A stretch of DNA of 64,000 nucleotides from Roseibacillus sp. (lineage in GTDB: Bacteria > Verrucomicrobiota > Verrucomicrobiia > Verrucomicrobiales > Akkermansiaceae), in assembly GCA_051251855.1 (NCBI GenBank), contig JBPOGI010000007.1, positions 256,001 through 320,000 on the forward strand. Reading direction: 5' to 3'. How positions within the stretch are numbered: the first letter of the stretch is position 1; every line of letters starts with the position of its first letter. Below the pieces are notes generated by a model, which worked only from the letters and a program-made list of their open reading frames with translations, did no database searches and was not told the DNA's origin. Positions 1-64,000 of this stretch are shown piece by piece. Position numbers and translations under genes: made by a program.

Positions 1-3000
1 ACCCACCGCCACAGGAACTTCTTCAACGAAGTCGTTGCCGCCATCGGTTTCACCTGCATCCACAGAAACAGGGATGAGGTTGTCGCTCGTCGAAGCATTC
101 GATTGGTCCACGGTCGCGCCCGTGTCAGTCGCGCTATCAAAGTCGGTGACGGTCACATAGCCATTTGGCTGAGTCTCTTTTACCACGTAGCTCCCTGGAG
201 TGAGTCCAGTGAAGGCATAAGTGCCGTCGGTGGTGGTAAGGATGTAATCCTGAGTGCCCGCAAGATTTGGATTATCCGCAGGACCTTCTCCCGCATCATC
301 ACTGTCTCCGTCGCCATTGAGATCGGTGCAGAGTGTGAGGGTGACCACGTTAATCACAACATCGCCGTTTCCATCTCCATCGGCGTCCTCGTAAATCGTT
401 CCCGCAATCACTGCAGGTGCGACGAAGCCAAAGTCGACGGTCAGGTCGGTGTTATTATCGTCGGCAGCATTGACCGCATTGGCTGCGTCTTTTCCTGCCT
501 CCTTGGTTACCTCCGCATTGTTGGCAAGGTCAATGACGGTTGAAGTGACGCCATCACTAGTAATGTCATCCCCGTTCTCATCGACGTTGTCATCACTCGC
601 AATGTCTCCACCTTGACCAATCACGGGAAGATAGCCCACGAGGTCTCCCCCAGTAGTGAATTCGCTCGCAGGAATCAGGATATAGTATTTGCCTGAAGGT
701 AGATTGCTAAAGAGGTAGCAACCGCCACTTGCGGTCACCATGCCGCCTGCAGCGTCATCAGCAGTGCCTAGGATTCCGTCAGGACCCACGTTGATTTCGA
801 CATCATCACCACCGCCAATCTGGTCGTCTCCTCCAGCGCTGAAAATCTGAACGCTGACGCCATCAACCCCTTCGCCAGCATCGTAAGCACCGTTATTATT
901 GAGGTCGCTAAAGACGAGGTTACCGACGGCAACAGGAACTTCTTCAACAAAATCGTTACCGCTATCGGTCTCTCCTGCATCCACAGTCGCCGAGATGAGA
1001 TTGTCGCTCGACGAGACATTCGATTGGTCTGCCGTCGCACCCGTATCAACCACACTATCGAGGTCTGTGACTGTCAGAAAGCCGTTTGGCTGAGTCTCTT
1101 TCACGACATAGCTCCCTGGAGTGAGACCAGTGAAGGAATAAGTGCCGTCAGTGGTGGTAACGATGTAATCCTGAGTGCCCGCAAGATTTGGATTATCCGC
1201 AGGACCTTCTCCAGCATCATCACTATCTCCGTCGCCATTGAGGTCGGTGCAGAGTGTAAGAGTAACCACGCTGATGACCACATCGCCGTTTTCATCTCCA
1301 TCGGTGTCCTCGAAGACAGTTCCTGCAATCGCAGCTGGCAGTTCTTCAACGAAGTCGTTGCCGCCATCGGTTTCACCCGCATCAACCGTCACTGGGATGA
1401 GGTTATCACTCGTCGAAGCATTCGATTGGTCCACAGTCGTGCCTGTGTCTGAAGAACTGTCGAGGTCGGTGACCGTCAAATAGTCGTTTGGTTGAGTCTC
1501 TTTCACGACATAGCTTCCGGGAGTCAATCCGGTGAAAGCATAAGTACCGTTGGTCGTTGTGATGGTGTAATCCTGAGTGCCCGCAAGGTTCGGATTATCG
1601 GCAGGGCCTTCACCAGCATCATCGCTATCTCCGTCTCCATTGAGATCGGTGCAGAGTGTAAGAGTAACCACGCTGATGACAACATCGCCGTTTTCATCTC
1701 CATCGGTGTCCTCGAAGATCGTTCCTGCAATCGCAGCTGGCAGTTCTTCAACGAAGTCGTTGCCACTATCAGTCTCCCCCGCATCAACGGTAACAGGAAT
1801 GAGGTTGTCGCTGTTCGAGGTATTGGTTTGATCCACGGTAGCACCCGTGTCCGCTGAGCTATCGAGGTCAGTGACCGTCAGGAAGCCGTTTGGCTGAGTC
1901 TCTTTCACGACATAGCTTCCCGGAGTGAGTCCGGTAAAGGCGTAAGTTCCATCGGTCGTGGTAATGGTATAATCCTGAGTGCTCGCGAGGTTCGGATTAT
2001 CCGCAGGACCTTCTCCAGCATCATCACTATCTCCGTCGCCATTGAGGTCGGTGCAGAGCGTAAGAGTAACCACGCTGATGACAACATCGCCGTTTTCATC
2101 TCCATCGGTGTCCTCGAAGACAGTTCCCGCAATCGCCGCCGGCTCCACGAAGCCGAAGTCGACGGTGAGGTCTGTATTATCATCGTCGGCAGCGTTGACT
2201 GCATTCGCCGCATCTTTTCCATTCTCTTTGGTGGGCTCTGCATTGTTCGCAAGGTCAATCACAGTGGAAGTAACGCCATCACTGGTAGTATCGTCTCCAT
2301 TTTCATCAACGCTATCATCGTTGCCGAGGTCTCCACCTTGCCCAATCACGGGAAGATAGCCCACGAGGTCTCCGCCAGCAGTGAATTCGCTCGACGGAAT
2401 AAGAATATAGTATTTACCGGAAGGTAGATTGCTAAAGAGGTAGCAACCACCACTTGCGGTCACCATGCCGCCAACAGCATCATCTGCAGTGCCAAGGATT
2501 CCGTCGGGACCCACGTTGATCTCCACGTCGTCACCACCGCCAATCTGGTCGTCTCCGCCAGCACTATAAATCTGAACACTGACGCCATCAACTCCTTCAC
2601 CAGCGTCGTAGACACCGTTGTTGTTAAGGTCGCTGAAGACGAGGTTACCCACCGCGACAGGAACTTCTTCAACGAAGTCGTTGCCGCCATCAGTTTCACC
2701 CGCATCAACTGTCACTGGGATGAGGTTATCACCGGTCGAAGCATTCGATTGGTCCGCGGTCGTGCCTGTGTCAGTAGAGCTATCGAGGTCGGTGACCGTC
2801 AGATAGTCGTTTGGCTGAGTTTCCTTCACGACATAGCTCCCCGGAGTCAGTCCGGTGAACGCGTAGGTGCCGTTGGTAGTAGTAACAGTGTAATCCTGCG
2901 AGCCAACGAGATTCGGATTATCAGCAGGACCTTCTCCGGCGTCATCGCTGTCTCCGTCACCATTGAGGTCGGTGCAGAGCGTAAGAGTGACCACATTGAT

Positions 3001-6000
3001 AGCGACATCGCCGTTTCCATCTCCATCGGTGTCTTCGTAGATCGTTCCTGCAATCGCTGCTGGCAACTCTTCAACAAAGTCATTGCCGCTATCGGTCTCC
3101 CCCGCATCCACAGTAGCAGGAATAAGATTGTCGCTCGTCGAGGCGTTAGATTGGTCCACGGTAGTTCCAGTATCAGCCGCACTGTCGAAATCGGTGACCG
3201 TGAGATAGCCGTTTGGCTGGGTCTCCTTCACGACATAACTTCCAGGAGCCAGTCCCGTGAACGCATACGTGCCATTGGTAGTGGTGATTGTGTAATCCTG
3301 AGCGCCTGCGAGGTTAGGATTATCAGCAGGACCTTCTCCGGCATCGTCACTATCTCCATCACCATTGAGGTCGGTGCAGAGGGTAAGAGTGACCACGTTA
3401 ATCACAACATCGCCTCCCCCATCTCCATCGGTGTCTTGGTAGATTGCTCCCGCAATCGCAGCAGGTCGCTCCTCAACAAAATCGTTGCCGCTATCCGTCT
3501 CATCCGCAACGACGCTTACAGGAATACTATTATCCGTTGTGCTCGTGTTCGTGCCATCGTCTCCGGGAATGGTGGTGTCACCATCAGTCACGGTGAGAAA
3601 ACCACTCGGCTGGTCTTGCACAACCACGTAATCCTCGGGGGCAAGATTGGTGAAGGCATAAGTCCCGTCGGTGGTGGTGACGACATAGTCCTGTGTTCCG
3701 GCAATATTGGGATTATCGATTGCAGTGGTACCGTCGCTCGCGAACAAACGAATGGTCGTCACATTAATGACAACATCGCCATCATCGTCATTGTCTGTGT
3801 CCTCAAAGGTCGTTCCGGTGATACTTGCAATCGGAATCTCCAGCGAAAGGTTCACGCTACCCACACAACCAGCGGTGTCAGAAGCGGTCACCGCAAAATT
3901 GAAAGAGTTCCCCTCTGTCGGAGTTCCAGAGAGCACGCCAACATTGCCACTATCGACAAAGGACATTCCCGCCGGTAAAGAACCAGACGAAAGAGTCCAC
4001 GTCACCGCGCCGTTGGCTCCAGGTGCGGTGAAATTAACCGGTCCATAACTCTGACCGAACTGTCCGTCAGCAAGCGTGGAAGGAGTGATTACGAGAGCAT
4101 CGCAACTCACAGAAATCGTAAAGGTTGCCGTTCCAACACACCCCTCATCATCGGTCGAAGTGATCGTGAAAGTTTGTGATTCAACAGTTGTAGGAGTTCC
4201 TTGAATCTTGTCGCCAACAATCGACAACCCATCTGGCAGAACCCCAGAGGTAACCACATAACTATAGGGTGCAACTCCACCGAAAGTGGCGAGAGTTTCA
4301 CTATAAGGCACTCCCACCTCTCCAGCGCTCAAACTCGGAGGCCCCACGGTGAGAACCGGACAGGTAAACCCGAAGTCGTAACTGTAATTTTCATCACTCG
4401 CAGGACTTGTGACAAAAATTAGAGCTTCGCCACCAACGGGAGAGGCATCAGAATCCAAGTCATCCCCCGTTGGGCTGTTGTTTGTCACTCCCCCAGCATT
4501 GGTGGGGCTCAAAACAAGACCATTTAGAGGAGCTTGACTGACATCGATACAGACGCGGTAAGACGTCGAAGCTTCAAGTCCATCCGCATTCCCAAAGTAG
4601 TAAAATCCAGATGAATCCGTTGTCGTTGTAAGAGGAACAGGTGGACTGCAATCGATGTTAAAGTTATTCAATCTCACTCGCTTCGTTGCCAAGTCAGCAT
4701 CACTCCTGACCCGGATTCGATTGGCGGTGTTCGGAAGAGGAAGAGCACCGCTTGATTGAACGGCACCATCCAAGCCAGCACCATCGATAATCGCCAAGGC
4801 AGTCCAATCAACCCCACCATTTTCAGAATACTCGAAAAAGAGTTGGTCCGTCGACTCCCATGCTAAATTGTAGCGCTCATAGTCAAAGCTCAAGAAAGCA
4901 GAACGACAACCACTCAAGTCGAGCGCACGAGAAACGTCTGCCGTAGACCGTATCGTAATCATCTGGTCGCCACCAAAGTCCTCAATCTGCACGAGACCTT
5001 CATTCGTGCCATCACTCGCAGCCGCTGTCTCACTATCGAGCCAAGGTCCTTCAGAAGGCCACCCCCCCAAGCCACCCCCACTCCAAGAACCTAAATTGCC
5101 ATCGAGAGAATAGCCTGAAATCGCATCGGCATGGCTCGAGGCTGGAACGCCATCCACCATCACCGGATCACCATTGCTGTCTTGAAGACAAACGACCACC
5201 CCCTCAATTCCTGGCTCACCAGCATCCCGGTCGCCATCTCCATTGAGGTCTTCCCAAACAAGGTTCCCGATCGCTACAGTATCAATATCAGCAGTCACCT
5301 TGAGGACAGGAGCCAAAGCGTCACCATCATTGCGACAACCTTCCACCCAGCGCAGACCAATCAAATCACCGGACGATGGGTTGCTCGCACCAAAGAGTGC
5401 CCGCGGAATCACAGCTTCGATAATATAGGTCGGAGCATCGTTTTCCTCGTTCCCACTCGGAAACTCATAACGATAATAGTCCACATAAGTCGCATTACCC
5501 AGCAACGTCGCGGTCGCTTGAGGGTGACTTGGGTCAAAGTTCGTGTGCTCATAATCTGCCTGAACGTGACCCACTCGTGAACCAGTATACCAGTCGCCCA
5601 CGGTAGGATAAACGATATCACTCGCTGTCGCCGGCAAATCTGAAGTGGTCTCATAGAACCCGCTTCCCAAGTTAAAAGAGTTCATGAACGAAGTGGAGAA
5701 CGTTCCCGTACCCACCGTCACAACATCCTCGTTGGTATTATCGTTATTCGGGCGGACATCGTCGGTGATGTCTAATCCATAGTTGTAGCTCCAAGTGGTG
5801 GCATTATTCTCATTCCGCTCAGTGCCAGCCTTGAACAAGCTAATGGAGACGTCTCCCGGACGAATAAATGCTCGGGTTGCATCGATGCGAGGATCCACGA
5901 TACCAATATCATCCACATCTTCGTCTCCATCCAAGTCGATGTTCGCGAATGGAACCGAAGTCACAATCGCCAGGTAGATATAATCCTCATCGTTGTCGAG

Positions 6001-6390
6001 ATAGAGGGCCTCAACATCATACCACTCACCGCCCGATGGATAGTTGTCAGCGTCCGGCGTCCCTGGGGCCGGGGTGTGATCAATCGAGGTTTGTCCAAAG
6101 GCATTGTCCCATGTTCCGAACCAATCCCCTTCCGTCCAATCTACCGTGCCTACATTTTTTGTAGGAACAAAGCTGGTGTGATCAAACATATAACCCCCAT
6201 TAGGGCCCGTACCATCGTTATAACCCGCTGCCGCATTTAATGTCGCCTCCAACTCGAGCGTCACACCAAATCTGGATTGTAAAAGCTTCTCACCCGCGGG
6301 AGGCGCTGGTGCGGCGTACAAATTGAAAGTTTGCGCGCACAATAGGGTGGCCAAGGGCAATTGTAATAATTTCGGCAATGTCGAATTCAT
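1..6390 (-). CDS. Giant repetitive surface protein/adhesin (at least 2130 aa, runs off the left edge): signal peptide, SdrD-B-like domains, putative Ig domains, acidic tandem repeats
   Basis: Hand translation from ATG 6390 gives MNSTLPKLLQLPLATLLCAQTFNLYAA. The same frame at positions 60-1 reads DAGETDGGNDFVEEVPVAVG. Repeated GNLVFSDLNNNG...TVDFGFV (SdrD-B-like) units and SGxLPxG..GTPT Ig-like units. The ORF track lists no stop-bounded ORF in this frame. Confidence 0.9.
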   Translation of the reverse strand, partial: MNSTLPKLLQLPLATLLCAQTFNLYAAPAPPAGEKLLQSRFGVTLELEATLNAAAGYNDGTGPNGGYMFDHTSFVPTKNVGTVDWTEGDWFGTWDNAFGQTSIDHTPAPGTPDADNYPSGGEWYDVEALYLDNDEDYIYLAIVTSVPFANIDLDGDEDVDDIGIVDPRIDATRAFIRPGDVSISLFKAGTERNENNATTWSYNYGLDITDDVRPNNDNTNEDVVTVGTGTFSTSFMNSFNLGSGFYETTSDLPATASDIVYPTVGDWYTGSRVGHVQADYEHTNFDPSHPQATATLLGNATYVDYYRYEFPSGNEENDAPTYIIEAVIPRALFGASNPSSGDLIGLRWVEGCRNDGDALAPVLKVTADIDTVAIGNLVWEDLNGDGDRDAGEPGIEGVVVCLQDSNGDPVMVDGVPASSHADAISGYSLDGNLGSWSGGGLGGWPSEGPWLDSETAAASDGTNEGLVQIEDFGGDQMITIRSTADVSRALDLSGCRSAFLSFDYERYNLAWESTDQLFFEYSENGGVDWTALAIIDGAGLDGAVQSSGALPLPNTANRIRVRSDADLATKRVRLNNFNIDCSPPVPLTTTTDSSGFYYFGNADGLEASTSYRVCIDVSQAPLNGLVLSPTNAGGVTNNSPTGDDLDSDASPVGGEALIFVTSPASDENYSYDFGFTCPVLTVGPPSLSAGEVGVPYSETLATFGGVAPYSYVVTSGVLPDGLSIVGDKIQGTPTTVESQTFTITSTDDEGCVGTATFTISVSCDALVITPSTLADGQFGQSYGPVNFTAPGANGAVTWTLSSGSLPAGMSFVDSGNVGVLSGTPTEGNSFNFAVTASDTAGCVGSVNLSLEIPIASITGTTFEDTDNDDDGDVVINVTTIRLFASDGTTAIDNPNIAGTQDYVVTTTDGTYAFTNLAPEDYVVVQDQPSGFLTVTDGDTTIPGDDGTNTSTTDNSIPVSVVADETDSGNDFVEERPAAIAGAIYQDTDGDGGGDVVINVVTLTLCTDLNGDGDSDDAGEGPADNPNLAGAQDYTITTTNGTYAFTGLAPGSYVVKETQPNGYLTVTDFDSAADTGTTVDQSNASTSDNLIPATVDAGETDSGNDFVEELPAAIAGTIYEDTDGDGNGDVAINVVTLTLCTDLNGDGDSDDAGEGPADNPNLVGSQDYTVTTTNGTYAFTGLTPGSYVVKETQPNDYLTVTDLDSSTDTGTTADQSNASTGDNLIPVTVDAGETDGGNDFVEEVPVAVGNLVFSDLNNNGVYDAGEGVDGVSVQIYSAGGDDQIGGGDDVEINVGPDGILGTADDAVGGMVTASGGCYLFSNLPSGKYYILIPSSEFTAGGDLVGYLPVIGQGGDLGNDDSVDENGDDTTSDGVTSTVIDLANNAEPTKENGKDAANAVNAADDDNTDLTVDFGFVEPAAIAGTVFEDTDGDENGDVVISVVTLTLCTDLNGDGDSDDAGEGPADNPNLASTQDYTITTTDGTYAFTGLTPGSYVVKETQPNGFLTVTDLDSSADTGATVDQTNTSNSDNLIPVTVDAGETDSGNDFVEELPAAIAGTIFEDTDGDENGDVVISVVTLTLCTDLNGDGDSDDAGEGPADNPNLAGTQDYTITTTNGTYAFTGLTPGSYVVKETQPNDYLTVTDLDSSSDTGTTVDQSNASTSDNLIPVTVDAGETDGGNDFVEELPAAIAGTVFEDTDGDENGDVVISVVTLTLCTDLNGDGDSDDAGEGPADNPNLAGTQDYIVTTTDGTYSFTGLTPGSYVVKETQPNGFLTVTDLDSVVDTGATADQSNVSSSDNLISATVDAGETDSGNDFVEEVPVAVGNLVFSDLNNNGAYDAGEGVDGVSVQIFSAGGDDQIGGGDDVEINVGPDGILGTADDAAGGMVTASGGCYLFSNLPSGKYYILIPASEFTTGGDLVGYLPVIGQGGDIASDDNVDENGDDITSDGVTSTVIDLANNAEVTKEAGKDAANAVNAADDNNTDLTVDFGFVAPAVIAGTIYEDADGDGNGDVVINVVTLTLCTDLNGDGDSDDAGEGPADNPNLAGTQDYILTTTDGTYAFTGLTPGSYVVKETQPNGYVTVTDFDSATDTGATVDQSNASTSDNLIPVSVDAGETDGGNDFVEEVPVAVG
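19..3830 (-). repeat. Intragenic tandem repeats: 402-nt (134-aa) A units interleaved with about 520-nt SdrD-B-like B units
   Basis: The GNDFVEE anchor recurs at 19, 940, 1342, 1744, 2665, 3067 and 3469 (spacings 921, 402, 402, 921, 402, 402). Confidence 0.9.
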
Positions 6391-6487
6391 AAGGAAGGGG
6401 GGACTTGGGGGATTTGAATGAAACACCTCGACATCACATCAGCTTCCCGAAGGCGGGAATTTGCTGCGCAGCTCGAAGCATGACACT

Positions 6488-6515
6488 ATTTTATTTAATT
6501 TTAAAAAATAGTCAA
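6488..6515 (-). promoter_or_regulatory. Candidate sigma70 promoter of the giant surface protein
   Basis: TTGACT-N16-TAAAAT on the minus strand, about 100 nt upstream of the ATG, in an AT-rich intergenic region. Confidence 0.5.
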
Positions 6516-6931
6516 CGTTGATGTATTTTTTTAAACTCCGAACTTTTCTCACAAGAGAACAGGATTTAACGTAACCAGCTAAAAAAGAGTGCTTTACCTG
6601 GAAAACCAAAAGAAAGAAAAAAAGAGCGGAAACAAAGAACGCGTCAACCCTAAGTATTTTTATATAGAAAAAAAGGATCGCTCCGACAAAACATCCGAAT
6701 TTAAAATGAATTTACATATAAAATATAATATCTAATTCAGCCGGAATGAAGAAACGGCAGGGAGAAAGCCGCATACCAACAGCCCCCATCAACCCTTGTG
6801 TCCAACATCAAAGCAGATAGCCCTGCGAGAAATATCAGCTCAGCAGGCCCTAGTTCAATCCTCCAACGAAAACTCTCAATTATGCGCTCATACTTTGAGA
6901 CTTTTTCAAAAGTCCGGAGTTTAACTTCACC

Positions 6932-7510
6932 ATGAAGCTACTTCTCTTATTTCTCGCTCTTACGCTCCCCATCTCAGCACAGAGAGGAAAGCCCGACAAC
7001 GCTCCTCAGGTGGGCGATCCCATCCCCAAGACCATAGCTTCGAAACTTTCCGACCAAAAGAAAGTCGACCTTTCAAATCCAAAACGCACTACTGTGCTCA
7101 TCTTCGGTTCACACACATGAGGACCTTTCATGAGGCTGGCCGGGCGCCTGCAATCACTTTACGAAACGCACAAAGATAACGCTGACTTCTACTGGGTCTA
7201 TATCCAAGAAGCACACGCAACAGACGGACGCCGACCGAGCCGAACGGTCGAAATCGCTCTGCACAAGACCATCGAGGATCGTCAAGTGGCCGCAAAGGGA
7301 TGTTCGGCAGAATCCCCACTTAAAGTTCCCGTTCTCATTGATGATATCGAAGATACCGTCTCAAAAGCCTATTCAGCTCTCCCCGAGCGATTCTTTATCC
7401 TTGGGACTGACGGTAAAGTCGCCTACTCGGGAAAACGTGGACCTCACGGCGTCGATATTGACGCTCTGGAAAAACGATTGGTTGAGCTGATTGCGGCCGA
7501 AACAAAGTAA
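6932..7510 (+). CDS. Iodothyronine deiodinase-like (thioredoxin-fold) protein, probable selenoprotein with TGA 7118-7120 read as Sec; N-terminal signal peptide; 192 aa
   Basis: ORFs 6932-7120 and 7130-7510 share a frame. Read-through gives VLIFGSHT-U-GPF, YIQEAHATDG, YSALPERFFIL and AYSGKRGP, which match the deiodinase motifs FGSxTUPxF, YIxEAHxxDG and YxAxPER. Confidence 0.85.
7131..7152 (+). promoter_or_regulatory. Candidate bacterial SECIS hairpin
   Basis: TGAGGC-TG-GC-CGG-GC-GCCTGCA can form a bulged stem with a G-containing apical loop, starting 11 nt after the TGA. Confidence 0.5.
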
Positions 7511-7588
7511 CCCCCCAGTCGTCACTCCCTATCTGACAGGAATCACGCTGGCTGAGAGACAACAGTAAGCCACCCTCTCTTGACCCCT

Positions 7589-8101
7589 ATGCCAGATTCC
7601 TACTTAAAGCCCCTCTTCATCTTCAGCCTCCTCTTCCTATTTTCGGTTCAGAGTCAAAGCCAAGAAGCTGAATCCCCCTCCCCTGCGCGAAATACCACGA
7701 CCGGAAAAGATTTCGAAAGACTTGTCAAAGTAAGCCTTGAGAAGAAAGGCTACCAAGTTTCCGAACAAGTCCAAGTGGGCACTCGACCTAACGGGAGCAA
7801 GCACATGATCGACATCGTGGCAAAGAAGGACGATAGCTCCTATCTCATTTCCTTGAAGTGGCAGCAAACTTCGGGCACTGCCGAACAGAAAGTCCCCTAT
7901 GAGCTCATTTGCCTTTCCGAGGCTCTCAAACAGTCGCGGGGAGCACACAAAGCAGCTTACCTAGTTCTCGGAGGCGAAGGCTGGACTCTCAAAAAGTTCT
8001 ACCTTTCCGGGGGCCTCGAGAGACACCTCAGCCTCGACCAACCTGTAAAACTACTCGGCTTAGAAGACTTTCTTCTACTCGCTACAGAGAATAAGCTTTG
8101 A
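7589..8101 (+). CDS. PD-(D/E)XK-superfamily nuclease with apparent N-terminal signal peptide
   Basis: GKDFE...HMIDIV...ISLKWQQTSGTAEQKVPYE fits the restriction-endonuclease-like fold. Hydrophobic leader KPLFIFSLLFLFSVQSQS. Confidence 0.7.
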   Translation: MPDSYLKPLFIFSLLFLFSVQSQSQEAESPSPARNTTTGKDFERLVKVSLEKKGYQVSEQVQVGTRPNGSKHMIDIVAKKDDSSYLISLKWQQTSGTAEQKVPYELICLSEALKQSRGAHKAAYLVLGGEGWTLKKFYLSGGLERHLSLDQPVKLLGLEDFLLLATENKL

Positions 8102-8127
8102 GAAAACCGCCCAAATACTCGATCTCC

Positions 8128-9270
8128 TCAACTTCTCTCAAAATCCAGCTCCGAACTCTCCAAAAGAGAAACCCGCTTCTTCATCTTCTTTTGAATAACA
8201 CGAAAGTGATGCTCCTCCTCGGGACTAATGAGCGATATCGCCTCGCCCGCCGCATCCGCGCGCCCCGTTCTTCCGATGCGATGAATGTAGTCTTTGGGCG
8301 AACGAGGTAACTCGTAGTTGATCACATAAGGCAGCCCCTCGATATCCACTCCTCTCGCCAATAGGTCTGTCGCCACCAGAACTCGCAACTGGCCCTCTTT
8401 AAACTGTCGCAGGGTGATCTCGCGCGTCTGTTGACCCATCTTGGAATGAATCGCGCCCGCCCGAATCTTGTTCTTACAAAGCTTCAAGACCACTCCATCA
8501 ACTCGGCGCACCGACGAGGCAAAGACGAGAACTTGCTCCATCTTCCTTTCCCGAATGAGATAGCGCAAGAGAGGCCCCTTCCCTTCCTCTGGCACCGCAT
8601 AAGCACTTTCCTTGATGAGAACCGGTTCGCTTTCGTCAGCATCAATTTTCACCGTGGTTGGTTCGTTGAGAAGAACCTGCTGCACAGCGCCCAAATCCTC
8701 GCTCAGTGTTGCCGAGAACAGAAGGTTCTGCCGCTTAAGAGGCAACAAAGCCAAAACCCGATTCATCTCTTCCCGAAAGCCCAAGTTGAGCATCTTGTCG
8801 GCCTCATCCAGCACAAGGGTCGAGACCGAAGAAAGCTGCACCGCATTCTTGCTCACCAAGTCGAGAAGACGCCCTGGTGTCGCCACCAGAATATCCACCT
8901 TCGCCAACGTCTTCATTTGGGTATTGATGGACACCCCACCGTAGACCGCCAAACACCGCACCCGCTCAGGCAGCGCAGGCAGGAAGGTCTCAAACACTTC
9001 ATGAACTTGATTCGCCAACTCCCTTGTCGGTACTAAAACGAGAATACTGGGCTCCCGGTGACTCGACAGTGGAAGTGACGACAGCTTCTGCAAAATCGGC
9101 AAAACATAACTCGCCGTCTTCCCTGACCCTGTCTTCGCTATTCCTAGCACATCCTTCCCCTCCAACATGGCCGGAATCGCCCCCGCCTGAATCGGCGTCG
9201 GTTCAAGCAATCCAGCCTTCTCCACAAGTTCGAGAAGAGGAGTCGCCAAACCGAAGGAAGAGAAAGACAT
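8128..9270 (-). CDS. DEAD-box ATP-dependent RNA helicase (RhlE-like)
   Basis: Q motif PTPIQ, AKTGSGKT, PTRELA, TPGRL, DEAD, SAT, ARGVD, HRIGRTGR. Start placed at MSFSSFGL. Confidence 0.95.
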   Translation of the reverse strand: MSFSSFGLATPLLELVEKAGLLEPTPIQAGAIPAMLEGKDVLGIAKTGSGKTASYVLPILQKLSSLPLSSHREPSILVLVPTRELANQVHEVFETFLPALPERVRCLAVYGGVSINTQMKTLAKVDILVATPGRLLDLVSKNAVQLSSVSTLVLDEADKMLNLGFREEMNRVLALLPLKRQNLLFSATLSEDLGAVQQVLLNEPTTVKIDADESEPVLIKESAYAVPEEGKGPLLRYLIRERKMEQVLVFASSVRRVDGVVLKLCKNKIRAGAIHSKMGQQTREITLRQFKEGQLRVLVATDLLARGVDIEGLPYVINYELPRSPKDYIHRIGRTGRADAAGEAISLISPEEEHHFRVIQKKMKKRVSLLESSELDFERS

Positions 9271-9329
9271 CAAAACAGCTTTGCGGGAGAAACCTTCAAA
9301 AAGCAAGGCAAGCACTTCAATCATCCCAA

Positions 9330-9399
9330 AAAATGGAGCAGGGACATTCCTGTCCCTGATTTTTCCTATTCAAGGACAGGAATGTCCTTGCTCCATTTT
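9330..9399. repeat. REP-like inverted doublet (30-bp arms, 10-nt spacer)
   Basis: AAAATGGAGCAGGGACATTCCTGTCCCTGA is followed by its near-perfect reverse complement (2 mismatches). Each arm holds an internal GGACA-N4-TGTCC palindrome. Confidence 0.75.
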
Positions 9400-9441
9400 C
9401 TATCGTGCAGCCTCAAACCAATGCCGCTATAACCCCAAGAA

Positions 9442-10956
9442 GTGATTCGACGTTTTTTCAACAAAGCCATCTGGCTCTTCGTTCACAAGATCCCTTGGAA
9501 GCCCATTCTCATCTGGGGGCCCTGGATTGTTCTTTTGGTTATAGTTTTCTTCTACAGCTTCGAGAACTGGAGGGGAAATAGAGCGGTTGGGACCGCTCGT
9601 CTCAAGGCTGCAGATGCGGGTCTCTCCCTTGAAATTAAAGACCACCTTCCCCTTAGAGATCCGAAAATACCGAACCCATCGGATCTGCCTGGTTTTGATG
9701 GCAGAAAAACGCCCTCCATCAAGCGGATGATCTACGACAAGAGGCTTGGTTTTGATACGACCCCAAAGGGCAAGGAAGCCACCCGATCTACTGGTCGTTG
9801 GAAGGCCGAACGGAGAGATATTCGTAAATGGCTCGATCCATCTTTGGCTGTCGCTACTTTTGAAGAAGCAGCAATCGAGTTGGACCGTCTTGCTCCGGAA
9901 TTTGATATTCTTCGTGAACTCGTTGCTCAAAAAGGCGCCCACCCACTTATCTTTAATCCAAAAAGCTCTAATCCCACTTTTCAAGACATCTCAGCAGTCT
10001 CCTATATGCCGGCTTTGACCCTGACTGAAGCGCTACGTGACGACACCACGATTGCCCTCTCCGTCGGTGATCAGCAACGGGCATTCGAAAACCTTTCTCT
10101 GATGTTGGATATCTTAAATTTCGAGAGTTACCCCAATCTCGTGTCCTTTTTAATTAGGTGCACCATTGCGATATCCTGCGAAGAGGCGATTTGGGAAGCC
10201 GCAGCCTCCAGTCCATTGTTGTCTGATGAACAACTTACTTTACTTGCAATGAAGCTGGATAAGCTTGCATGGGAAGATGAATTACAAGCTGCCCTCGACG
10301 GCGAACTCTCTTATATCCTAGCCTATTGCGAGGAATCTAAAATGGACAAGGAGTTCCTTATTGAAGCTCTTTCATGGTCAAATCTGCGCCTCTTTTCCCA
10401 TCTTGAGACCGGCTGGTATCCTTTCGACGATGCCATGCTAGTCATCGACGAAACCCTATTCAGGATGATGCCTAGCGGCTGGATTGACCAAGCAGAAGCA
10501 AACTTTATTTTACGATCGCTCTCTCTCCGCAACGAAAGTGCTAAGAGTCCGAAAGTAAATCTTCACTTTCCTGCTAGGCTCTACACTGATGAGGCCATGT
10601 CACTCTTCCGCGAAGTGAGAGAGAAAAGTAAAACTGCGGTCGCACGAACTAGACTGGCTAGAATTGGAGTCGAACTGGAACGGGTAAAACAAAAGGAGGG
10701 CCAGTATCCGGATAGTTTGGACCAATTCTCTCACATCAACACCAAGGACCCTTTCAGCAACAAGCCCGTTCACTACCGGTTAAAGCACGATAGAACTCCA
10801 CTCCTCTGGTCTGTCGGATTGAACAAAATCGACGAGGACGGTCTCCCTGGAAGGAAAAGAAACGAGGGAGATATTGTGTGGATGCTCTCTCCCACCCCAG
10901 ATCTCACCAAAGCTGACTTACGAAAGAAACTACACAAACATCGTCTCTCCCCCTAA
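9442..10956 (+). CDS. Membrane-anchored hypothetical protein with a GspG-C-terminal-like tail
   Basis: 504-aa ORF with an N-terminal TM helix and C-terminal YPDSLD..DPFS..YR..LWSVGLNKIDEDG. Confidence 0.7.
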   Translation: MIRRFFNKAIWLFVHKIPWKPILIWGPWIVLLVIVFFYSFENWRGNRAVGTARLKAADAGLSLEIKDHLPLRDPKIPNPSDLPGFDGRKTPSIKRMIYDKRLGFDTTPKGKEATRSTGRWKAERRDIRKWLDPSLAVATFEEAAIELDRLAPEFDILRELVAQKGAHPLIFNPKSSNPTFQDISAVSYMPALTLTEALRDDTTIALSVGDQQRAFENLSLMLDILNFESYPNLVSFLIRCTIAISCEEAIWEAAASSPLLSDEQLTLLAMKLDKLAWEDELQAALDGELSYILAYCEESKMDKEFLIEALSWSNLRLFSHLETGWYPFDDAMLVIDETLFRMMPSGWIDQAEANFILRSLSLRNESAKSPKVNLHFPARLYTDEAMSLFREVREKSKTAVARTRLARIGVELERVKQKEGQYPDSLDQFSHINTKDPFSNKPVHYRLKHDRTPLLWSVGLNKIDEDGLPGRKRNEGDIVWMLSPTPDLTKADLRKKLHKHRLSP

Positions 10957-11027
10957 GTGGCTATGAGTCTTCAGCGACCTCGAACGACTTCAGTGTAGTG
11001 AGCTCAAAGTTCTTAGCCCTTCCCCAC

Positions 11028-11062
11028 AAAAAAGCCCCAGCCGTTTTCACGACTGGGGCTTT
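11028..11062 (-). terminator. Rho-independent terminator of ppdK (possibly bidirectional)
   Basis: AAAAAAGCCCCAG-N12-CTGGGGCTTT between convergent genes. Confidence 0.8.
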
Positions 11063-11083
11063 GAAATTATTAGAAGTCAGCCT

Positions 11084-13909
11084 TTAGCTCACTTCACCAC
11101 GGGCCATTCCTTTTTCCTCGAGAGCAGCCTGCGCAGCAGCGAGGCGGGCAACGGGGATACGGAACGGTGAGCAAGACACGTAGTTGAGTCCGGTGCGGTG
11201 GAAGAATTTCACCGAATCAGGATCACCGCCGTGCTCGCCGCAGATACCAATCTTCAGCTTAGGCTTGGCAGCTCGGCCGCCTTCAACGCCCATTTCAACC
11301 AGCTTGCCAACACCCTCTTGGTCGAGACCAGCGAAGGGGTTGTTGCTGAGAACTTCGGCGTCCTGGTAAGCAGGAAGGAAGCTCGAGGAGTCATCACGGG
11401 AAAGACCGAGGCCAGTCTGGGTGAGGTCGTTGGTTCCGAAGGAGAAGAACTCAGCGTGCTCAGCCACTTTTTCAGCGGTGAGACATGCGCGAGGAATTTC
11501 CATCATGGTTCCCACAGTATACTTCAATTGGCTCTTCTTGAGACCGAGGCTCTTGCGAACGCTGTCGGCTGTCTCGTCGATGACCTGCTTCTGAATCTCA
11601 AGCTCGCGAGCATAGGAGACGAGAGGGACCATAATCTCAGGGAGAACCTTGGTGCCTTTCTTCTGCACTTCCGCAGCAGCCTCGAGGATAGCCTCAACCT
11701 GCATTGCTGTAATCGCTGGGTAGCTGATTCCGAGACGACAACCACGGTGCCCAAGCATGGGGTTCTCTTCGTGAAGAGCGTGGATACGCTTGGTGATGTC
11801 CGGAGCGCTCATGCCAATCTTCTTGGAAAGGTCCTTCTTCTGAGCAGCATCCATGGTGCCGATGAACTCGTGAAGAGGTGGATCCAGCAGACGGATGGTC
11901 GCAGGGCGACCGTCCAGTGCCTTGAAAATTCCAATGAAGTCTTTCTTCATGAAGACCTTGATTTTCTTAAGCGCTTTCGCGCGGCCTGCGTCGTCGTCAG
12001 CAAGAATCATCTCACGGACAGAATCGATACGATTGCCTTCAAAGAACATGTGCTCAGCACGAGTCAATCCGATGCCTTCCGCACCGAACTTGATGGCCTG
12101 CTCCACCTGCTCGGGAGTATCCGAGTTGGTGCGCACTCCGAGTTTACGGTGCTTGTCTGTCCAAGTCATCAATTCCATGAACTTGGTGTAAGTGGCAGAC
12201 TTCTTCGCGGCCGCCTTGTTCTCGATGAGACCTTGGATGACCTGAGAAGGAGAAGACTTAATGCCGCCTTTGTAGACGTTACCAACGAAGCCATTGAGAG
12301 AAAGCTCGTCGCCTTCCTTCAAAGTGACGCCAGCACCAGTGAGAGTCTTCTTCTTGTAATCGATCGTCATGCTGTGTGCACCGCAGACGCAAACCTTACC
12401 CATCTGACGGGCAACGAGAGCAGCGTGTGAGGAAGCACCACCTTCGGTAGTGAGAATTCCCTCAGCGGCAATCATTCCGCGAAGATCCTCGGGAGAGGTC
12501 GCTTGGCGAACGAGGATGACGGACTCACCGCGAGCAGCCGCTTCCACGGACTCTTCAGCAGTGAAGTAGATCTTACCTGCAGCGGCACCAGGACCAGCAG
12601 GAAGACCGGAGCCCACCTTTTTGGCAGCCTTCTCAGCTGCGGAGTCGAAGATAGGAGCGAGAAGATGGCTCAAGTCGTCAGCAGGAATACGAAGAATCGC
12701 CTCTTCTTTGCTGATGAGCTTTTCCTTCACCATATCAAGAGCGATATTCACCGCTGCGAAACCAGTGCGCTTTCCGTTACGAGTCTGAAGCATCCATAGT
12801 TTGCCTTGCTCGACGGTGAACTCAACATCCTGAACATCGCGGAAATGCTTCTCAAGCTTTGTGCGAATCGCAAGAAGCTCTTTAGCAGGCTTGGGCAGGT
12901 CCTTAGACATCTTGGCGATAGGCTTAGGGGTACGAACACCAGCGACGACGTCCTCACCCTGAGCATCGATGAGATACTCACCGTAGAAAACGTTTTCGCC
13001 GGTTGCGGGGTCACGTGTGAATGCAACACCGGTTCCAGAAGTCTTACCGGTGTTACCGAAGACCATGGCCTGAACGTTCACAGCAGTTCCCCACGCAGCA
13101 GGAATACCATACTTCTGACGGTAAACGATCGCGCGGTCGTTGTTCCAGGAGTTGAAGACCGCGTTCACAGCACCCTTGAGTTGGGCGCGAGGGTCTTCAG
13201 GGAAATCCTTACCTGAGCGCTTCTTGATGAGCTTCTTGAATTCAGCCACCACCCAACGGAGATCTTTTTCGGAGAGACCCGAGTCGTCCTTCACCTTGGC
13301 CTTGGCCTTGGCTTTATCGAGAATGACTTCGTAGGGGTCGTGGTGCTCGCCGGCTTCGGCTTCCACTTCCATGACAACAGAACCATACATCTGGAGGAAA
13401 CGACGGTAAGAGTCCCAAGCGAACTTAGGGTTACCGGTCTTCGCAGAAAGAGCTTCGACGACTTCGTCGTTGATGCCGAGGTTAAGGATGGTGTCCATCA
13501 TTCCGGGCATCGACTCGCGAGCACCAGAGCGGACAGAGAGAAGAAGAGGATTGTCGAGGTCACCGAACTTTTTGCCCATGACCTTTTCGACCTTGGCGAT
13601 GTTCTCTTCGATTTGTCCGTCGAGAGTCTTGGGATACTTCTTACCATTATCGTAGTAGTAAGTGCAGACCTCAGTTGAGATCGTAAAGCCCGCAGGAACA
13701 GGAACTCCGATATTGCTCATCTCAGCAAGGTTCGCACCTTTTCCGCCGAGGAGAGCTTTCATGGTTCCGTCTCCGTCGGCTTGGCCGTCACCCCAGACGT
13801 AAACGTATTTTCCTTTTTGAGCTTTGGCCGCAGAAGTCTTCTTTGCTGCGGATTTTCTGACTGACTTTTTAGCGGCCTTTTTGGCTGCTTTCTTTTTTAC
13901 GGTTGCCAT
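11084..13909 (-). CDS. ppdK: Pyruvate, phosphate dikinase with Lys/Ala-rich N-terminal extension
   Basis: [36 protein letters not shown] (phospho-His), [18 protein letters not shown]. Confidence 0.97.
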
Positions 13910-13976
13910 CTGGTTCGTAAGTGGTTTTCACATGTTGGGTTCGGTAGAAGGATTCTTCCGAGCCGCAAGGGCGCGC

Positions 13977-14004
13977 AGCTTACCAGCGAACCTTGCGCTG
14001 TCAA
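13977..14004 (-). promoter_or_regulatory. Candidate sigma70 promoter of ppdK
   Basis: TTGACA-N16-TAAGCT with TG at the extended -10 position. Confidence 0.5.
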
Positions 14005-14124
14005 TGCGCCAATCCCCCATGCTACGGGGATTTCGCGGCATCAGAATGGAGCCAACTTTCCATGTCGTAGATGCGCCCCTCCCCTCTTGTCGGGTGAGGC
14101 TGCAAGCTGCTATCAATCTTGCAG

Positions 14125-15213
14125 ATGAACAACTGGTTTTACGCGCACAACGGCGAGCAAAGGGGACCCGTCTCCCAAGAGGAGCTTACAAGCCTCGCCG
14201 CGAGCGGTCAATTCACTCCTGCCAAGGACCTCGTGTGGCGCGAAGGAATGAGCGATTGGAAGAAAGTCTCGGAGGTTCCCGAGCTGAACTTAAGCCCGCC
14301 TTCAACCTCTACCAAACCAGCAGAATCGGCCCTTGCCCACAGCGAAGCCTCCACAAATGACCCTTACAAATCGCCTGCAGCGAGTTCTTATATTTCCGAA
14401 ACCACCGGAGACGATGACCTACCAGAAATCGAACCTGGCAGCACCTCCCTTGGAATCACGGAATGTATCGCAAGAGCCTTCGAGCTCACCAAACGCTACT
14501 TCGGAATCGTGCTCGCAGTGTGGGCAATCTACCTCGGGATCGCTTTTGGAATTAGCGTCATTTTTAGTGTGATTAACACCGCGATCATGGCTGTCGCAAG
14601 CACTACCCAAGGACCCAGTGATTCACCTCCCATTGCCTACTATGTCGTCCAAGTGATTTCTCAGGTGATTTCCCAATTACTGTCAGTATTCTTCACTCTC
14701 GGCCTCGCCCGCTTCGGTCTCAACCTCATCTCAGGAAAGCCCGCGGGAGTGGGTCTCATCTTCAGTCAAACCTCCAAGTTATTGGCAGGATTTCTCGGGT
14801 CGCTTCTCATTGCGATCATTGTCTACTTCGTCCCCGCTCTCCTTGCCCTCGCCGCCTACCTGATTGCAGATGATATCCCTATAACGATTCTGGCAGGGGT
14901 CGTTGGACTGATTCCTGCAAGCTACTTTGGGATGAAATACAGCCAGTTTTTCAACGTCATGGTCGATCGTGATTCAGGAATTTTTGAGTCCCTTCGTCAC
15001 AGCGCAGCCCTCACCCAGAATAATAAATGGGCTCTCCTTGGACTTTATATTCTCATTATCCTCATCTCGATCGCAGGCGTTCTCGCCTTCTGTGTCGGCA
15101 TCATTTTCACCGTCCCTATGACTTGGCTCGCTAGCCTTTTGGTCTATCGGTGGCTCAAGCATGGCCCTGCTGGGATGCAAGACCGTGGCCTACTCCGAGT
15201 ATATGGAGCGTGA
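14125..15213 (+). CDS. GYF_2 (DUF4339)-domain integral membrane protein
   Basis: N-terminal WFYAHNGEQRGPVS...LVWREGMSDW, then a linker and several TM helices. Confidence 0.85.
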   Translation: MNNWFYAHNGEQRGPVSQEELTSLAASGQFTPAKDLVWREGMSDWKKVSEVPELNLSPPSTSTKPAESALAHSEASTNDPYKSPAASSYISETTGDDDLPEIEPGSTSLGITECIARAFELTKRYFGIVLAVWAIYLGIAFGISVIFSVINTAIMAVASTTQGPSDSPPIAYYVVQVISQVISQLLSVFFTLGLARFGLNLISGKPAGVGLIFSQTSKLLAGFLGSLLIAIIVYFVPALLALAAYLIADDIPITILAGVVGLIPASYFGMKYSQFFNVMVDRDSGIFESLRHSAALTQNNKWALLGLYILIILISIAGVLAFCVGIIFTVPMTWLASLLVYRWLKHGPAGMQDRGLLRVYGA

Positions 15214-16775
15214 AGTTTCTCCTCGTCCTCCTGTCAACCATCACTCTTCGAGCTGAATCTCAGCCCAACATCCTCTTCCTCTTCGCGGACGATCTAGGGC
15301 GCTATGCTTCCGCCTACTCAGACCCGAAGAGCCCTTCGCCCAACGACATCGTCTCCACCCCCATTTTTGATCAAGTGGCCAAGGAAGGAATGCTCGCGAC
15401 AAATATGTTCGTCTCAGCTCCTTCCTGCACGCCCTGCAGAGCTTCCCTAGTTTCGGGCCGACACTTTTTCCGCAACGGTTCCTGCGCACAACTTCACCAC
15501 AAGTGGCATGGTCCCGACGAGAAGGACCCTTGGATGCAAGAAGTCACTGGCTATGCAAAAACTCTTCAGGCAGCTGGCTACCACATCGGCTTCAGTCAGA
15601 AAGAACACCTCAAAAACTCTCCTCTCGGCCCTCAATTTCGGAGCGCGGGTAGCAAACAGAATCAATATTCTCAGTTCGTATCTGCAGCTGAAGATCCCAA
15701 GAAAGCCCATCAACAACTTCTCGCTGAGGTTCGTTCTAATTTCCAAGAATTCCTCGCAGCAAGGGATGAAAAGGAGCCATTCCTTTATCACTTTCACCCC
15801 ACAAATCCTCATCGCAAGTGGGTCGCTGGCTCGGGAAAAAAACTCTGGGATCTGGACCCCGATTCTCTCGCTGGAATCATGCCTCCTTTTTTACCTGACG
15901 TTCCTGTGGTGCGTGAAGACCTTGCCGACTACTTAGGAGAAGGCATGGCCTTCGATGCCTATTGCGAAGTCATTTTGGAAGAACTGGAAAAAACAGGAGA
16001 ATCGAAAAACACCATCGTCATCATATCTGGCGACCACGGAGCCCCCGGATTTCCACGAGGCAAAACAAACGTCTACGACTTCGGCGCCCGTGTCCTCTTC
16101 GCCATCCGCTGGCCCGAGAAAATCAAAGCCGCCCAAATTATCGAGACACCCCTTTCCCTCCTCGACATTGCCCCCACCCTTCTCGCTGCGGCGAGGGTCG
16201 AGCCCAAGGATGAACTCGATGGCCAGAATTTACTCCCAGCTCTCGTCGATGGAAAGACAGCAGCGCTCCGAGGCTGGGCCCTCATTGGACGAGAAGCCCA
16301 TGTCGCAGAAGCCCGCATCGGCAACTTCCCCTATCCGACCCGCGCACTACGAACCTCGGACCATCTCTACATCCTCAATCTCAAACCTGAGCGGCATCCC
16401 GGCGGCGACATCTACAGCCTCCTTCATGACAAACCCGCCAAATTCGAAAATCTTGAGAGTAACACCCGTTACACTTATCCCGACATAGACGCCGGACCAA
16501 CCAAAGCTTGGATGGTCGTGAATCGTCACAACCCCGAGTTCACTCGTCATTGGGAGCTTGGCTTCGGAACCCGCCCCGCAGTCGAGCTCTACGACCTCAA
16601 AAGCGATCCACATCAAATCAATAACTTGGCCGGCGAGCCAGCGATGAAGATAATCCTCGAGAAGCTTCACAAAAAGCTCATGGCAGAACTTGAAGCGAAA
16701 GGCGACCCTCGCCTGAATGGAGACCAATTTGACCGCCCTCCCTACAAGAAGGAACTTTCCAACTTTTCCTTGTAA
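15210..16775 (+). CDS. Cys-type sulfatase (S1 family), secreted
   Basis: PNILFLFADD, CTPCRASLVSGR, GDHG, ELYDLKSDP. GTG start overlaps the upstream stop and begins a signal peptide. Confidence 0.92.
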   Translation: MKFLLVLLSTITLRAESQPNILFLFADDLGRYASAYSDPKSPSPNDIVSTPIFDQVAKEGMLATNMFVSAPSCTPCRASLVSGRHFFRNGSCAQLHHKWHGPDEKDPWMQEVTGYAKTLQAAGYHIGFSQKEHLKNSPLGPQFRSAGSKQNQYSQFVSAAEDPKKAHQQLLAEVRSNFQEFLAARDEKEPFLYHFHPTNPHRKWVAGSGKKLWDLDPDSLAGIMPPFLPDVPVVREDLADYLGEGMAFDAYCEVILEELEKTGESKNTIVIISGDHGAPGFPRGKTNVYDFGARVLFAIRWPEKIKAAQIIETPLSLLDIAPTLLAAARVEPKDELDGQNLLPALVDGKTAALRGWALIGREAHVAEARIGNFPYPTRALRTSDHLYILNLKPERHPGGDIYSLLHDKPAKFENLESNTRYTYPDIDAGPTKAWMVVNRHNPEFTRHWELGFGTRPAVELYDLKSDPHQINNLAGEPAMKIILEKLHKKLMAELEAKGDPRLNGDQFDRPPYKKELSNFSL

Positions 16776-16854
16776 GCTCCTGCCCGCGAAAAGTAGGAGC
16801 TAGTGAACGAAAAAACTTCGTGCCCTTTCTCCTCCTCCCCCTAAGTCTACTTAC

Positions 16855-17637
16855 GTGAACGCCCTCGAAAAAGCCGCCGCCCTCAAAGCTCGCGTCAATC
16901 AACCCGAGACTCCCATCTCGGCGCTGACTGCCTACGACTACCCCACCGCCCGACTGCTCGACGAGGCTGGTATCGACCTCCTGCTTGTCGGCGACTCTCT
17001 CGGGATGGTGGTGCTGGGATTCCCGGATACCACCCACGTCACAATGGATCACATGCTCCATCACACGGCGGCAGCAGCCCGAGGATGCCAAAACGCCCTT
17101 CTTCTCGGCGACCTTCCTATCCACTCTTACTCCACTCCCAAGGAAGCGGTCATGAATGCGCGCAAACTTGTTCAGGCTGGGGCCGAAGCAGTCAAACTCG
17201 AGGGAGGAATCCGCCAGGCCGAAAAAGTAAAAGCCATTGTCGACTCAGGCATTCCCGTCATTGGGCATCTTGGAATGCTTCCCCAACGAGTGAAAGAAGA
17301 AGGAGGTTACAAAAAGAAGGGTAAGACAGACGAACAAGTCTCTGAACTTTTGAAAGGTGCCCTCGCTCTCCAAGAGGCTGGAATCTGCGCCTTGGTTCTC
17401 GAGTCAGTCATCCCCTCTGCTGCTAGAAAATTATCGGAACAGCTCCAAATTCCTACTATCGGAATCGGTTGCGGAAAAGGGAACACCCACGGCGAAATCG
17501 CAGTCGTGACAGATTTACTCGGCAGCTACCCGTGGTTCGTTCCTCCCTTTGCAACCCCGAGAGCGAGTCATGGAGTTTCGACAACAGAGGCAGCAAAAAG
17601 CTACCGTGATGCGATTGTGCCGCTGACTTTCGAATAG
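16855..17637 (+). CDS. panB: 3-methyl-2-oxobutanoate hydroxymethyltransferase
   Basis: LTAYDY, LLVGDSLGM, AVKLEGG, GHLGMLPQ, PTIGIG. Confidence 0.95.
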   Translation: MNALEKAAALKARVNQPETPISALTAYDYPTARLLDEAGIDLLLVGDSLGMVVLGFPDTTHVTMDHMLHHTAAAARGCQNALLLGDLPIHSYSTPKEAVMNARKLVQAGAEAVKLEGGIRQAEKVKAIVDSGIPVIGHLGMLPQRVKEEGGYKKKGKTDEQVSELLKGALALQEAGICALVLESVIPSAARKLSEQLQIPTIGIGCGKGNTHGEIAVVTDLLGSYPWFVPPFATPRASHGVSTTEAAKSYRDAIVPLTFE

Positions 17638-17650
17638 GTCACCGCAAGGC

Positions 17651-18520
17651 CTACCGCATCCGATCTTTCGCAATGATTTCTTGAATCGCAGCAGCCTCGA
17701 GCATCGAGAACGCGGTGGTGGGAGGACTCAAGAAACCTGAGTTAATATAAGTCAGAACCCCGACCAAGAGGCCGTCGCCATTCACAACGGCTCCACCGCT
17801 CATCCCTCCCCGAGCGACCAAACTGGAGCGATAGACAGAGGCTGGCCGTGAGCCTCGAGCAGCCTTCACTGCAAAAATTGTTCCTGCGGTCTGATAAGGT
17901 CCATTCCCGACCCCATCACTCACGCCCGCCTCACCCGAAACGACCAAGCTCCCGCTGTTGGTTCCCAAGGCGGCGCTGAAAACCTGGCTACCAATCGCAC
18001 TCTGTCCTCCCGCGAGCCGAAAAACCTGACGAGGACTGTAGTCGAACTTGACGATAGCGAGGTCGTTCTTCTCATCCTTCCAAACCGCTCTCCCAAGGTG
18101 CTTATCAACGCGATAGTACTCCTTAGATTCGAAAGCCACCCCTTCTTTCGGAAAAGGTTTCAACTGGACAAAATCAGACAAATGAAACTCACCTTCATCG
18201 ACAACATGCCAAGCAGTTAGAAAGTAGCCATCAGAGGAAATCGGAACAGCTCGCCCCGAAGGCAGCCCCCCCTTTGCCGAAGCAATCAATCCCACCTTAT
18301 CCAAAAAGAACTCCTCGATACTCTGCCCCGCTATCGGTCGCGCTGCTACCCCCTCCATGCTCTGTTTCTGCAAATCACGAATGTGAGGCGCATCGTGATT
18401 CCATTCTTCGAAATTCGTGCAAGCACCCAACATCAATGCACTGCAAAAACAGAGAGTGGGGTTCTTAAAAATGAACGAACGAAGCATCCCCCACAAACTA
18501 CCTCGCAATCGAGCACTCAC
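17651..18520 (-). CDS. Trypsin-like serine protease, probable lipoprotein (start uncertain)
   Basis: LTAWHV, NDLAIV and GMSGG triad motifs; LMLGAC lipobox-like segment. Confidence 0.8.
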   Translation of the reverse strand: MSARLRGSLWGMLRSFIFKNPTLCFCSALMLGACTNFEEWNHDAPHIRDLQKQSMEGVAARPIAGQSIEEFFLDKVGLIASAKGGLPSGRAVPISSDGYFLTAWHVVDEGEFHLSDFVQLKPFPKEGVAFESKEYYRVDKHLGRAVWKDEKNDLAIVKFDYSPRQVFRLAGGQSAIGSQVFSAALGTNSGSLVVSGEAGVSDGVGNGPYQTAGTIFAVKAARGSRPASVYRSSLVARGGMSGGAVVNGDGLLVGVLTYINSGFLSPPTTAFSMLEAAAIQEIIAKDRMR

Positions 18521-18929
18521 AAGCCTTCCCTTAGAAGAAGCTTCTTTAGCTAAGCCGCTCGTCCCTGGTGCATTTCTACCGAAGAAGAGCGCTCGGAGCC
18601 ACTTCGGTCTCCCAGTGGATTAGGAAAAATCATACGCCTAATCATCCTAGCTCGCGGTTCACTCACCGCGATCTCACTCCAGCCGAAAAGACAAGGCCAA
18701 CCACCAAAACACACTAGGTTCTATTCGAGTAGGAATCGAAGAGGCCGCTGAGCAAAGTTATATGTCTAGCGAGGCACGATGAGAGAACGCATGCACCTGC
18801 GTGACCGAAGAAGAATGTTCCTCAAAGATTCAAATTTTCATAGGCCTCCTCTTATCTCGCTCGATGAAGTCACGTTTTTCTCAATCTCATGAAGAGCAAA
18901 CAGGTCATCGAGTTCTTTTGATTGAGGCG

Positions 18930-19292
18930 CTAGCTCGACGTATTGGAAGAGCCTCTCATTTCCTCTTCAAGACCTGAAATTGATTCAAGAATTTCAACCC
19001 GAGATTCAACATCGCCCTGACTCTCTGCGAGCTGAAGCGCCTTCCGATAAAGTCGCATTCTCTCATTGGGATCATCTAGAAAATCTGCGCGTGTATCGTA
19101 GAATTCGGGATGTTCACCGAACTTCGCCTGAAGCTCATCCAGAACAACCATTAGCTTATCTGTATGCACCCTAACGAGAAAATCGTCACCAGCCTCCGAC
19201 GCATTTATGATATCACAAGCAACCTCCGTTACCCGAGACCACGCTTCCTGAGTAATCGATTTCACTTTTAGTCGGACGACGACTCCCCCCAA
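18930..19292 (-). CDS. Hypothetical helical (TPR-like) protein directly downstream of lexA (start may be GTG 19265)
   Basis: 120-aa acidic, helical ORF abutting the lexA stop; RLYRKALQLAESQGD. Confidence 0.6.
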   Translation of the reverse strand: MGGVVVRLKVKSITQEAWSRVTEVACDIINASEAGDDFLVRVHTDKLMVVLDELQAKFGEHPEFYDTRADFLDDPNERMRLYRKALQLAESQGDVESRVEILESISGLEEEMRGSSNTSS

Positions 19293-19293
19293 A

Positions 19294-19905
19294 TCAAGAG
19301 TTCCGTAGCAACGCTACCATCACTCCTTGAATGATCAGCTCTCGCGCGGGAATCAGATCGGGATAAAGCTCGTTCTCCGCTTGGAGATAAGGCTTCCCCT
19401 TAGTCACGACATAGCGCTTGAGAGTGGTCTCCCCATCAATGAGAGCCGCTACGACATCCCCGTTGCGAGGCTCACGAAATTCAAGAACGACGGTATCACC
19501 GTCACAAATGTGGGCATCGATCATCGACTCGCCACGGACCTTCAAAGCGAAAGTCTTCGAATTCCCTCTCAGACCAAGGGACGAAATATCGATCGAGAGA
19601 CAACTCTCTTGGTCCTGCACTTGATCCTCCGCCATACCTGCGGCGATGGAACCATAAACAGGGATATCAATAATTTCTTCGCGATCCATCTCGTCCGGAA
19701 ACATCACTGCACGCGCCTTGCCGGGCAAACGAACCACCGCCTCTTTCCGCTCAAGCGCACGCAGGTGACTCATCGCGGCTGTTTGACTAGCAAAGCCAAA
19801 ATGAGCCTGAATCTCGCGAGTGGACGGGATCAAACCCGACCGGCGATGCTCAGCTTTGAGAAAATCGAGAACAGCTTGTTGTTTGTCTGTGAGTGCTAAG
19901 GCCAT
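19294..19905 (-). CDS. lexA: SOS repressor LexA
   Basis: LTDKQQAVLDFL, PSTREI (wHTH), IAAG cleavage site, GESM catalytic Ser, TTLKR catalytic Lys. Confidence 0.95.
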   Translation of the reverse strand: MALALTDKQQAVLDFLKAEHRRSGLIPSTREIQAHFGFASQTAAMSHLRALERKEAVVRLPGKARAVMFPDEMDREEIIDIPVYGSIAAGMAEDQVQDQESCLSIDISSLGLRGNSKTFALKVRGESMIDAHICDGDTVVLEFREPRNGDVVAALIDGETTLKRYVVTKGKPYLQAENELYPDLIPARELIIQGVMVALLRNS

Positions 19906-19917
19906 AATTTGAACATC

Positions 19918-19949
19918 GGTTCGGAAGAACAATAGCGTTTTTATGAACA
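19918..19949 (-). promoter_or_regulatory. Tandem LexA boxes
   Basis: Minus-strand TGTTC-ATAA-AAACG (19949-19936) and TGTTC-TTCC-GAACC (19931-19918) approximate the verrucomicrobial TGTTC-N4-GAACA motif just upstream of lexA. Confidence 0.75.
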
Positions 19950-19995
19950 GTCGCAAGAATTTTGTTTGTTCGTCTTCTTTTGACACCTAACTCAC

Positions 19996-20946
19996 CTACT
20001 CGATCACATAGAATCGCGAATCAGTAGCAGCCTTCTTCAGCTCACCACGACGAAATTTAGAACCGCGTATGAAGGCCGGAACCTCTCCCGTTGTTCGAAA
20101 GCAGAACTTCTTCGGCAGCGAGGTGTAGAGCGACCGAGGCGGAAAGCTCTCGGTGATTCCCTTGAGACGACAGCCGAGCTCGAAGGTGTGATAGAACACA
20201 CGGCGTATCCCAATCTCTTCGAAAAGAAATTCTAACGCCGCCATCATCATCGCCTCTTCCCACATCGCTTCATGGTGCCTCATTTCTTCTTCCCAAAAGC
20301 GCTTCACTTCTCGGGGATCAAGCCGATAACCATACCAATGGATTTGGCCACAGCCCTTGCAAACATTTTCCCTCATCAGCGACCTCACATCACGTAACCG
20401 ATCTGTTTGAATCTCCTCAATGAGCGCTTCTCGGCTTTCCAAATCAAAGTCCAATCGCGCCCAAGCCAAGGTAGCATTACGGCCCTCTCGAGCGGGGTGA
20501 CAACCGAAGTGAAACGGGTCGTAACCCTTGTCGCCTAGCATGCGCACCATCATTTCATGGTGACGCCCAGTGAGATTCAACTGGAGCACCAGACTCTTTC
20601 CCGGGCGGGTTGTTTGCCGCCAATCCCAGTCATCATCATCGTCCCCCCACTCATCGAGAGAAAGGCGGTAGGTCTGTTGCCCCTCGCGACAGGCCCCGAA
20701 CTGAGGCCCGAACCATTGCGCGGAACTTCCCTTTGCCATTGCCTCTCTGACCACTGGCTTCTGAAGAAGATTTCCGAAGGAGCTCTTCCGCAGTTCCTCC
20801 AAAGTGGCATGGCTCTGCGCCGCCCGACTCAGAAGCCGGAAGGCATAATCATCTTTCGTATACCGGAAGAGGGTACGCCCCTTCGGTAAGCACGCGATCA
20901 CCTCGCGTAATTCACTTGTTTTCATTCCTGAAGAGAGAGTTCTCAA
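19996..20946 (-). CDS. Conserved hypothetical protein with LAWARLD...IEEIQTD motif
   Basis: 316-aa ORF with globular composition; start may be MKTSEL. Confidence 0.75.
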   Translation of the reverse strand: MRTLSSGMKTSELREVIACLPKGRTLFRYTKDDYAFRLLSRAAQSHATLEELRKSSFGNLLQKPVVREAMAKGSSAQWFGPQFGACREGQQTYRLSLDEWGDDDDDWDWRQTTRPGKSLVLQLNLTGRHHEMMVRMLGDKGYDPFHFGCHPAREGRNATLAWARLDFDLESREALIEEIQTDRLRDVRSLMRENVCKGCGQIHWYGYRLDPREVKRFWEEEMRHHEAMWEEAMMMAALEFLFEEIGIRRVFYHTFELGCRLKGITESFPPRSLYTSLPKKFCFRTTGEVPAFIRGSKFRRGELKKAATDSRFYVIE

Positions 20947-21156
20947 GGCGACTCTCCGATAGCCCTTATTTCAAAGCAGAAGACGACACCTCTCAGGTGG
21001 TCGAGCTTCCCTCCAGTCACCCAGAATTCGGGGCTGGCATCATGGGGTTGTTCGGCAGCGGGATAAACACCCGAAGCCGAATCCAATCAGGAATGATGAT
21101 TGCTGCGCATAACGGAGGGGACTCTCTCCAAAATTACTTTCTCCACAAGAAAAAAA

Positions 21157-21909
21157 TCACCGCCGCAAGATCCAATCTCCGAAGCGACGAATACCATCGC
21201 CCGCTCCCTCGACCCAGCGCGAGCCCGTTTCTCCTCCTCGTCCTGTGCCTCGCATCACGCTCCCAGTCCGTCCCACTGTTCGCTCCCCTCCTTTGGTCAA
21301 AAGACCGAATCCTTTCCCAAGGACCCACCCCGTTCCCTGAACCACATAGCCAGAGCCCTTCACCAGATATCCTGAACCCGTTCGCAGCGCCCCTCCTACC
21401 CGACGAAGGTTTGAGACCTCTTGCTGCTGTTGAGCAGTCAATGGTTGCCCCGACCACTCGGCTGAGCGTTCGGTATGATACGCCATCGCCTCCATCGAGG
21501 CTCCAGCCGCTTGTTCGTCCTTTTGAGTCAAATACTGGTCCGCCTGACTTCGACGAACGTTCGCCATCGCACTGTGACTCCCGGCAAAAGTCTTCTCGAA
21601 CTCTTTTTCACTCACCGAGCTGCCAGACTTTACCCGACTGGCCAAACCTTGAATGCCCGACGGGTTCCCTCCCTGCTTTCGAAGAGTCGTAGCTGCCTTG
21701 TCGAGATAGCGCCCTGCTCCTGACTTATCCCCCCGCTGATAGCGCGACCAAGCCGCCACAAAGTCGACATCAACCTTCTGAGCCGCGAATGCTACATTGG
21801 CTCCTCCGCCACCTCCCACTGGAGAGCCTGCTGTGCTCCCAACTCCACCACAACTGGTCAAGCAACACAGCCCAATCGTCGCAGTCAAAAGAATGTAGAG
21901 TAGTTTCAC
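21157..21909 (-). CDS. Gly-rich lipoprotein of unknown function
   Basis: Lipobox LTSC, Gly linker, helical core and Gly-periodic C-terminus. Confidence 0.8.
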   Translation of the reverse strand: MKLLYILLTATIGLCCLTSCGGVGSTAGSPVGGGGGANVAFAAQKVDVDFVAAWSRYQRGDKSGAGRYLDKAATTLRKQGGNPSGIQGLASRVKSGSSVSEKEFEKTFAGSHSAMANVRRSQADQYLTQKDEQAAGASMEAMAYHTERSAEWSGQPLTAQQQQEVSNLRRVGGALRTGSGYLVKGSGYVVQGTGWVLGKGFGLLTKGGERTVGRTGSVMRGTGRGGETGSRWVEGAGDGIRRFGDWILRR

Positions 21910-22049
21910 TTCTCTAATTAACTCCCCTAAGCCCCGAAAAATTCAATCCCTGAGCGAATCATCGGTTAATTTATCACGTTCGCATCAAACAGGCCCCTTC
22001 TTGCCAAACGAATGAGAAGCCCTTAAAGAAGGACCTTTCCTCAACTGCC

Positions 22050-22760
22050 GTGAAACCACAAATCATCCTAGCTGAAACGACGACCCCCGAGGGCGAACCT
22101 CTCACCCTCGTAAGTCACGACGGCCATTACCACCTGCAATCGCATGGCGAAAAGCTGATGACCACCTTCTCTCATGGCTCCGAAGAAGAGCTCGCACATC
22201 TCGGCTGCGCGCCCTCACGCCCCGCCCGCCAGCCGGTCATTCTCATTGGCGGACTCGGCTTCGGCTACACCTTGGCAGCGGCTACCCAGGCCCTTCCTCA
22301 AAAAGGAGCCAAATTCGTGGTCGCCGAGCAGACCTCGGCCATCGTGGAGTGGAATCAAACCCACCTTCGCGAGCTTCATCCTCAACTTTGGGACGACGAC
22401 CGCATTCTCGTCGAACGCCTCCCTGTACAAAACCTCATTCGAGAAAACGAAGAAACCTTCTCCGCCATCTTGCTCGACGTTGATAACGGTCCTTGGGCCT
22501 TTCAAGACGAAGCCAACAAGGCCCTCTACTCCCTGGACGGCCTTCATGCCGCCAAACAAGCGCTCAAGAACGGTGGAATCCTCGCCATCTGGTCCGTTCG
22601 CCACGACAAATCCTTCGAAAAGACCCTCCTCAAGGCAGGCTTCGAAGTCACCTGCGAGAAAGTCCCCGCCACAAAAAAAGGAAAACAGAATCGCTTCCAC
22701 ACCATCTGGCTCGCCAAAAAAGGAGACTACCAGTCGCAGAATCGCTCTCGCCCTCGCTAA
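22050..22760 (+). CDS. Spermidine-synthase-like SAM-dependent transferase
   Basis: ILIGGLGFGYTL, AILLDVDNGP, GGILAIWS. Confidence 0.85.
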   Translation: MKPQIILAETTTPEGEPLTLVSHDGHYHLQSHGEKLMTTFSHGSEEELAHLGCAPSRPARQPVILIGGLGFGYTLAAATQALPQKGAKFVVAEQTSAIVEWNQTHLRELHPQLWDDDRILVERLPVQNLIRENEETFSAILLDVDNGPWAFQDEANKALYSLDGLHAAKQALKNGGILAIWSVRHDKSFEKTLLKAGFEVTCEKVPATKKGKQNRFHTIWLAKKGDYQSQNRSRPR

Positions 22761-22817
22761 CAATCCTTCGCGACGGCTTACTTCACATTCCTTTCTTTCC
22801 AGACATCTCCCTTTCAC

Positions 22818-24440
22818 ATGAGACTTCTTTTCCTTGGCCTCTTCTTCCTGCCGATCTCCCTCGGTGCCGCCGAGCCACCAAACATCATTTTCCTTCTCAC
22901 CGACGATCACCGTCAAGAAGACCTCGGCTGCTACGGAAACAAAATCGTCCAGACTCCGCACATCGACGAGATGGCCAGCGAAGGCGTCCTCTTTGAAAAC
23001 GCCAGCATCACCTCCGCGATTTGCACCCCTTCCCGCATCACCTACTTCCTCGGCCAATACGAACGCCGCCACGGAGTGAACTTCAACTCAGGAACCGCCG
23101 TCTCTCAGTCTGCCTGGGCACACAGCTACCCCGTCATTCTTCGCGAGAACGGCTACTTCACCGGCTACGTCGGCAAAAATCACGCTCCTATTGGCGCAAA
23201 GGGCTACGAGACCGGCATCATGGAAGCCTCATTCGATTACTGGTACGCCGGTCACGGACACATCCGCTTCTACCCCAAGCAGCACCACGAAATTTTCAAG
23301 CACGCCAAAAACAACACTCAGGTCGAAGTCGTCCAAGAGAGCATCTCGGAGTTCCTCGGTGCCGAAGAACCCTCCTACCTCGGCGGAGCGCAACAATTCC
23401 TCGCCACTCGTCCCGACGACCAACCCTTCTGCCTCTCGATCTGCCTCAACGTACCCCATGGCGCGGGAACGAGTACCATGAAGATGCTCCCCGAGGACGA
23501 CGAACTCTACCGCAGCACCTACCGCGACCAAATCGAAACCCTCCCTCTCCCCACAAACTATCTCGAGCGCTCTCAAATCGAAGCCCCCAAGCTTCCCGCC
23601 GAAGTCTTGCACACCGACTACCGCCAGACCGGTTATGACTGGGTCGATACCCCCGCAACTGTTCGTGAGCGCCGCATCCGCCACTACCAAACCATCACCG
23701 GCATCGACCGCATGGTGGGCAAGATTCGCACCCAACTGAAAGAACAGGGCCTCGCAGACAACACCGTCTTCATCTTCACATCCGATCACGGCCTCTTTTC
23801 AGGTGAGCACGGACTGGGTGGAAAAGCGCTCAACTACGAAACCTGCCTCGCCGTCCCCCACATCATCTTCGACCCTCGACTGCCAGTCGAAAAACGCGGA
23901 CAACGCCGCAAAGAACTGGTGCAGTCCATCGACCTCGGTCCCACCGTTCTCGACCTCGCCGAACTTCCCGCCTCACCTCACATGCAAGGCCAGTCCTACC
24001 TCCCCCTCCTCAGCGAAGAGACGCCGAAATGGCGCACCCACGCCTTCGCCGAAAACCTCTGGTCCACCTACTTTGGCAACCCCCGCGTCGAGTCCGTCCG
24101 TACCGAGCGCTGGAAGTACATCCGCTACTTCAAAAACGATCGCGAACAATGGAAGCACCTCGAGGACGCCAAAGGGGTGCGCCTCTATCAGATCACGAAA
24201 GCACAAAGAAAACTCTACTCCCACTGGCGCACCGCCTCCATCAAAGGCGAAGAACCGGTCTACGAAGAACTCTACGATCTCCAAACCGATCCCCACGAAA
24301 CCACCAACCTCGCCTCCTCGCCCGAACACCAAGAACGTCTCACCACATTGAGCAAACAATGCCAACGGCTGGTCACACAAGCCTACGGCAAAGACCCCAT
24401 CCCCGCCGTCCCACTTCCCTCAGACGCCAAAGCTCGCTAA
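22818..24440 (+). CDS. Cys-type sulfatase (S1 family), secreted
   Basis: Signal peptide, PNIIFLLTDD, CTPSR, GKNH, SDHG, ELYDLQTDP. Confidence 0.95.
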   Translation: MRLLFLGLFFLPISLGAAEPPNIIFLLTDDHRQEDLGCYGNKIVQTPHIDEMASEGVLFENASITSAICTPSRITYFLGQYERRHGVNFNSGTAVSQSAWAHSYPVILRENGYFTGYVGKNHAPIGAKGYETGIMEASFDYWYAGHGHIRFYPKQHHEIFKHAKNNTQVEVVQESISEFLGAEEPSYLGGAQQFLATRPDDQPFCLSICLNVPHGAGTSTMKMLPEDDELYRSTYRDQIETLPLPTNYLERSQIEAPKLPAEVLHTDYRQTGYDWVDTPATVRERRIRHYQTITGIDRMVGKIRTQLKEQGLADNTVFIFTSDHGLFSGEHGLGGKALNYETCLAVPHIIFDPRLPVEKRGQRRKELVQSIDLGPTVLDLAELPASPHMQGQSYLPLLSEETPKWRTHAFAENLWSTYFGNPRVESVRTERWKYIRYFKNDREQWKHLEDAKGVRLYQITKAQRKLYSHWRTASIKGEEPVYEELYDLQTDPHETTNLASSPEHQERLTTLSKQCQRLVTQAYGKDPIPAVPLPSDAKAR

Positions 24441-24658
24441 GAAAATTCGTCTTAAGGGAATTATCGCCCTTTCAAACCGAAAAAAGCTCTCCTTGAGCTC
24501 ACTTTTTCTGCATAAAGCCCTAAGCGAGGAACATTACCTGCCTGAGCCTCTCCTATAGTCTACATTTTCCAATGATGGACTACCTAGACGGGAATTAGAG
24601 CTCTCCATAGCAAACTCAACCTCAAATGCCATCGGGCGTTCCAAAACCAAATCCACTC

Positions 24659-25504
24659 ATGAAATCATTAAAAATCCAGTTGGCTCTCGCCGGCCTCGCT
24701 GCTGTCGCCGCTTCAGCAGCCACTTATACGACAAGCTTCGACACCCCGACTTTCTCCAGCGGAGGCCTTGATGGTCAAGATGGATGGGTCACTCAAGCCC
24801 AATGGGAAGCTGACGGCGCTGGCAATGCCACCAATACCAACAACACTCACGCTACTTCTACCAATGTAGGCGCCTTTATTCGTGCTCACAACACTGGCGT
24901 CCTTGGAACTACCGACATTGGCGAAGAAATGAGTATCACCTCGAGCATCATCCTCGGCGCATTCTCAAGTCCTTCGACCGATATTGCCTCATTCGAAGAA
25001 GGCATTTTCCAACAAGGAATGTCCCATCAGCAAGGCAATGCTGGATTCTCCTATGGCATCGCAACAGGACTCTTCTACCAAGTGAGCTCCGGCAATCTTC
25101 TTCTTCGTCAAAACCAGGGCCTCAACGAAGTAGGCGTTTCGTCTTTGAGCTTGGGAGCAGCATCCGGCTTTGGAGGTTCCAGCTTAACCCTCACTACCGT
25201 TTACACCAAGACTGCTGCTGACACCTGGTCCGTAGTAGCATCGGTCTCCGGCGCAGCTACTGGCTCCATCAGTTACACCGCCAATGGGCAAGACGCTAAT
25301 TTGGATGCTGATACCGGAGGAGGAGGCATCATCGGAGGGGTTCAAGCACTTCCCTCTGGCGGAGGCTCTCCAGGCGTGGCAACCCCACCATTTGGAACGA
25401 CGACTTTGACCGACTACACCATCACCGTCACCCCCGTTCCTGAGCCCTCCTCGCTCTTTCTTTTGGGCTTAAGCGGATTCGCTCTTCTGCTTCGCCGACG
25501 CTAG
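24659..25504 (+). CDS. PEP-CTERM sorting-domain surface protein
   Basis: Signal peptide MKSLKIQLALAGLAAVAASA; C-terminal VPEPSSLFLLGLSGFALLLRRR. Confidence 0.93.
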   Translation: MKSLKIQLALAGLAAVAASAATYTTSFDTPTFSSGGLDGQDGWVTQAQWEADGAGNATNTNNTHATSTNVGAFIRAHNTGVLGTTDIGEEMSITSSIILGAFSSPSTDIASFEEGIFQQGMSHQQGNAGFSYGIATGLFYQVSSGNLLLRQNQGLNEVGVSSLSLGAASGFGGSSLTLTTVYTKTAADTWSVVASVSGAATGSISYTANGQDANLDADTGGGGIIGGVQALPSGGGSPGVATPPFGTTTLTDYTITVTPVPEPSSLFLLGLSGFALLLRRR

Positions 25505-25531
25505 ACCGTAGAACACTCTCATAGAATTTTA

Positions 25532-25562
25532 GGGCCGATCTGAAGAAGATCGGCCTTTTTTT
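25532..25562 (+). terminator. Rho-independent terminator
   Basis: GGCCGATCT-GAAGA-AGATCGGCC followed by T7. Confidence 0.85.
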
Positions 25563-25582
25563 GTTCGCGAACACGGCTGCGA

Positions 25583-26004
25583 CCAAAATGGCGCACCCAC
25601 GCCTTTGCCGAAAATCTGTGGTCGACGTTCATTGGCAATCCTCGAATCGAATCCGTCCGCTCCCAGCGATGAAAATACATCCGGTATTTCGAAAACGACC
25701 GCCAGAACTGGTCACACCTCGAAGATGCCAAAGGAGAATCCGCCCCGATCAGGTCACCGACGAGCAACGGAAACTCTCCACCCACTGGCTCACCGCATCC
25801 ATCGCAGGAGAGTCACCGGTCTAGGAAGAACTCTTTGACCTTGAAAACGATCCCCGTGAAACCACCAATCTCATTGCAAATTCCAAACATCAGAAACTCC
25901 TGTCTGAGCTGCGCCAACACTGCCAGTAACTGGTCACCGAAGCCCGCGGCCCGCTCGACGCACCCCAATCAGTCCCCCTCCCAATCTCAGCGAAGCCGAG
26001 ATAG
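25583..26004 (+). pseudogene. Degraded second copy of the 3' end of the 22818-24440 sulfatase
   Basis: Translates to PKWRTHAFAENLWSTFIGNPRIESVRSQR*KYIRYF...EELFDLENDPRETTNL, colinear with 24024-24440. Stops at 25670 (TGA), 25822 (TAG) and 25927 (TAA), plus a frameshift near 25740. Confidence 0.9.
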
Positions 26005-26129
26005 TTTGAAGTCATTGATTTTCTAATTGTTAAAACCATTGAAATTTTGTGCGATTTTTTTTCACATTTTCTTTCACGACGACATTATCCCATTAGAACT
26101 CGGTAGACGTCGAGTTATACACTAAACAA

Positions 26130-26855
26130 ATGAAAACTCTAAAACTACCCATACTTTTTGCTGTTGGGATGGCTTCTAGCCTCTCAGTGAATGCAGCTGT
26201 CGTTACCATTGAAAACATAGAGTCTCGAGCTGCTGGTCCTGGCGCTGCAGATGTTGCTATCACGACTACCGGTGGCACGTTTGGAACCAGTCACGCGAAT
26301 GCTCCATGGACGGTGAACCTCACCGTTTCCAATCAGAATCTCGATGGAGACGGAAACTTTGATGATTCTTTCACTTTCAATCTCATAGCATCGACTACTA
26401 ACGCCAATGGAGTTTCAGTCTGGGGTCAAGGAATCAACAATTCCAATGCGACTGGCACCGACACTTCATTTGGTAATATTGATGGGCTCTCTTTCACGGT
26501 CGGCAACGTCGTCGGAACAACTACGCTTGGCGAGACCGTTGTGTTTGATGGTTTCACGGGCGCTACTTTTGCGTCTGGTGGAGGTGCAGCTATTGACCGC
26601 TCCATAGATGCTGGCGGTGTTACTTTCTCTAATGTGGCAGCTGATATGGGTGGATTCCAATTCGTCCAAGATAATCAGGACTTCGCTTCGGCGTTTCCCA
26701 CACTGACCTTCTCTAATCCGGGTGGTGCTGGTCCGGGTACTGCGATAGCCCGTCAACTCGACCTACAGTTCAGCACGGTTCCTGTTCCTGAGCCGAGCTC
26801 TGCAGTCCTAGGTCTCCTTGGACTGCTTGGTTTTGTCTCACGACGTCGCCGATAG
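26130..26855 (+). CDS. PEP-CTERM sorting-domain surface protein
   Basis: Signal peptide ending VNA; C-terminal VPEPSSAVLGLLGLLGFVSRRRR. Confidence 0.93.
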   Translation: MKTLKLPILFAVGMASSLSVNAAVVTIENIESRAAGPGAADVAITTTGGTFGTSHANAPWTVNLTVSNQNLDGDGNFDDSFTFNLIASTTNANGVSVWGQGINNSNATGTDTSFGNIDGLSFTVGNVVGTTTLGETVVFDGFTGATFASGGGAAIDRSIDAGGVTFSNVAADMGGFQFVQDNQDFASAFPTLTFSNPGGAGPGTAIARQLDLQFSTVPVPEPSSAVLGLLGLLGFVSRRRR

Positions 26856-26883
26856 AGTTTTACCTTTCCTCAAATTTTCTTTG

Positions 26884-26913
26884 AAAAAGCGGTTCGGACG
26901 AACCGCTTTTTTT
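26884..26913 (+). terminator. Rho-independent terminator
   Basis: AAAAAGCGGTTCG-GA-CGAACCGC followed by T7. Confidence 0.85.
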
Positions 26914-26989
26914 GTCGGTTATTTGAGAGTTTGAAATTTTATCTTGTCCTTCACCAGCCTTTCACAATGAGCTAAAAAAGGAAGTCTAT

Positions 26990-27325
26990 CAGCACTTGAA
27001 GGAGCCTTTGAGGAGAAGAGTTTCATCGCTCTCCCGGGTGCCATTGCAAACGAGGTCGCCGACATCAATGGTGATGAAAAACCAGACCTCGCTGCCATTG
27101 CCAACTTCGTGGAAGTGGACCATTTCAATTCACTCCCGAGCGGCTTCCACTCGATGTCCAAGCTCCCTACATCTCCCTTCTCGCTGCCGATCTCGATCGG
27201 GACGGCGATCAAGATTTGATTCTCGGATGCTCTCTCAAGTCGTTCCCTTCGATGAAGAAAAATGCGCGACTCGGGCCATCAATCCACAATTCTCGATCAC
27301 TCTGCTCAAAAATCGCACCCAATAA
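26990..27325 (+). pseudogene. Remnant of an FG-GAP/VCBS-repeat protein
   Basis: EVADINGDEKPDLAAIA in one frame and LAADLDRDGDQDLILG in another; no start codon context; frameshifted. Confidence 0.65.
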
Positions 27326-27529
27326 CCTCAGTTTTCCTGCTCATCCCAGTCTTACCTCAATCTCAACATTCTACAGACACAGTCCCTTCATTTTTATTGC
27401 AAACACTCTTATTGTAAATACATTGCCATGTTTGGGAATGATTGTGACAACTCCAAAAGAGCTGACTTCCAAAGGATGTCAGCACTTCCCCGACCAGCAC
27501 TCATCCTCTCAACCACCGCGAACCTAAGA

Positions 27530-30500
27530 ATGAAGCTCCCTACCCAAGGCACCCGTCCCCTTTTATTTCTGGCGGCTTCCATGTGCAGTCACGCAATCGT
27601 CATCATTGAAGACGACTTTGATTCAGAGACCTTGGGTAATACTACAGGAACGAACCAAACCATCGGCTCCACCCCGTTTCGAACGCGAAACAGCCTCAAT
27701 ACCGAAGTAGTATCGCCCCATGCGGCGTTCACCTCTGCTTCCGGCAATGCTCTCCAGCTCAAGACCAGCTCAAGCACGGGGGGAGGGTATGGAGCCATCT
27801 CCCCTGCAGGAGGAGAAGTCACCCTTCCCGTCGCGCTGAGCAACGGAGACCTCCTCCGCGTTTCCTTTGACATGTATGTCCAAAACGTTCCGGCAAGCTC
27901 TTCCAATGTGGAGTTCCAGCTTCGTCCCAACGGAAACAACGATGGCGTGACCGAATACGATTTCGTCGACCTCCATGGAGCGACTCCCGGCGACGTCATG
28001 ACCGTCGTTGCCGATTTTGTGGTCGGTTCCTCCGGCAACCTCAGCACAAGCACCACCACCCTCAATACCTTTATTCACTTTGACGGGGTCAACAACAACT
28101 TCGGCGAGGACGTGAACATCGCCCAGATCGACAACCTCAAGTTTGAAGTCTTTGATCCGACTTCCATCCCCACCGTTCTCACAAGCGATGATTTCAACTT
28201 TCGCAGCAACGGAAATATCTACCCCAACAATGGCAGCGCTAACCAAGGCGGAACAAACCAAGGGGACATCATTGTCAGACCCGGATTCAATCTCTCCACG
28301 GTCAGCTTATCTCCAGCGACAGACTTTCTTTTTCGTTGGACCGATCTCGATCTCGACGGGCTCGGTGGAAATAACGATTTTGTCGACTTCACGGTTCGCG
28401 CCACCTCTGGAACCAGCGATGATATTACTTTCGGTGGGGAAGGAATCGCCATTGATAACAATGGCTCAGGCGCTCTCGATCCTGGCGAAACCCTGACTTT
28501 CGAAATTGTCGACGTTCAACTCAGCGCGAATACCGCTGGCAGCGTGAACTTCGACGGCTTCATCGGAGCGGGCTTCTTTGCCAGCGGCAACAATGGCGGA
28601 GGAACCACCACCGGTGAAATCAGTTGTAGCCTGAACGGCAATCCCGCCACTGTGAATCTCAACGGAACCGGCTACACCAATGCAACAACCCACCTCACCT
28701 TCGGCTCCCCCGCCCTTTCTGCAGTGTTCAGCAACATCGTTCACACTCCCGGAACAATCAGCCCAAATGGCCGAGCGCGCGACTTTGACCTGAAATTTAC
28801 CTACACTCCGTCCGGCGGGGCTTTTACCGGGCTTCCTCCCCACGGCATCACGATGAGCCCCGATAACCAAGACCTCGATGCCAATGGCTTACCCGATGTT
28901 TGGGAAGCACTTTACAGCGCCCAAGGGGTCGACCCCACTGGTGACTCCGATGGTGACGGCCTCACCAATGCTCAAGAATCCCTCGTCGGCACCGACCCCT
29001 TCGATCCCTACAGCACCTTTGCCTTCGAAATCGCCCCCATGGATGCCAACAACGTCACCCTCGCTTGGACCTACCTTCCCTCGCGCACAGGCAACCTGCA
29101 AAGCTCGACCGACCTGGGAGTTTCCGCTGCCTGGACCCCTCACTCGGGCTCCGCCACTCTTTCTAACGGAATGTGGCAGCTCGACACTCCCACCAATTTA
29201 GACGCCAATTTCTTCCGCGTCGAAAGCTCAGCCGACGACGTCGATGGCGACGGCGTCCCCGACTGGCTGGAGCCACTCCTCGGATTCTCCAATGCAGCCG
29301 GCGCTTCCCAGTCCGCCTACCAAGACCAATCCTACGACACCACTGGGGACGGCAATGCAGACACCTTTGTCTCCGGTGACCTCGCGGCCTTCAATGAAAT
29401 CTATCGCACCCCCGAGACAGGCAAGAGCATGACCCGTGCTCAAGCTGCTCGCCTTCTCATCCAAACCACCTTCGGCCCCGCTTCGATGTCTCAAGTCGAC
29501 TACGTCGCTTCCATCGGAGTGGAAGCTTGGCTTGATGAGCAAATTGCCCGAACAAGCACGCTCACTCAACCTTACATCAACGCTATCAAGGATGACCTCC
29601 AGGCAGCGCCCCAGTACGACTGGACCAGCAGCACCCTCTCCGGTTACCAAATTAATGGTGGCGGTGGCGGCAATCCCTACGTAGGCGGACCCAACTACCA
29701 AACCGCTTGGATGCGTTCCTCTTTGCAAGGAGAAGACCAACTTCGCCAACGGGTTGCCTTTGCTCTTTCCCAAATTCTCGTTGCCTCCAAGTTCGGAGCC
29801 AACCTGGGCAACCAGCCTCGCTCCATCGCCAACTACTACGACATGATGATTGAGGGCGCCTTCGGAAACTTCGAAGACCTTCTTCTCGATGTTTCCCTCC
29901 ACCCCCTCATGGGCAACTACCTCAGCCACCTCGAGAACCAAGTGGCTGACCCCAGTATTGGCCGCTATCCCGATGAAAACTACGCGCGCGAAATCATGCA
30001 GCTTTTCTCCATCGGCCTCTGGGAACTCAACCCCGATGGCACTCAAAAGCTCGATAGCAACGACGAGCCCATCCCGACCTACAACAACACCGACATCACC
30101 AACCTCGCGGAAGTCTTCACCGGTGTCGGCTACGCCGCGAACAACTTCGGCGGAGGTTGGAGAGAGGACGGCGACAGTGCGAATCAGTATATGACCACTC
30201 CCATGAAACTCTTTGCCTCTCATCACGACTGGACTGCAAAGAATATTCCTATCGGGGTCGATTCCAATGGCAACCGCCTCTACCACACCATTCCCGCAAA
30301 CCCTACCGGAGATGATGTCGACGCCCTTGCCGAAGTCGCCACCGTAGTGAACCAGCTCGTCAACCACCCGAACTGCGCCCCTTTCATCTGCCGCCAGCTC
30401 ATCCAGTTCCTTGTCACCTCCAATCCCTCTCCCGATTACGTGCAGCGTGTCGCAAGCGTCTTCTCCAACAATGGCTCAGGCGTCACCGGAGACATGGAAG

Positions 30501-31108
30501 CAGTCATCAAAGCCCTCTACCTCGATGTCGAAGCTCGCAACCCGCTGAACCATCTCAAAACCGCCTACTTTGGCCACTTCCGCGAGCCCACGATTCGCAC
30601 CGTCCATCTCGCGCGCATGCTGAAGCTGGACCAATACAACGAACTCCTTTGGTGGGACTGGGGTTACTACAATGACCAATCACTCCAAGAGCCCATGGCT
30701 TCTCCCTCAGTCTTCAACTACTACCGCCCAGACTTCAGTCTCTTCGGCACCCTCGCTGAAAACGAACTCGATTCCCCTGCACTCGGCATCGTGAACTCCT
30801 ACTCTTCCATTTCGTTTACCAACTACCTTTGGAAGATTTGCGACGAAGGCTTCGAGCAACACGGCAACGCCCACCAATTCTGGGACGACAAAAAGTTCCC
30901 CCCTGACTTCACCGAGTTAGAGACCCTCGCCAGCAACGTGCCCAACATTCTCGATCACCTGTCCATTCTCTTCTGCGGCGGCACCCTCAGCGCCGAATCT
31001 CGCGCTATTATCACTCCCATTTTACAGTCGGAACCTGACCTCACAGACCGAGCCCGCCTCGCCGTCTTCCTTGTTTTGATCGCACCCGAAGGATCCTGCC
31101 TCAAGTAA
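27530..31108 (+). CDS. DUF1800-family protein with long N-terminal extracellular domains and acidic DxDGDG repeats
   Basis: AARLLIQTTFGP, DQLRQRVAFALSQI, PDENYAREIMQLFSIGL, PSVFNYY; signal peptide; DSDGDGLTNAQE..GTDP. Confidence 0.92.
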   Translation: MKLPTQGTRPLLFLAASMCSHAIVIIEDDFDSETLGNTTGTNQTIGSTPFRTRNSLNTEVVSPHAAFTSASGNALQLKTSSSTGGGYGAISPAGGEVTLPVALSNGDLLRVSFDMYVQNVPASSSNVEFQLRPNGNNDGVTEYDFVDLHGATPGDVMTVVADFVVGSSGNLSTSTTTLNTFIHFDGVNNNFGEDVNIAQIDNLKFEVFDPTSIPTVLTSDDFNFRSNGNIYPNNGSANQGGTNQGDIIVRPGFNLSTVSLSPATDFLFRWTDLDLDGLGGNNDFVDFTVRATSGTSDDITFGGEGIAIDNNGSGALDPGETLTFEIVDVQLSANTAGSVNFDGFIGAGFFASGNNGGGTTTGEISCSLNGNPATVNLNGTGYTNATTHLTFGSPALSAVFSNIVHTPGTISPNGRARDFDLKFTYTPSGGAFTGLPPHGITMSPDNQDLDANGLPDVWEALYSAQGVDPTGDSDGDGLTNAQESLVGTDPFDPYSTFAFEIAPMDANNVTLAWTYLPSRTGNLQSSTDLGVSAAWTPHSGSATLSNGMWQLDTPTNLDANFFRVESSADDVDGDGVPDWLEPLLGFSNAAGASQSAYQDQSYDTTGDGNADTFVSGDLAAFNEIYRTPETGKSMTRAQAARLLIQTTFGPASMSQVDYVASIGVEAWLDEQIARTSTLTQPYINAIKDDLQAAPQYDWTSSTLSGYQINGGGGGNPYVGGPNYQTAWMRSSLQGEDQLRQRVAFALSQILVASKFGANLGNQPRSIANYYDMMIEGAFGNFEDLLLDVSLHPLMGNYLSHLENQVADPSIGRYPDENYAREIMQLFSIGLWELNPDGTQKLDSNDEPIPTYNNTDITNLAEVFTGVGYAANNFGGGWREDGDSANQYMTTPMKLFASHHDWTAKNIPIGVDSNGNRLYHTIPANPTGDDVDALAEVATVVNQLVNHPNCAPFICRQLIQFLVTSNPSPDYVQRVASVFSNNGSGVTGDMEAVIKALYLDVEARNPLNHLKTAYFGHFREPTIRTVHLARMLKLDQYNELLWWDWGYYNDQSLQEPMASPSVFNYYRPDFSLFGTLAENELDSPALGIVNSYSSISFTNYLWKICDEGFEQHGNAHQFWDDKKFPPDFTELETLASNVPNILDHLSILFCGGTLSAESRAIITPILQSEPDLTDRARLAVFLVLIAPEGSCLK

Positions 31109-31130
31109 CCACTTTTCCCATCCAAATTCC

Positions 31131-32591
31131 ATGAGCTCAAATAAAAGCCGCCGCCAATTTCTGGGAGAAGCCTCTTGTGCCTCCATCGGCTGCATCTCAA
31201 CCCTTTCCACCCTCCTCAATCTCAAGCTCGCCAATCAGGCAGCCGCCTCTGGCCTGACGCCTGGCGACGATTGTAAAACCCTCGTCTGCATCCTCATGGC
31301 TGGTGGCTGCGACACCTTCAATCTCCTCGTCCGCCGTGATTCTGGATACGCAGACTATGCCGCTTCCCGCACCGACATGGCACTCGGCCACAACTCCGGA
31401 GGCGCGAGTGCCCTCGAAAACCTCAACCAAGCTGCCGGCAATGACGGCAATCAATACGGCATTCACCCCTCTTGTCCCGAACTCGCCGAGATGTTCAACG
31501 GCACCGGAGCCTTCTCAGGATACGGTCCCCGCCTCTCCTTTGTCGCGAATGTCGGAACCCTCATCCAGCCCCTGACCGTTTCGGAGTATAACAACCCCGC
31601 CAACAGCACCCCTGTTCCCAAGTCCCTCTTCTCTCACATTGACCAAATCAATCAGTGGCAAACCTCCCTCCCCCAAGGAGCCGCCGAACTCACTGGCTGG
31701 GCCGGAAGGATGGCCGACCTCATTCACTCCGATTACAATACCGAGGCCACTTCAATGTCGATCTCGCTGGCAGGAAACAACATTTTCCAAATCGGAAAAC
31801 AAACCCTCCAACTGGCCATTACCAGCAGCGGAGCCCTTCTTCCCACTGGAAATTCAGCCAGCCTCAACTCCACCACCGGCCGCAAAAATCTCGGCATCGA
31901 TAGCCTCATCAGCTCGACCTACAACAACATGGTTCAGGACGCCTTCGCCGGCCACATGAAGTCCTCTTTCGACGCCCAAGAAGCCTTCAAGATCGTCTTC
32001 GATGCCGTCGACACCTCCGCTGTCCCTGCCGCCCTCGAAACCACCCTCAATAGCAGCAACGTCGGCAAACAGCTCTACGCCGCCGCCAAGACTATCAAAG
32101 CCCGCCAAGACCTAGGCCTGCGTCGCAACACCATCTTCATCCAACGCGGAGGCTGGGACCATCATGGCGAGCTTCTCAACACTCAAGCCGGCATGCTCGC
32201 CGAGCTCTCTGAGGCCATCGCCGCCTATCAACAAGTGCTCGAAATCCTCGGAGTTGCCAACGACGTCATCTCCTACACCGCCTCCGACTTTGGACGCACC
32301 CTACGCTCCAACGGACGAGGCACCGACCACGCCTGGGGAGGCAACCAAATGGTTTGGGGAGCCCCCATCGAAGCCGGAAAAGTGCACGGAACCTTCCCCG
32401 ACCTCGCCCTGCAAGAGAACGGCGGCCTCGACGACATCGGCCTTGGAGGACGCATCCTCCCAACCACCTCAACAGATAAATTCTTTGGCGAAATGGCCAC
32501 TTGGTTCGGAGTTGATTCTGCAGAAATGCCCGCAGTGCTTCCCAACCTCAGCAACTTCTCCACCGAACCCGACCTCAACTTCATCTCGTGA
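31131..32591 (+). CDS. DUF1501-family Tat-exported protein
   Basis: SRRQFLG Tat motif, LFSHIDQ, GGWDHH, SDFGRTLRSNGRGTDHAWGG; canonical partner of DUF1800. Confidence 0.92.
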   Translation: MSSNKSRRQFLGEASCASIGCISTLSTLLNLKLANQAAASGLTPGDDCKTLVCILMAGGCDTFNLLVRRDSGYADYAASRTDMALGHNSGGASALENLNQAAGNDGNQYGIHPSCPELAEMFNGTGAFSGYGPRLSFVANVGTLIQPLTVSEYNNPANSTPVPKSLFSHIDQINQWQTSLPQGAAELTGWAGRMADLIHSDYNTEATSMSISLAGNNIFQIGKQTLQLAITSSGALLPTGNSASLNSTTGRKNLGIDSLISSTYNNMVQDAFAGHMKSSFDAQEAFKIVFDAVDTSAVPAALETTLNSSNVGKQLYAAAKTIKARQDLGLRRNTIFIQRGGWDHHGELLNTQAGMLAELSEAIAAYQQVLEILGVANDVISYTASDFGRTLRSNGRGTDHAWGGNQMVWGAPIEAGKVHGTFPDLALQENGGLDDIGLGGRILPTTSTDKFFGEMATWFGVDSAEMPAVLPNLSNFSTEPDLNFIS

Positions 32592-32605
32592 CTAAAGTTG
32601 ATTGG

Positions 32606-32639
32606 CTAGTGCAGCGTTATTTTTGAAACGGTGCACTAG
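32606..32639. terminator. Hairpin after the DUF1800/DUF1501 pair
   Basis: CTAGTGCA-GCGTT...AACGG-TGCACTAG inverted repeat; no clear U-tract. Confidence 0.4.
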
Positions 32640-32746
32640 AGTCAGCCTCGCCCTCTCAGGCCTTCGGTTCAGGCCTCTGGATTCTCGAAGAACTGCACGA
32701 CACCGCGTCACCTTGACTCTCGCAGGCCAAGTCCCGACCCTCAGCC

Positions 32747-33979
32747 ATGGCTCTCAATTTCATTTGGCTCGCCTTCTTCGTCATCGCCTTCGTGGTCGCT
32801 CTCGCCAAAACCCTCTTCTGGGGTGACCTCACCGTCTTTCCCGCCATGATGGAAGCTCTCTTCGATATGGCTAAAATCGGAACCACTCTTTCCCTCGGCT
32901 ATATCGGCGGCATGGCCCTTTGGCTCGGTATCATGCGCATCGGAGAAAAATCAGGTGCAGTCAACATGCTCGCTCGCCTCATCAATCCTCTCTTTTCTCG
33001 TCTCTTTCCTGAAGTCCCCAAAGGCCATCCTGCTCAAGGTTCCATCATCATGAACTTTGCCGCCAACCTGTTAGGCCTCGACAATGCCGCCACCCCTCTC
33101 GGCCTCAAGGCCATGAAGGATCTGCAAGACCTCAACCCTGTCAAAGACACCGCCTCCAACGCGCAGATCATGTTTCTCGTCCTCAACACCAGTGGACTCA
33201 CCATCATTCCCGTCTCGGTGATGATTCTTCGCTCCGCAGCAGGCGCGGGCAATCCCGCCGACATCTTTGTCCCCATCCTCATCGCCACTTACTGCTCGTC
33301 CTTCGTCGGCCTCTTACTCGTGTCCATCCTGCAGCGAATCAACCTCATCCAAATCCCCGTCCTCCTCTGGCTCGGCGGCATGACCACCTGCATTGCCGCT
33401 CTGGCCTCCTACTTTCAAAGCCTTGCTCAAAGCGACGTCGAAGCCCAATCCGCCCTCCTCGCCGCTCTCGTCATCTTTACCGTCGTCATCGGCTTCTTCA
33501 TCTTGGGCGCGGTGCGTAAAGTGAATGTCTATGAAGAGTTCGTCGAAGGAGCCAAAGAAGGTTTCGGGGTCGCCGTCAAAATCATCCCCTTCCTTGTCGC
33601 GATGCTCGTCGCAGTCGGCGTTTTCCGGGCCTCGGGCAGCTTTAACGCCATCACCGACACCGTTGGCAAAGGCGCTCAAGTGGTAGGCATGGATGACCGC
33701 TGGGTAGAGGCCCTCCCCACCGCCATGATGAAACCTCTCTCCGGCTCCGGCGCCCGCGGATTGGCCGCCGAGGCCATGGAAACCCACGGCGTGGACAGCT
33801 TTGCAGGAAGGCTCGCCTGCACCTTCCAAGGCTCCACCGAAACCACCTTCTACGTCCTCGCGGTCTACTTTGGTTCCGTAGGTATCCGAAAAACACGCTA
33901 CGCCCTCATCGCGGGACTCTCGGCTGACTTTGCCGGGATCATTGCCGCCATATTCATTGCCTACGCCTTCTTTGGGTAA
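32747..33979 (+). CDS. Fused SpmA/SpmB-like nucleoside-recognition (Gate) domain membrane protein
   Basis: ANLLGLDNAATPLGLKAM, MKPLSGSGARG, GSTETTFYVLAVYFG. Confidence 0.88.
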   Translation: MALNFIWLAFFVIAFVVALAKTLFWGDLTVFPAMMEALFDMAKIGTTLSLGYIGGMALWLGIMRIGEKSGAVNMLARLINPLFSRLFPEVPKGHPAQGSIIMNFAANLLGLDNAATPLGLKAMKDLQDLNPVKDTASNAQIMFLVLNTSGLTIIPVSVMILRSAAGAGNPADIFVPILIATYCSSFVGLLLVSILQRINLIQIPVLLWLGGMTTCIAALASYFQSLAQSDVEAQSALLAALVIFTVVIGFFILGAVRKVNVYEEFVEGAKEGFGVAVKIIPFLVAMLVAVGVFRASGSFNAITDTVGKGAQVVGMDDRWVEALPTAMMKPLSGSGARGLAAEAMETHGVDSFAGRLACTFQGSTETTFYVLAVYFGSVGIRKTRYALIAGLSADFAGIIAAIFIAYAFFG

Positions 33980-34042
33980 TTGGGAGACAACTCAATTGTT
34001 CTTTCCTTCAATTCCAAGACAATTGAAGACATTACTTCTTTG

Positions 34043-36523
34043 ATGAAACGACTGTCGACCCTTGCCGTCTTCCTACTCTCCCTAGCTTTCTCTTGCCTGT
34101 GCTCCCAAGCTCGCGAGCGAGTAAGCTTCAACGAAGGGTGGCGCTTTCACAATGATAAGGCCGAAGGCGCTGAAGGCCTCGAGTTCGATGACTCCGGTTG
34201 GAGAGAACTCAATCTCCCCCACGACTGGGCCATCGAAGGCCCCTTCGACGTGAAATACAACGCCCGTAGCGGAGGCCTCCCCTTCCACGGCACTGGCTGG
34301 TATCGCAAATCCTTTACCGTCCCGGAATCCGCTCGAAACCAAGTCGTCACCCTCGAATTCGATGGAGCGATGTATAACGCGCACGTCTGGATCAATGGCC
34401 ACTTCCTCGGCAACCGCCCCTTTGGTTACATCGGTTTCCAATACGAGCTCTCCACCTATCTCAACTTCAAAGAAGAAAACGTCATCGCCGTCCGACTCGA
34501 GCCCGAAGACCTTTCCTCACGTTGGTATCCCGGCGCCGGGCTCTACCGCAACACTTGGCTCGAATTCAAGAACCCCGTCCACATCGACCATTGGGGCACT
34601 TTCGTGAGCACTCCAAGCATCTCGAAAGAAGTCGCCGAAGTCCGAGTCGCGAGCGAACTTCGCAACTCAAGCCCCGGCCGTCGCGACGTTCTGTTAGAAA
34701 TCGAAATCCAAGACCCCTCTGGCAAGTCCGTGGCCAAGACCTCCCGCCAAGTTTCCCTCAATCCTAACTCTAACCTGACCATCACCTCGTCCGTTGAGGT
34801 AGCCACCCCTCAACTCTGGGACATCGAAAGCCCCGTCCTCTACACCGCCCTCACTCGCGTCCTCTCTAACACCACCGAACTCGACCTGACCAAAACTCCC
34901 TTCGGCATTCGCACCGTAGAATACATCGCCGGAGACGGCTTCCACCTCAATGGCCGTCGCGTCCAAATCAACGGCGTCTGCATGCACCACGACCTCGGAG
35001 CCCTCGGTGCCGCGGTCCACCCGCGCGCTGTCGAACGCCAACTAGAAATCATGCAATCGATGGGTGTAAACTCCATCCGCACCGCTCACAATCCCCCTTC
35101 ACCCGAAGTCCTGCAAGCCTGCGACCGCCTCGGCATCCTTGTTCAATGCGAAGCCTTCGATTGTTGGGAAATGCCCAAAATCCCGAACGGCTACAACAAG
35201 TTCTTCGCCGAATGGCACGAGCGCGACCTCCGCGACATGATTCGCGCCTACCGCAACCATCCCTCAGTCATCATGTGGTCCATCGGCAACGAGATTTTGG
35301 AACAAGGGACCAAAGACGGCTGGAAACTCGCCCGTCACCTGCACCGCATTTGCAAAGACGAAGACCCCACTCGCCTCACCTCCGCCGGCTTCAACTACTA
35401 TCCCGCCTCCGTCAAAAACGGTCTCGCTGCCGAAATCGATATCCCTGGATTCAACTACAAGCCCCTCGCTTACGCTGAAGTCGCCAAGGAATATCCCGAC
35501 TGGCACATCCTCGCCTCCGAGACTTCCTCCTGCACCTCCACTCGTGGCGTCTATCACCTTCCTATCGAAAAATACAAAACCCACCCTTCTCTCCACGTCA
35601 CCTCCTACGATCTCATCGGCCCCTCTTGGGCTTACCCCCCTGACATCGAATTCCGCTTCCTTGCCGAAACTCCCCGCACCATGGGCGAATACATCTGGAC
35701 CGGCTTCGACTACCTCGGCGAGCCCACTCCTTATGGCGGCCGCGACAACTCCACTAACGGATATTGGAATGACGACTGGCCCGCACGCTCCTCCTCTTTT
35801 GGGGCTGTTGACTTGTGTGGCTTCCCCAAAGACCGCTACTTCCTCTATCAGTCCCAATGGACAAAGGTAGAAGACAAGCCCATGGTGCATCTTCTTCCTC
35901 ATTGGAATTGGGAAGGTAAGGAAGGCGTCTCCATTCCTGTCTTCGTCTACACCAACGCCTCGGAAGCCGAGCTTTTCCTCAACGGCAAATCCTTAGGCCG
36001 TAAAAAGAAGGGCGTTGATACGCCCGCCATCAAAGTAGCGTTCAACAAGTGGGAAGAGGGCGATTACAACACCCCCTACCGTCTCGGCTGGGAAGTCCCT
36101 TATGCTGCTGGCGAGCTGAAGGTCGTCGCTTACCACAATGGAAAGATAGTTGCCGAAAAGGCCCACCGAACCGCAGGCCCTCCCCACTCCATCAAGCTCA
36201 CTCCCGACCGCACGGCAATCGGCGACGACGGCACCGACCTCAGCTTTGTTACCGTCACTATTCACGACAAGGACGGCAACTTCTGCCCCCTCGCCAATGT
36301 CCAAGTCGATTTTGCAATCGAAGGTGAAGGCGAAATTATTGCCGTCGACAACGGAAACTCGGCCTCGGTGGAACCCTTCCAAGCAATGACCCGCAAAACC
36401 TTCAACGGCATGGCTCTCGCCGTCGTTCGCAGGGAAAAAGGCTCCAAGAAATGGATTCACCTCGCCGCCAGCTCACCGGGTCTTGAAGTCGCCAACAAGA
36501 CCATCACTTATCTCAAAAAGTAG
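34043..36523 (+). CDS. Glycoside hydrolase family 2 (beta-galactosidase-like), secreted
   Basis: LPHDWAI, GWYRKSF, SRWYPGAGLYR, GVCMHHD, RTAHNP, RNHPSVIMWSIGNE, WTGFDYLGEPTPY. Confidence 0.93.
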   Translation: MKRLSTLAVFLLSLAFSCLCSQARERVSFNEGWRFHNDKAEGAEGLEFDDSGWRELNLPHDWAIEGPFDVKYNARSGGLPFHGTGWYRKSFTVPESARNQVVTLEFDGAMYNAHVWINGHFLGNRPFGYIGFQYELSTYLNFKEENVIAVRLEPEDLSSRWYPGAGLYRNTWLEFKNPVHIDHWGTFVSTPSISKEVAEVRVASELRNSSPGRRDVLLEIEIQDPSGKSVAKTSRQVSLNPNSNLTITSSVEVATPQLWDIESPVLYTALTRVLSNTTELDLTKTPFGIRTVEYIAGDGFHLNGRRVQINGVCMHHDLGALGAAVHPRAVERQLEIMQSMGVNSIRTAHNPPSPEVLQACDRLGILVQCEAFDCWEMPKIPNGYNKFFAEWHERDLRDMIRAYRNHPSVIMWSIGNEILEQGTKDGWKLARHLHRICKDEDPTRLTSAGFNYYPASVKNGLAAEIDIPGFNYKPLAYAEVAKEYPDWHILASETSSCTSTRGVYHLPIEKYKTHPSLHVTSYDLIGPSWAYPPDIEFRFLAETPRTMGEYIWTGFDYLGEPTPYGGRDNSTNGYWNDDWPARSSSFGAVDLCGFPKDRYFLYQSQWTKVEDKPMVHLLPHWNWEGKEGVSIPVFVYTNASEAELFLNGKSLGRKKKGVDTPAIKVAFNKWEEGDYNTPYRLGWEVPYAAGELKVVAYHNGKIVAEKAHRTAGPPHSIKLTPDRTAIGDDGTDLSFVTVTIHDKDGNFCPLANVQVDFAIEGEGEIIAVDNGNSASVEPFQAMTRKTFNGMALAVVRREKGSKKWIHLAASSPGLEVANKTITYLKK

Positions 36524-36606
36524 CGAGCTCTCGGAGCCGAATAGCTCGGTTTTCTCACGGAACACGAGAAATTCGCCCGCAGGGCCGACTGTGTCGGGGC
36601 TAGGCC

Positions 36607-36840
36607 CCGATAGGCACTGAGACAGGCTGTCTAACAAGTCATTAGGTTCTACCTCTCTCAGTGCCGTATCGGTCGAAATATTGCGACAGCAATCGGGAGA
36701 GTGGTCTTTGAAAGCCGCTACCTTAAACTTTGGTCAGGTGAGGGTAGGCCTGCTGACCTTCGAATCCTTGAATCAGTAGCCTTTGAACTAGCCTTCCGAA
36801 TCGCGATCAACCCCAGCGGCTTACAAAGCCGCTCTCCCGA
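36607..36840. repeat. Two REP-like inverted pairs between convergent genes
   Basis: CCGATAGGCACTGAGA (36607) / TCTCAGTGCCGTATCGG (36656); TCGGGAGAGTGGTCTTTGAAAGCCGCT (36693) / AGCGGCTTACAAAGCCGCTCTCCCGA (36815). Confidence 0.65.
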
Positions 36841-36912
36841 GCCTGCGGCCCTCACCTTCGATACAAACTCGCGTTTCGGACCAGTAACTGTCCTAAGCTC
36901 GTGCCATTCAGG

Positions 36913-37872
36913 CTAGGTTCCACGTTCCTTATTATAAGCCGCAATAATTCGGCCCACAACCTCGTGCCGCACCACATCCTCAGCCTGCAAAGTCACAAGG
37001 GAGATTCCCTCAACATTAGCTAAAGCTCGCTCCGCTTCCGCCAGCCCGGACTGCTGCCCATCTTTGAGGTCCACTTGACTGCCATCCCCCGTCACCGCGC
37101 ACCGAGAGCCTTCTCCAATACGCGTCAGAAACATAAACATCTGCTCCGGGGTAGTATTCTGAGCTTCATCCAAAATCACAAAGCTTCGCGCCAGCGTACG
37201 ACCACGCATGTAGGCCAAGGGAGCAATCTCAATAGTGCCGTCATCGAGATACTTCTGCCCCTCCTCAGGACCCAGCATGTCGTGTAAAGCATCGTAAAGA
37301 GGACGTAAATAGGGAGCTACTTTCTCCTGCATATCACCCGGCAAAAAACCCAAGGCTTCACCCGCCTCCACTGCCGGACGCGTCAGAACAACCCGATGAA
37401 CTATTTTATCTTTTAGAAGCGCCAAAGCCATTGCCATCGCCAAATAGGTCTTCCCTGTTCCTGCTGGTCCTAGGCCGAAAGTAACATCGTGATTCTGCAT
37501 TGCCGAAATATAGGCCGCTTGTCCCGGCGACTTCGGCACCACTGCCTTACCACCCCGTGCACCCAGCAACTTAATCTGAACCATCTTGGTCACGCTCTGC
37601 TCGGACTCACGCAACACCAAATCCACTGCCAACTTAAAGTCACGCCCAGTAAGTAAAGCCCCTCCCCGACGTGCCTCTTCCAAATCACTGAAAACCTTTT
37701 CCGCTTGAGAAAGATTCTCTTTCTCTCCCTCCATCAAAATCCACCCATCTCTCGTGACCACCTTTTCAAGCGAAAGCTTGTCCTCCAAGTAGGATAAAGC
37801 CCTTTCATCCCCACCTAACAGAGAATGGAGAAAGACACCGGATTCAAAATCCAATTTTAAAGATTCACTCAT
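36913..37872 (-). CDS. phoH: PhoH-family ATPase
   Basis: GPAGTGKT, LTRPAVEAGEALGFLPG, AYMRGRT, LDEAQN, DVVRH. Confidence 0.93.
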   Translation of the reverse strand: MSESLKLDFESGVFLHSLLGGDERALSYLEDKLSLEKVVTRDGWILMEGEKENLSQAEKVFSDLEEARRGGALLTGRDFKLAVDLVLRESEQSVTKMVQIKLLGARGGKAVVPKSPGQAAYISAMQNHDVTFGLGPAGTGKTYLAMAMALALLKDKIVHRVVLTRPAVEAGEALGFLPGDMQEKVAPYLRPLYDALHDMLGPEEGQKYLDDGTIEIAPLAYMRGRTLARSFVILDEAQNTTPEQMFMFLTRIGEGSRCAVTGDGSQVDLKDGQQSGLAEAERALANVEGISLVTLQAEDVVRHEVVGRIIAAYNKERGT

Positions 37873-38059
37873 GGCGCATGAAAGAGCCATTGCCAGTGAA
37901 AGGATTTCAACAATAAAGTCAACTTTCGCCCATTCATTAATAAGTCCTAAAGAGCTAGCTTTATGAAAAATAGGTAATGACGTGTATTCCATTAATCCAA
38001 AGCAACTAAAGCTTCTCATCGCTCATTGCCCGTGCTTAAAACCTTTTGTTGTCTAATTC

Positions 38060-38236
38060 ATGAGAAAACTTTTAATTACAATGACTTCCGTATTTGCCCT
38101 GTGCGGAAATGCGTTGGCCACTGCTCAGCAGATTGATGCGGCTGCCGAAAGTAATCTCAGTGCCGTTCCAGAGTCATCCATCGCGATACTTTTTGGGGGC
38201 CTTCTTTGGTTCCTGCTTCTCAGAAAGCGAGCCTAA
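38060..38236 (+). CDS. 58-aa miniature PEP-CTERM-like protein (not in the ORF track)
   Basis: MRKLLITMTSVFALCGNALA-TAQQIDAAAESNLSA-VPESSIAILFGGLLWFLLLRKRA: signal peptide, short linker, VPE motif, TM helix, basic tail. Confidence 0.8.
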   Translation: MRKLLITMTSVFALCGNALATAQQIDAAAESNLSAVPESSIAILFGGLLWFLLLRKRA

Positions 38237-38245
38237 GCTTCGCAC

Positions 38246-38632
38246 TTAGAGTAAGTTTCTTAAAGCAGTACTCGTCAGCTCAGGAAATGGGGAAGCTTTC
38301 CCACCGGAAACAAAGACCGTAACCATCTCTCCTCGCGCAGCCACTTGACCTCCATCCTTGAGGATGCGGAACGCCCATCGGAGGGAGCTCTTGCCCATTT
38401 CAGAAAGGCTCAGCTCAATCTCGAGTTCTTCGTCAAAGCCTACTGCTTGAAGATATTCGCACTGAACCTTCACCCGAGGCCATCCGCCCTCCTCAGAAAG
38501 AACGGGGATACCCAGAGTCTTCAATAGCTGATGCTCCGCATCTTCAGCCCATTTCAAAAATTGCGAAAAGTGCACCCGACCCGAAGCATCCGTTTCGGAA
38601 AAGGCGACTCTACGACGGAAGCTTGAAGTCAT
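38246..38632 (-). CDS. Acyl-CoA thioesterase (hotdog, 4HBT family)
   Basis: VAFSETDASGRVHFS motif; start overlaps the fabF stop. Confidence 0.88.
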   Translation of the reverse strand: MTSSFRRRVAFSETDASGRVHFSQFLKWAEDAEHQLLKTLGIPVLSEEGGWPRVKVQCEYLQAVGFDEELEIELSLSEMGKSSLRWAFRILKDGGQVAARGEMVTVFVSGGKASPFPELTSTALRNLL

Positions 38633-39879
38633 TAGACGAACTTCTTCACCACTAGCGTCGCATTGTGGCCACCAAATCCAAAACCGTTGCTCATCGCCGC
38701 ATTCACCTCTAACTCACGACTCTCATTTGGCACATAATCGAGGTCACAGTCCGGATCTTGGTCCTCGAGGTTGATGGTGGGAGGAACGACTCCCTCTTTC
38801 ACCGCCATCACACAAGCCGCCAACTCAACTGCACCCGCCGCACCAAGAAGGTGACCGGTCATTGATTTTGTCGAGCTCACCATCAGCCCATTCTTCGAAT
38901 AGTCACCAAAGGCAATCTTCATAGCCTTGGTCTCCGCAATATCTCCCAACGGCGTTGAGGTTCCGTGAGCATTGAGGTAAGCAATATCCTCAGGGTTAAG
39001 TCCCGCATGCTTCAGCGCCATCGCCATCGCTCGCGCTGGTCCGGTCCCATCTGGTGAAGGTGCGCTCAAGTGATAGGCATCTGCACTGACACCATAACCC
39101 GCCAATTCAGCGTAAATAGTCGCTCCACGAGCCTTCGCATGCTCCAACTCCTCGATAATCACCACACCAGCACCCTCTCCCATCACAAAGCCATCGCGAC
39201 CTACATCAAAGGGCCGGCTCGCACGAGTTGGGTCATCATTGCGAGTACTCAGCGCCCGCATATTTCCAAATCCAGCCAATCCCATAGGAGTAAAGCTCGC
39301 CTCAGAACCACCAGCTACAAACATATCGGCATCGCCAAACTTAATCATCCTCCATGCCTCGCCCACCGAGTTGTTCGCGGTTGCACAAGCAGTGACGATC
39401 GACATATTCGGACCACCAAAACCATACTCCATCGAGATCAGCCCACTAGCGATGTTAGAAATCATCATCGGAATCGTAAATGGCGAGACACGTGAAGGTC
39501 CCTTAGTAATGCAGGCGGTATGGTTCTTCTCCAAAGTCGCCAAACCACCAATACCGCTGCCCACCATCACCCCCACCCGGGTCTTATCCAGCTTGTCTGG
39601 ATCAACGCCAGAGTCAGCCACCGCCATTTTGGCCGCACCCATTGCCAATGCTGCGTAACGATCCACACGTCGGCCCTCTTTGGGATTGTTGAAATAAGGC
39701 AACGGATCGTATTCACGAACTTCGCCCCCGATTTTGCAGACATAGTCGGTGGCATCCATCCCCTCAATCGGGGCGATTCCACTCTTGCCTGCCTTCAGGC
39801 CTTCCCAAGTGGAAGCCCAATCATTTCCTAACGGGGTCACGCCCCCCATACCGGTAATTACTACACGTCGCTCGGTCAT
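38632..39879 (-). CDS. fabF: 3-oxoacyl-ACP synthase II
   Basis: RRVVITGMG, TACAT, NAHGTST, KSMTGHLLGAAG, GFGFGGHN. Confidence 0.97.
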   Translation of the reverse strand: MTERRVVITGMGGVTPLGNDWASTWEGLKAGKSGIAPIEGMDATDYVCKIGGEVREYDPLPYFNNPKEGRRVDRYAALAMGAAKMAVADSGVDPDKLDKTRVGVMVGSGIGGLATLEKNHTACITKGPSRVSPFTIPMMISNIASGLISMEYGFGGPNMSIVTACATANNSVGEAWRMIKFGDADMFVAGGSEASFTPMGLAGFGNMRALSTRNDDPTRASRPFDVGRDGFVMGEGAGVVIIEELEHAKARGATIYAELAGYGVSADAYHLSAPSPDGTGPARAMAMALKHAGLNPEDIAYLNAHGTSTPLGDIAETKAMKIAFGDYSKNGLMVSSTKSMTGHLLGAAGAVELAACVMAVKEGVVPPTINLEDQDPDCDLDYVPNESRELEVNAAMSNGFGFGGHNATLVVKKFV

Positions 39880-39928
39880 CTTGAATTTGTTGAAGATAGC
39901 CTAGAGCGGGGTCGCCTCTTAGCAAGTC

Positions 39929-40180
39929 TCATCCGAGTTTGCGGGACCGTCCGCGGCTCGTCACTCCTCCGCACACCTGACAGGTCCCGAACTTGGATTC
40001 CCCGCGAGCGATTTCTTCCAAAATCCCGCACTGCGCGCACTTTCTTCGGCGCTTTCTCAGCTTTCGCTTTTGCTTACGACAAGAGAGAGCAGCAAAGATC
40101 GGCCCTAAAATAAGAACCAAAATCCCAACTAGAAGGCCCCACTGCACTAGGTCTGGTAGCGAAAGGACGTATCGCTCCAT
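39929..40180 (-). CDS. Small membrane protein with a Zn-ribbon (CxxC...CxxC)
   Basis: TM helix, basic patch, CAQC and CQVC; start overlaps the upstream stop. Confidence 0.7.
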   Translation of the reverse strand: MERYVLSLPDLVQWGLLVGILVLILGPIFAALSCRKQKRKLRKRRRKCAQCGILEEIARGESKFGTCQVCGGVTSRGRSRKLG

Positions 40181-40953
40181 TACTCCGCCTTTTGCTCAAA
40201 TTTCAATTCCACGACGCCTGATGCGCCCCCCTCCAACTCGAAGCCTCTATCGAAAAGCCCCTGCAGCATCTTTCGAATCGTCTTCTCAATCTCCCCCTCA
40301 GCGCCATCGACCGCTCCCGCAAAGGCCAGCGAACCATCGCGTTCGAGCACCACCGACCATACCGCAGAACGAATCGCAGGGACGGGCCCATTCCATGGCA
40401 ATACCCTTTCGCTTAAAATCTCACTCATCTCCCCCTGCCCCCTCAAAGTCACCTCCCACTGCAACTCAGTCGACACTTCAAGCTGTGGCCATGAGTCCTC
40501 TCCGATTGCCGGCAACGCTGGCAATTTGAAGGCTCCCTGCTCTTCCGTCGGCCAAGTCAGTTTGGGCTCAATCGATGGCGTGGGATAGAGTTCAAATCGT
40601 TTTTCAACCTCCTCCTCTAACCCCAACAAACTCAGCATCCCCTCCAACATCGGAGCATCAACGATCTCATTATCCACCCCCAATGACGGGAGACTCTTGT
40701 CTGAAAGCAGCTTTCTCAATGAAGGGTGCGAACCTTCCCCCACTACAATGAGCTGCGCTCGATCCACTCTCGCCCGATCAGGGGCCATCGAAGCAGGGAC
40801 TACCACCCGAACCGAAAACCAAGTTCCAACAAGAATTGCTGTCGCCAAAAGCAACGCACTCCAAAACCGAATCAGCGCCTCATCCCCTCGACTCCAAGCA
40901 AAGGTCAGCTCCCTAGGATGCCTAGAAACCCCTGATACAGACTTCGACTTCAT
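40180..40953 (-). CDS. Single-pass membrane protein downstream of exbD (possible TonB/TolA analogue)
   Basis: N-terminal TM helix, Pro-containing middle, ATGA overlap with the exbD-like stop. Confidence 0.65.
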   Translation of the reverse strand: MKSKSVSGVSRHPRELTFAWSRGDEALIRFWSALLLATAILVGTWFSVRVVVPASMAPDRARVDRAQLIVVGEGSHPSLRKLLSDKSLPSLGVDNEIVDAPMLEGMLSLLGLEEEVEKRFELYPTPSIEPKLTWPTEEQGAFKLPALPAIGEDSWPQLEVSTELQWEVTLRGQGEMSEILSERVLPWNGPVPAIRSAVWSVVLERDGSLAFAGAVDGAEGEIEKTIRKMLQGLFDRGFELEGGASGVVELKFEQKAE

Positions 40954-41372
40954 GACGCGGGTGCCTGGAGAGTGGGTTCCGCAAGCAAACCGCACTCCAA
41001 TCCCTCCCTCAAAATCATTTCACTTAAGCGCAGCTGCAACGTCGCCGGCAACCGTCGATCAGCCCGCAAAAGCACCATCCGCAAGCCCTCTTCATCACGC
41101 TTGCGACGCAGTGATGCAATCAACTCCTTCTCCGACACCGAGCGCGATCCCAAATAATAAACTGGCTCCACCGCCCCCTTCACCGTCAGCACCAGGGCCT
41201 CATTCGGCGCAGGAAACTTAGTCTCACTCTGCGGCAAAGTCACCGCCACTCCGGATCGATGCACCAGACCTGCTGACACAAAACCTAACAACATGATAAG
41301 CACCAAAATATCAAGTGCCGCAAAAGCATGCAGAGGCCCAGGCTTTTCATCAAGTGTCAGGGAAACATTCAA
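40950..41372 (-). CDS. exbD: ExbD/TolR-family biopolymer transporter
   Basis: ALDILVLIMLL TM helix with conserved Asp, VTLP, VLLRADR. Confidence 0.8.
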   Translation of the reverse strand: MNVSLTLDEKPGPLHAFAALDILVLIMLLGFVSAGLVHRSGVAVTLPQSETKFPAPNEALVLTVKGAVEPVYYLGSRSVSEKELIASLRRKRDEEGLRMVLLRADRRLPATLQLRLSEMILREGLECGLLAEPTLQAPAS

Positions 41373-41384
41373 AGCCTTATTACT

Positions 41385-42065
41385 TTACGAGCCCTTCCCC
41401 GAACGACGGGTCACGGTCTCAGACATCTTCTCTCGCATCAACACCACGTCCGCTTGGTCGCGCGCATCCATAATCAAATTCACCATCTCAATTCCCGTGC
41501 GCTCCAGGTCGCCCAAAAGCGCACGCGCCTTCCCTAACAACACCAGATAAAGTCCGTAGGCCGCCGTCGCAATCGCAAGCCCCACCACCGTCGTCACCAA
41601 GCTCTCGAAGATTCCACGAGCCAGTGTCGATTGCGCTACCGTCGACCCCACCTCCACCACATTACCAAAGACATCTAACAAGCCCAGCGCAGTCCCTAAC
41701 AATCCAGTCAAAGGAGCCATCATCGCAATCGCCAATAGTGGCCTCAAATTTCGCTCAATGCGCGGCACTTCGATCTTCACCGACTCCTCCGCCACTTCTC
41801 GCAAATTCGTCCTCGGCAGAGCATGCCGAATCAATACCGAATGCGCCACCCGTGCCGCCGGCCCCCGCTCGCGGCTCGCTTCATAAATCGCCTCCGAAAA
41901 GCCCTGCTTACTAATGTGCACCTGCAAACCACGCAGCAGATCAGGCACGCGCGTCTTCACTGTCTGAAAAAAGAGCAACCGCTCTAAGATCAGCACCAGA
42001 CCCACAAAAGCCAACACGAGCTGCACCCACAAAATAGGCCCACCCGCTTCCAACAGTTCTCTCAC
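41385..42065 (-). CDS. exbB: MotA/TolQ/ExbB proton-channel protein
   Basis: APLTGLLGTALGL, GIFESLVTTVVGL; GTG 42065 lies 6 nt after TAACTT. Confidence 0.85.
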   Translation of the reverse strand: MRELLEAGGPILWVQLVLAFVGLVLILERLLFFQTVKTRVPDLLRGLQVHISKQGFSEAIYEASRERGPAARVAHSVLIRHALPRTNLREVAEESVKIEVPRIERNLRPLLAIAMMAPLTGLLGTALGLLDVFGNVVEVGSTVAQSTLARGIFESLVTTVVGLAIATAAYGLYLVLLGKARALLGDLERTGIEMVNLIMDARDQADVVLMREKMSETVTRRSGKGS

Positions 42066-42307
42066 CCCCAAAAGTTACCCAAGTCCCCGCCAAAGAGCGA
42101 GCCCCTTCCGAGTCAAAGCTTTCCGCGTCAAATCTCCCCGACGAAACGACCCACAAACCCCTCTACAGCGACATTATGTCTCAAAAAGCACTCATTCAAA
42201 CGAACCCCCGTTAAAACGTAACTCTCTGATTAAGAGCAACAAACGGTTATTTCAGTATCTTTGGATCGCGTAATGCATTCCCTTCTCCGTCTGAAAACAG
42301 AAATATT

Positions 42308-42697
42308 ATGACTACATCAAACTGCAATACTCAACCATCCGTTGTTCTCAATGAACTCTTCCGCAACTTCGCCCCCTCACGCTCCGCCAACCCTTGGCGC
42401 TGGACCGAAAAGGACGAAGCATGGAAAGGCGAACTCGATCTACCCGGCTTTGCCAAAGAGGAAGTGACCGTCTTTATCGACAAAGACCGCGTCCTCTCCG
42501 TAGAGGCCAAACAACCCGAGCTCGCCGAGGGCGAAGAACGCGAATTTAGCCGCAGCGACGTCAGCTATCGACTCCGACTTCCCCGCGAAGCGGATGCCGA
42601 AAAGCTCGCCGCCGGCCTCGAGAACGGAGTCCTCCGCGTGACCCTCCCAAAGGTCACCCCCGACTCCAAAATCGAACGCCGAATCGACCTCAACTAA
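42308..42697 (+). CDS. Hsp20/alpha-crystallin small heat-shock protein
   Basis: LDLPGF, AGLENGVLRVTLPK, C-terminal IxL motif. Confidence 0.9.
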   Translation: MTTSNCNTQPSVVLNELFRNFAPSRSANPWRWTEKDEAWKGELDLPGFAKEEVTVFIDKDRVLSVEAKQPELAEGEEREFSRSDVSYRLRLPREADAEKLAAGLENGVLRVTLPKVTPDSKIERRIDLN

Positions 42698-42725
42698 CTT
42701 TCATGGCATAGGTGAATTGATTGGT

Positions 42726-42762
42726 AAAAGGCCGCTCTGGAAACAGGGCGGTCCTTTTTTTT
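42726..42762 (+). terminator. Rho-independent terminator
   Basis: GCCGCTCTG-GAAA-CAGGGCGGT followed by a T-run. Confidence 0.75.
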
Positions 42763-42843
42763 ACCTCGTCGTTTTGGAATCTTAGCCTTCTTGCCTTAAC
42801 TAAGCACTAGACAGCGGCCCTTCTCTCCGCAAAGTTAGGACAT

Positions 42844-43152
42844 ATGCAAGAAGCCACCTCTCAAATCCGCGATTTTCTCCAGTTTATCGCTCTCAGCTTC
42901 ATCGAGCACCCCGACCAGGCCCAGCTCCGTGTCGGCCAGCCCGAAGACGGGCACCTCAGCTTTCGCCTCATTCTCGCCCACGAAGACGTTGCCCAGCTCA
43001 TTGGTCGCAACGGCTTCACCGCCAGTGCTATTCGCAACGTCGTCAACAGCGTGGCCGCCCGCGAGAATATCAAGGTCACCCTCCGCATCCATTCCGTTGA
43101 GGAAGAGCAGCAGCGCATGGCTGAGATGGAAGCCAAAGAAATGCTCGATTAG
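42844..43152 (+). CDS. KH-domain RNA-binding protein (KhpA-like)
   Basis: EDVAQLIGRNGFTASAIR with a GxxG loop. Confidence 0.85.
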   Translation: MQEATSQIRDFLQFIALSFIEHPDQAQLRVGQPEDGHLSFRLILAHEDVAQLIGRNGFTASAIRNVVNSVAARENIKVTLRIHSVEEEQQRMAEMEAKEMLD

Positions 43153-43162
43153 AGAGAGCACG

Positions 43163-43546
43163 ATGACTCCTCCCAAAGAGCATCGACTCTACGACGTCAT
43201 TCTCAAACAAGTTCTCTGGGATGAGGACGAGGTAAAGATACGCAAACGTCTCGCCGTCAACGAGGTCAACGAGGACCTCGCAGAGGCCATCATACAGACC
43301 GCGCGCAAAGAGCGGATTTATCTCCTGAGAGCACGCAGCAGAGACACCCTCATCAAAGGTCTGGTAGCCTTCCTTTCAGGCTGTGCCGTACTTGGGGGCT
43401 TTTGGATTCGTATGGGCGCCTTCCACATCGGAGTCATCGCTGGCTCAGCTATCTTCTTGCTCGCTGGACTCGGCCTCATACTTGCAGGAGCTCTCGGCTA
43501 CCTAGCAGCTCCGACAAAAAAAGGCTCTGTGGCCGACGAAGGTTAA
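43163..43546 (+). CDS. Hypothetical two-TM membrane protein
   Basis: ATG 43163 follows a purine-rich tract; two C-terminal hydrophobic helices. Confidence 0.7.
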   Translation: MTPPKEHRLYDVILKQVLWDEDEVKIRKRLAVNEVNEDLAEAIIQTARKERIYLLRARSRDTLIKGLVAFLSGCAVLGGFWIRMGAFHIGVIAGSAIFLLAGLGLILAGALGYLAAPTKKGSVADEG

Positions 43547-43561
43547 ATTCACCGCCCTCAC

Positions 43562-43588
43562 AAAAAAAGCAGCCCCGCAGGACTGCTT
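43562..43588 (-). terminator. Terminator of pfkA
   Basis: A7-GCAGCCC-CGCA-GGACTGCTT between convergent genes. Confidence 0.65.
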
Positions 43589-43612
43589 CTCAAAAGATAG
43601 TTTCGGAAGTTC

Positions 43613-44683
43613 CTACTGTCCGAAGCAGATTCCAATCGCTTTCGCGGCATTCACTACTTCTCCATCGGGATCAACGGTCCGAATCTTGTGAACCGCATCG
43701 AGAATCGGAACCGAACCTACATGGTAGGACTGGTAGCTGACCATCTGACCAAAGTTGCCTTCGCTCGCTAGGTTCACCGCCATCACCCCAAATCGGAGTC
43801 CAAGAATCCGGTCCAAGGCAGTCGGGCCTCCACCCCGTTGTAAGTGACCCAAGGTGCAAGAACGCGTCTCTTTACCCGTCAACTTCTCAATCTCCGCAGC
43901 AACTACTGCTCCGATTCCCCCTAGGTGAACTTCTCCACCGCTCAGGTTCTCCTTCGCCACCAGACCATCCGGCAACTTCGCGCCCTCAGCCACCACGATC
44001 AACGAACTGTGATGTCCCTGCGCTTCCCTTAACTTAATAAAGTCCGCGACTTTCTCCATTTCAAAGGGCATCTCGGGAAGAAGGACCACATCAGCACCTC
44101 CAGCCATTCCACCCCAAAGAGCAATCCAACCCGCATGTCGTCCCATCACCTCGAGAACCATCACCCGCTTGTGAGAAGAAGCCGTGGTATTCAGACGATC
44201 AAGCCCGTCGACAACAGTCGTCACCGCACTATCGAATCCAAAGGTCATCGCCGTGGCTTGAAGATCGTTGTCGATCGTTTTAGGAACGCCGATTACCGGC
44301 CAACCATCTTCATAAAGTTGATGCGCCGTAGTCAAAGACCCGTCACCACCCACAATCACGAGAGCGCCAATTTCGAGCTGATCGAGCGTCTTCTTCGCCT
44401 TATCAATAATCTCCTGCGGCACCTTGGCCACATCACCAGCACCAATCTTTGCGGCAAAATTCCCCTTATTGGTCGTGCCCAAAATAGTGCCGCCCAACTT
44501 CAAAATTCCTGCGGTATCGGAGCGCTTCAAAAATTTAAAGTCACCCGGAGGCAACAGTCCTTCGAAGCCGTCGCGAAATCCCACCGTTTCCCAACCTTTT
44601 TCACTCGCTGCCCCCACAACCCCGTGAATCACGGCGTTCAGTCCCGGGCAATCGCCCCCACTATTTAAAATTCCTATGCGCAT
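43613..44683 (-). CDS. pfkA: 6-phosphofructokinase (group III-type signature)
   Basis: SGGDCPGLNAVI, GGTILGT, GGDGS, PKTIDND, EVMGR, LGHLQRGG. Confidence 0.93.
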   Translation of the reverse strand: MRIGILNSGGDCPGLNAVIHGVVGAASEKGWETVGFRDGFEGLLPPGDFKFLKRSDTAGILKLGGTILGTTNKGNFAAKIGAGDVAKVPQEIIDKAKKTLDQLEIGALVIVGGDGSLTTAHQLYEDGWPVIGVPKTIDNDLQATAMTFGFDSAVTTVVDGLDRLNTTASSHKRVMVLEVMGRHAGWIALWGGMAGGADVVLLPEMPFEMEKVADFIKLREAQGHHSSLIVVAEGAKLPDGLVAKENLSGGEVHLGGIGAVVAAEIEKLTGKETRSCTLGHLQRGGGPTALDRILGLRFGVMAVNLASEGNFGQMVSYQSYHVGSVPILDAVHKIRTVDPDGEVVNAAKAIGICFGQ

Positions 44684-44728
44684 ACTGTTCTCTTTTTTAA
44701 AACTGTTCGTGTCTAAGACCTCATCAAA

Positions 44729-45718
44729 TCACTGAAGCTTTGGAACGGAAAGAACTTCTTGTTGTTGATTGATCGCCGCCGCTCCAAACTCCGGCACTTG
44801 CTGCAATTGGTCATAAGAAGCCCAACCAGCATTCAACAGACCAAGAGCGCGTCCTTCCCGCTGTGTGCTATTGAGAACGACCACGATCATCCGACGCGGA
44901 GTGATTCGCGCTTTTCCACCCTCAAGCTTTTCGACCAATGATTTACGCTCAGCAGAAATCATCAGACAAGGACCCGAAAGCGCTGTCTGGCCAGCCTTGA
45001 GCCCATTGATTCCCTGCTGCCCCACCAATTGATTCGTATTCGAGACATTGAAGGCAATGGACTGACCCGCCCGAGAAAACCCAATCCGACGCGATTTCTG
45101 CTCCGTGTAAAAGGCCATTCCCGGATGCCGCATGGCATAAATTGCCAGCCGCGCCATATCACTAGCCGTCGATTTTCCGCCATCGCTGCCGTGTGCATTT
45201 ACAAAGCGCGTGCGACTCATCCCTAGAGCACCCGCCAATTGATTCATCTCCCCCACAAAGGTCTCTGTAATCGAACCGAATCGACTCCCGCGCGATTGCT
45301 GGAGCTGGTTTCCGACGAAAGCCGCCACCGTCTGCGCCGACACCATATCCGAACCCATCAGCATCGAGTACAACGCATCGCGCAGAGCAATCTCATCTCC
45401 TGGCTGCAATCCCATCGGATTTGGACCCGTAATCGACACCACATCAGGCGGCACAATTGCCTTTTGGGCTAAACTACTCCCCGTCGCCGTCGCCCAGTCG
45501 AAGGTCACCACCGCTGTGGACACCTGGCTCAAGCTGGCTACCGAGCGGGAAGCAGTCGCATTGTGGCTGGCCACAACCTTCCCAGAGTGAGCTTCAACCG
45601 CAATATAAGCCTCTCCACCCGAGTCCGGGCCTCCTCCCACTGTCATTCCCGTGCCCACACAGCTGGGAAGGATCGCTGCGCAAAGCACCGCTAAAGTCGG
45701 GTAGAAAAATCGTTTCAT
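44729..45718 (-). CDS. Peptidase S11 (D-Ala-D-Ala carboxypeptidase fold) lipoprotein with degenerate active site
   Basis: Lipobox LPSC; EMNQLAGALGMSRTRFVNAHG, STASDMARL, NTNQL; catalytic motifs read SLSQ, SDM and KAG. Confidence 0.82.
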   Translation of the reverse strand: MKRFFYPTLAVLCAAILPSCVGTGMTVGGGPDSGGEAYIAVEAHSGKVVASHNATASRSVASLSQVSTAVVTFDWATATGSSLAQKAIVPPDVVSITGPNPMGLQPGDEIALRDALYSMLMGSDMVSAQTVAAFVGNQLQQSRGSRFGSITETFVGEMNQLAGALGMSRTRFVNAHGSDGGKSTASDMARLAIYAMRHPGMAFYTEQKSRRIGFSRAGQSIAFNVSNTNQLVGQQGINGLKAGQTALSGPCLMISAERKSLVEKLEGGKARITPRRMIVVVLNSTQREGRALGLLNAGWASYDQLQQVPEFGAAAINQQQEVLSVPKLQ

Positions 45719-45787
45719 CTCGCCAAATGCAATCCCACGAGGCTCTTTTCGCAAGAAAAATGAGGTGCATCGCCACCGATTCCACCC

Positions 45788-45816
45788 TTGCAGGTCGCAA
45801 GGTCTTGCATTAGCTT
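45788..45816 (+). promoter_or_regulatory. Candidate sigma70 promoter about 335 nt upstream of the RRM gene
   Basis: TTGCAG-N17-TAGCTT. Confidence 0.45.
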
Positions 45817-46150
45817 CGCGCCGTCGAAAGACCGGACCCGATGCGAAACTACGACTGCCCTAGCACTTCTTCTCCGCTGGAGTCGTATTCTTCGAGCAAG
45901 GTGTCCACAGCCCACTTAGGGGCAAGACCATTCGTGGAATCTTCCGAAGCATCCACCCCCGGTATTCCGACACACACCCGATCCGTTCCTCGGGATCACC
46001 GCCAATTTTCCGGAAACTTCTTTCATGAAAGAACCGCACTCAAACCGCCTTTACGGCGAATGAGACCTGCGACAATTCGTGGTAGCAGACATTCCCTTGC
46101 TTATTCTGTGGCGGTCTTCCCAGTTCGAACGGACGAACCGAAACAAGACA

Positions 46151-47008
46151 ATGTCTGAACAGAACCAAAATCGAAACAACCGCAGTGGCGGAAATGGCGG
46201 AAATCGCAATCGTAACCAAAACCGCAGAGGCGGACAGGGAGGCGGACAAGGCGGCAACCGTAGCCAAGGAGGCAATCGCAACAACCGTGGCGGCAATAGC
46301 GGCGGCGGTGGCAATGCCGGTGACAAGCGCAACGAATTACAACCCTCACGCGGACGGCGTCCACGCAAGAAGCCCCTCACCTTCTGGCAAAAATGCCTCA
46401 AGGCAGTCGGACTTTACAAAGAGACCGACGCACCAGCCAAAGGAAGCCAACAAAAGAGCGGACAACAAAACAACGCCTCCAAAAAGCAGGCAGCGAAGAA
46501 GTCCGGCCGTGTTTCCGGCGGTGGACGTGTTGAAAAAGGCCAAAGCCAAGGGCAAAGAGAAGGCCAAAAGCCTCGCCAACCGCGCAAAAAGACTCCCCCA
46601 CCGACCAAAGTCGAAACCCCTCGTCTCTACGTCGGCAACCTCTCCTACGATGCCACCGAGTATGACCTAGAAGAACTCTTCAAAGGCGTTGGCGCCGTCC
46701 GCAAGGTCGAACTGGTCTACAACCGCCACACCCACAAGTCCAAAGGCTACGGATTCGTTAATATGGCTAACATGGAAGAGGCCGAGCGCGCCGTCGAGGT
46801 GCTCCACGACCAACCCTTCATGGGCCGTAAGATGATCGTCAACGGAGCCCGCTCCAAAGGCCCCAACGACAGCGGTCCAAAGCCCGAGGCGAACGGGGAC
46901 TCTGTAGAGGAACCCAAGCAGGAAAGCGCACCCACCACTCCGGCCCCTGCGTCCGACGTTCCTGCGGAAGAAGAAGTTCACTCCCTCGCCCCGGACAAAC
47001 CGCAATAG
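46151..47008 (+). CDS. RRM RNA-binding protein with a long Gly/Asn/Arg/Gln-rich disordered N-terminus
   Basis: RNP2 LYVGNL and RNP1 KGYGFVNM; N-terminal NRNNRSGGNGG...RGG tract. Confidence 0.92.
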   Translation: MSEQNQNRNNRSGGNGGNRNRNQNRRGGQGGGQGGNRSQGGNRNNRGGNSGGGGNAGDKRNELQPSRGRRPRKKPLTFWQKCLKAVGLYKETDAPAKGSQQKSGQQNNASKKQAAKKSGRVSGGGRVEKGQSQGQREGQKPRQPRKKTPPPTKVETPRLYVGNLSYDATEYDLEELFKGVGAVRKVELVYNRHTHKSKGYGFVNMANMEEAERAVEVLHDQPFMGRKMIVNGARSKGPNDSGPKPEANGDSVEEPKQESAPTTPAPASDVPAEEEVHSLAPDKPQ

Positions 47009-47030
47009 CCTTCTGACACGAAACATTCTC

Positions 47031-47066
47031 AAACCTCTCGCTGGCCTGCGCCACGAGGGGTTTTTT
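47031..47066 (+). terminator. Rho-independent terminator
   Basis: AAACCTCTCG-CTGGC...GCCA-CGAGGGG followed by T6. Confidence 0.7.
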
Positions 47067-47137
47067 CTTATCGGGGAATCACTCCACTGACTCAAAGCCC
47101 CCTTCTCCCCAAGCTCTTGTCCTGCTTCCCTTTCCCC

Positions 47138-49342
47138 GTGCGCTGGCTCCTTCTTGCTCTTCTTCTTCCCCTCACCTCGTGTCGGGAGAAAGACCCTTGG
47201 GCGGGTGACCCCAATGTCCCCTCCAAAATTTCCTTCAACCAACACATTCGCCCCCTCCTGACTCGCGAGTGCCTTCAGTGCCATAACGAAGAGAACTCCA
47301 TGGCAGGACTCAGTCTCGACCGCCCCTCTGGCGTCGCCTCCGTCACCTCCGACAACAGCCCCAAGAAATCCCTTCTCTGGGAAAAAATCGTCGCCGACCA
47401 CCCCATCGTCCTTCCCGAGCGCGACAAAGCCATCCTCTGGCGCTGGATCAAACAAGGCACTCCCACCGAGAGCCACTGGGCCGCCCTTCCCATTGCCAAC
47501 GGCTCCGCTCGACCACACTCTCTCTCCGCAGAATCCCCAGTCGAAGACCAAGAATTCGCTTTTCTCGCACGCTCTCTCTTTGGTCGCAACCCCAACCCCG
47601 CCGAAGTCACTTACAACAATCAACACCAACCCGCGCGTGGCGACCTCATCGACAGCATGCTGCGACAAAGACCCTTCGCCGAATTCTTCAAGACCCGCCT
47701 CCTCCTCCTCTCCGGTGCTCGCCCCGTTTCCACCGACAGCACCTTCGCCCCCTACCTGCGCTGGCTCGATACCGAAATCGCCAACCCCAGCTTCGCTCTC
47801 GACGACTTCTTTCGCGAATCCCTCGCCGGTGATCTCCTCCCGGCCGCAGGCCAACAAGGTGCCATTGCCACCGCTTGGACCCGTCTCCCTCACCGCGCAG
47901 ACATCAACTCCTTGAGCCAACGAGTCGCTCAAAACCTGCTCGCCATCGACCTCACTCAACCAGCCACCCCCAACGACCTTTGGCCCAGTGCCGCCGAAGT
48001 CTTACCCGCCTTTCTTCCCACCTTCCCCCCCGCCGCCAAAGGAGACATCGCCACCCCCCCCTTCCTGCCTATCCATACCCCTCAACAAATCGAAGCCCTC
48101 AAAATATCGCAAGGCGCTGAACCTATTGCTTGGAAAGCCGCTCAAGACGTTCCTGAGTCCGCCACCGTCAATTTTGCGCAATGGCTCGCTCTAGAGGAAC
48201 CTGCTGTCAGCATCCCCGACCTCGCCGTCGCTTTTTCCTTTGATAGCGCCAGCCCCCAAGACCTCGCCCCTCAGCCCGTCGCCCGCCTGCGCCCGCCTGC
48301 CACCTTCGCCGAAGGAGTGCAAGGCACCGCTCTCGCCGCCCCCGCAAACTTCGAAGGTCTCCCCCTCTCTTCTGATCGCGCCTTCACCTTTTCCTTCTTC
48401 CTCAACTTAGCCGCCCTCCCTGAATCAGAGTCCCCCCTCTTCTTTGCACAAACGAGCCAAGGAGCCCCCGTCGGATTTCGACTCAACCTCGCCTCCGACA
48501 GCCTCACCATCGCTCTCCTCAATGGTTCATCCGCCAATGCCCTCGCAGTCAAAGCTCAAATCCTTCCCAAACCAGGCCAATGGCATCACCTTGCCATCAC
48601 CTACAACGGGTCTCGCAAAACCGAAGGGTTTCAATTCTGGATCGACGCCCAACAAGTTCCTCTCACCACCACCAACGACAACCTCTATGGCATCGCCAAA
48701 GCCCCCGCAGGAATACTTTCATTCCACAGCCCTAGCTCAGTTGAAGCCCAGCCCACCCTCCTCGACGAACTCCAAATCTATCGCAGCGTCCTGAGCGAAA
48801 TCGAAATCGCGCACCTTCGCGACGGCAAAGCCCTCCTCGAAGCCGTTCGCAACGAATTCCCTCGCGAAGACCTCCTCTTCAACTACTACCTTCGTAGTAA
48901 AAGCCCCGCTGCCCGCGACCGAACAACCCGGGCCATCAACGCCTCCAACGAGGTCTCCACCCTTCAAAACACCGGCTTCCTCGTCCCTGTCGCAGGTCCC
49001 ACTCCGACTCCAGAAATCCGCCCCACCCTCCCCTTCAACCCCCTCCCCATGAGTGCCGAACCCAATCGTCTGGGACTCGCCAACTGGCTCCTCGACGACC
49101 GCAACCCTGTCACTCCCCGCGTGCTCGCCAGCCGACTCTATCAAATGGTTCATGGAGTCAGCCTTCTCCCCAGCGAAAACATCTCCGACCCTTGGAAAAC
49201 CCCGAGCGATGCCGCACTCCTCGACTTCCTTGCTCGCGATATCTTAGTCAAGGAATGGAACCTACGCGGCATCCTCCGCACCATCCTTCTTCACCCCCCA
49301 CAGAAGACCAGCCCCGAACCACCTCAGGAAGTCTCCATCTAA
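47138..49342 (+). CDS. Planctomycete-type cytochrome c / DUF1549-like / LamG / DUF1553-like lipoprotein
   Basis: Lipobox LTSC, ISFNQHIRPLL..CLQCH (CxxCH), QWHHLAITYNGS and LDELQIY (LamG), NRLGLANWLLD.RNPVTPRV. Confidence 0.8.
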   Translation: MRWLLLALLLPLTSCREKDPWAGDPNVPSKISFNQHIRPLLTRECLQCHNEENSMAGLSLDRPSGVASVTSDNSPKKSLLWEKIVADHPIVLPERDKAILWRWIKQGTPTESHWAALPIANGSARPHSLSAESPVEDQEFAFLARSLFGRNPNPAEVTYNNQHQPARGDLIDSMLRQRPFAEFFKTRLLLLSGARPVSTDSTFAPYLRWLDTEIANPSFALDDFFRESLAGDLLPAAGQQGAIATAWTRLPHRADINSLSQRVAQNLLAIDLTQPATPNDLWPSAAEVLPAFLPTFPPAAKGDIATPPFLPIHTPQQIEALKISQGAEPIAWKAAQDVPESATVNFAQWLALEEPAVSIPDLAVAFSFDSASPQDLAPQPVARLRPPATFAEGVQGTALAAPANFEGLPLSSDRAFTFSFFLNLAALPESESPLFFAQTSQGAPVGFRLNLASDSLTIALLNGSSANALAVKAQILPKPGQWHHLAITYNGSRKTEGFQFWIDAQQVPLTTTNDNLYGIAKAPAGILSFHSPSSVEAQPTLLDELQIYRSVLSEIEIAHLRDGKALLEAVRNEFPREDLLFNYYLRSKSPAARDRTTRAINASNEVSTLQNTGFLVPVAGPTPTPEIRPTLPFNPLPMSAEPNRLGLANWLLDDRNPVTPRVLASRLYQMVHGVSLLPSENISDPWKTPSDAALLDFLARDILVKEWNLRGILRTILLHPPQKTSPEPPQEVSI

Positions 49343-49422
49343 AAAAACGGGAGGGCGTAGGCAGGCCCTGCCGCATCGAGGTCACCCTTTCCATCTCCCA
49401 AAATTTCGCTAAAGTCCCGCCC

Positions 49423-50739
49423 GTGACTGGTCCCAAAAACGTTCTCATCATCGGCGGCGGATTCGCTGGCCTTGCCTGCGCCCAAAAGCTTGCTGACGAC
49501 CCTCGCTTCCAAGTCACTCTCATCGACAAAGAGAACCACCACCTCTTTCAGCCCCTTCTCTACCAAGTCGCCACCACTTCCCTTGCAGCCCCCGACATTG
49601 CCCGCTCCCTGCGCGCCATCCTCAGCAAAGCCGAAAACGTCAAAGTCCTTCTCGACACCATCACCCAAGTCGACCCCCTTGCCAAAATCGCCACCTCCGA
49701 AAAACGCAGCTATTCCTTCGACTACCTCGTCCTCGCCTGCGGAGCGCGCACCTCCTTCTTCGGTAAAGACGAATGGGCCCAGCACACCATCGGCCTCAAG
49801 TCCCTTGAAGACGCTCACCGCGTGCGAGCTCGCGTCCTTGGAGCCCTCGAAGAGGCCGAAATCACCGAAGACCTCGCCGAACGCCGCCGCCTCATGACCA
49901 TTCTGCTAGTTGGCGGTGGCCCCACCGGAGTTGAACTCGCAGGAGCCTTCTCCGACCTTGTGCGACGCGCCATGCGATCTGACTTTCGCAACATCGACCC
50001 CGCCGATCTCAACATCGTCCTCGTTCAGTCCGGCGACCGACTCCTCAAACCCTTCGACCCCCAACTCTCCGACTACGCCAAGTGCCGCCTGCAAGACCTC
50101 GGCGTCGAAGTCCTTCTCGGTCCTCGTGTCGATGACATCCAGCCCGGCCGCGCCCACCTCAATAAACCCTCTTCCTCTTCTCTCGTCTCCGAAGACGGCT
50201 GGATCGAAGCTGAAACCATCATCTGGTCCGCAGGCATCCAAGCAAATGACCTCACCAAACAGATCGGCGTCGAAACCGATCGCGGAGGCCGCATCGCCGT
50301 CGAACCCGACCTTTCCCTCCCCGGCCATCCCGACCTCTTTGCAGCCGGCGACATCATCGACCTCGTCGACAAAAACGGAGTCAAAGTCCCCGGCCTCTCC
50401 CCCGCCGCCGCCCAAGCCGGCAAGCACATCGCCAAACTCCTTAAAGAAGAAGCCCGCCTCGAGACCACCGACCACGCCCAGCGCAAAGTCTCCCTCCGCC
50501 CCAAGTTCGCCTATTGGGACAAAGGCACCATGGCCATCATCGGCAAAAACCAAGCCGTTATGCAAACCGAGAAGATTCGCATGAAAGGCTTCTTCGCCTG
50601 GATTGCCTGGCTCCTCATCCACGTCGCCTTCCTCGTCGGCTTCCGCTCCAAACTCTTCGTTCTCATGCAATGGGCCTACGCCTACCTCGTAGACAAACCC
50701 GGGGCCCGCGTCTTCGTCAACCGCGACAGCCGCGATTGA
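49423..50739 (+). CDS. ndh: Type II NAD(P)H:quinone oxidoreductase, copy 1 (QSGDR type), 438 aa
   Basis: GGGFAGL, FQPLLYQVAT, GGGPTGVELAG, WSAG, AAGD, DKGTMAIIG. Confidence 0.92.
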   Translation: MTGPKNVLIIGGGFAGLACAQKLADDPRFQVTLIDKENHHLFQPLLYQVATTSLAAPDIARSLRAILSKAENVKVLLDTITQVDPLAKIATSEKRSYSFDYLVLACGARTSFFGKDEWAQHTIGLKSLEDAHRVRARVLGALEEAEITEDLAERRRLMTILLVGGGPTGVELAGAFSDLVRRAMRSDFRNIDPADLNIVLVQSGDRLLKPFDPQLSDYAKCRLQDLGVEVLLGPRVDDIQPGRAHLNKPSSSSLVSEDGWIEAETIIWSAGIQANDLTKQIGVETDRGGRIAVEPDLSLPGHPDLFAAGDIIDLVDKNGVKVPGLSPAAAQAGKHIAKLLKEEARLETTDHAQRKVSLRPKFAYWDKGTMAIIGKNQAVMQTEKIRMKGFFAWIAWLLIHVAFLVGFRSKLFVLMQWAYAYLVDKPGARVFVNRDSRD

Positions 50740-50798
50740 AAGACCGCATCCACAACCTCACTGCTTTCTATTCTTCAAATATGAACTAGACTCCGCCT

Positions 50799-52115
50799 GT
50801 GCCTGGACCAAAGAACGTTCTTATTATCGGCGGCGGTTTCGCCGGTCTCTCCTGTGCCCAAAAGCTTGCCGATGACCCGCGCTTCCAAGTCACCCTCATC
50901 GACAAAGAGAACCACCACCTTTTTCAACCCCTCCTCTACCAAGTAGCCACTACCTCCCTCGCGGCTCCCGACATTGCCCGGTCCTTGCGCGGTATTCTTT
51001 CCAAAGCCGAAAACGTCAAAGTGCTCCTCGACACCATTATCAAAGTCGATGCCAGCAGCAAAGTCGCCACCTCAGCGGAACACGAATACCCCTTCGACTA
51101 TCTCGTCCTCGCCTGCGGAGCACGCACCTCTTTCTTCGGGAACGACGGCTGGGCCGAACACACCATCGGACTCAAGTCTCTCTCCGATGCCCTTCAAGTC
51201 CGCGCTCGTGTCCTCGAAGCCCTCGAACACGCCGAAATCACCAAAGACCTTGCCCAACGCCGCCGCCTCATGACCATCGTCTTGATTGGAGGAGGCCCCA
51301 CCGGAGTTGAGCTCGCAGGAGCCTTTTCTGACCTCGTACGCCGCGCCATTCGCGCTGACTTCCGAAACATCGATCCCGCGGACCTCAACATTGTTCTCGT
51401 AGAAGCTGGCAGCCGCCTGCTTGCCCCTTTCGACCCTCAACTCTCCGAATACGCCAAACACCGACTGCAAGACCTCGGCGTCGAGGTCCTCCTCGGACCC
51501 ACCGTCGATGACATCCAACCCGGTCGCGTCCACCTTAATAAAGAGACCTCCTCTTCCCTCGTCTCCGACGAAGGCTGGATCGAAGCCGAAACCATCATCT
51601 GGGCTGCGGGAGTGCAAGCCAACGACCTCACCAAACAAATCGGAATCGAAACTGATCGCGGCGGACGCATCGCCGTCGAACCCGACCTCTCCCTCCCCGG
51701 ACATCCCGACCTCTTTGCTGCCGGAGACATCATCAACCTGGTCGATAAGAACGGCCTCAAAGTTCCCGGACTCTCCCCCGCAGCCGCACAAGCCGGTAAA
51801 CATATCGCCAAGCTCCTCAAAGAAGAAGCTCGCCTCGAGACCACCGATCACGCCCAGCGCAAAGTCTCCCTCCGCCCCAAGTTTGCCTACTGGGACAAAG
51901 GCAACATGGCCATTATCGGAAAAAACCACGCCGTCATGCAAACAGAGAAGATTCGCATGAAGGGATTTTTCGCCTGGGTTGCCTGGCTCATGGTCCACGT
52001 CGTCTTCCTCGTCGGCTTCCGCTCCAAGCTCTTCGTCCTCCTGCAATGGGCTTACTCCTACCTCATCAACAAGCCCGGCGCACGCGTCTTCGTCCACCGC
52101 AAAGACAACGACTAA
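50799..52115 (+). CDS. ndh: Type II NADH:quinone oxidoreductase, copy 2 (EAGSR type), 438 aa
   Basis: Same motifs; about 59 substitutions versus copy 1 by hand count, no indels. Confidence 0.92.
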   Translation: MPGPKNVLIIGGGFAGLSCAQKLADDPRFQVTLIDKENHHLFQPLLYQVATTSLAAPDIARSLRGILSKAENVKVLLDTIIKVDASSKVATSAEHEYPFDYLVLACGARTSFFGNDGWAEHTIGLKSLSDALQVRARVLEALEHAEITKDLAQRRRLMTIVLIGGGPTGVELAGAFSDLVRRAIRADFRNIDPADLNIVLVEAGSRLLAPFDPQLSEYAKHRLQDLGVEVLLGPTVDDIQPGRVHLNKETSSSLVSDEGWIEAETIIWAAGVQANDLTKQIGIETDRGGRIAVEPDLSLPGHPDLFAAGDIINLVDKNGLKVPGLSPAAAQAGKHIAKLLKEEARLETTDHAQRKVSLRPKFAYWDKGNMAIIGKNHAVMQTEKIRMKGFFAWVAWLMVHVVFLVGFRSKLFVLLQWAYSYLINKPGARVFVHRKDND

Positions 52116-52137
52116 ACCTATCTCCCAACTCACGAGA

Positions 52138-54513
52138 ATGCATATTTCAACACCGCTTCTTCTCGCTCTCTCAATACTCTCCGGAAAAGCAGCGCCCCTC
52201 ACTCTCGCCTACGAACATCCCGCCGAAGAGTGGGCCGACGCCCTCCCCATCGGCAACGGCAGACTCGGCGCCATGGTCTACGGCGGACCTAACCTGGAGC
52301 GCTTGCAGCTCAACGAAGACACCCTTTGGAGCGGCAGCCCCCAGTCTTACGACAATCCCGAGGCCTACCAACACCTCGCCCCCGTGCGGCAACTTCTTGC
52401 CGACGAAAAGTATGCCGAAGCCGAAGAGCTGGCCGAAGAAATGATGGGCACTCCCATCTATCAGGCCGCTTACCAACCACTGGGCGACCTGCTCCTCAAT
52501 TTCCCCACCGGAGAAAAATCGAGCAACTATCGCCGCGAACTCGACTTAAAAACAGCGACCACCACCGTCTCCTATCAAATCGGAGATACCAACTTCAAGC
52601 GCACCATCTTCGCCTCCGCCCCCGACGACGCCATCGTCATTCAACTCGACTGCAATCGAGCAAACCGCCTGAACTTTGATGTCAGCCTCACCAGCCCACA
52701 CCCCACCACCTCCCGCGCTGAGGAAGACGGCAGCTTGCTCATCGAAGGTCAAGTCGCTCCCCGCCCCGAGCAATTCCAAAGCAGTTCCCGAGCCCTCATC
52801 GCCAACTGGGACGAGCCCGGAACCCAATTCGCCACCCGAATCAAAGTCTATGCCGAAGGAGGAACTTCAGTACGTGCTCAAGGACCTGTCACCACCTACC
52901 AAAACAAAATTTCCGTCAGAGACGCCGACTCCGTCACCATCGTGCTCTCTGCGGCCACCAGCTTCGTCAACGCCCAAGACGTCAGCGGCGACCCCGTAGC
53001 AAAACTCAACGACACCTTCACCGCGCTCGCAGACAAAGACTTCCCCGAACTCCAACAACGACACATCGAAGACTACCAAGCCCTCTTCAACCGCGTCTCT
53101 TTTCAACTGGGCGATGAGATTGCCGACACCCCTCTCATCAGCGACCTCCGCTCCGCCATTGCCGAAGAAGTGTTAGAAGACTCTTTCGCCGAACTCCTCT
53201 TTCAATACGGCCGCTACCTCATGATAGCCGGCTCCCGCCCCGGAACCCAACCGCTCAACCTACAGGGCATTTGGAACGCCGACGTGAGCCCCCCTTGGGC
53301 CAGCAAATACACCATCAACATCAATATCCAGATGAACTACTGGGTCGCCGAGGTCTGCAACCTCAGCGAATGCCACGAACCCTTCCTTCGCATGGCCTCC
53401 GAATTACAAAAACCCGGAGCCGCCACCGCCAAGACCCACTATCAAGCCCAAGGATGGATGACCCATCACAACACCGACCTCTGGCGCGGAACCGCCCCTG
53501 TTGACGGAGCCCATTGGGGCATGTGGCCCACCGGCGGCGCATGGCTTTGCCAGCATCTTTGGGAGCATTATCTCTACACTCAAGACGCCGACTTCCTCGC
53601 CGAAAGCTATCCCGTCATCAAAGGAGCCACCCAGTTCTTCCTTGATGTCCTCGTCGAAAACCAAGAAGGACTTCTCATCACCTCCCCGTCCCTCTCACCC
53701 GAACACAGCCACGGCGGAGGGACCGAGGACGGTCTCAGCGCCGATCGCTCCGGAGTATCTCATTGCGACGGACCCACCATGGACCTCCAACTTCTGCGTG
53801 ACCTCTTTGCCAACTGTATGCGAGCGAGCGAACTGTTAGATAGCGACGCTGAGTTTCGAGAAAAAGTCTCCAAGGCCCGCCAACGTTTGGCTCCCATGCA
53901 AATTGGTCGCCACGGTCAACTGCAAGAATGGCTCGTCGATTGGGACAACCCCGACAATCCCCACAGCCATGTCTCTCACCTTTACGGACTCTTCCCCAGC
54001 CCCCAACTCAATCCTCAAGACGAACCCGAACTCTTCCAAGCCGCCCGCACCTCCCTCATCCAACGCGGCCTCCGAGGAGGCTGGCCCGGGGCTTGGAGAA
54101 TTGCCTTATGGGCCCGCGCAGGCGACGGAGAGAAAGCACTCACCTCCATCAAAAACGTGGCCCAAGGCTTCGAAACCAACCTCTTCAACCATGGCCGCGT
54201 CTTCCAAATCGATGCCAACTTTGGACTCACCGCCGGAATCGCCGAAATGCTCCTCCAAAGCCACCTCACCCAAGAAGACGGCACCCAAATCATCCAACTC
54301 CTCCCCACCCTCCCCAGCGATTGGGCCAACGGCACCATCACCGGCCTGAGAGCAAGAGGCGGCTTCGAAGTCGATATCATCTGGAAGGACGGACAAGTCG
54401 CCAGCTACCAAGTTTCCAGCCAACAGGGAGGAAAGTGCCTCATCGTTGCCAACGGCAAAGAACACCCCCTCACACTCGTCCCCGGCGAAGCAAGCGCTTG
54501 GAAAAAAGAGTAG
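52138..54513 (+). CDS. Glycoside hydrolase family 95 (alpha-L-fucosidase-like), secreted
   Basis: ALPIGNGRLGAM, QLNEDTLWSG, FQYGRYL, NLQGIWN, SPEH, HVSHLYG, FQIDANFG. Confidence 0.93.
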   Translation: MHISTPLLLALSILSGKAAPLTLAYEHPAEEWADALPIGNGRLGAMVYGGPNLERLQLNEDTLWSGSPQSYDNPEAYQHLAPVRQLLADEKYAEAEELAEEMMGTPIYQAAYQPLGDLLLNFPTGEKSSNYRRELDLKTATTTVSYQIGDTNFKRTIFASAPDDAIVIQLDCNRANRLNFDVSLTSPHPTTSRAEEDGSLLIEGQVAPRPEQFQSSSRALIANWDEPGTQFATRIKVYAEGGTSVRAQGPVTTYQNKISVRDADSVTIVLSAATSFVNAQDVSGDPVAKLNDTFTALADKDFPELQQRHIEDYQALFNRVSFQLGDEIADTPLISDLRSAIAEEVLEDSFAELLFQYGRYLMIAGSRPGTQPLNLQGIWNADVSPPWASKYTININIQMNYWVAEVCNLSECHEPFLRMASELQKPGAATAKTHYQAQGWMTHHNTDLWRGTAPVDGAHWGMWPTGGAWLCQHLWEHYLYTQDADFLAESYPVIKGATQFFLDVLVENQEGLLITSPSLSPEHSHGGGTEDGLSADRSGVSHCDGPTMDLQLLRDLFANCMRASELLDSDAEFREKVSKARQRLAPMQIGRHGQLQEWLVDWDNPDNPHSHVSHLYGLFPSPQLNPQDEPELFQAARTSLIQRGLRGGWPGAWRIALWARAGDGEKALTSIKNVAQGFETNLFNHGRVFQIDANFGLTAGIAEMLLQSHLTQEDGTQIIQLLPTLPSDWANGTITGLRARGGFEVDIIWKDGQVASYQVSSQQGGKCLIVANGKEHPLTLVPGEASAWKKE

Positions 54514-54540
54514 TCAATTTTTTCACTCAAACGACTCCCT

Positions 54541-55656
54541 ATGCCCACCCCTCACCCATTCACTCCTGCTGAAATGAGGGCGCGACTCTCGGCCATTCGC
54601 AACCAAATGGCGACCCAAGGAATCGACGCTCTCGTCACCCGCAACCAGGCGAATGTCCGCTATGCCACCGGATTCCGTGGCGAACCCCACACCCTCCTTC
54701 TCACCGCAGAAACAGCAGTCCTCTACACCTCCTTCCGCACTCTCCCTTGGGCCCAACAACAAACGCAGCCCGTCCAATCCCAACTCGAACTCAGCACCTC
54801 GCCTTCCCCCATCGACGACATCGCAAAAAGAATCACCTCCGAAGCCACCAACGTAGGCGTTGACCTCACTCTCACCCATCCCCAGTTCCTCTCCTTCTCG
54901 GAAAAACTCCCGTCCAAAAGCCTCACTCCTTGCTCAGTCATCGAGCATACCCGCCGGTATAAGTCCCCCGCCGAAATCGAGCTCCTCATCCAGTCCCAAC
55001 TCATTAACGAAAGCATCTTCAACGCCGTCATCCCCCAAATCAAACCCGGCCTCACCGAGCGCACCGTCCAAGGCATCATCCTCACCGAAATCGGCCAACG
55101 AGAAGAAATCGACGGTTACTCCTTCGCCCCCATCGTCGCCGCCGGGGGCAACGCTTGGGAAATCCATCACCTTCCCGACCACACCCCCATCAAGGACAAC
55201 GATATCCTTCTCCTCGACCTCGGCGTCATCTATCAGGGCTACGCCTCCGACATGACTCGAACCATCTCCATCGGCAAAGCCAGCTCGCAGGAGCACGAAG
55301 TTTACGAAATTGTTAGAAAGGCCCAAGAAGCCGCCATCGCCCACCTCAAACCTCAGGCGCAGACCCACGACGTCGACCAAATAGCACGCGGAGTCATCAC
55401 CCAGGCCGGCCACGGAAAGAGCTTCACCCACGGACTCGGCCACAGCATCGGACTCGAAACCCACGACCCCGGCCTCAACCTCTCCCCTTCAACCCCCAAC
55501 GAAATCATCGCACCCGGCATGGCCTTCACCGTCGAACCCGGCATCTATCTCGAAAACGCTTTCGGCGTCCGCATCGAAGACGTCATCATCGCCACCCCGG
55601 AGGGTAACCTCAACATCACCCAACAGCCCAAAGACCTTCTCGAACTTCACTGCTAA
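54541..55656 (+). CDS. Xaa-Pro aminopeptidase/dipeptidase (M24B)
   Basis: LLDLG, GYASDMTRT, HGLGHSIG, TVEPGIY, GVRIED. Confidence 0.92.
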   Translation: MPTPHPFTPAEMRARLSAIRNQMATQGIDALVTRNQANVRYATGFRGEPHTLLLTAETAVLYTSFRTLPWAQQQTQPVQSQLELSTSPSPIDDIAKRITSEATNVGVDLTLTHPQFLSFSEKLPSKSLTPCSVIEHTRRYKSPAEIELLIQSQLINESIFNAVIPQIKPGLTERTVQGIILTEIGQREEIDGYSFAPIVAAGGNAWEIHHLPDHTPIKDNDILLLDLGVIYQGYASDMTRTISIGKASSQEHEVYEIVRKAQEAAIAHLKPQAQTHDVDQIARGVITQAGHGKSFTHGLGHSIGLETHDPGLNLSPSTPNEIIAPGMAFTVEPGIYLENAFGVRIEDVIIATPEGNLNITQQPKDLLELHC

Positions 55657-55665
55657 CTCCCAGCC

Positions 55666-56565
55666 ATGCTCCAAACATTCAATTCCAAAAACGAGAACCT
55701 CATCGTCTCCCTCAACGGCGACCTCGTTCCTCGCGAGCAAGCCGGAGTGAGCCCCTTCGATTCCTCCGTGCAAAACGGCGACGCCTGCTGGGAAGGACTG
55801 AGACTCTACAGCGGAAAAATATTCAAGCTCGACGAGCACCTCGACCGCCTCTTCAAAAGCGCCGAGATGCTGCGCTATCAAGGCCTACCCAGCCGCGAAG
55901 AAATCATCGAGGCCCTGCGCCAAACCCTTGCCGCCAACCAGATGCACGACGCGGTTCACATCCGCCTCACCCTTTCCCGCGGCCTCAAATACACCTCCGG
56001 ACTCGACCCTCGCATCAACACCCAAGGTTGCTCCCTTTTCATCCTCGCCGAACACAAAGCCCCCGTATACGGCACTTCCGGACTCTTCCTCCACACCGCC
56101 CAACAACGCCGTCCCTTCGCCAACGTTCTCGACCAACGCATCCACTCCTGCAACCAGCTCACCTCCATCTTGGCCAAACTCGAAGCCAACGACGCCGGAG
56201 CCGACGACGCCCTCATGTTAGACACCGACGACAACCTCGCCGAAACGAACGCCACCCATGTCTTTTTGGTCAAAGACAACATCGTCCTCACCTCCACCAC
56301 CAAAGCCTGCCCCACCGGCATTACCCGCGACACCGTCATCAAGCTCTGCCAAGACCACAACCTTGCCCTCGAAATTCGCGACATCCCCGAACCAGAAATC
56401 CACCAAGCAGACGAAGTCTTCTGCACCGGCACCATGGGCGAGATTGTCCCCGTCAACCGCATCGACGCCACCGTCTTTAATCAAGGAAAAACCGGCCCCA
56501 TCACCACCCACCTCGCCCAACTCTTCCGTCAACTCACCGAAAGCACCGGCTACCCCATTGTGTAA
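55666..56565 (+). CDS. Class IV aminotransferase-fold protein (IlvE/Dat-like); catalytic Lys apparently replaced by His
   Basis: GDACWEGLR, HLDRL, GITR, ADEVFCTGT; IHSCNQ at the usual IKSxNY position. Confidence 0.85.
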   Translation: MLQTFNSKNENLIVSLNGDLVPREQAGVSPFDSSVQNGDACWEGLRLYSGKIFKLDEHLDRLFKSAEMLRYQGLPSREEIIEALRQTLAANQMHDAVHIRLTLSRGLKYTSGLDPRINTQGCSLFILAEHKAPVYGTSGLFLHTAQQRRPFANVLDQRIHSCNQLTSILAKLEANDAGADDALMLDTDDNLAETNATHVFLVKDNIVLTSTTKACPTGITRDTVIKLCQDHNLALEIRDIPEPEIHQADEVFCTGTMGEIVPVNRIDATVFNQGKTGPITTHLAQLFRQLTESTGYPIV

Positions 56566-56635
56566 ACTTGTCCTCCGCAACAATTCACTCCAAAGTAGCC
56601 AAAGACATCTCTAGCCCTTCGAGCCTCCCTCACCG

Positions 56636-57223
56636 GTGAACATTCCCACCTACATCACCATCTTTCGCCTCTTGTGCATCCCGTTCTTCGTAACGGTCGC
56701 CATTTACTATAGTTTCAGTATCAAAGATGGCTCAGGCAACGAAGCCCTCCGCTGGGCAGCGGTCATCATCTTCATCGTCGCCGCAGTCTCCGACGCCCTC
56801 GACGGCTACCTCGCCCGCAAGCTCAATCAATTTTCCAAACTCGGAGCCTTTCTCGATCCCCTTGCCGACAAGTGCCTTCTCCTCTTCGCCCTTACCACCC
56901 TTGCCGTTTTTCCGTGGGGCCCCGAGGGCTGGCGACTCCCGGTCTGGTTCATCGTCCTCGTCGTCACCCGCGACATCATCATCGTGGGCGGCCTCTGGAT
57001 TCTCCACCACTATCAAACCGGCGTTAAAATCATCCCGCACTGGTCGGGCAAAGTCTGCACCGTCACCCAGATGATCGCCCTCGGCTGGGTCATGCTCAAG
57101 TGGGTTCCCTTCTCCCCGATTTACCCCGCCATCCTCGCCTCCATTTTCACCGTCTGGTCGGGCGTCTCCTACTTTCAACTCGGACTCACCCTCATTCGTA
57201 AATCTCCTGCCGCCCATGAATAA
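56636..57223 (+). CDS. CDP-alcohol phosphatidyltransferase (PgsA/Cls-like)
   Basis: DALDGYLAR...GAFLDPLADK signature. Confidence 0.9.
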   Translation: MNIPTYITIFRLLCIPFFVTVAIYYSFSIKDGSGNEALRWAAVIIFIVAAVSDALDGYLARKLNQFSKLGAFLDPLADKCLLLFALTTLAVFPWGPEGWRLPVWFIVLVVTRDIIIVGGLWILHHYQTGVKIIPHWSGKVCTVTQMIALGWVMLKWVPFSPIYPAILASIFTVWSGVSYFQLGLTLIRKSPAAHE

Positions 57224-58649
57224 AACTCTTTACTTCATCGCCTTGTTCTTCGGAACTCCGCTTCTCCTCGCCGAACCCTTGGAACGCTTCCTCGCCGACC
57301 CCGCCCTCAAAACAGCCTCCGTCGGCTTCGCCATGATTCCCTTGGAAGAGCCAAAAACCGAAGCAGCCACGAAAGTGACCGAAGACGACGAAGCGACCGA
57401 AGAAAGCGAAGCCAAAGAGCCCACCCCCTCTCTCCTCCACAACCCCGATCTCGCCCTCACCCCCGCCTCCGTTCAAAAAGCGATCACCACCGCCACCGCT
57501 CTCCAAATCCTCGGGCCCGACTACAAATTCCAAACCCGTCTCTATCGCGACGGTGATAACCTCATCATCAAAGGCGGCGGCGATCCGCTCCTCGCCTCCA
57601 CCAGCCTCAACGTCGAATTCCCCACCTGGCACAAAGCCCTCCTCGCCGCCGACCTCAGCGAAATCACCGGCACCCTCATCGCCGACCCTTCCCGCTTCGA
57701 AGACCGCAGCACCCCTAACCAATGGCTCTGGGGCGATATCGGCAACTACTACGGCGCCGGACCCTGCGGCCTCAACTTCCACAAAAATAGCTACCAGATC
57801 ACCTTCAAGCCCGGCAACTCAGGCTCCCCCGCCCGCCTCGTCTCCACCTACCCCAAGCCCCCCGGCGTCACCTTCGAGAACCACATGCGCACCGGCTCCT
57901 CCAGCAGCGGCGACCAAGGTTACGCCTACGTCGGCCCCCGCCGCAAACTCATCACCCTCCGCGGCTCCGTCCCAGCGGGAGGCAACTTCACCATCAAAGG
58001 CGCCCTCCCCGACCCACCCCTCTCCTGCCTCACCGCCTTCCAATCCTACCTCAAAAAGAACGACTTCTCCGTCGCCAAAATCAAGGTGCAACGCGGCACC
58101 ACCACCAAAGAAGAACACCTCCTCCACACCACCAAAAGCCCCGCCCTGTCCAAACTCATCATCTCCACCAACCAAAAGAGCATCAACCTCAATGCCGAAT
58201 GCCTCTTCAAAGCCCTCACCCCGCAAGGCACCACCCTCGCCGCCCAAAAGAAACTCGTTTCCCACTGGAAAGAACAAGGCGTTAATCTCAATGGATTCAT
58301 CGCCCACGACGGCTCCGGCCTCTCCCCCCAAAACACCCTCACCGCCCGCCAAACCGCCCACATTCTCAAACTCGTCGCACACTCCGAACACGCGCCCATC
58401 TTCCGCACCTCACTCCCCGTCGCCGGTCGCAGTGGCACCATGCGTTACTTCGGCAGCGGCACCTCCGCCGAAGGACGCGTCATCGCCAAATCCGGTTCCA
58501 TGGAACGCGTCCGCGCCTGGGCCGGCTACCTCGTCACCAAATCCGGCGACAAATACGCCTTCGCCCTCCTCATCAACCACTACAACGGCACCGACAAAGC
58601 CATCCGCAACGCCTCCGCCCGCCTCCTCGCCGCCCTTTGCGCTCAGTAA
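57216..58649 (+). CDS. dacB: D-Ala-D-Ala carboxypeptidase/endopeptidase (PBP4, S13)
   Basis: PASVQK (SxxK), SIN (SxN), DGSGLS, LPVAGRSGT, KSG. Confidence 0.92.
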   Translation: MNKTLYFIALFFGTPLLLAEPLERFLADPALKTASVGFAMIPLEEPKTEAATKVTEDDEATEESEAKEPTPSLLHNPDLALTPASVQKAITTATALQILGPDYKFQTRLYRDGDNLIIKGGGDPLLASTSLNVEFPTWHKALLAADLSEITGTLIADPSRFEDRSTPNQWLWGDIGNYYGAGPCGLNFHKNSYQITFKPGNSGSPARLVSTYPKPPGVTFENHMRTGSSSSGDQGYAYVGPRRKLITLRGSVPAGGNFTIKGALPDPPLSCLTAFQSYLKKNDFSVAKIKVQRGTTTKEEHLLHTTKSPALSKLIISTNQKSINLNAECLFKALTPQGTTLAAQKKLVSHWKEQGVNLNGFIAHDGSGLSPQNTLTARQTAHILKLVAHSEHAPIFRTSLPVAGRSGTMRYFGSGTSAEGRVIAKSGSMERVRAWAGYLVTKSGDKYAFALLINHYNGTDKAIRNASARLLAALCAQ

Positions 58650-58882
58650 GACGGCCACTTTCCATATCACACAATCGTGAAATAAGGCCCGCACTCACCC
58701 TCCTTATTTTAAAAAACGCCCTTTTTGAATAATAAGGAACCTCTTGCACCACTCTCGTAGACCGTCAATTTTCCTGAGAACCAGCGCCTCAGCGGAAAGA
58801 TTGCCATCTGTCAGAAAGCAAGATCTTGCTCACCCTCTCCCAGTCCTTGCCCAATCCCGTTGACCTGACATTCTCTTTCAGA

Positions 58883-61033
58883 ATGCCTGCCGAAAACCAC
58901 TCTCAAATCGCCAACTTCATCTGGGGAATCTGCAACCTCCTTCGCGGCCCCTACAAGCGCAACGAATACCGCAAAGTCATTCTCCCTCTCACCGTCCTCA
59001 AGCGCTTTGATGCCATTCTTGCTCCCACCAAGAAGGCCACCATCGCCGAGCACTCCACTCTCAAGGGCAAAGGCGAATCCATCATCCGTGCCAAACTCAC
59101 CCGCGTCACCGGAGCCCAATTCTACAACCTCTCGCCGCTGCACTTCTGCCTACCCGGCGCGACCGACGCCGAGGGCAACCGCCTGCCCTCTCTTCTCGAC
59201 GACCCCAACCAACTCGCCCCCAATCTCAACAGCTACATCAACTCCTTCTCTCCCAATGTCCGGGCCATTATGGACAAGTTCTCCTTGGACCAACAAATCT
59301 CCAAGATGGCCGAGAAGAACCTCCTCTACGAAGTGGTCAAAGCCTTCTGCAAGCCCGACCTCGACCTCTCCCCCGAAGCCGTCGACAACACCCAGATGGG
59401 ATACGTCTTCGAAGAGCTCATTCGCATTGGCGCGGAGCAATCCAATGAGGAAGCCGGAGAGCACTTCACCCCGCGCGAGGTGATCCGCCTCATGGTCGAC
59501 CTCCTTCTCTCTCCCGAGAAAGACCTCACCCAAGGCCATATCGTCAAGACCATCTACGACCCTGCCTGCGGAACGGGCGGCATGCTCTCCGTCGCCGAAG
59601 CCTACCTCAAGGAACTCAACGAAGAATCCAACCCCCACCTTTTTGGACAAGACTGGAACGACGAAGCCTGGGCCGTCTGCAAGTCCGACATGCTCATTAA
59701 GGGCGAAAACGCCGAGAACATTCATCAGGGCGACACCTTCACTGCCGACGCTTTCGATCGTGATGCCGAAGAGAACAAAATCACCTTCGACTACATGCTC
59801 GCCAACCCGCCCTTTGGCGTCGATTGGAAGCAACAGTTCAAATACATTGACGCCGAAAAAGAAAGCCTCGGCTATGAAGGCCGCTTCGGTGCCGGTCTTC
59901 CTCGCAAAAACGACGGCGCCCTCCTCTTTCTCCAGCACATGCTCGCCAAGATGCGCTCCCCGCGCGATGGCGGCAGTCGTCTCGCCATCGTCTTCAATGG
60001 CTCTCCCCTCTTCACCGGTGATGCCGGCAGTGGCGAATCCAACATCCGGCAATGGATCATCGAGAACGACTGGCTCGAAGCCATCGTCGCCCTCCCGGAA
60101 CAGCTCTTCTACAACACCGGAATCTCGACCTACGTCTGGGTCCTCTCCAACCGTAAAGAAACGCGCCGGAAAGGCAAAATCCAACTCATCGACGGGCGCA
60201 ACTTCTGGGTCCCTATGAAGAAAAGCCTCGGTAACAAGCGCCGCAAAATTGGCGACCCCAAAGACAACGAGCGCGACCCCGATCACATCGGAGACCTCAG
60301 CCAAATTCATGGCAACTTCATCCACGATGAATCTCGTAAGTTCATCATCGACGAGAAAGAGAAGGAACTCATCGTTTCCAAAGTCTTCGACAACGACGAC
60401 TTCGGCTTTCACAAAATCACCGTCGAGCGCCCCCTTCGCCTCAACTTCCAAGCCAGTGCCGAACGCATCGCCCGCCTCGAAGAGCAGGCCGCCTTCCTCA
60501 ACCTCACCACTTCCAAGAAGAAGAACGAAGCTATTCGCCTGAAAGAAATTGAACTGGGCAAAGAACGCCAAGAGACCATCCGCAAGCTGTTAGAAACTTT
60601 CCGCACCGCGACCGAGGAGCAACTCTTCCAAGATCGCAAAGAGTTTCTCGCCACCCTCAAGCCCCTCGACCGCGAAGGCGGGGTCCGCCTCACCGCCCCC
60701 GAACTGAAAGCGGTCCTTGCCGCCCTCAGCGAACGCGACGAAAGCGCACAAATCTGCCTCAAGCCCAACGGCGACCCCGAGCCCGACGCCGACCTCCGCG
60801 ACACCGAAACCGTCCCTCTCAAGGAAAGCATCACCGAATACTTCGAGCGTGAAGTCCTCCCCCACGCGCCCGACGCTTGGATTGATGAAAGCAAAACCAA
60901 GGTTGGCTACGAAATTCCACTCAACCGCCACTTCTACGTCTACGAGCCACCCCGCCCTCTTGCAGACATCGAAAGCGACCTCAAAGGGCTCGAATCCGAT
61001 ATTGTGGAACTACTGCAAGACCTCACCGCATGA
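58883..61033 (+). CDS. hsdM: Type I restriction-modification methyltransferase subunit
   Basis: VILPLTVLKRFD, AGEHFTPREV, YDPACGTGGML, NPPF, LFYNTGI, GYEIPLNRHFY. Confidence 0.95.
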   Translation: MPAENHSQIANFIWGICNLLRGPYKRNEYRKVILPLTVLKRFDAILAPTKKATIAEHSTLKGKGESIIRAKLTRVTGAQFYNLSPLHFCLPGATDAEGNRLPSLLDDPNQLAPNLNSYINSFSPNVRAIMDKFSLDQQISKMAEKNLLYEVVKAFCKPDLDLSPEAVDNTQMGYVFEELIRIGAEQSNEEAGEHFTPREVIRLMVDLLLSPEKDLTQGHIVKTIYDPACGTGGMLSVAEAYLKELNEESNPHLFGQDWNDEAWAVCKSDMLIKGENAENIHQGDTFTADAFDRDAEENKITFDYMLANPPFGVDWKQQFKYIDAEKESLGYEGRFGAGLPRKNDGALLFLQHMLAKMRSPRDGGSRLAIVFNGSPLFTGDAGSGESNIRQWIIENDWLEAIVALPEQLFYNTGISTYVWVLSNRKETRRKGKIQLIDGRNFWVPMKKSLGNKRRKIGDPKDNERDPDHIGDLSQIHGNFIHDESRKFIIDEKEKELIVSKVFDNDDFGFHKITVERPLRLNFQASAERIARLEEQAAFLNLTTSKKKNEAIRLKEIELGKERQETIRKLLETFRTATEEQLFQDRKEFLATLKPLDREGGVRLTAPELKAVLAALSERDESAQICLKPNGDPEPDADLRDTETVPLKESITEYFEREVLPHAPDAWIDESKTKVGYEIPLNRHFYVYEPPRPLADIESDLKGLESDIVELLQDLTA

Positions 61034-62370
61034 AGCCATATCCAAAGTTTAAGAACAGCGGGGTTGAGTGGATGGGGAGGGTTCCTGTTCATTGGGAAGC
61101 GCTGCCATTAAAGTGGTGTGTTTCTACTCCAGTCACTGACGGACCTCACGAAACTCCGGAGTTTATTCCGGCAGGGGTTCCATTTGTGTCCGCAGAAGCG
61201 ATTCAAAACAGTAAAATCAATTTCAAAAAAATTCGAGGCTACATCTCCGAAGAAGATGACTCTCGATTTAGTAAAAAATACTCACCAATGCTCCATGACA
61301 TTTACATGGTTAAATCTGGAGCAACGACTGGTCGTGTGGCGATGGTCGAGACCACTGATCATTTTAACATTTGGTCGCCACTTGCTGCGATTCGCTGCGA
61401 CAAGGGCCTGATTTCTCCAAAATTCATGTTTCACTATCTTCATTCGAGTGAGTTTCAAACGGCCGTAGAACTTCACTGGAGTTTCGGAACTCAACAGAAT
61501 ATTGGGATGGGTGTTATCGAAAACATACACGTCCCCCTTCCCCCGCTCCCCGAACAAGAAGCCATTGCCAAATTCCTCGACGAACGCACGGCCAAAATCG
61601 ATACCCTCATCGCAAAAAAGCGCACCCTCATCGCCACCCTCAAAGAAAAACGATCCGCCCTCATCTCCCACACCGTCACCCGAGGCCTCGACCCCACCGC
61701 CACCCTCAAACCCTCCGGGGTCGATTGGCTTGGTGAGGTTCCTAAGCATTGGAAGGTTAAGCATCTGGATCATCTTGTCACAGTTAAGGCTCGGCTTGGT
61801 TGGAAAGGATTAACGGCATCGGAATATGTCGATAAAGGAGCCATCTTTTTGTCAACGCCCAACATAAAAGGACAGGGGAAGATCGATTTTAAGAATGTAA
61901 ACTTCATCACAAAAGAGCGTTACTTAGAATCCCCTGAAATCATGCTGCAAAAGGGAGATGTTCTTTTAGCAAAAGATGGTTCCACTCTCGGCATAACTAA
62001 TTTTGTGAGAGAACTTCCTGCGCCTGCAACTGTAAATAGCTCTATTGCCGTCCTTCGCTCTAACAAAATCAACAGCCCATTCCTATGGAGATGGCTAACC
62101 TCAGAATACATTCAAAATATAATCCAGAGTAAGAAAGACGGACAGGGTGTGCCCCACCTTTTCCAAGCAGACATTCGAAAATTTACCGTCCTCCTGCCTC
62201 CACTTTCTGAACAAACCGCCATCGCCGAGTATCTCGATCAACAGACCGACAAAATCGACAAGCTCACTGCTAAAGTCCAAACCGCCCTCGACACCCTCGC
62301 CGAATACCGCCGAGCTCTCATCACAGCCGCCGTCACCGGAAAAATCGACGTCCGCGAAGAAATGTCTTAG
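61030..62370 (+). CDS. hsdS: Type I restriction-modification specificity subunit
   Basis: Two SGVxWxGxVPxHW / TRD / LPPLxEQxAI halves; ALITAAVTGKIDVR; ATGA overlap with hsdM. Confidence 0.95.
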   Translation: MKPYPKFKNSGVEWMGRVPVHWEALPLKWCVSTPVTDGPHETPEFIPAGVPFVSAEAIQNSKINFKKIRGYISEEDDSRFSKKYSPMLHDIYMVKSGATTGRVAMVETTDHFNIWSPLAAIRCDKGLISPKFMFHYLHSSEFQTAVELHWSFGTQQNIGMGVIENIHVPLPPLPEQEAIAKFLDERTAKIDTLIAKKRTLIATLKEKRSALISHTVTRGLDPTATLKPSGVDWLGEVPKHWKVKHLDHLVTVKARLGWKGLTASEYVDKGAIFLSTPNIKGQGKIDFKNVNFITKERYLESPEIMLQKGDVLLAKDGSTLGITNFVRELPAPATVNSSIAVLRSNKINSPFLWRWLTSEYIQNIIQSKKDGQGVPHLFQADIRKFTVLLPPLSEQTAIAEYLDQQTDKIDKLTAKVQTALDTLAEYRRALITAAVTGKIDVREEMS

Positions 62371-62444
62371 CCCTTCATCAAGATGGTCCTCCCAGCGGGT
62401 TGTATACTGGCGCGCATCACTTTTTGTGAAAGGTGGATTTCAGA

Positions 62445-62940
62445 GAACCCTGAAAGGGTGACCTATGACAGCCTAGGGCAAGCGGAGCGACGCCCTAGGT
62501 TGGAAGCAACCGCAATTTTGGTTGAGCAAGAGACTTCTTTGTTCATCAACGGGCCCGAAGACCATTGTGCAAGCGGGTTAACGGGCGAAGCCGGGCGCTG
62601 TTATACCGAGCCTTCAGCCTCCACGGCTCAGAGACCTCCCACCTAGGGCGTTGCCCTAGGCTTCCCTATTTCAGGGCTTTGCCCTTCTCGAACCCTGAAA
62701 GGGTGACCTATGACAGCCTAGGGCAAGCGGAGCGGCGCCCTAGGTTGGAAGCAACCGCAATCTTGGTCGAGCAAGAGGCTTCTTTGTTCATCAACATGCC
62801 CGAAGACCATTGTGCAAGCGGGTTAACGGGCGAAGCCGTGAGCTGTTAGACCGGGCCTTCAGCCCTCCACGGCTCAGAGACCTCCCACCTAGGGCGTTGC
62901 CCTAGGCTTCCCTATTTCAGGGCTTTGCCCTTCTCGAACC
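62445..62940. repeat. Two near-identical tandem 245-nt REPIN/MITE-like units
   Basis: Units start at 62445 and 62690. Each has CCCTGAAAGGG..AGCCTAGGGCAA..CGCCCTAGG at the left and inverted CCTAGGGCGTTGCCCTAGGCT..TTCAGGG at the right. Confidence 0.9.
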
Positions 62941-63046
62941 TCTGAAACATCTCATCCCCATACTCAACCCCAAATCACAATTTGTGATGCGCGGCAGTAT
63001 AGCCGAAAGTTAAAGTCGACTTCGGAACGCCCCTCACACAACCAGA

Positions 63047-63327
63047 GTGCTGGAGGCACGGCCAGATGGTAGCCGGGGTGCAAGCGACGAAGGAGCGCAG
63101 CCCCCGGATCCCACCCCTAGAAATATCTGGCTGAGCGTGGGATGCGGAAGTTCTCACCTCATCCCGAAGCCCATTATCGAGCTTCTTCTCAGGAAGACGG
63201 CCTCCGAGTGACTCACTTGCTTTCGATGCTGCTTAAATCTCTGCGAGAAGCCCTTCGAATACTCGCCATCACCGGCTTGTTAATTCGAACCCTCAACAAC
63301 GGAACCCCGGATTCCATCCGGGGCTAC
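63047..63327. repeat. Further REP-like palindromes
   Basis: GTGCTGGAGGCAC..GTAGCCGGGG..CCCCCGG (63047-63108) and minus-strand GTAGCCCCGGATGGAATCCGGGG (63327-63305), a GTAG-type REP architecture. Confidence 0.6.
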
Positions 63328-63493
63328 CTTCTCGTCGTGCCTCCAGCACTTTTGGGATCACACGGGCCGTCCTGCCGTCTGAATCCCATTTTTTTAGCCA
63401 CCTCATTTCCAGACCTCGACGGCATCGCCAAATGGCTCAAATATCGCGCCTACGAGCTCGGAGGAGCGGTCTAGAAACGATCACACACCATTA

Positions 63494-63582
63494 CACACCT
63501 TTTTTGGTGTAACATGGTGTCTCGTCTCTCTTTCCGCTTGCCATCCCCGCATCACACACCACCATACACCAATCTAAGTGTA
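63494..63582 (+). promoter_or_regulatory. Two operator-like palindromes YACAC-N8-GTGTA
   Basis: CACAC-N8-GTGTA at 63494-63511 and TACAC-N8-GTGTA at 63565-63582; the second overlaps a TATTAT box just before ATG 63591. Confidence 0.6.
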
Positions 63583-63590
63583 TTATTAAA

Positions 63591-64000
63591 ATGGAATCCT
63601 CGCCCCCTCTCACTCAAAACCTCTGGGAACGCTTTGGATTTCGAGGAAACCCCTTTGACACCAACCCCTTACCCCTGGACTACGGCTCCGGACTCACCGT
63701 CATCAACGCCTACATTGAGCGTTCCGGCAAATTCCCACCCGGTGCCCTCCTCCAGAACGTGCTCAAAAACCCGGGCGGCGGTCGCCTCGTGGTCGAGGGA
63801 GAACCTGGGGTTGGCAAGACCACCTTCGTCAATTACCACCGCTACCAATGGGAACACCTCGGCAGTCCCGGTCTGCTCTCACCCACTACCGAAATCTCGG
63901 TGACCCGAGGCTGGACCACCCGCACCTTTCTCATCTCTCTCCTCAGCGCACTGAACGCCCGCATCCGGCTCGAATTACCCCAGGACAAACCTGACCCCTT
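63591..64000 (+). CDS. P-loop ATPase (AAA+/STAND-like N-terminus), truncated by the window edge; not in the ORF track
   Basis: MESSPPLTQNLWERFGFRGNPFDTNPL...RLVVEGEPGVGKTTFVNY with Walker A; frame open to 64000. Confidence 0.85.
   Translation, partial: MESSPPLTQNLWERFGFRGNPFDTNPLPLDYGSGLTVINAYIERSGKFPPGALLQNVLKNPGGGRLVVEGEPGVGKTTFVNYHRYQWEHLGSPGLLSPTTEISVTRGWTTRTFLISLLSALNARIRLELPQDKPDP

Follow-up and report, generated by a model that had tools for sequence, protein, structure and literature searches.

Deiodinase-like selenoproteins have been known in bacteria for twenty years. In 2005, Zhang, Fomenko and Gladyshev described Sec- and Cys-containing forms (four sequences) from the Sargasso Sea (PMC1088965) and favored a different function, in redox chemistry, on the grounds that thyroid hormone does not occur in bacteria; the GOS set of 2008 contained 22 bacterial deiodinase-like sequences (PMC2398784). 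The family has also been listed in reviews of 2022 and 2026 (PMC9312934 and PMC13188914, respectively), the tables of which give its motif as UxxC, whereas the 2008 table carries no motif. In the accessible portions of these articles, the term signal peptide is mentioned in neither PMC13188914 nor PMC2398784, and the string Verrucomicrobi appears in neither PMC9312934 nor PMC13188914. A published assay of any bacterial member was not found in the literature searched, which left subscription journals largely out of reach. Among the closest known relatives are the vertebrate deiodinases Dio1-3, membrane-anchored homodimers which reductively remove iodine from iodothyronines and consist of a thioredoxin fold with a deiodinase insertion (4TR3/4TR4 for mouse Dio3 and 9H48 for mouse Dio2). 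Dimerization was required for Dio3 activity, and Cys forms of the animal enzymes are about 1000-fold weaker (PMC11592359). A proton relay (Ser167 to His219 in Dio3) and a substrate clamp have been proposed for these enzymes, in which Glu259, Arg260 and Arg275 of Dio3 would hold the amino and carboxyl groups of the substrate (PMC11592359, PMC12025243).

The window analyzed here is a 64,000-nucleotide stretch of a Roseibacillus genome (Akkermansiaceae). Positions 6932-7510 of the plus strand comprise 192 codons followed by TAA, and the sole internal TGA is codon 63 (7118-7120; MKLLL...IFGSHT*GPFMRL...ETK* in translation). With ordinary stops, this frame would yield two ORFs, 6932-7120 (62 aa) and 7130-7510 (126 aa). 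The initial annotation had proposed that these ORFs, parted at the TGA in a single frame, encode one 192-aa Sec protein, which gene callers would split. The frame bears this out, the TGA aligns with Sec170 of mouse Dio3, and the segments YIQEAHATDG and YSALPERF are both present downstream; taken together with the Sec machinery, the conserved TGA and the covarying hairpin described below, it is very likely that the two ORFs are one gene for a recoded selenoprotein. Recoding itself is no discovery, since the family is twenty years old. The databases indeed hold halves: gene callers recorded the 126-aa fragment from Met67 (7130-7510, plus strand; entry P0002) for the whole protein, and 49 of 51 matches in the protein collection are 124-144 aa long, covering 60-66% of the query. 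Three database halves, from Verrucomicrobiaceae or Akkermansiaceae genomes, bear the name "deiodinase-like protein", and entry P0012 names Oceaniferula spumae. Correcting the annotation restores the signal peptide and the catalytic residue, both of which are missed by the recorded fragment in this genome and in dozens of related entries. To the extent that contigs can tell, the TGA is not an assembly error: contigs of seawater metagenome runs X1 and X4 (a possible source of the DNA) and a depth-2 contig of run X5 (a separate study, covering 7084-7234) have the same letters at 7118-7120 and no alternative ones, and the pieces of run X8 have a gap at 7099-7125 in which the TGA codon falls.

Membership in the deiodinase family, also part of the initial annotation, agrees with both sequence and predicted structure. 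The protein matched Pfam PF00837 (T4_deiodinase) with 103.1 bits (gathering cut-off 27), and mouse Dio3 and Dio2 were matched with E-values of 1e-18 and 9e-15, respectively. The predicted model (pLDDT 88.4) has the thioredoxin fold and deiodinase insertion of Dio1-3; its top fold match was mouse Dio3 (Z 20.7, rmsd 2.9, 169 aligned residues, 29% identity), and the other folds, thioredoxin- or peroxiredoxin-like, scored Z 16.4 and lower. The match to NCBIfam NF038285 (136.8 bits, E 1.1e-39) was under the cut-off of 250 and confined to positions 170-344 of a 347-position model, the protein here being the catalytic domain only, and a ResA model also stayed under its cut-off (20.7 versus 170 bits). 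The locus resembles the described bacterial deiodinase-like selenoproteins in its PF00837 domain, catalytic in-frame UGA, putative SECIS just downstream, Cys homologs and marine source, but differs in having UxxF in place of the tabulated UxxC (all 19 aligned Sec-clade sequences).

Most of the catalytic apparatus of Dio3 has an equivalent in this protein. The active-site codons Ser60-His61-Thr62-Sec63-Gly64-Pro65-Phe66 (7109-7129, plus strand) align with Dio3 Ser167-Cys168-Thr169-Sec170-Pro-Pro-Phe, and Tyr90, Glu93, His95 and His111 of the deiodinase insertion (7199-7264, plus strand) with Dio3 Tyr197, Glu200, His202 and His219, so that, with Ser60 and Thr62, the proton-relay set is complete. 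Further downstream, Pro151-Glu152-Arg153 and Arg169 (7382-7438, plus strand) correspond to Dio3 Phe258-Glu259-Arg260 and Arg275, the proline being of Dio1 type; Arg100 and Arg104 occupy the positions of Dio3 Trp207 and Asp211. Comparisons were made with 143 database representatives (of 152 domain sequences) that cover the catalytic column. His111 was present in 17 of 19 Sec-clade sequences versus 6 of 143 representatives, and Glu or Asp at position 152 in 18 of 19 versus 24 of 143, a biased contrast, since the truncation of Sec forms in databases leaves them under-represented among the 143. In these alignments, the clade keeps all six relay residues and the Glu/Arg clamp, part of which is missing from most Cys-type bacterial relatives.

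His61 and Gly64 had been regarded as non-canonical in the initial annotation. Both do differ from Dio3 (Cys168 and Pro171), but Gly64 is common among bacterial relatives (58/143) and His61 is typical of the clade (15/19). Phe66 was found in all 19 Sec-clade sequences, none of which has CxxC or UxxC. The UGPF of this protein thus departs from the UxxC of the reviews, which was not taken as defining because the 2008 table has no motif and because 121 of 143 representatives have Phe at position 66. The peroxiredoxin active-site motif, PxxxTxxC, is not present either, as Leu56 occupies the Pro position and Ser60 the Thr position. Pro151, at the thioredoxin cis-Pro position, lies in a column with Pro in 141 of 143 representatives. 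The wider PF00837 family comprises 2,996 clusters (E 1e-10) and also occurs in Planctomycetota. In four loci (L026, L029, L051 and L054), EF-hand-like repeats lie between the signal peptide and the catalytic domain, and a scan of 42 long representatives (P0058-P0175) revealed EF-hand, TPR, CMD and tandem deiodinase-domain fusions.

A cleavable signal peptide is predicted at 6932-6979 (plus strand), with Met-Lys, a hydrophobic core and Ile-Ser-Ala followed by Gln17, and without a lipoprotein Cys; the best 9-residue hydropathy of the N-terminus is 2.97. All 24 TGA-bearing homologs have a hydrophobic N-terminus (2.0 or more), which ends in Ala-Gln in 20 of them as judged by eye, so that the export signal suggested by the initial annotation is backed by sequence features throughout the clade. 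Cleavage after Ala16 would quite probably release a soluble protein outside the inner membrane, whereas Dio1-3 carry a membrane anchor.

Export would be unremarkable in this genome, in which seven other candidate selenoproteins look exported. Twelve candidates were picked by motif among the 170 read-through candidates listed (of 252); four of them score above curated cut-offs (formate dehydrogenase alpha, a VPGUxxT thioredoxin-like protein, SelT/W/H and MiaB). The N-termini of seven look hydrophobic by eye, and six of these seven proteins match thioredoxin or peroxiredoxin families. Eleven candidate loci (L087-L095, L098 and L099 of the host assembly G000, on contigs C1, C6, C7, C8, C9, C10 and C11) comprise candidates for formate dehydrogenase alpha, SelD, two SASW-U-PPC thioredoxin-like proteins, a BCP-type peroxiredoxin, a ResA-like protein with W-U-AGC, a GG-U-GGC redoxin, a SelT/W/H protein, a weak match to a metal-binding (seleno)protein, the VPGUxxT candidate, which sits beside selA, and a TT-U-GPC candidate that matches neither Pfam nor NCBIfam and is located some 7 kb away from selB. 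On the same contig as the window and outside it, miaB (L096, G000:C11:190578-192023, minus strand) carries a TGA in frame where TYG-C-QMN has its Cys, followed by a strong hairpin, and the loci of relatives have TGA in 8 and Cys in 12 of 20 cases; no report of a Sec-type MiaB was found in the literature search, and the accessible part of PMC13188914 does not mention MiaB. A further locus (L097, G000:C1:1073302-1074615, minus strand) encodes a coiled-coil-like protein of 437 aa in which the in-frame TGA lies within GGPG-U-QG; it has a hairpin with loop GUCA and no Pfam match, and is located about 2 kb from the DsbD-type gene mentioned below.

Cys124 (7301-7303, plus strand), near the end of the helix 114-127, is the only cysteine of the protein and a candidate resolving residue. 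It was present in 18 of 19 Sec-clade sequences and in 100 of 143 representatives, whereas the recycling cysteines of animal enzymes are absent here (His61 for Dio3 Cys168 and Val132 for Cys239); Dio2 also lacks the proximal one. Among 132 Cys-type sequences, Cys124 occurred in none of the nine with an animal-type proximal Cys versus 97 of the 123 others (Fisher p 3e-6, counted by sequences). On a FastTree tree, this mutual exclusion of Cys61 and Cys124 comprised four changes and three independent pairs (sign test p 0.5), and because only three pairs are independent it should be considered as suggestive only. Cys124 was also lost in 8 of 11 sequences without the catalytic Cys versus 35 of 132 with it, counts that are uncorrected for kinship. 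Cys124 would likely act as the resolving residue. In the atypical 2-Cys peroxiredoxin Tpx, the resolving Cys is located 34 residues downstream on a neighboring helix (C61/C95; PMC3288085), and Cys124 may play a role analogous to that of Cys95. Profile alignments with E. coli Tpx were not significant (probability 0.3% and 26%) and covered residues 21-81 only, falling short of Cys124. Proteins of the Tpx and TlpA/ResA types share the thioredoxin-like scaffold (Z 12-16), but their PxxxTxxC and CxxC motifs are absent from this protein, in which the deiodinase insertion is present. The genome encodes one 705-aa DsbD-type protein, which could serve as the electron source.

With regard to function, the best explanation, put forward tentatively, is that this predicted exported selenoprotein may reduce an iodinated phenolic or tyrosine-like molecule in the manner of a deiodinase. 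Iodine removal was ranked first because relay and clamp are complete and neither CxxC nor the peroxiredoxin motif is found. It is conceivable, with somewhat less than even confidence, that the selenolate takes the iodine of the substrate, the network of Ser60, Thr62, Tyr90, Glu93, His95 and His111 gives the proton, and Glu152, Arg153 and Arg169 hold an amino-acid-like tail. Chances are about equal that Cys124 would then resolve the oxidized selenium, to be re-reduced by the DsbD-type carrier and exported thioredoxin-fold proteins. Removal of bromine, also suggested initially, appears chemically less likely than deiodination by analogy with selenium model compounds, which did not debrominate thyroxine analogs, although some highly brominated ethers may react (PMC12025243).

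The same exported selenoprotein could instead be an envelope reductase that handles no halogen and acts like a peroxiredoxin, Sec63 reducing peroxides, sulfenic acids or some other small oxidant and Cys124 resolving; animal deiodination would then be a later specialization. This is nearly as likely, because there is no bacterial thyroid hormone, the members of the family are many and widely distributed, and the context gives no hint of halogens: no halogen-related neighbor was recognized by eye among the translated ORFs of 21 Akkermansiaceae loci. The flavin-dependent halogenase PF04820 was not found in the 95%-complete genome. The size of the family, its EF-hand and TPR fusions and its presence in Planctomycetota fit a more general role, and a redox role is what PMC1088965 put forward. 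The envelope set of Sec-containing redox candidates described above points the same way, as do the thioredoxin- or peroxiredoxin-like folds of matches 2-50 among those listed, the nearly invariant Pro151 column and the more frequent loss of Cys124 when the catalytic Cys is lost. However, the protein has neither CxxC/UxxC nor a Pro seven residues ahead of Sec, the match to Dio3 exceeds those to all peroxiredoxin or TlpA-type folds by 4 Z units, the His, Glu and Arg residues specific to deiodinases are kept, and the Tpx alignment was not significant. Iodine removal and halogen-free reduction would share one cycle, in which the selenolate is oxidized by the substrate, Cys124 likely resolves and thiol carriers of the envelope likely re-reduce. 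Returning to deiodination, a bolder and more doubtful form is that the whole clade represents a soluble exported bacterial deiodinase with the full animal relay and clamp, which might act on marine iodotyrosine-like compounds or reactive iodine species with the help of a recycling Cys lacking in animals. If true, this would make it, within the literature searched, the first member of the family from bacteria for which dehalogenase activity is demonstrated; marine organo-iodine turnover would gain a new step, and studies of deiodinase catalysis a membrane-free model. As a small single-domain member with a full deiodinase active site and no membrane anchor, the protein is convenient for asking whether the bacterial relatives remove halogens, a question relevant to how thyroid-hormone deiodination arose and to the chemistry of iodine in the sea.

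The genome (4.96 Mb, 95% complete) contains the complete machinery for Sec insertion. The tRNASec scored 63.9 bits against an Rfam cut-off of 47 and, at default stringency, no other tRNA gene has the anticodon TCA; selA, selB and selD (455.6, 331.1 and 375.9 bits) all exceed curated cut-offs, and selD itself carries an in-frame TGA. A survey of the taxonomic family revealed matches in 22 of 251 genomes (E 1e-15), with the TGA inside 23 of 25 matches, the remaining two being fragments downstream of the TGA codon. When 24 homologous loci were read (those of the family plus one from another family of the same order), all had TGA at the catalytic codon at identities of 37-71%, and selA was present in all 22 other TGA-bearing genomes (one partial match under the cut-off). 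Within the family, the gene turned up in 22 of the 115 genomes with selA versus 0 of the 136 without, which, being kin, are not independent, and an even sample of the phylum yielded it in one of 400 further genomes, there too with TGA. Cys also occurs at this position: the catalytic column has Cys in 132 and Trp in 3 of the 143 representatives, and genome G032, where selA was not found, has four full homologs with Cys. The 11 Planctomycetota loci came from a search pattern containing Cys, for which reason Sec forms could not appear among them; as selA exceeds the cut-off in three of the five genomes concerned, Cys forms also occur in Sec-capable genomes. One homolog (L052, G146:C22:3229-3738) has a second in-frame TGA in the deiodinase insertion loop (SNGL-TGA-PSRK), representing either a second Sec or a broken copy, and three others (L027 and L033 in G004, L055 in G146) have frame shifts past about residue 125, due to assembly error or decay.

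The initial annotation had also described a hairpin 11 nt after the TGA. The minimum-energy fold (7131-7156, -7.8 kcal/mol) does start at the 11th base after this codon, and comparison supports its upper core, a candidate bacterial SECIS at 7135-7151 (plus strand), the extension to 7131-7156 being outside the conserved part. The stability of the single sequence gave no such support: it was not above chance (z +0.35 to +1.70 in all four folding intervals), and 117-197 of 200 shuffles folded at least as well, so single-sequence folding was rejected as SECIS evidence. The core has a 6-position stem (7135-7140 with 7146-7151), five positions of which are paired here and one is U-U, and a loop CGGGC (7141-7145) that begins 20 nt past the TGA and whose G at 7142 is invariant across homologs. 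Over 24 sequences, 84.7% of stem cells are paired and both sides have changed at five of the six pairs. The covariation of the stem was 0.363 versus 0.137 after shuffling (none of 500 shuffles reached it) and at most 0.143 for slid controls, over which the named structure is favored because it was chosen from the same sequences; RNAalifold independently recovered its three inner pairs. Under synonymous recoding with the protein fixed and genome codon usage, the five pairs of this locus compare with 2.29 expected (0.9% of 1000 trials), and 23 loci (excluding L032, which is cut by a contig end) gave 119 pairs, where recoding produced 70.4 on average and never more than 85. Three of the 23 (L048, L051 and L054) were at or under expectation; by eye, these and L032 have a stem shifted by one base and a 4-nt loop.

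The limits of the bacterial SECIS consensus in PMC13188914 are a loop of 3-9 nt, an upper stem of 4-16 bp, a G within the first two loop positions, a spacing of 16-37 nt and an energy of -7.5 kcal/mol or lower. The values found here (a 5-nt loop, five of six pairs, G at loop position 2, 20 nt and -7.8 kcal/mol) lie within them, but a rule of this kind is loose, matching 7,710 TGA sites genome-wide, and the genome-wide pattern search was rejected for this reason. The hairpin core can be regarded as a credible SECIS because it covaries across homologs and exceeds synonymous recoding; unlike the situation in Dio1-3, it lies inside the coding region. SelB would almost certainly bind this hairpin, leading to insertion of Sec63.

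It is very improbable that the TGA is a real stop, leaving a pseudogene or a 62-aa peptide and a cytoplasmic 126-aa protein from Met67. An ATG does lie 9 nt after the TGA, the hairpin alone is not unusually stable, and frameshifted copies exist in G004 and G146, but Met67 was found in only 12 of 23 loci and the split would sever the fold at its catalytic residue. Moreover, a dead codon hardly accords with TGA in all 24 loci down to 37% identity, only in selA-positive genomes, or with a hairpin under synonymous constraint, whose Ala codon is GCC in 17 of 17 cases versus 39% in genome usage. Nor did any of the three outcomes that the initial annotation had named as refuting come up: a genome lacking Sec machinery, close homologs with a sense codon and no conserved hairpin, or reads showing a sequencing error. 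Least probable of all is a variant code reading TGA as Trp or Cys, for although three representatives have Trp in the column, 132 of 143 have Cys, the only tRNA with anticodon TCA is the tRNASec, over its Rfam cut-off, and homologous genes of several relatives end with TGA as an ordinary stop.

The surroundings of the gene vary among relatives. Across 21 Akkermansiaceae loci (up to 5 kb on each side), no conserved neighbor was found beyond pairs or a sulfatase-like trio; a DEAD-box helicase adjoins the gene in two of them. A gene presumptively labeled DUF1559-like lies near 5 of 11 Planctomycetota loci, which are GC-rich and were called poorly by the ORF filter. In the window, a putative sigma-70-like promoter (10/12 match; 6700-6729, plus strand) lies in the AT-rich gap upstream of the gene, four such sites having been found in 6400-8200 versus 1.3 +/- 1.2 expected. 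The gene at 7589-8101 (plus strand) encodes a PD-(D/E)XK_11 nuclease domain (49.4 bits) with a signal-peptide-like N-terminus, and was not beside the deiodinase-like gene in 20 relatives. Elsewhere in the genome, a cluster of 10 tRNA genes in 1.5 kb (G000:C10:114076-115599), which duplicates isotypes also present at other sites, may belong to an integrated element. On the other side of the deiodinase-like gene, a large divergent repeat protein (1-6438, minus strand), which contains SdrD_B, SpaA and Ig-like domains and is probably a surface adhesin, runs past the start of the window.
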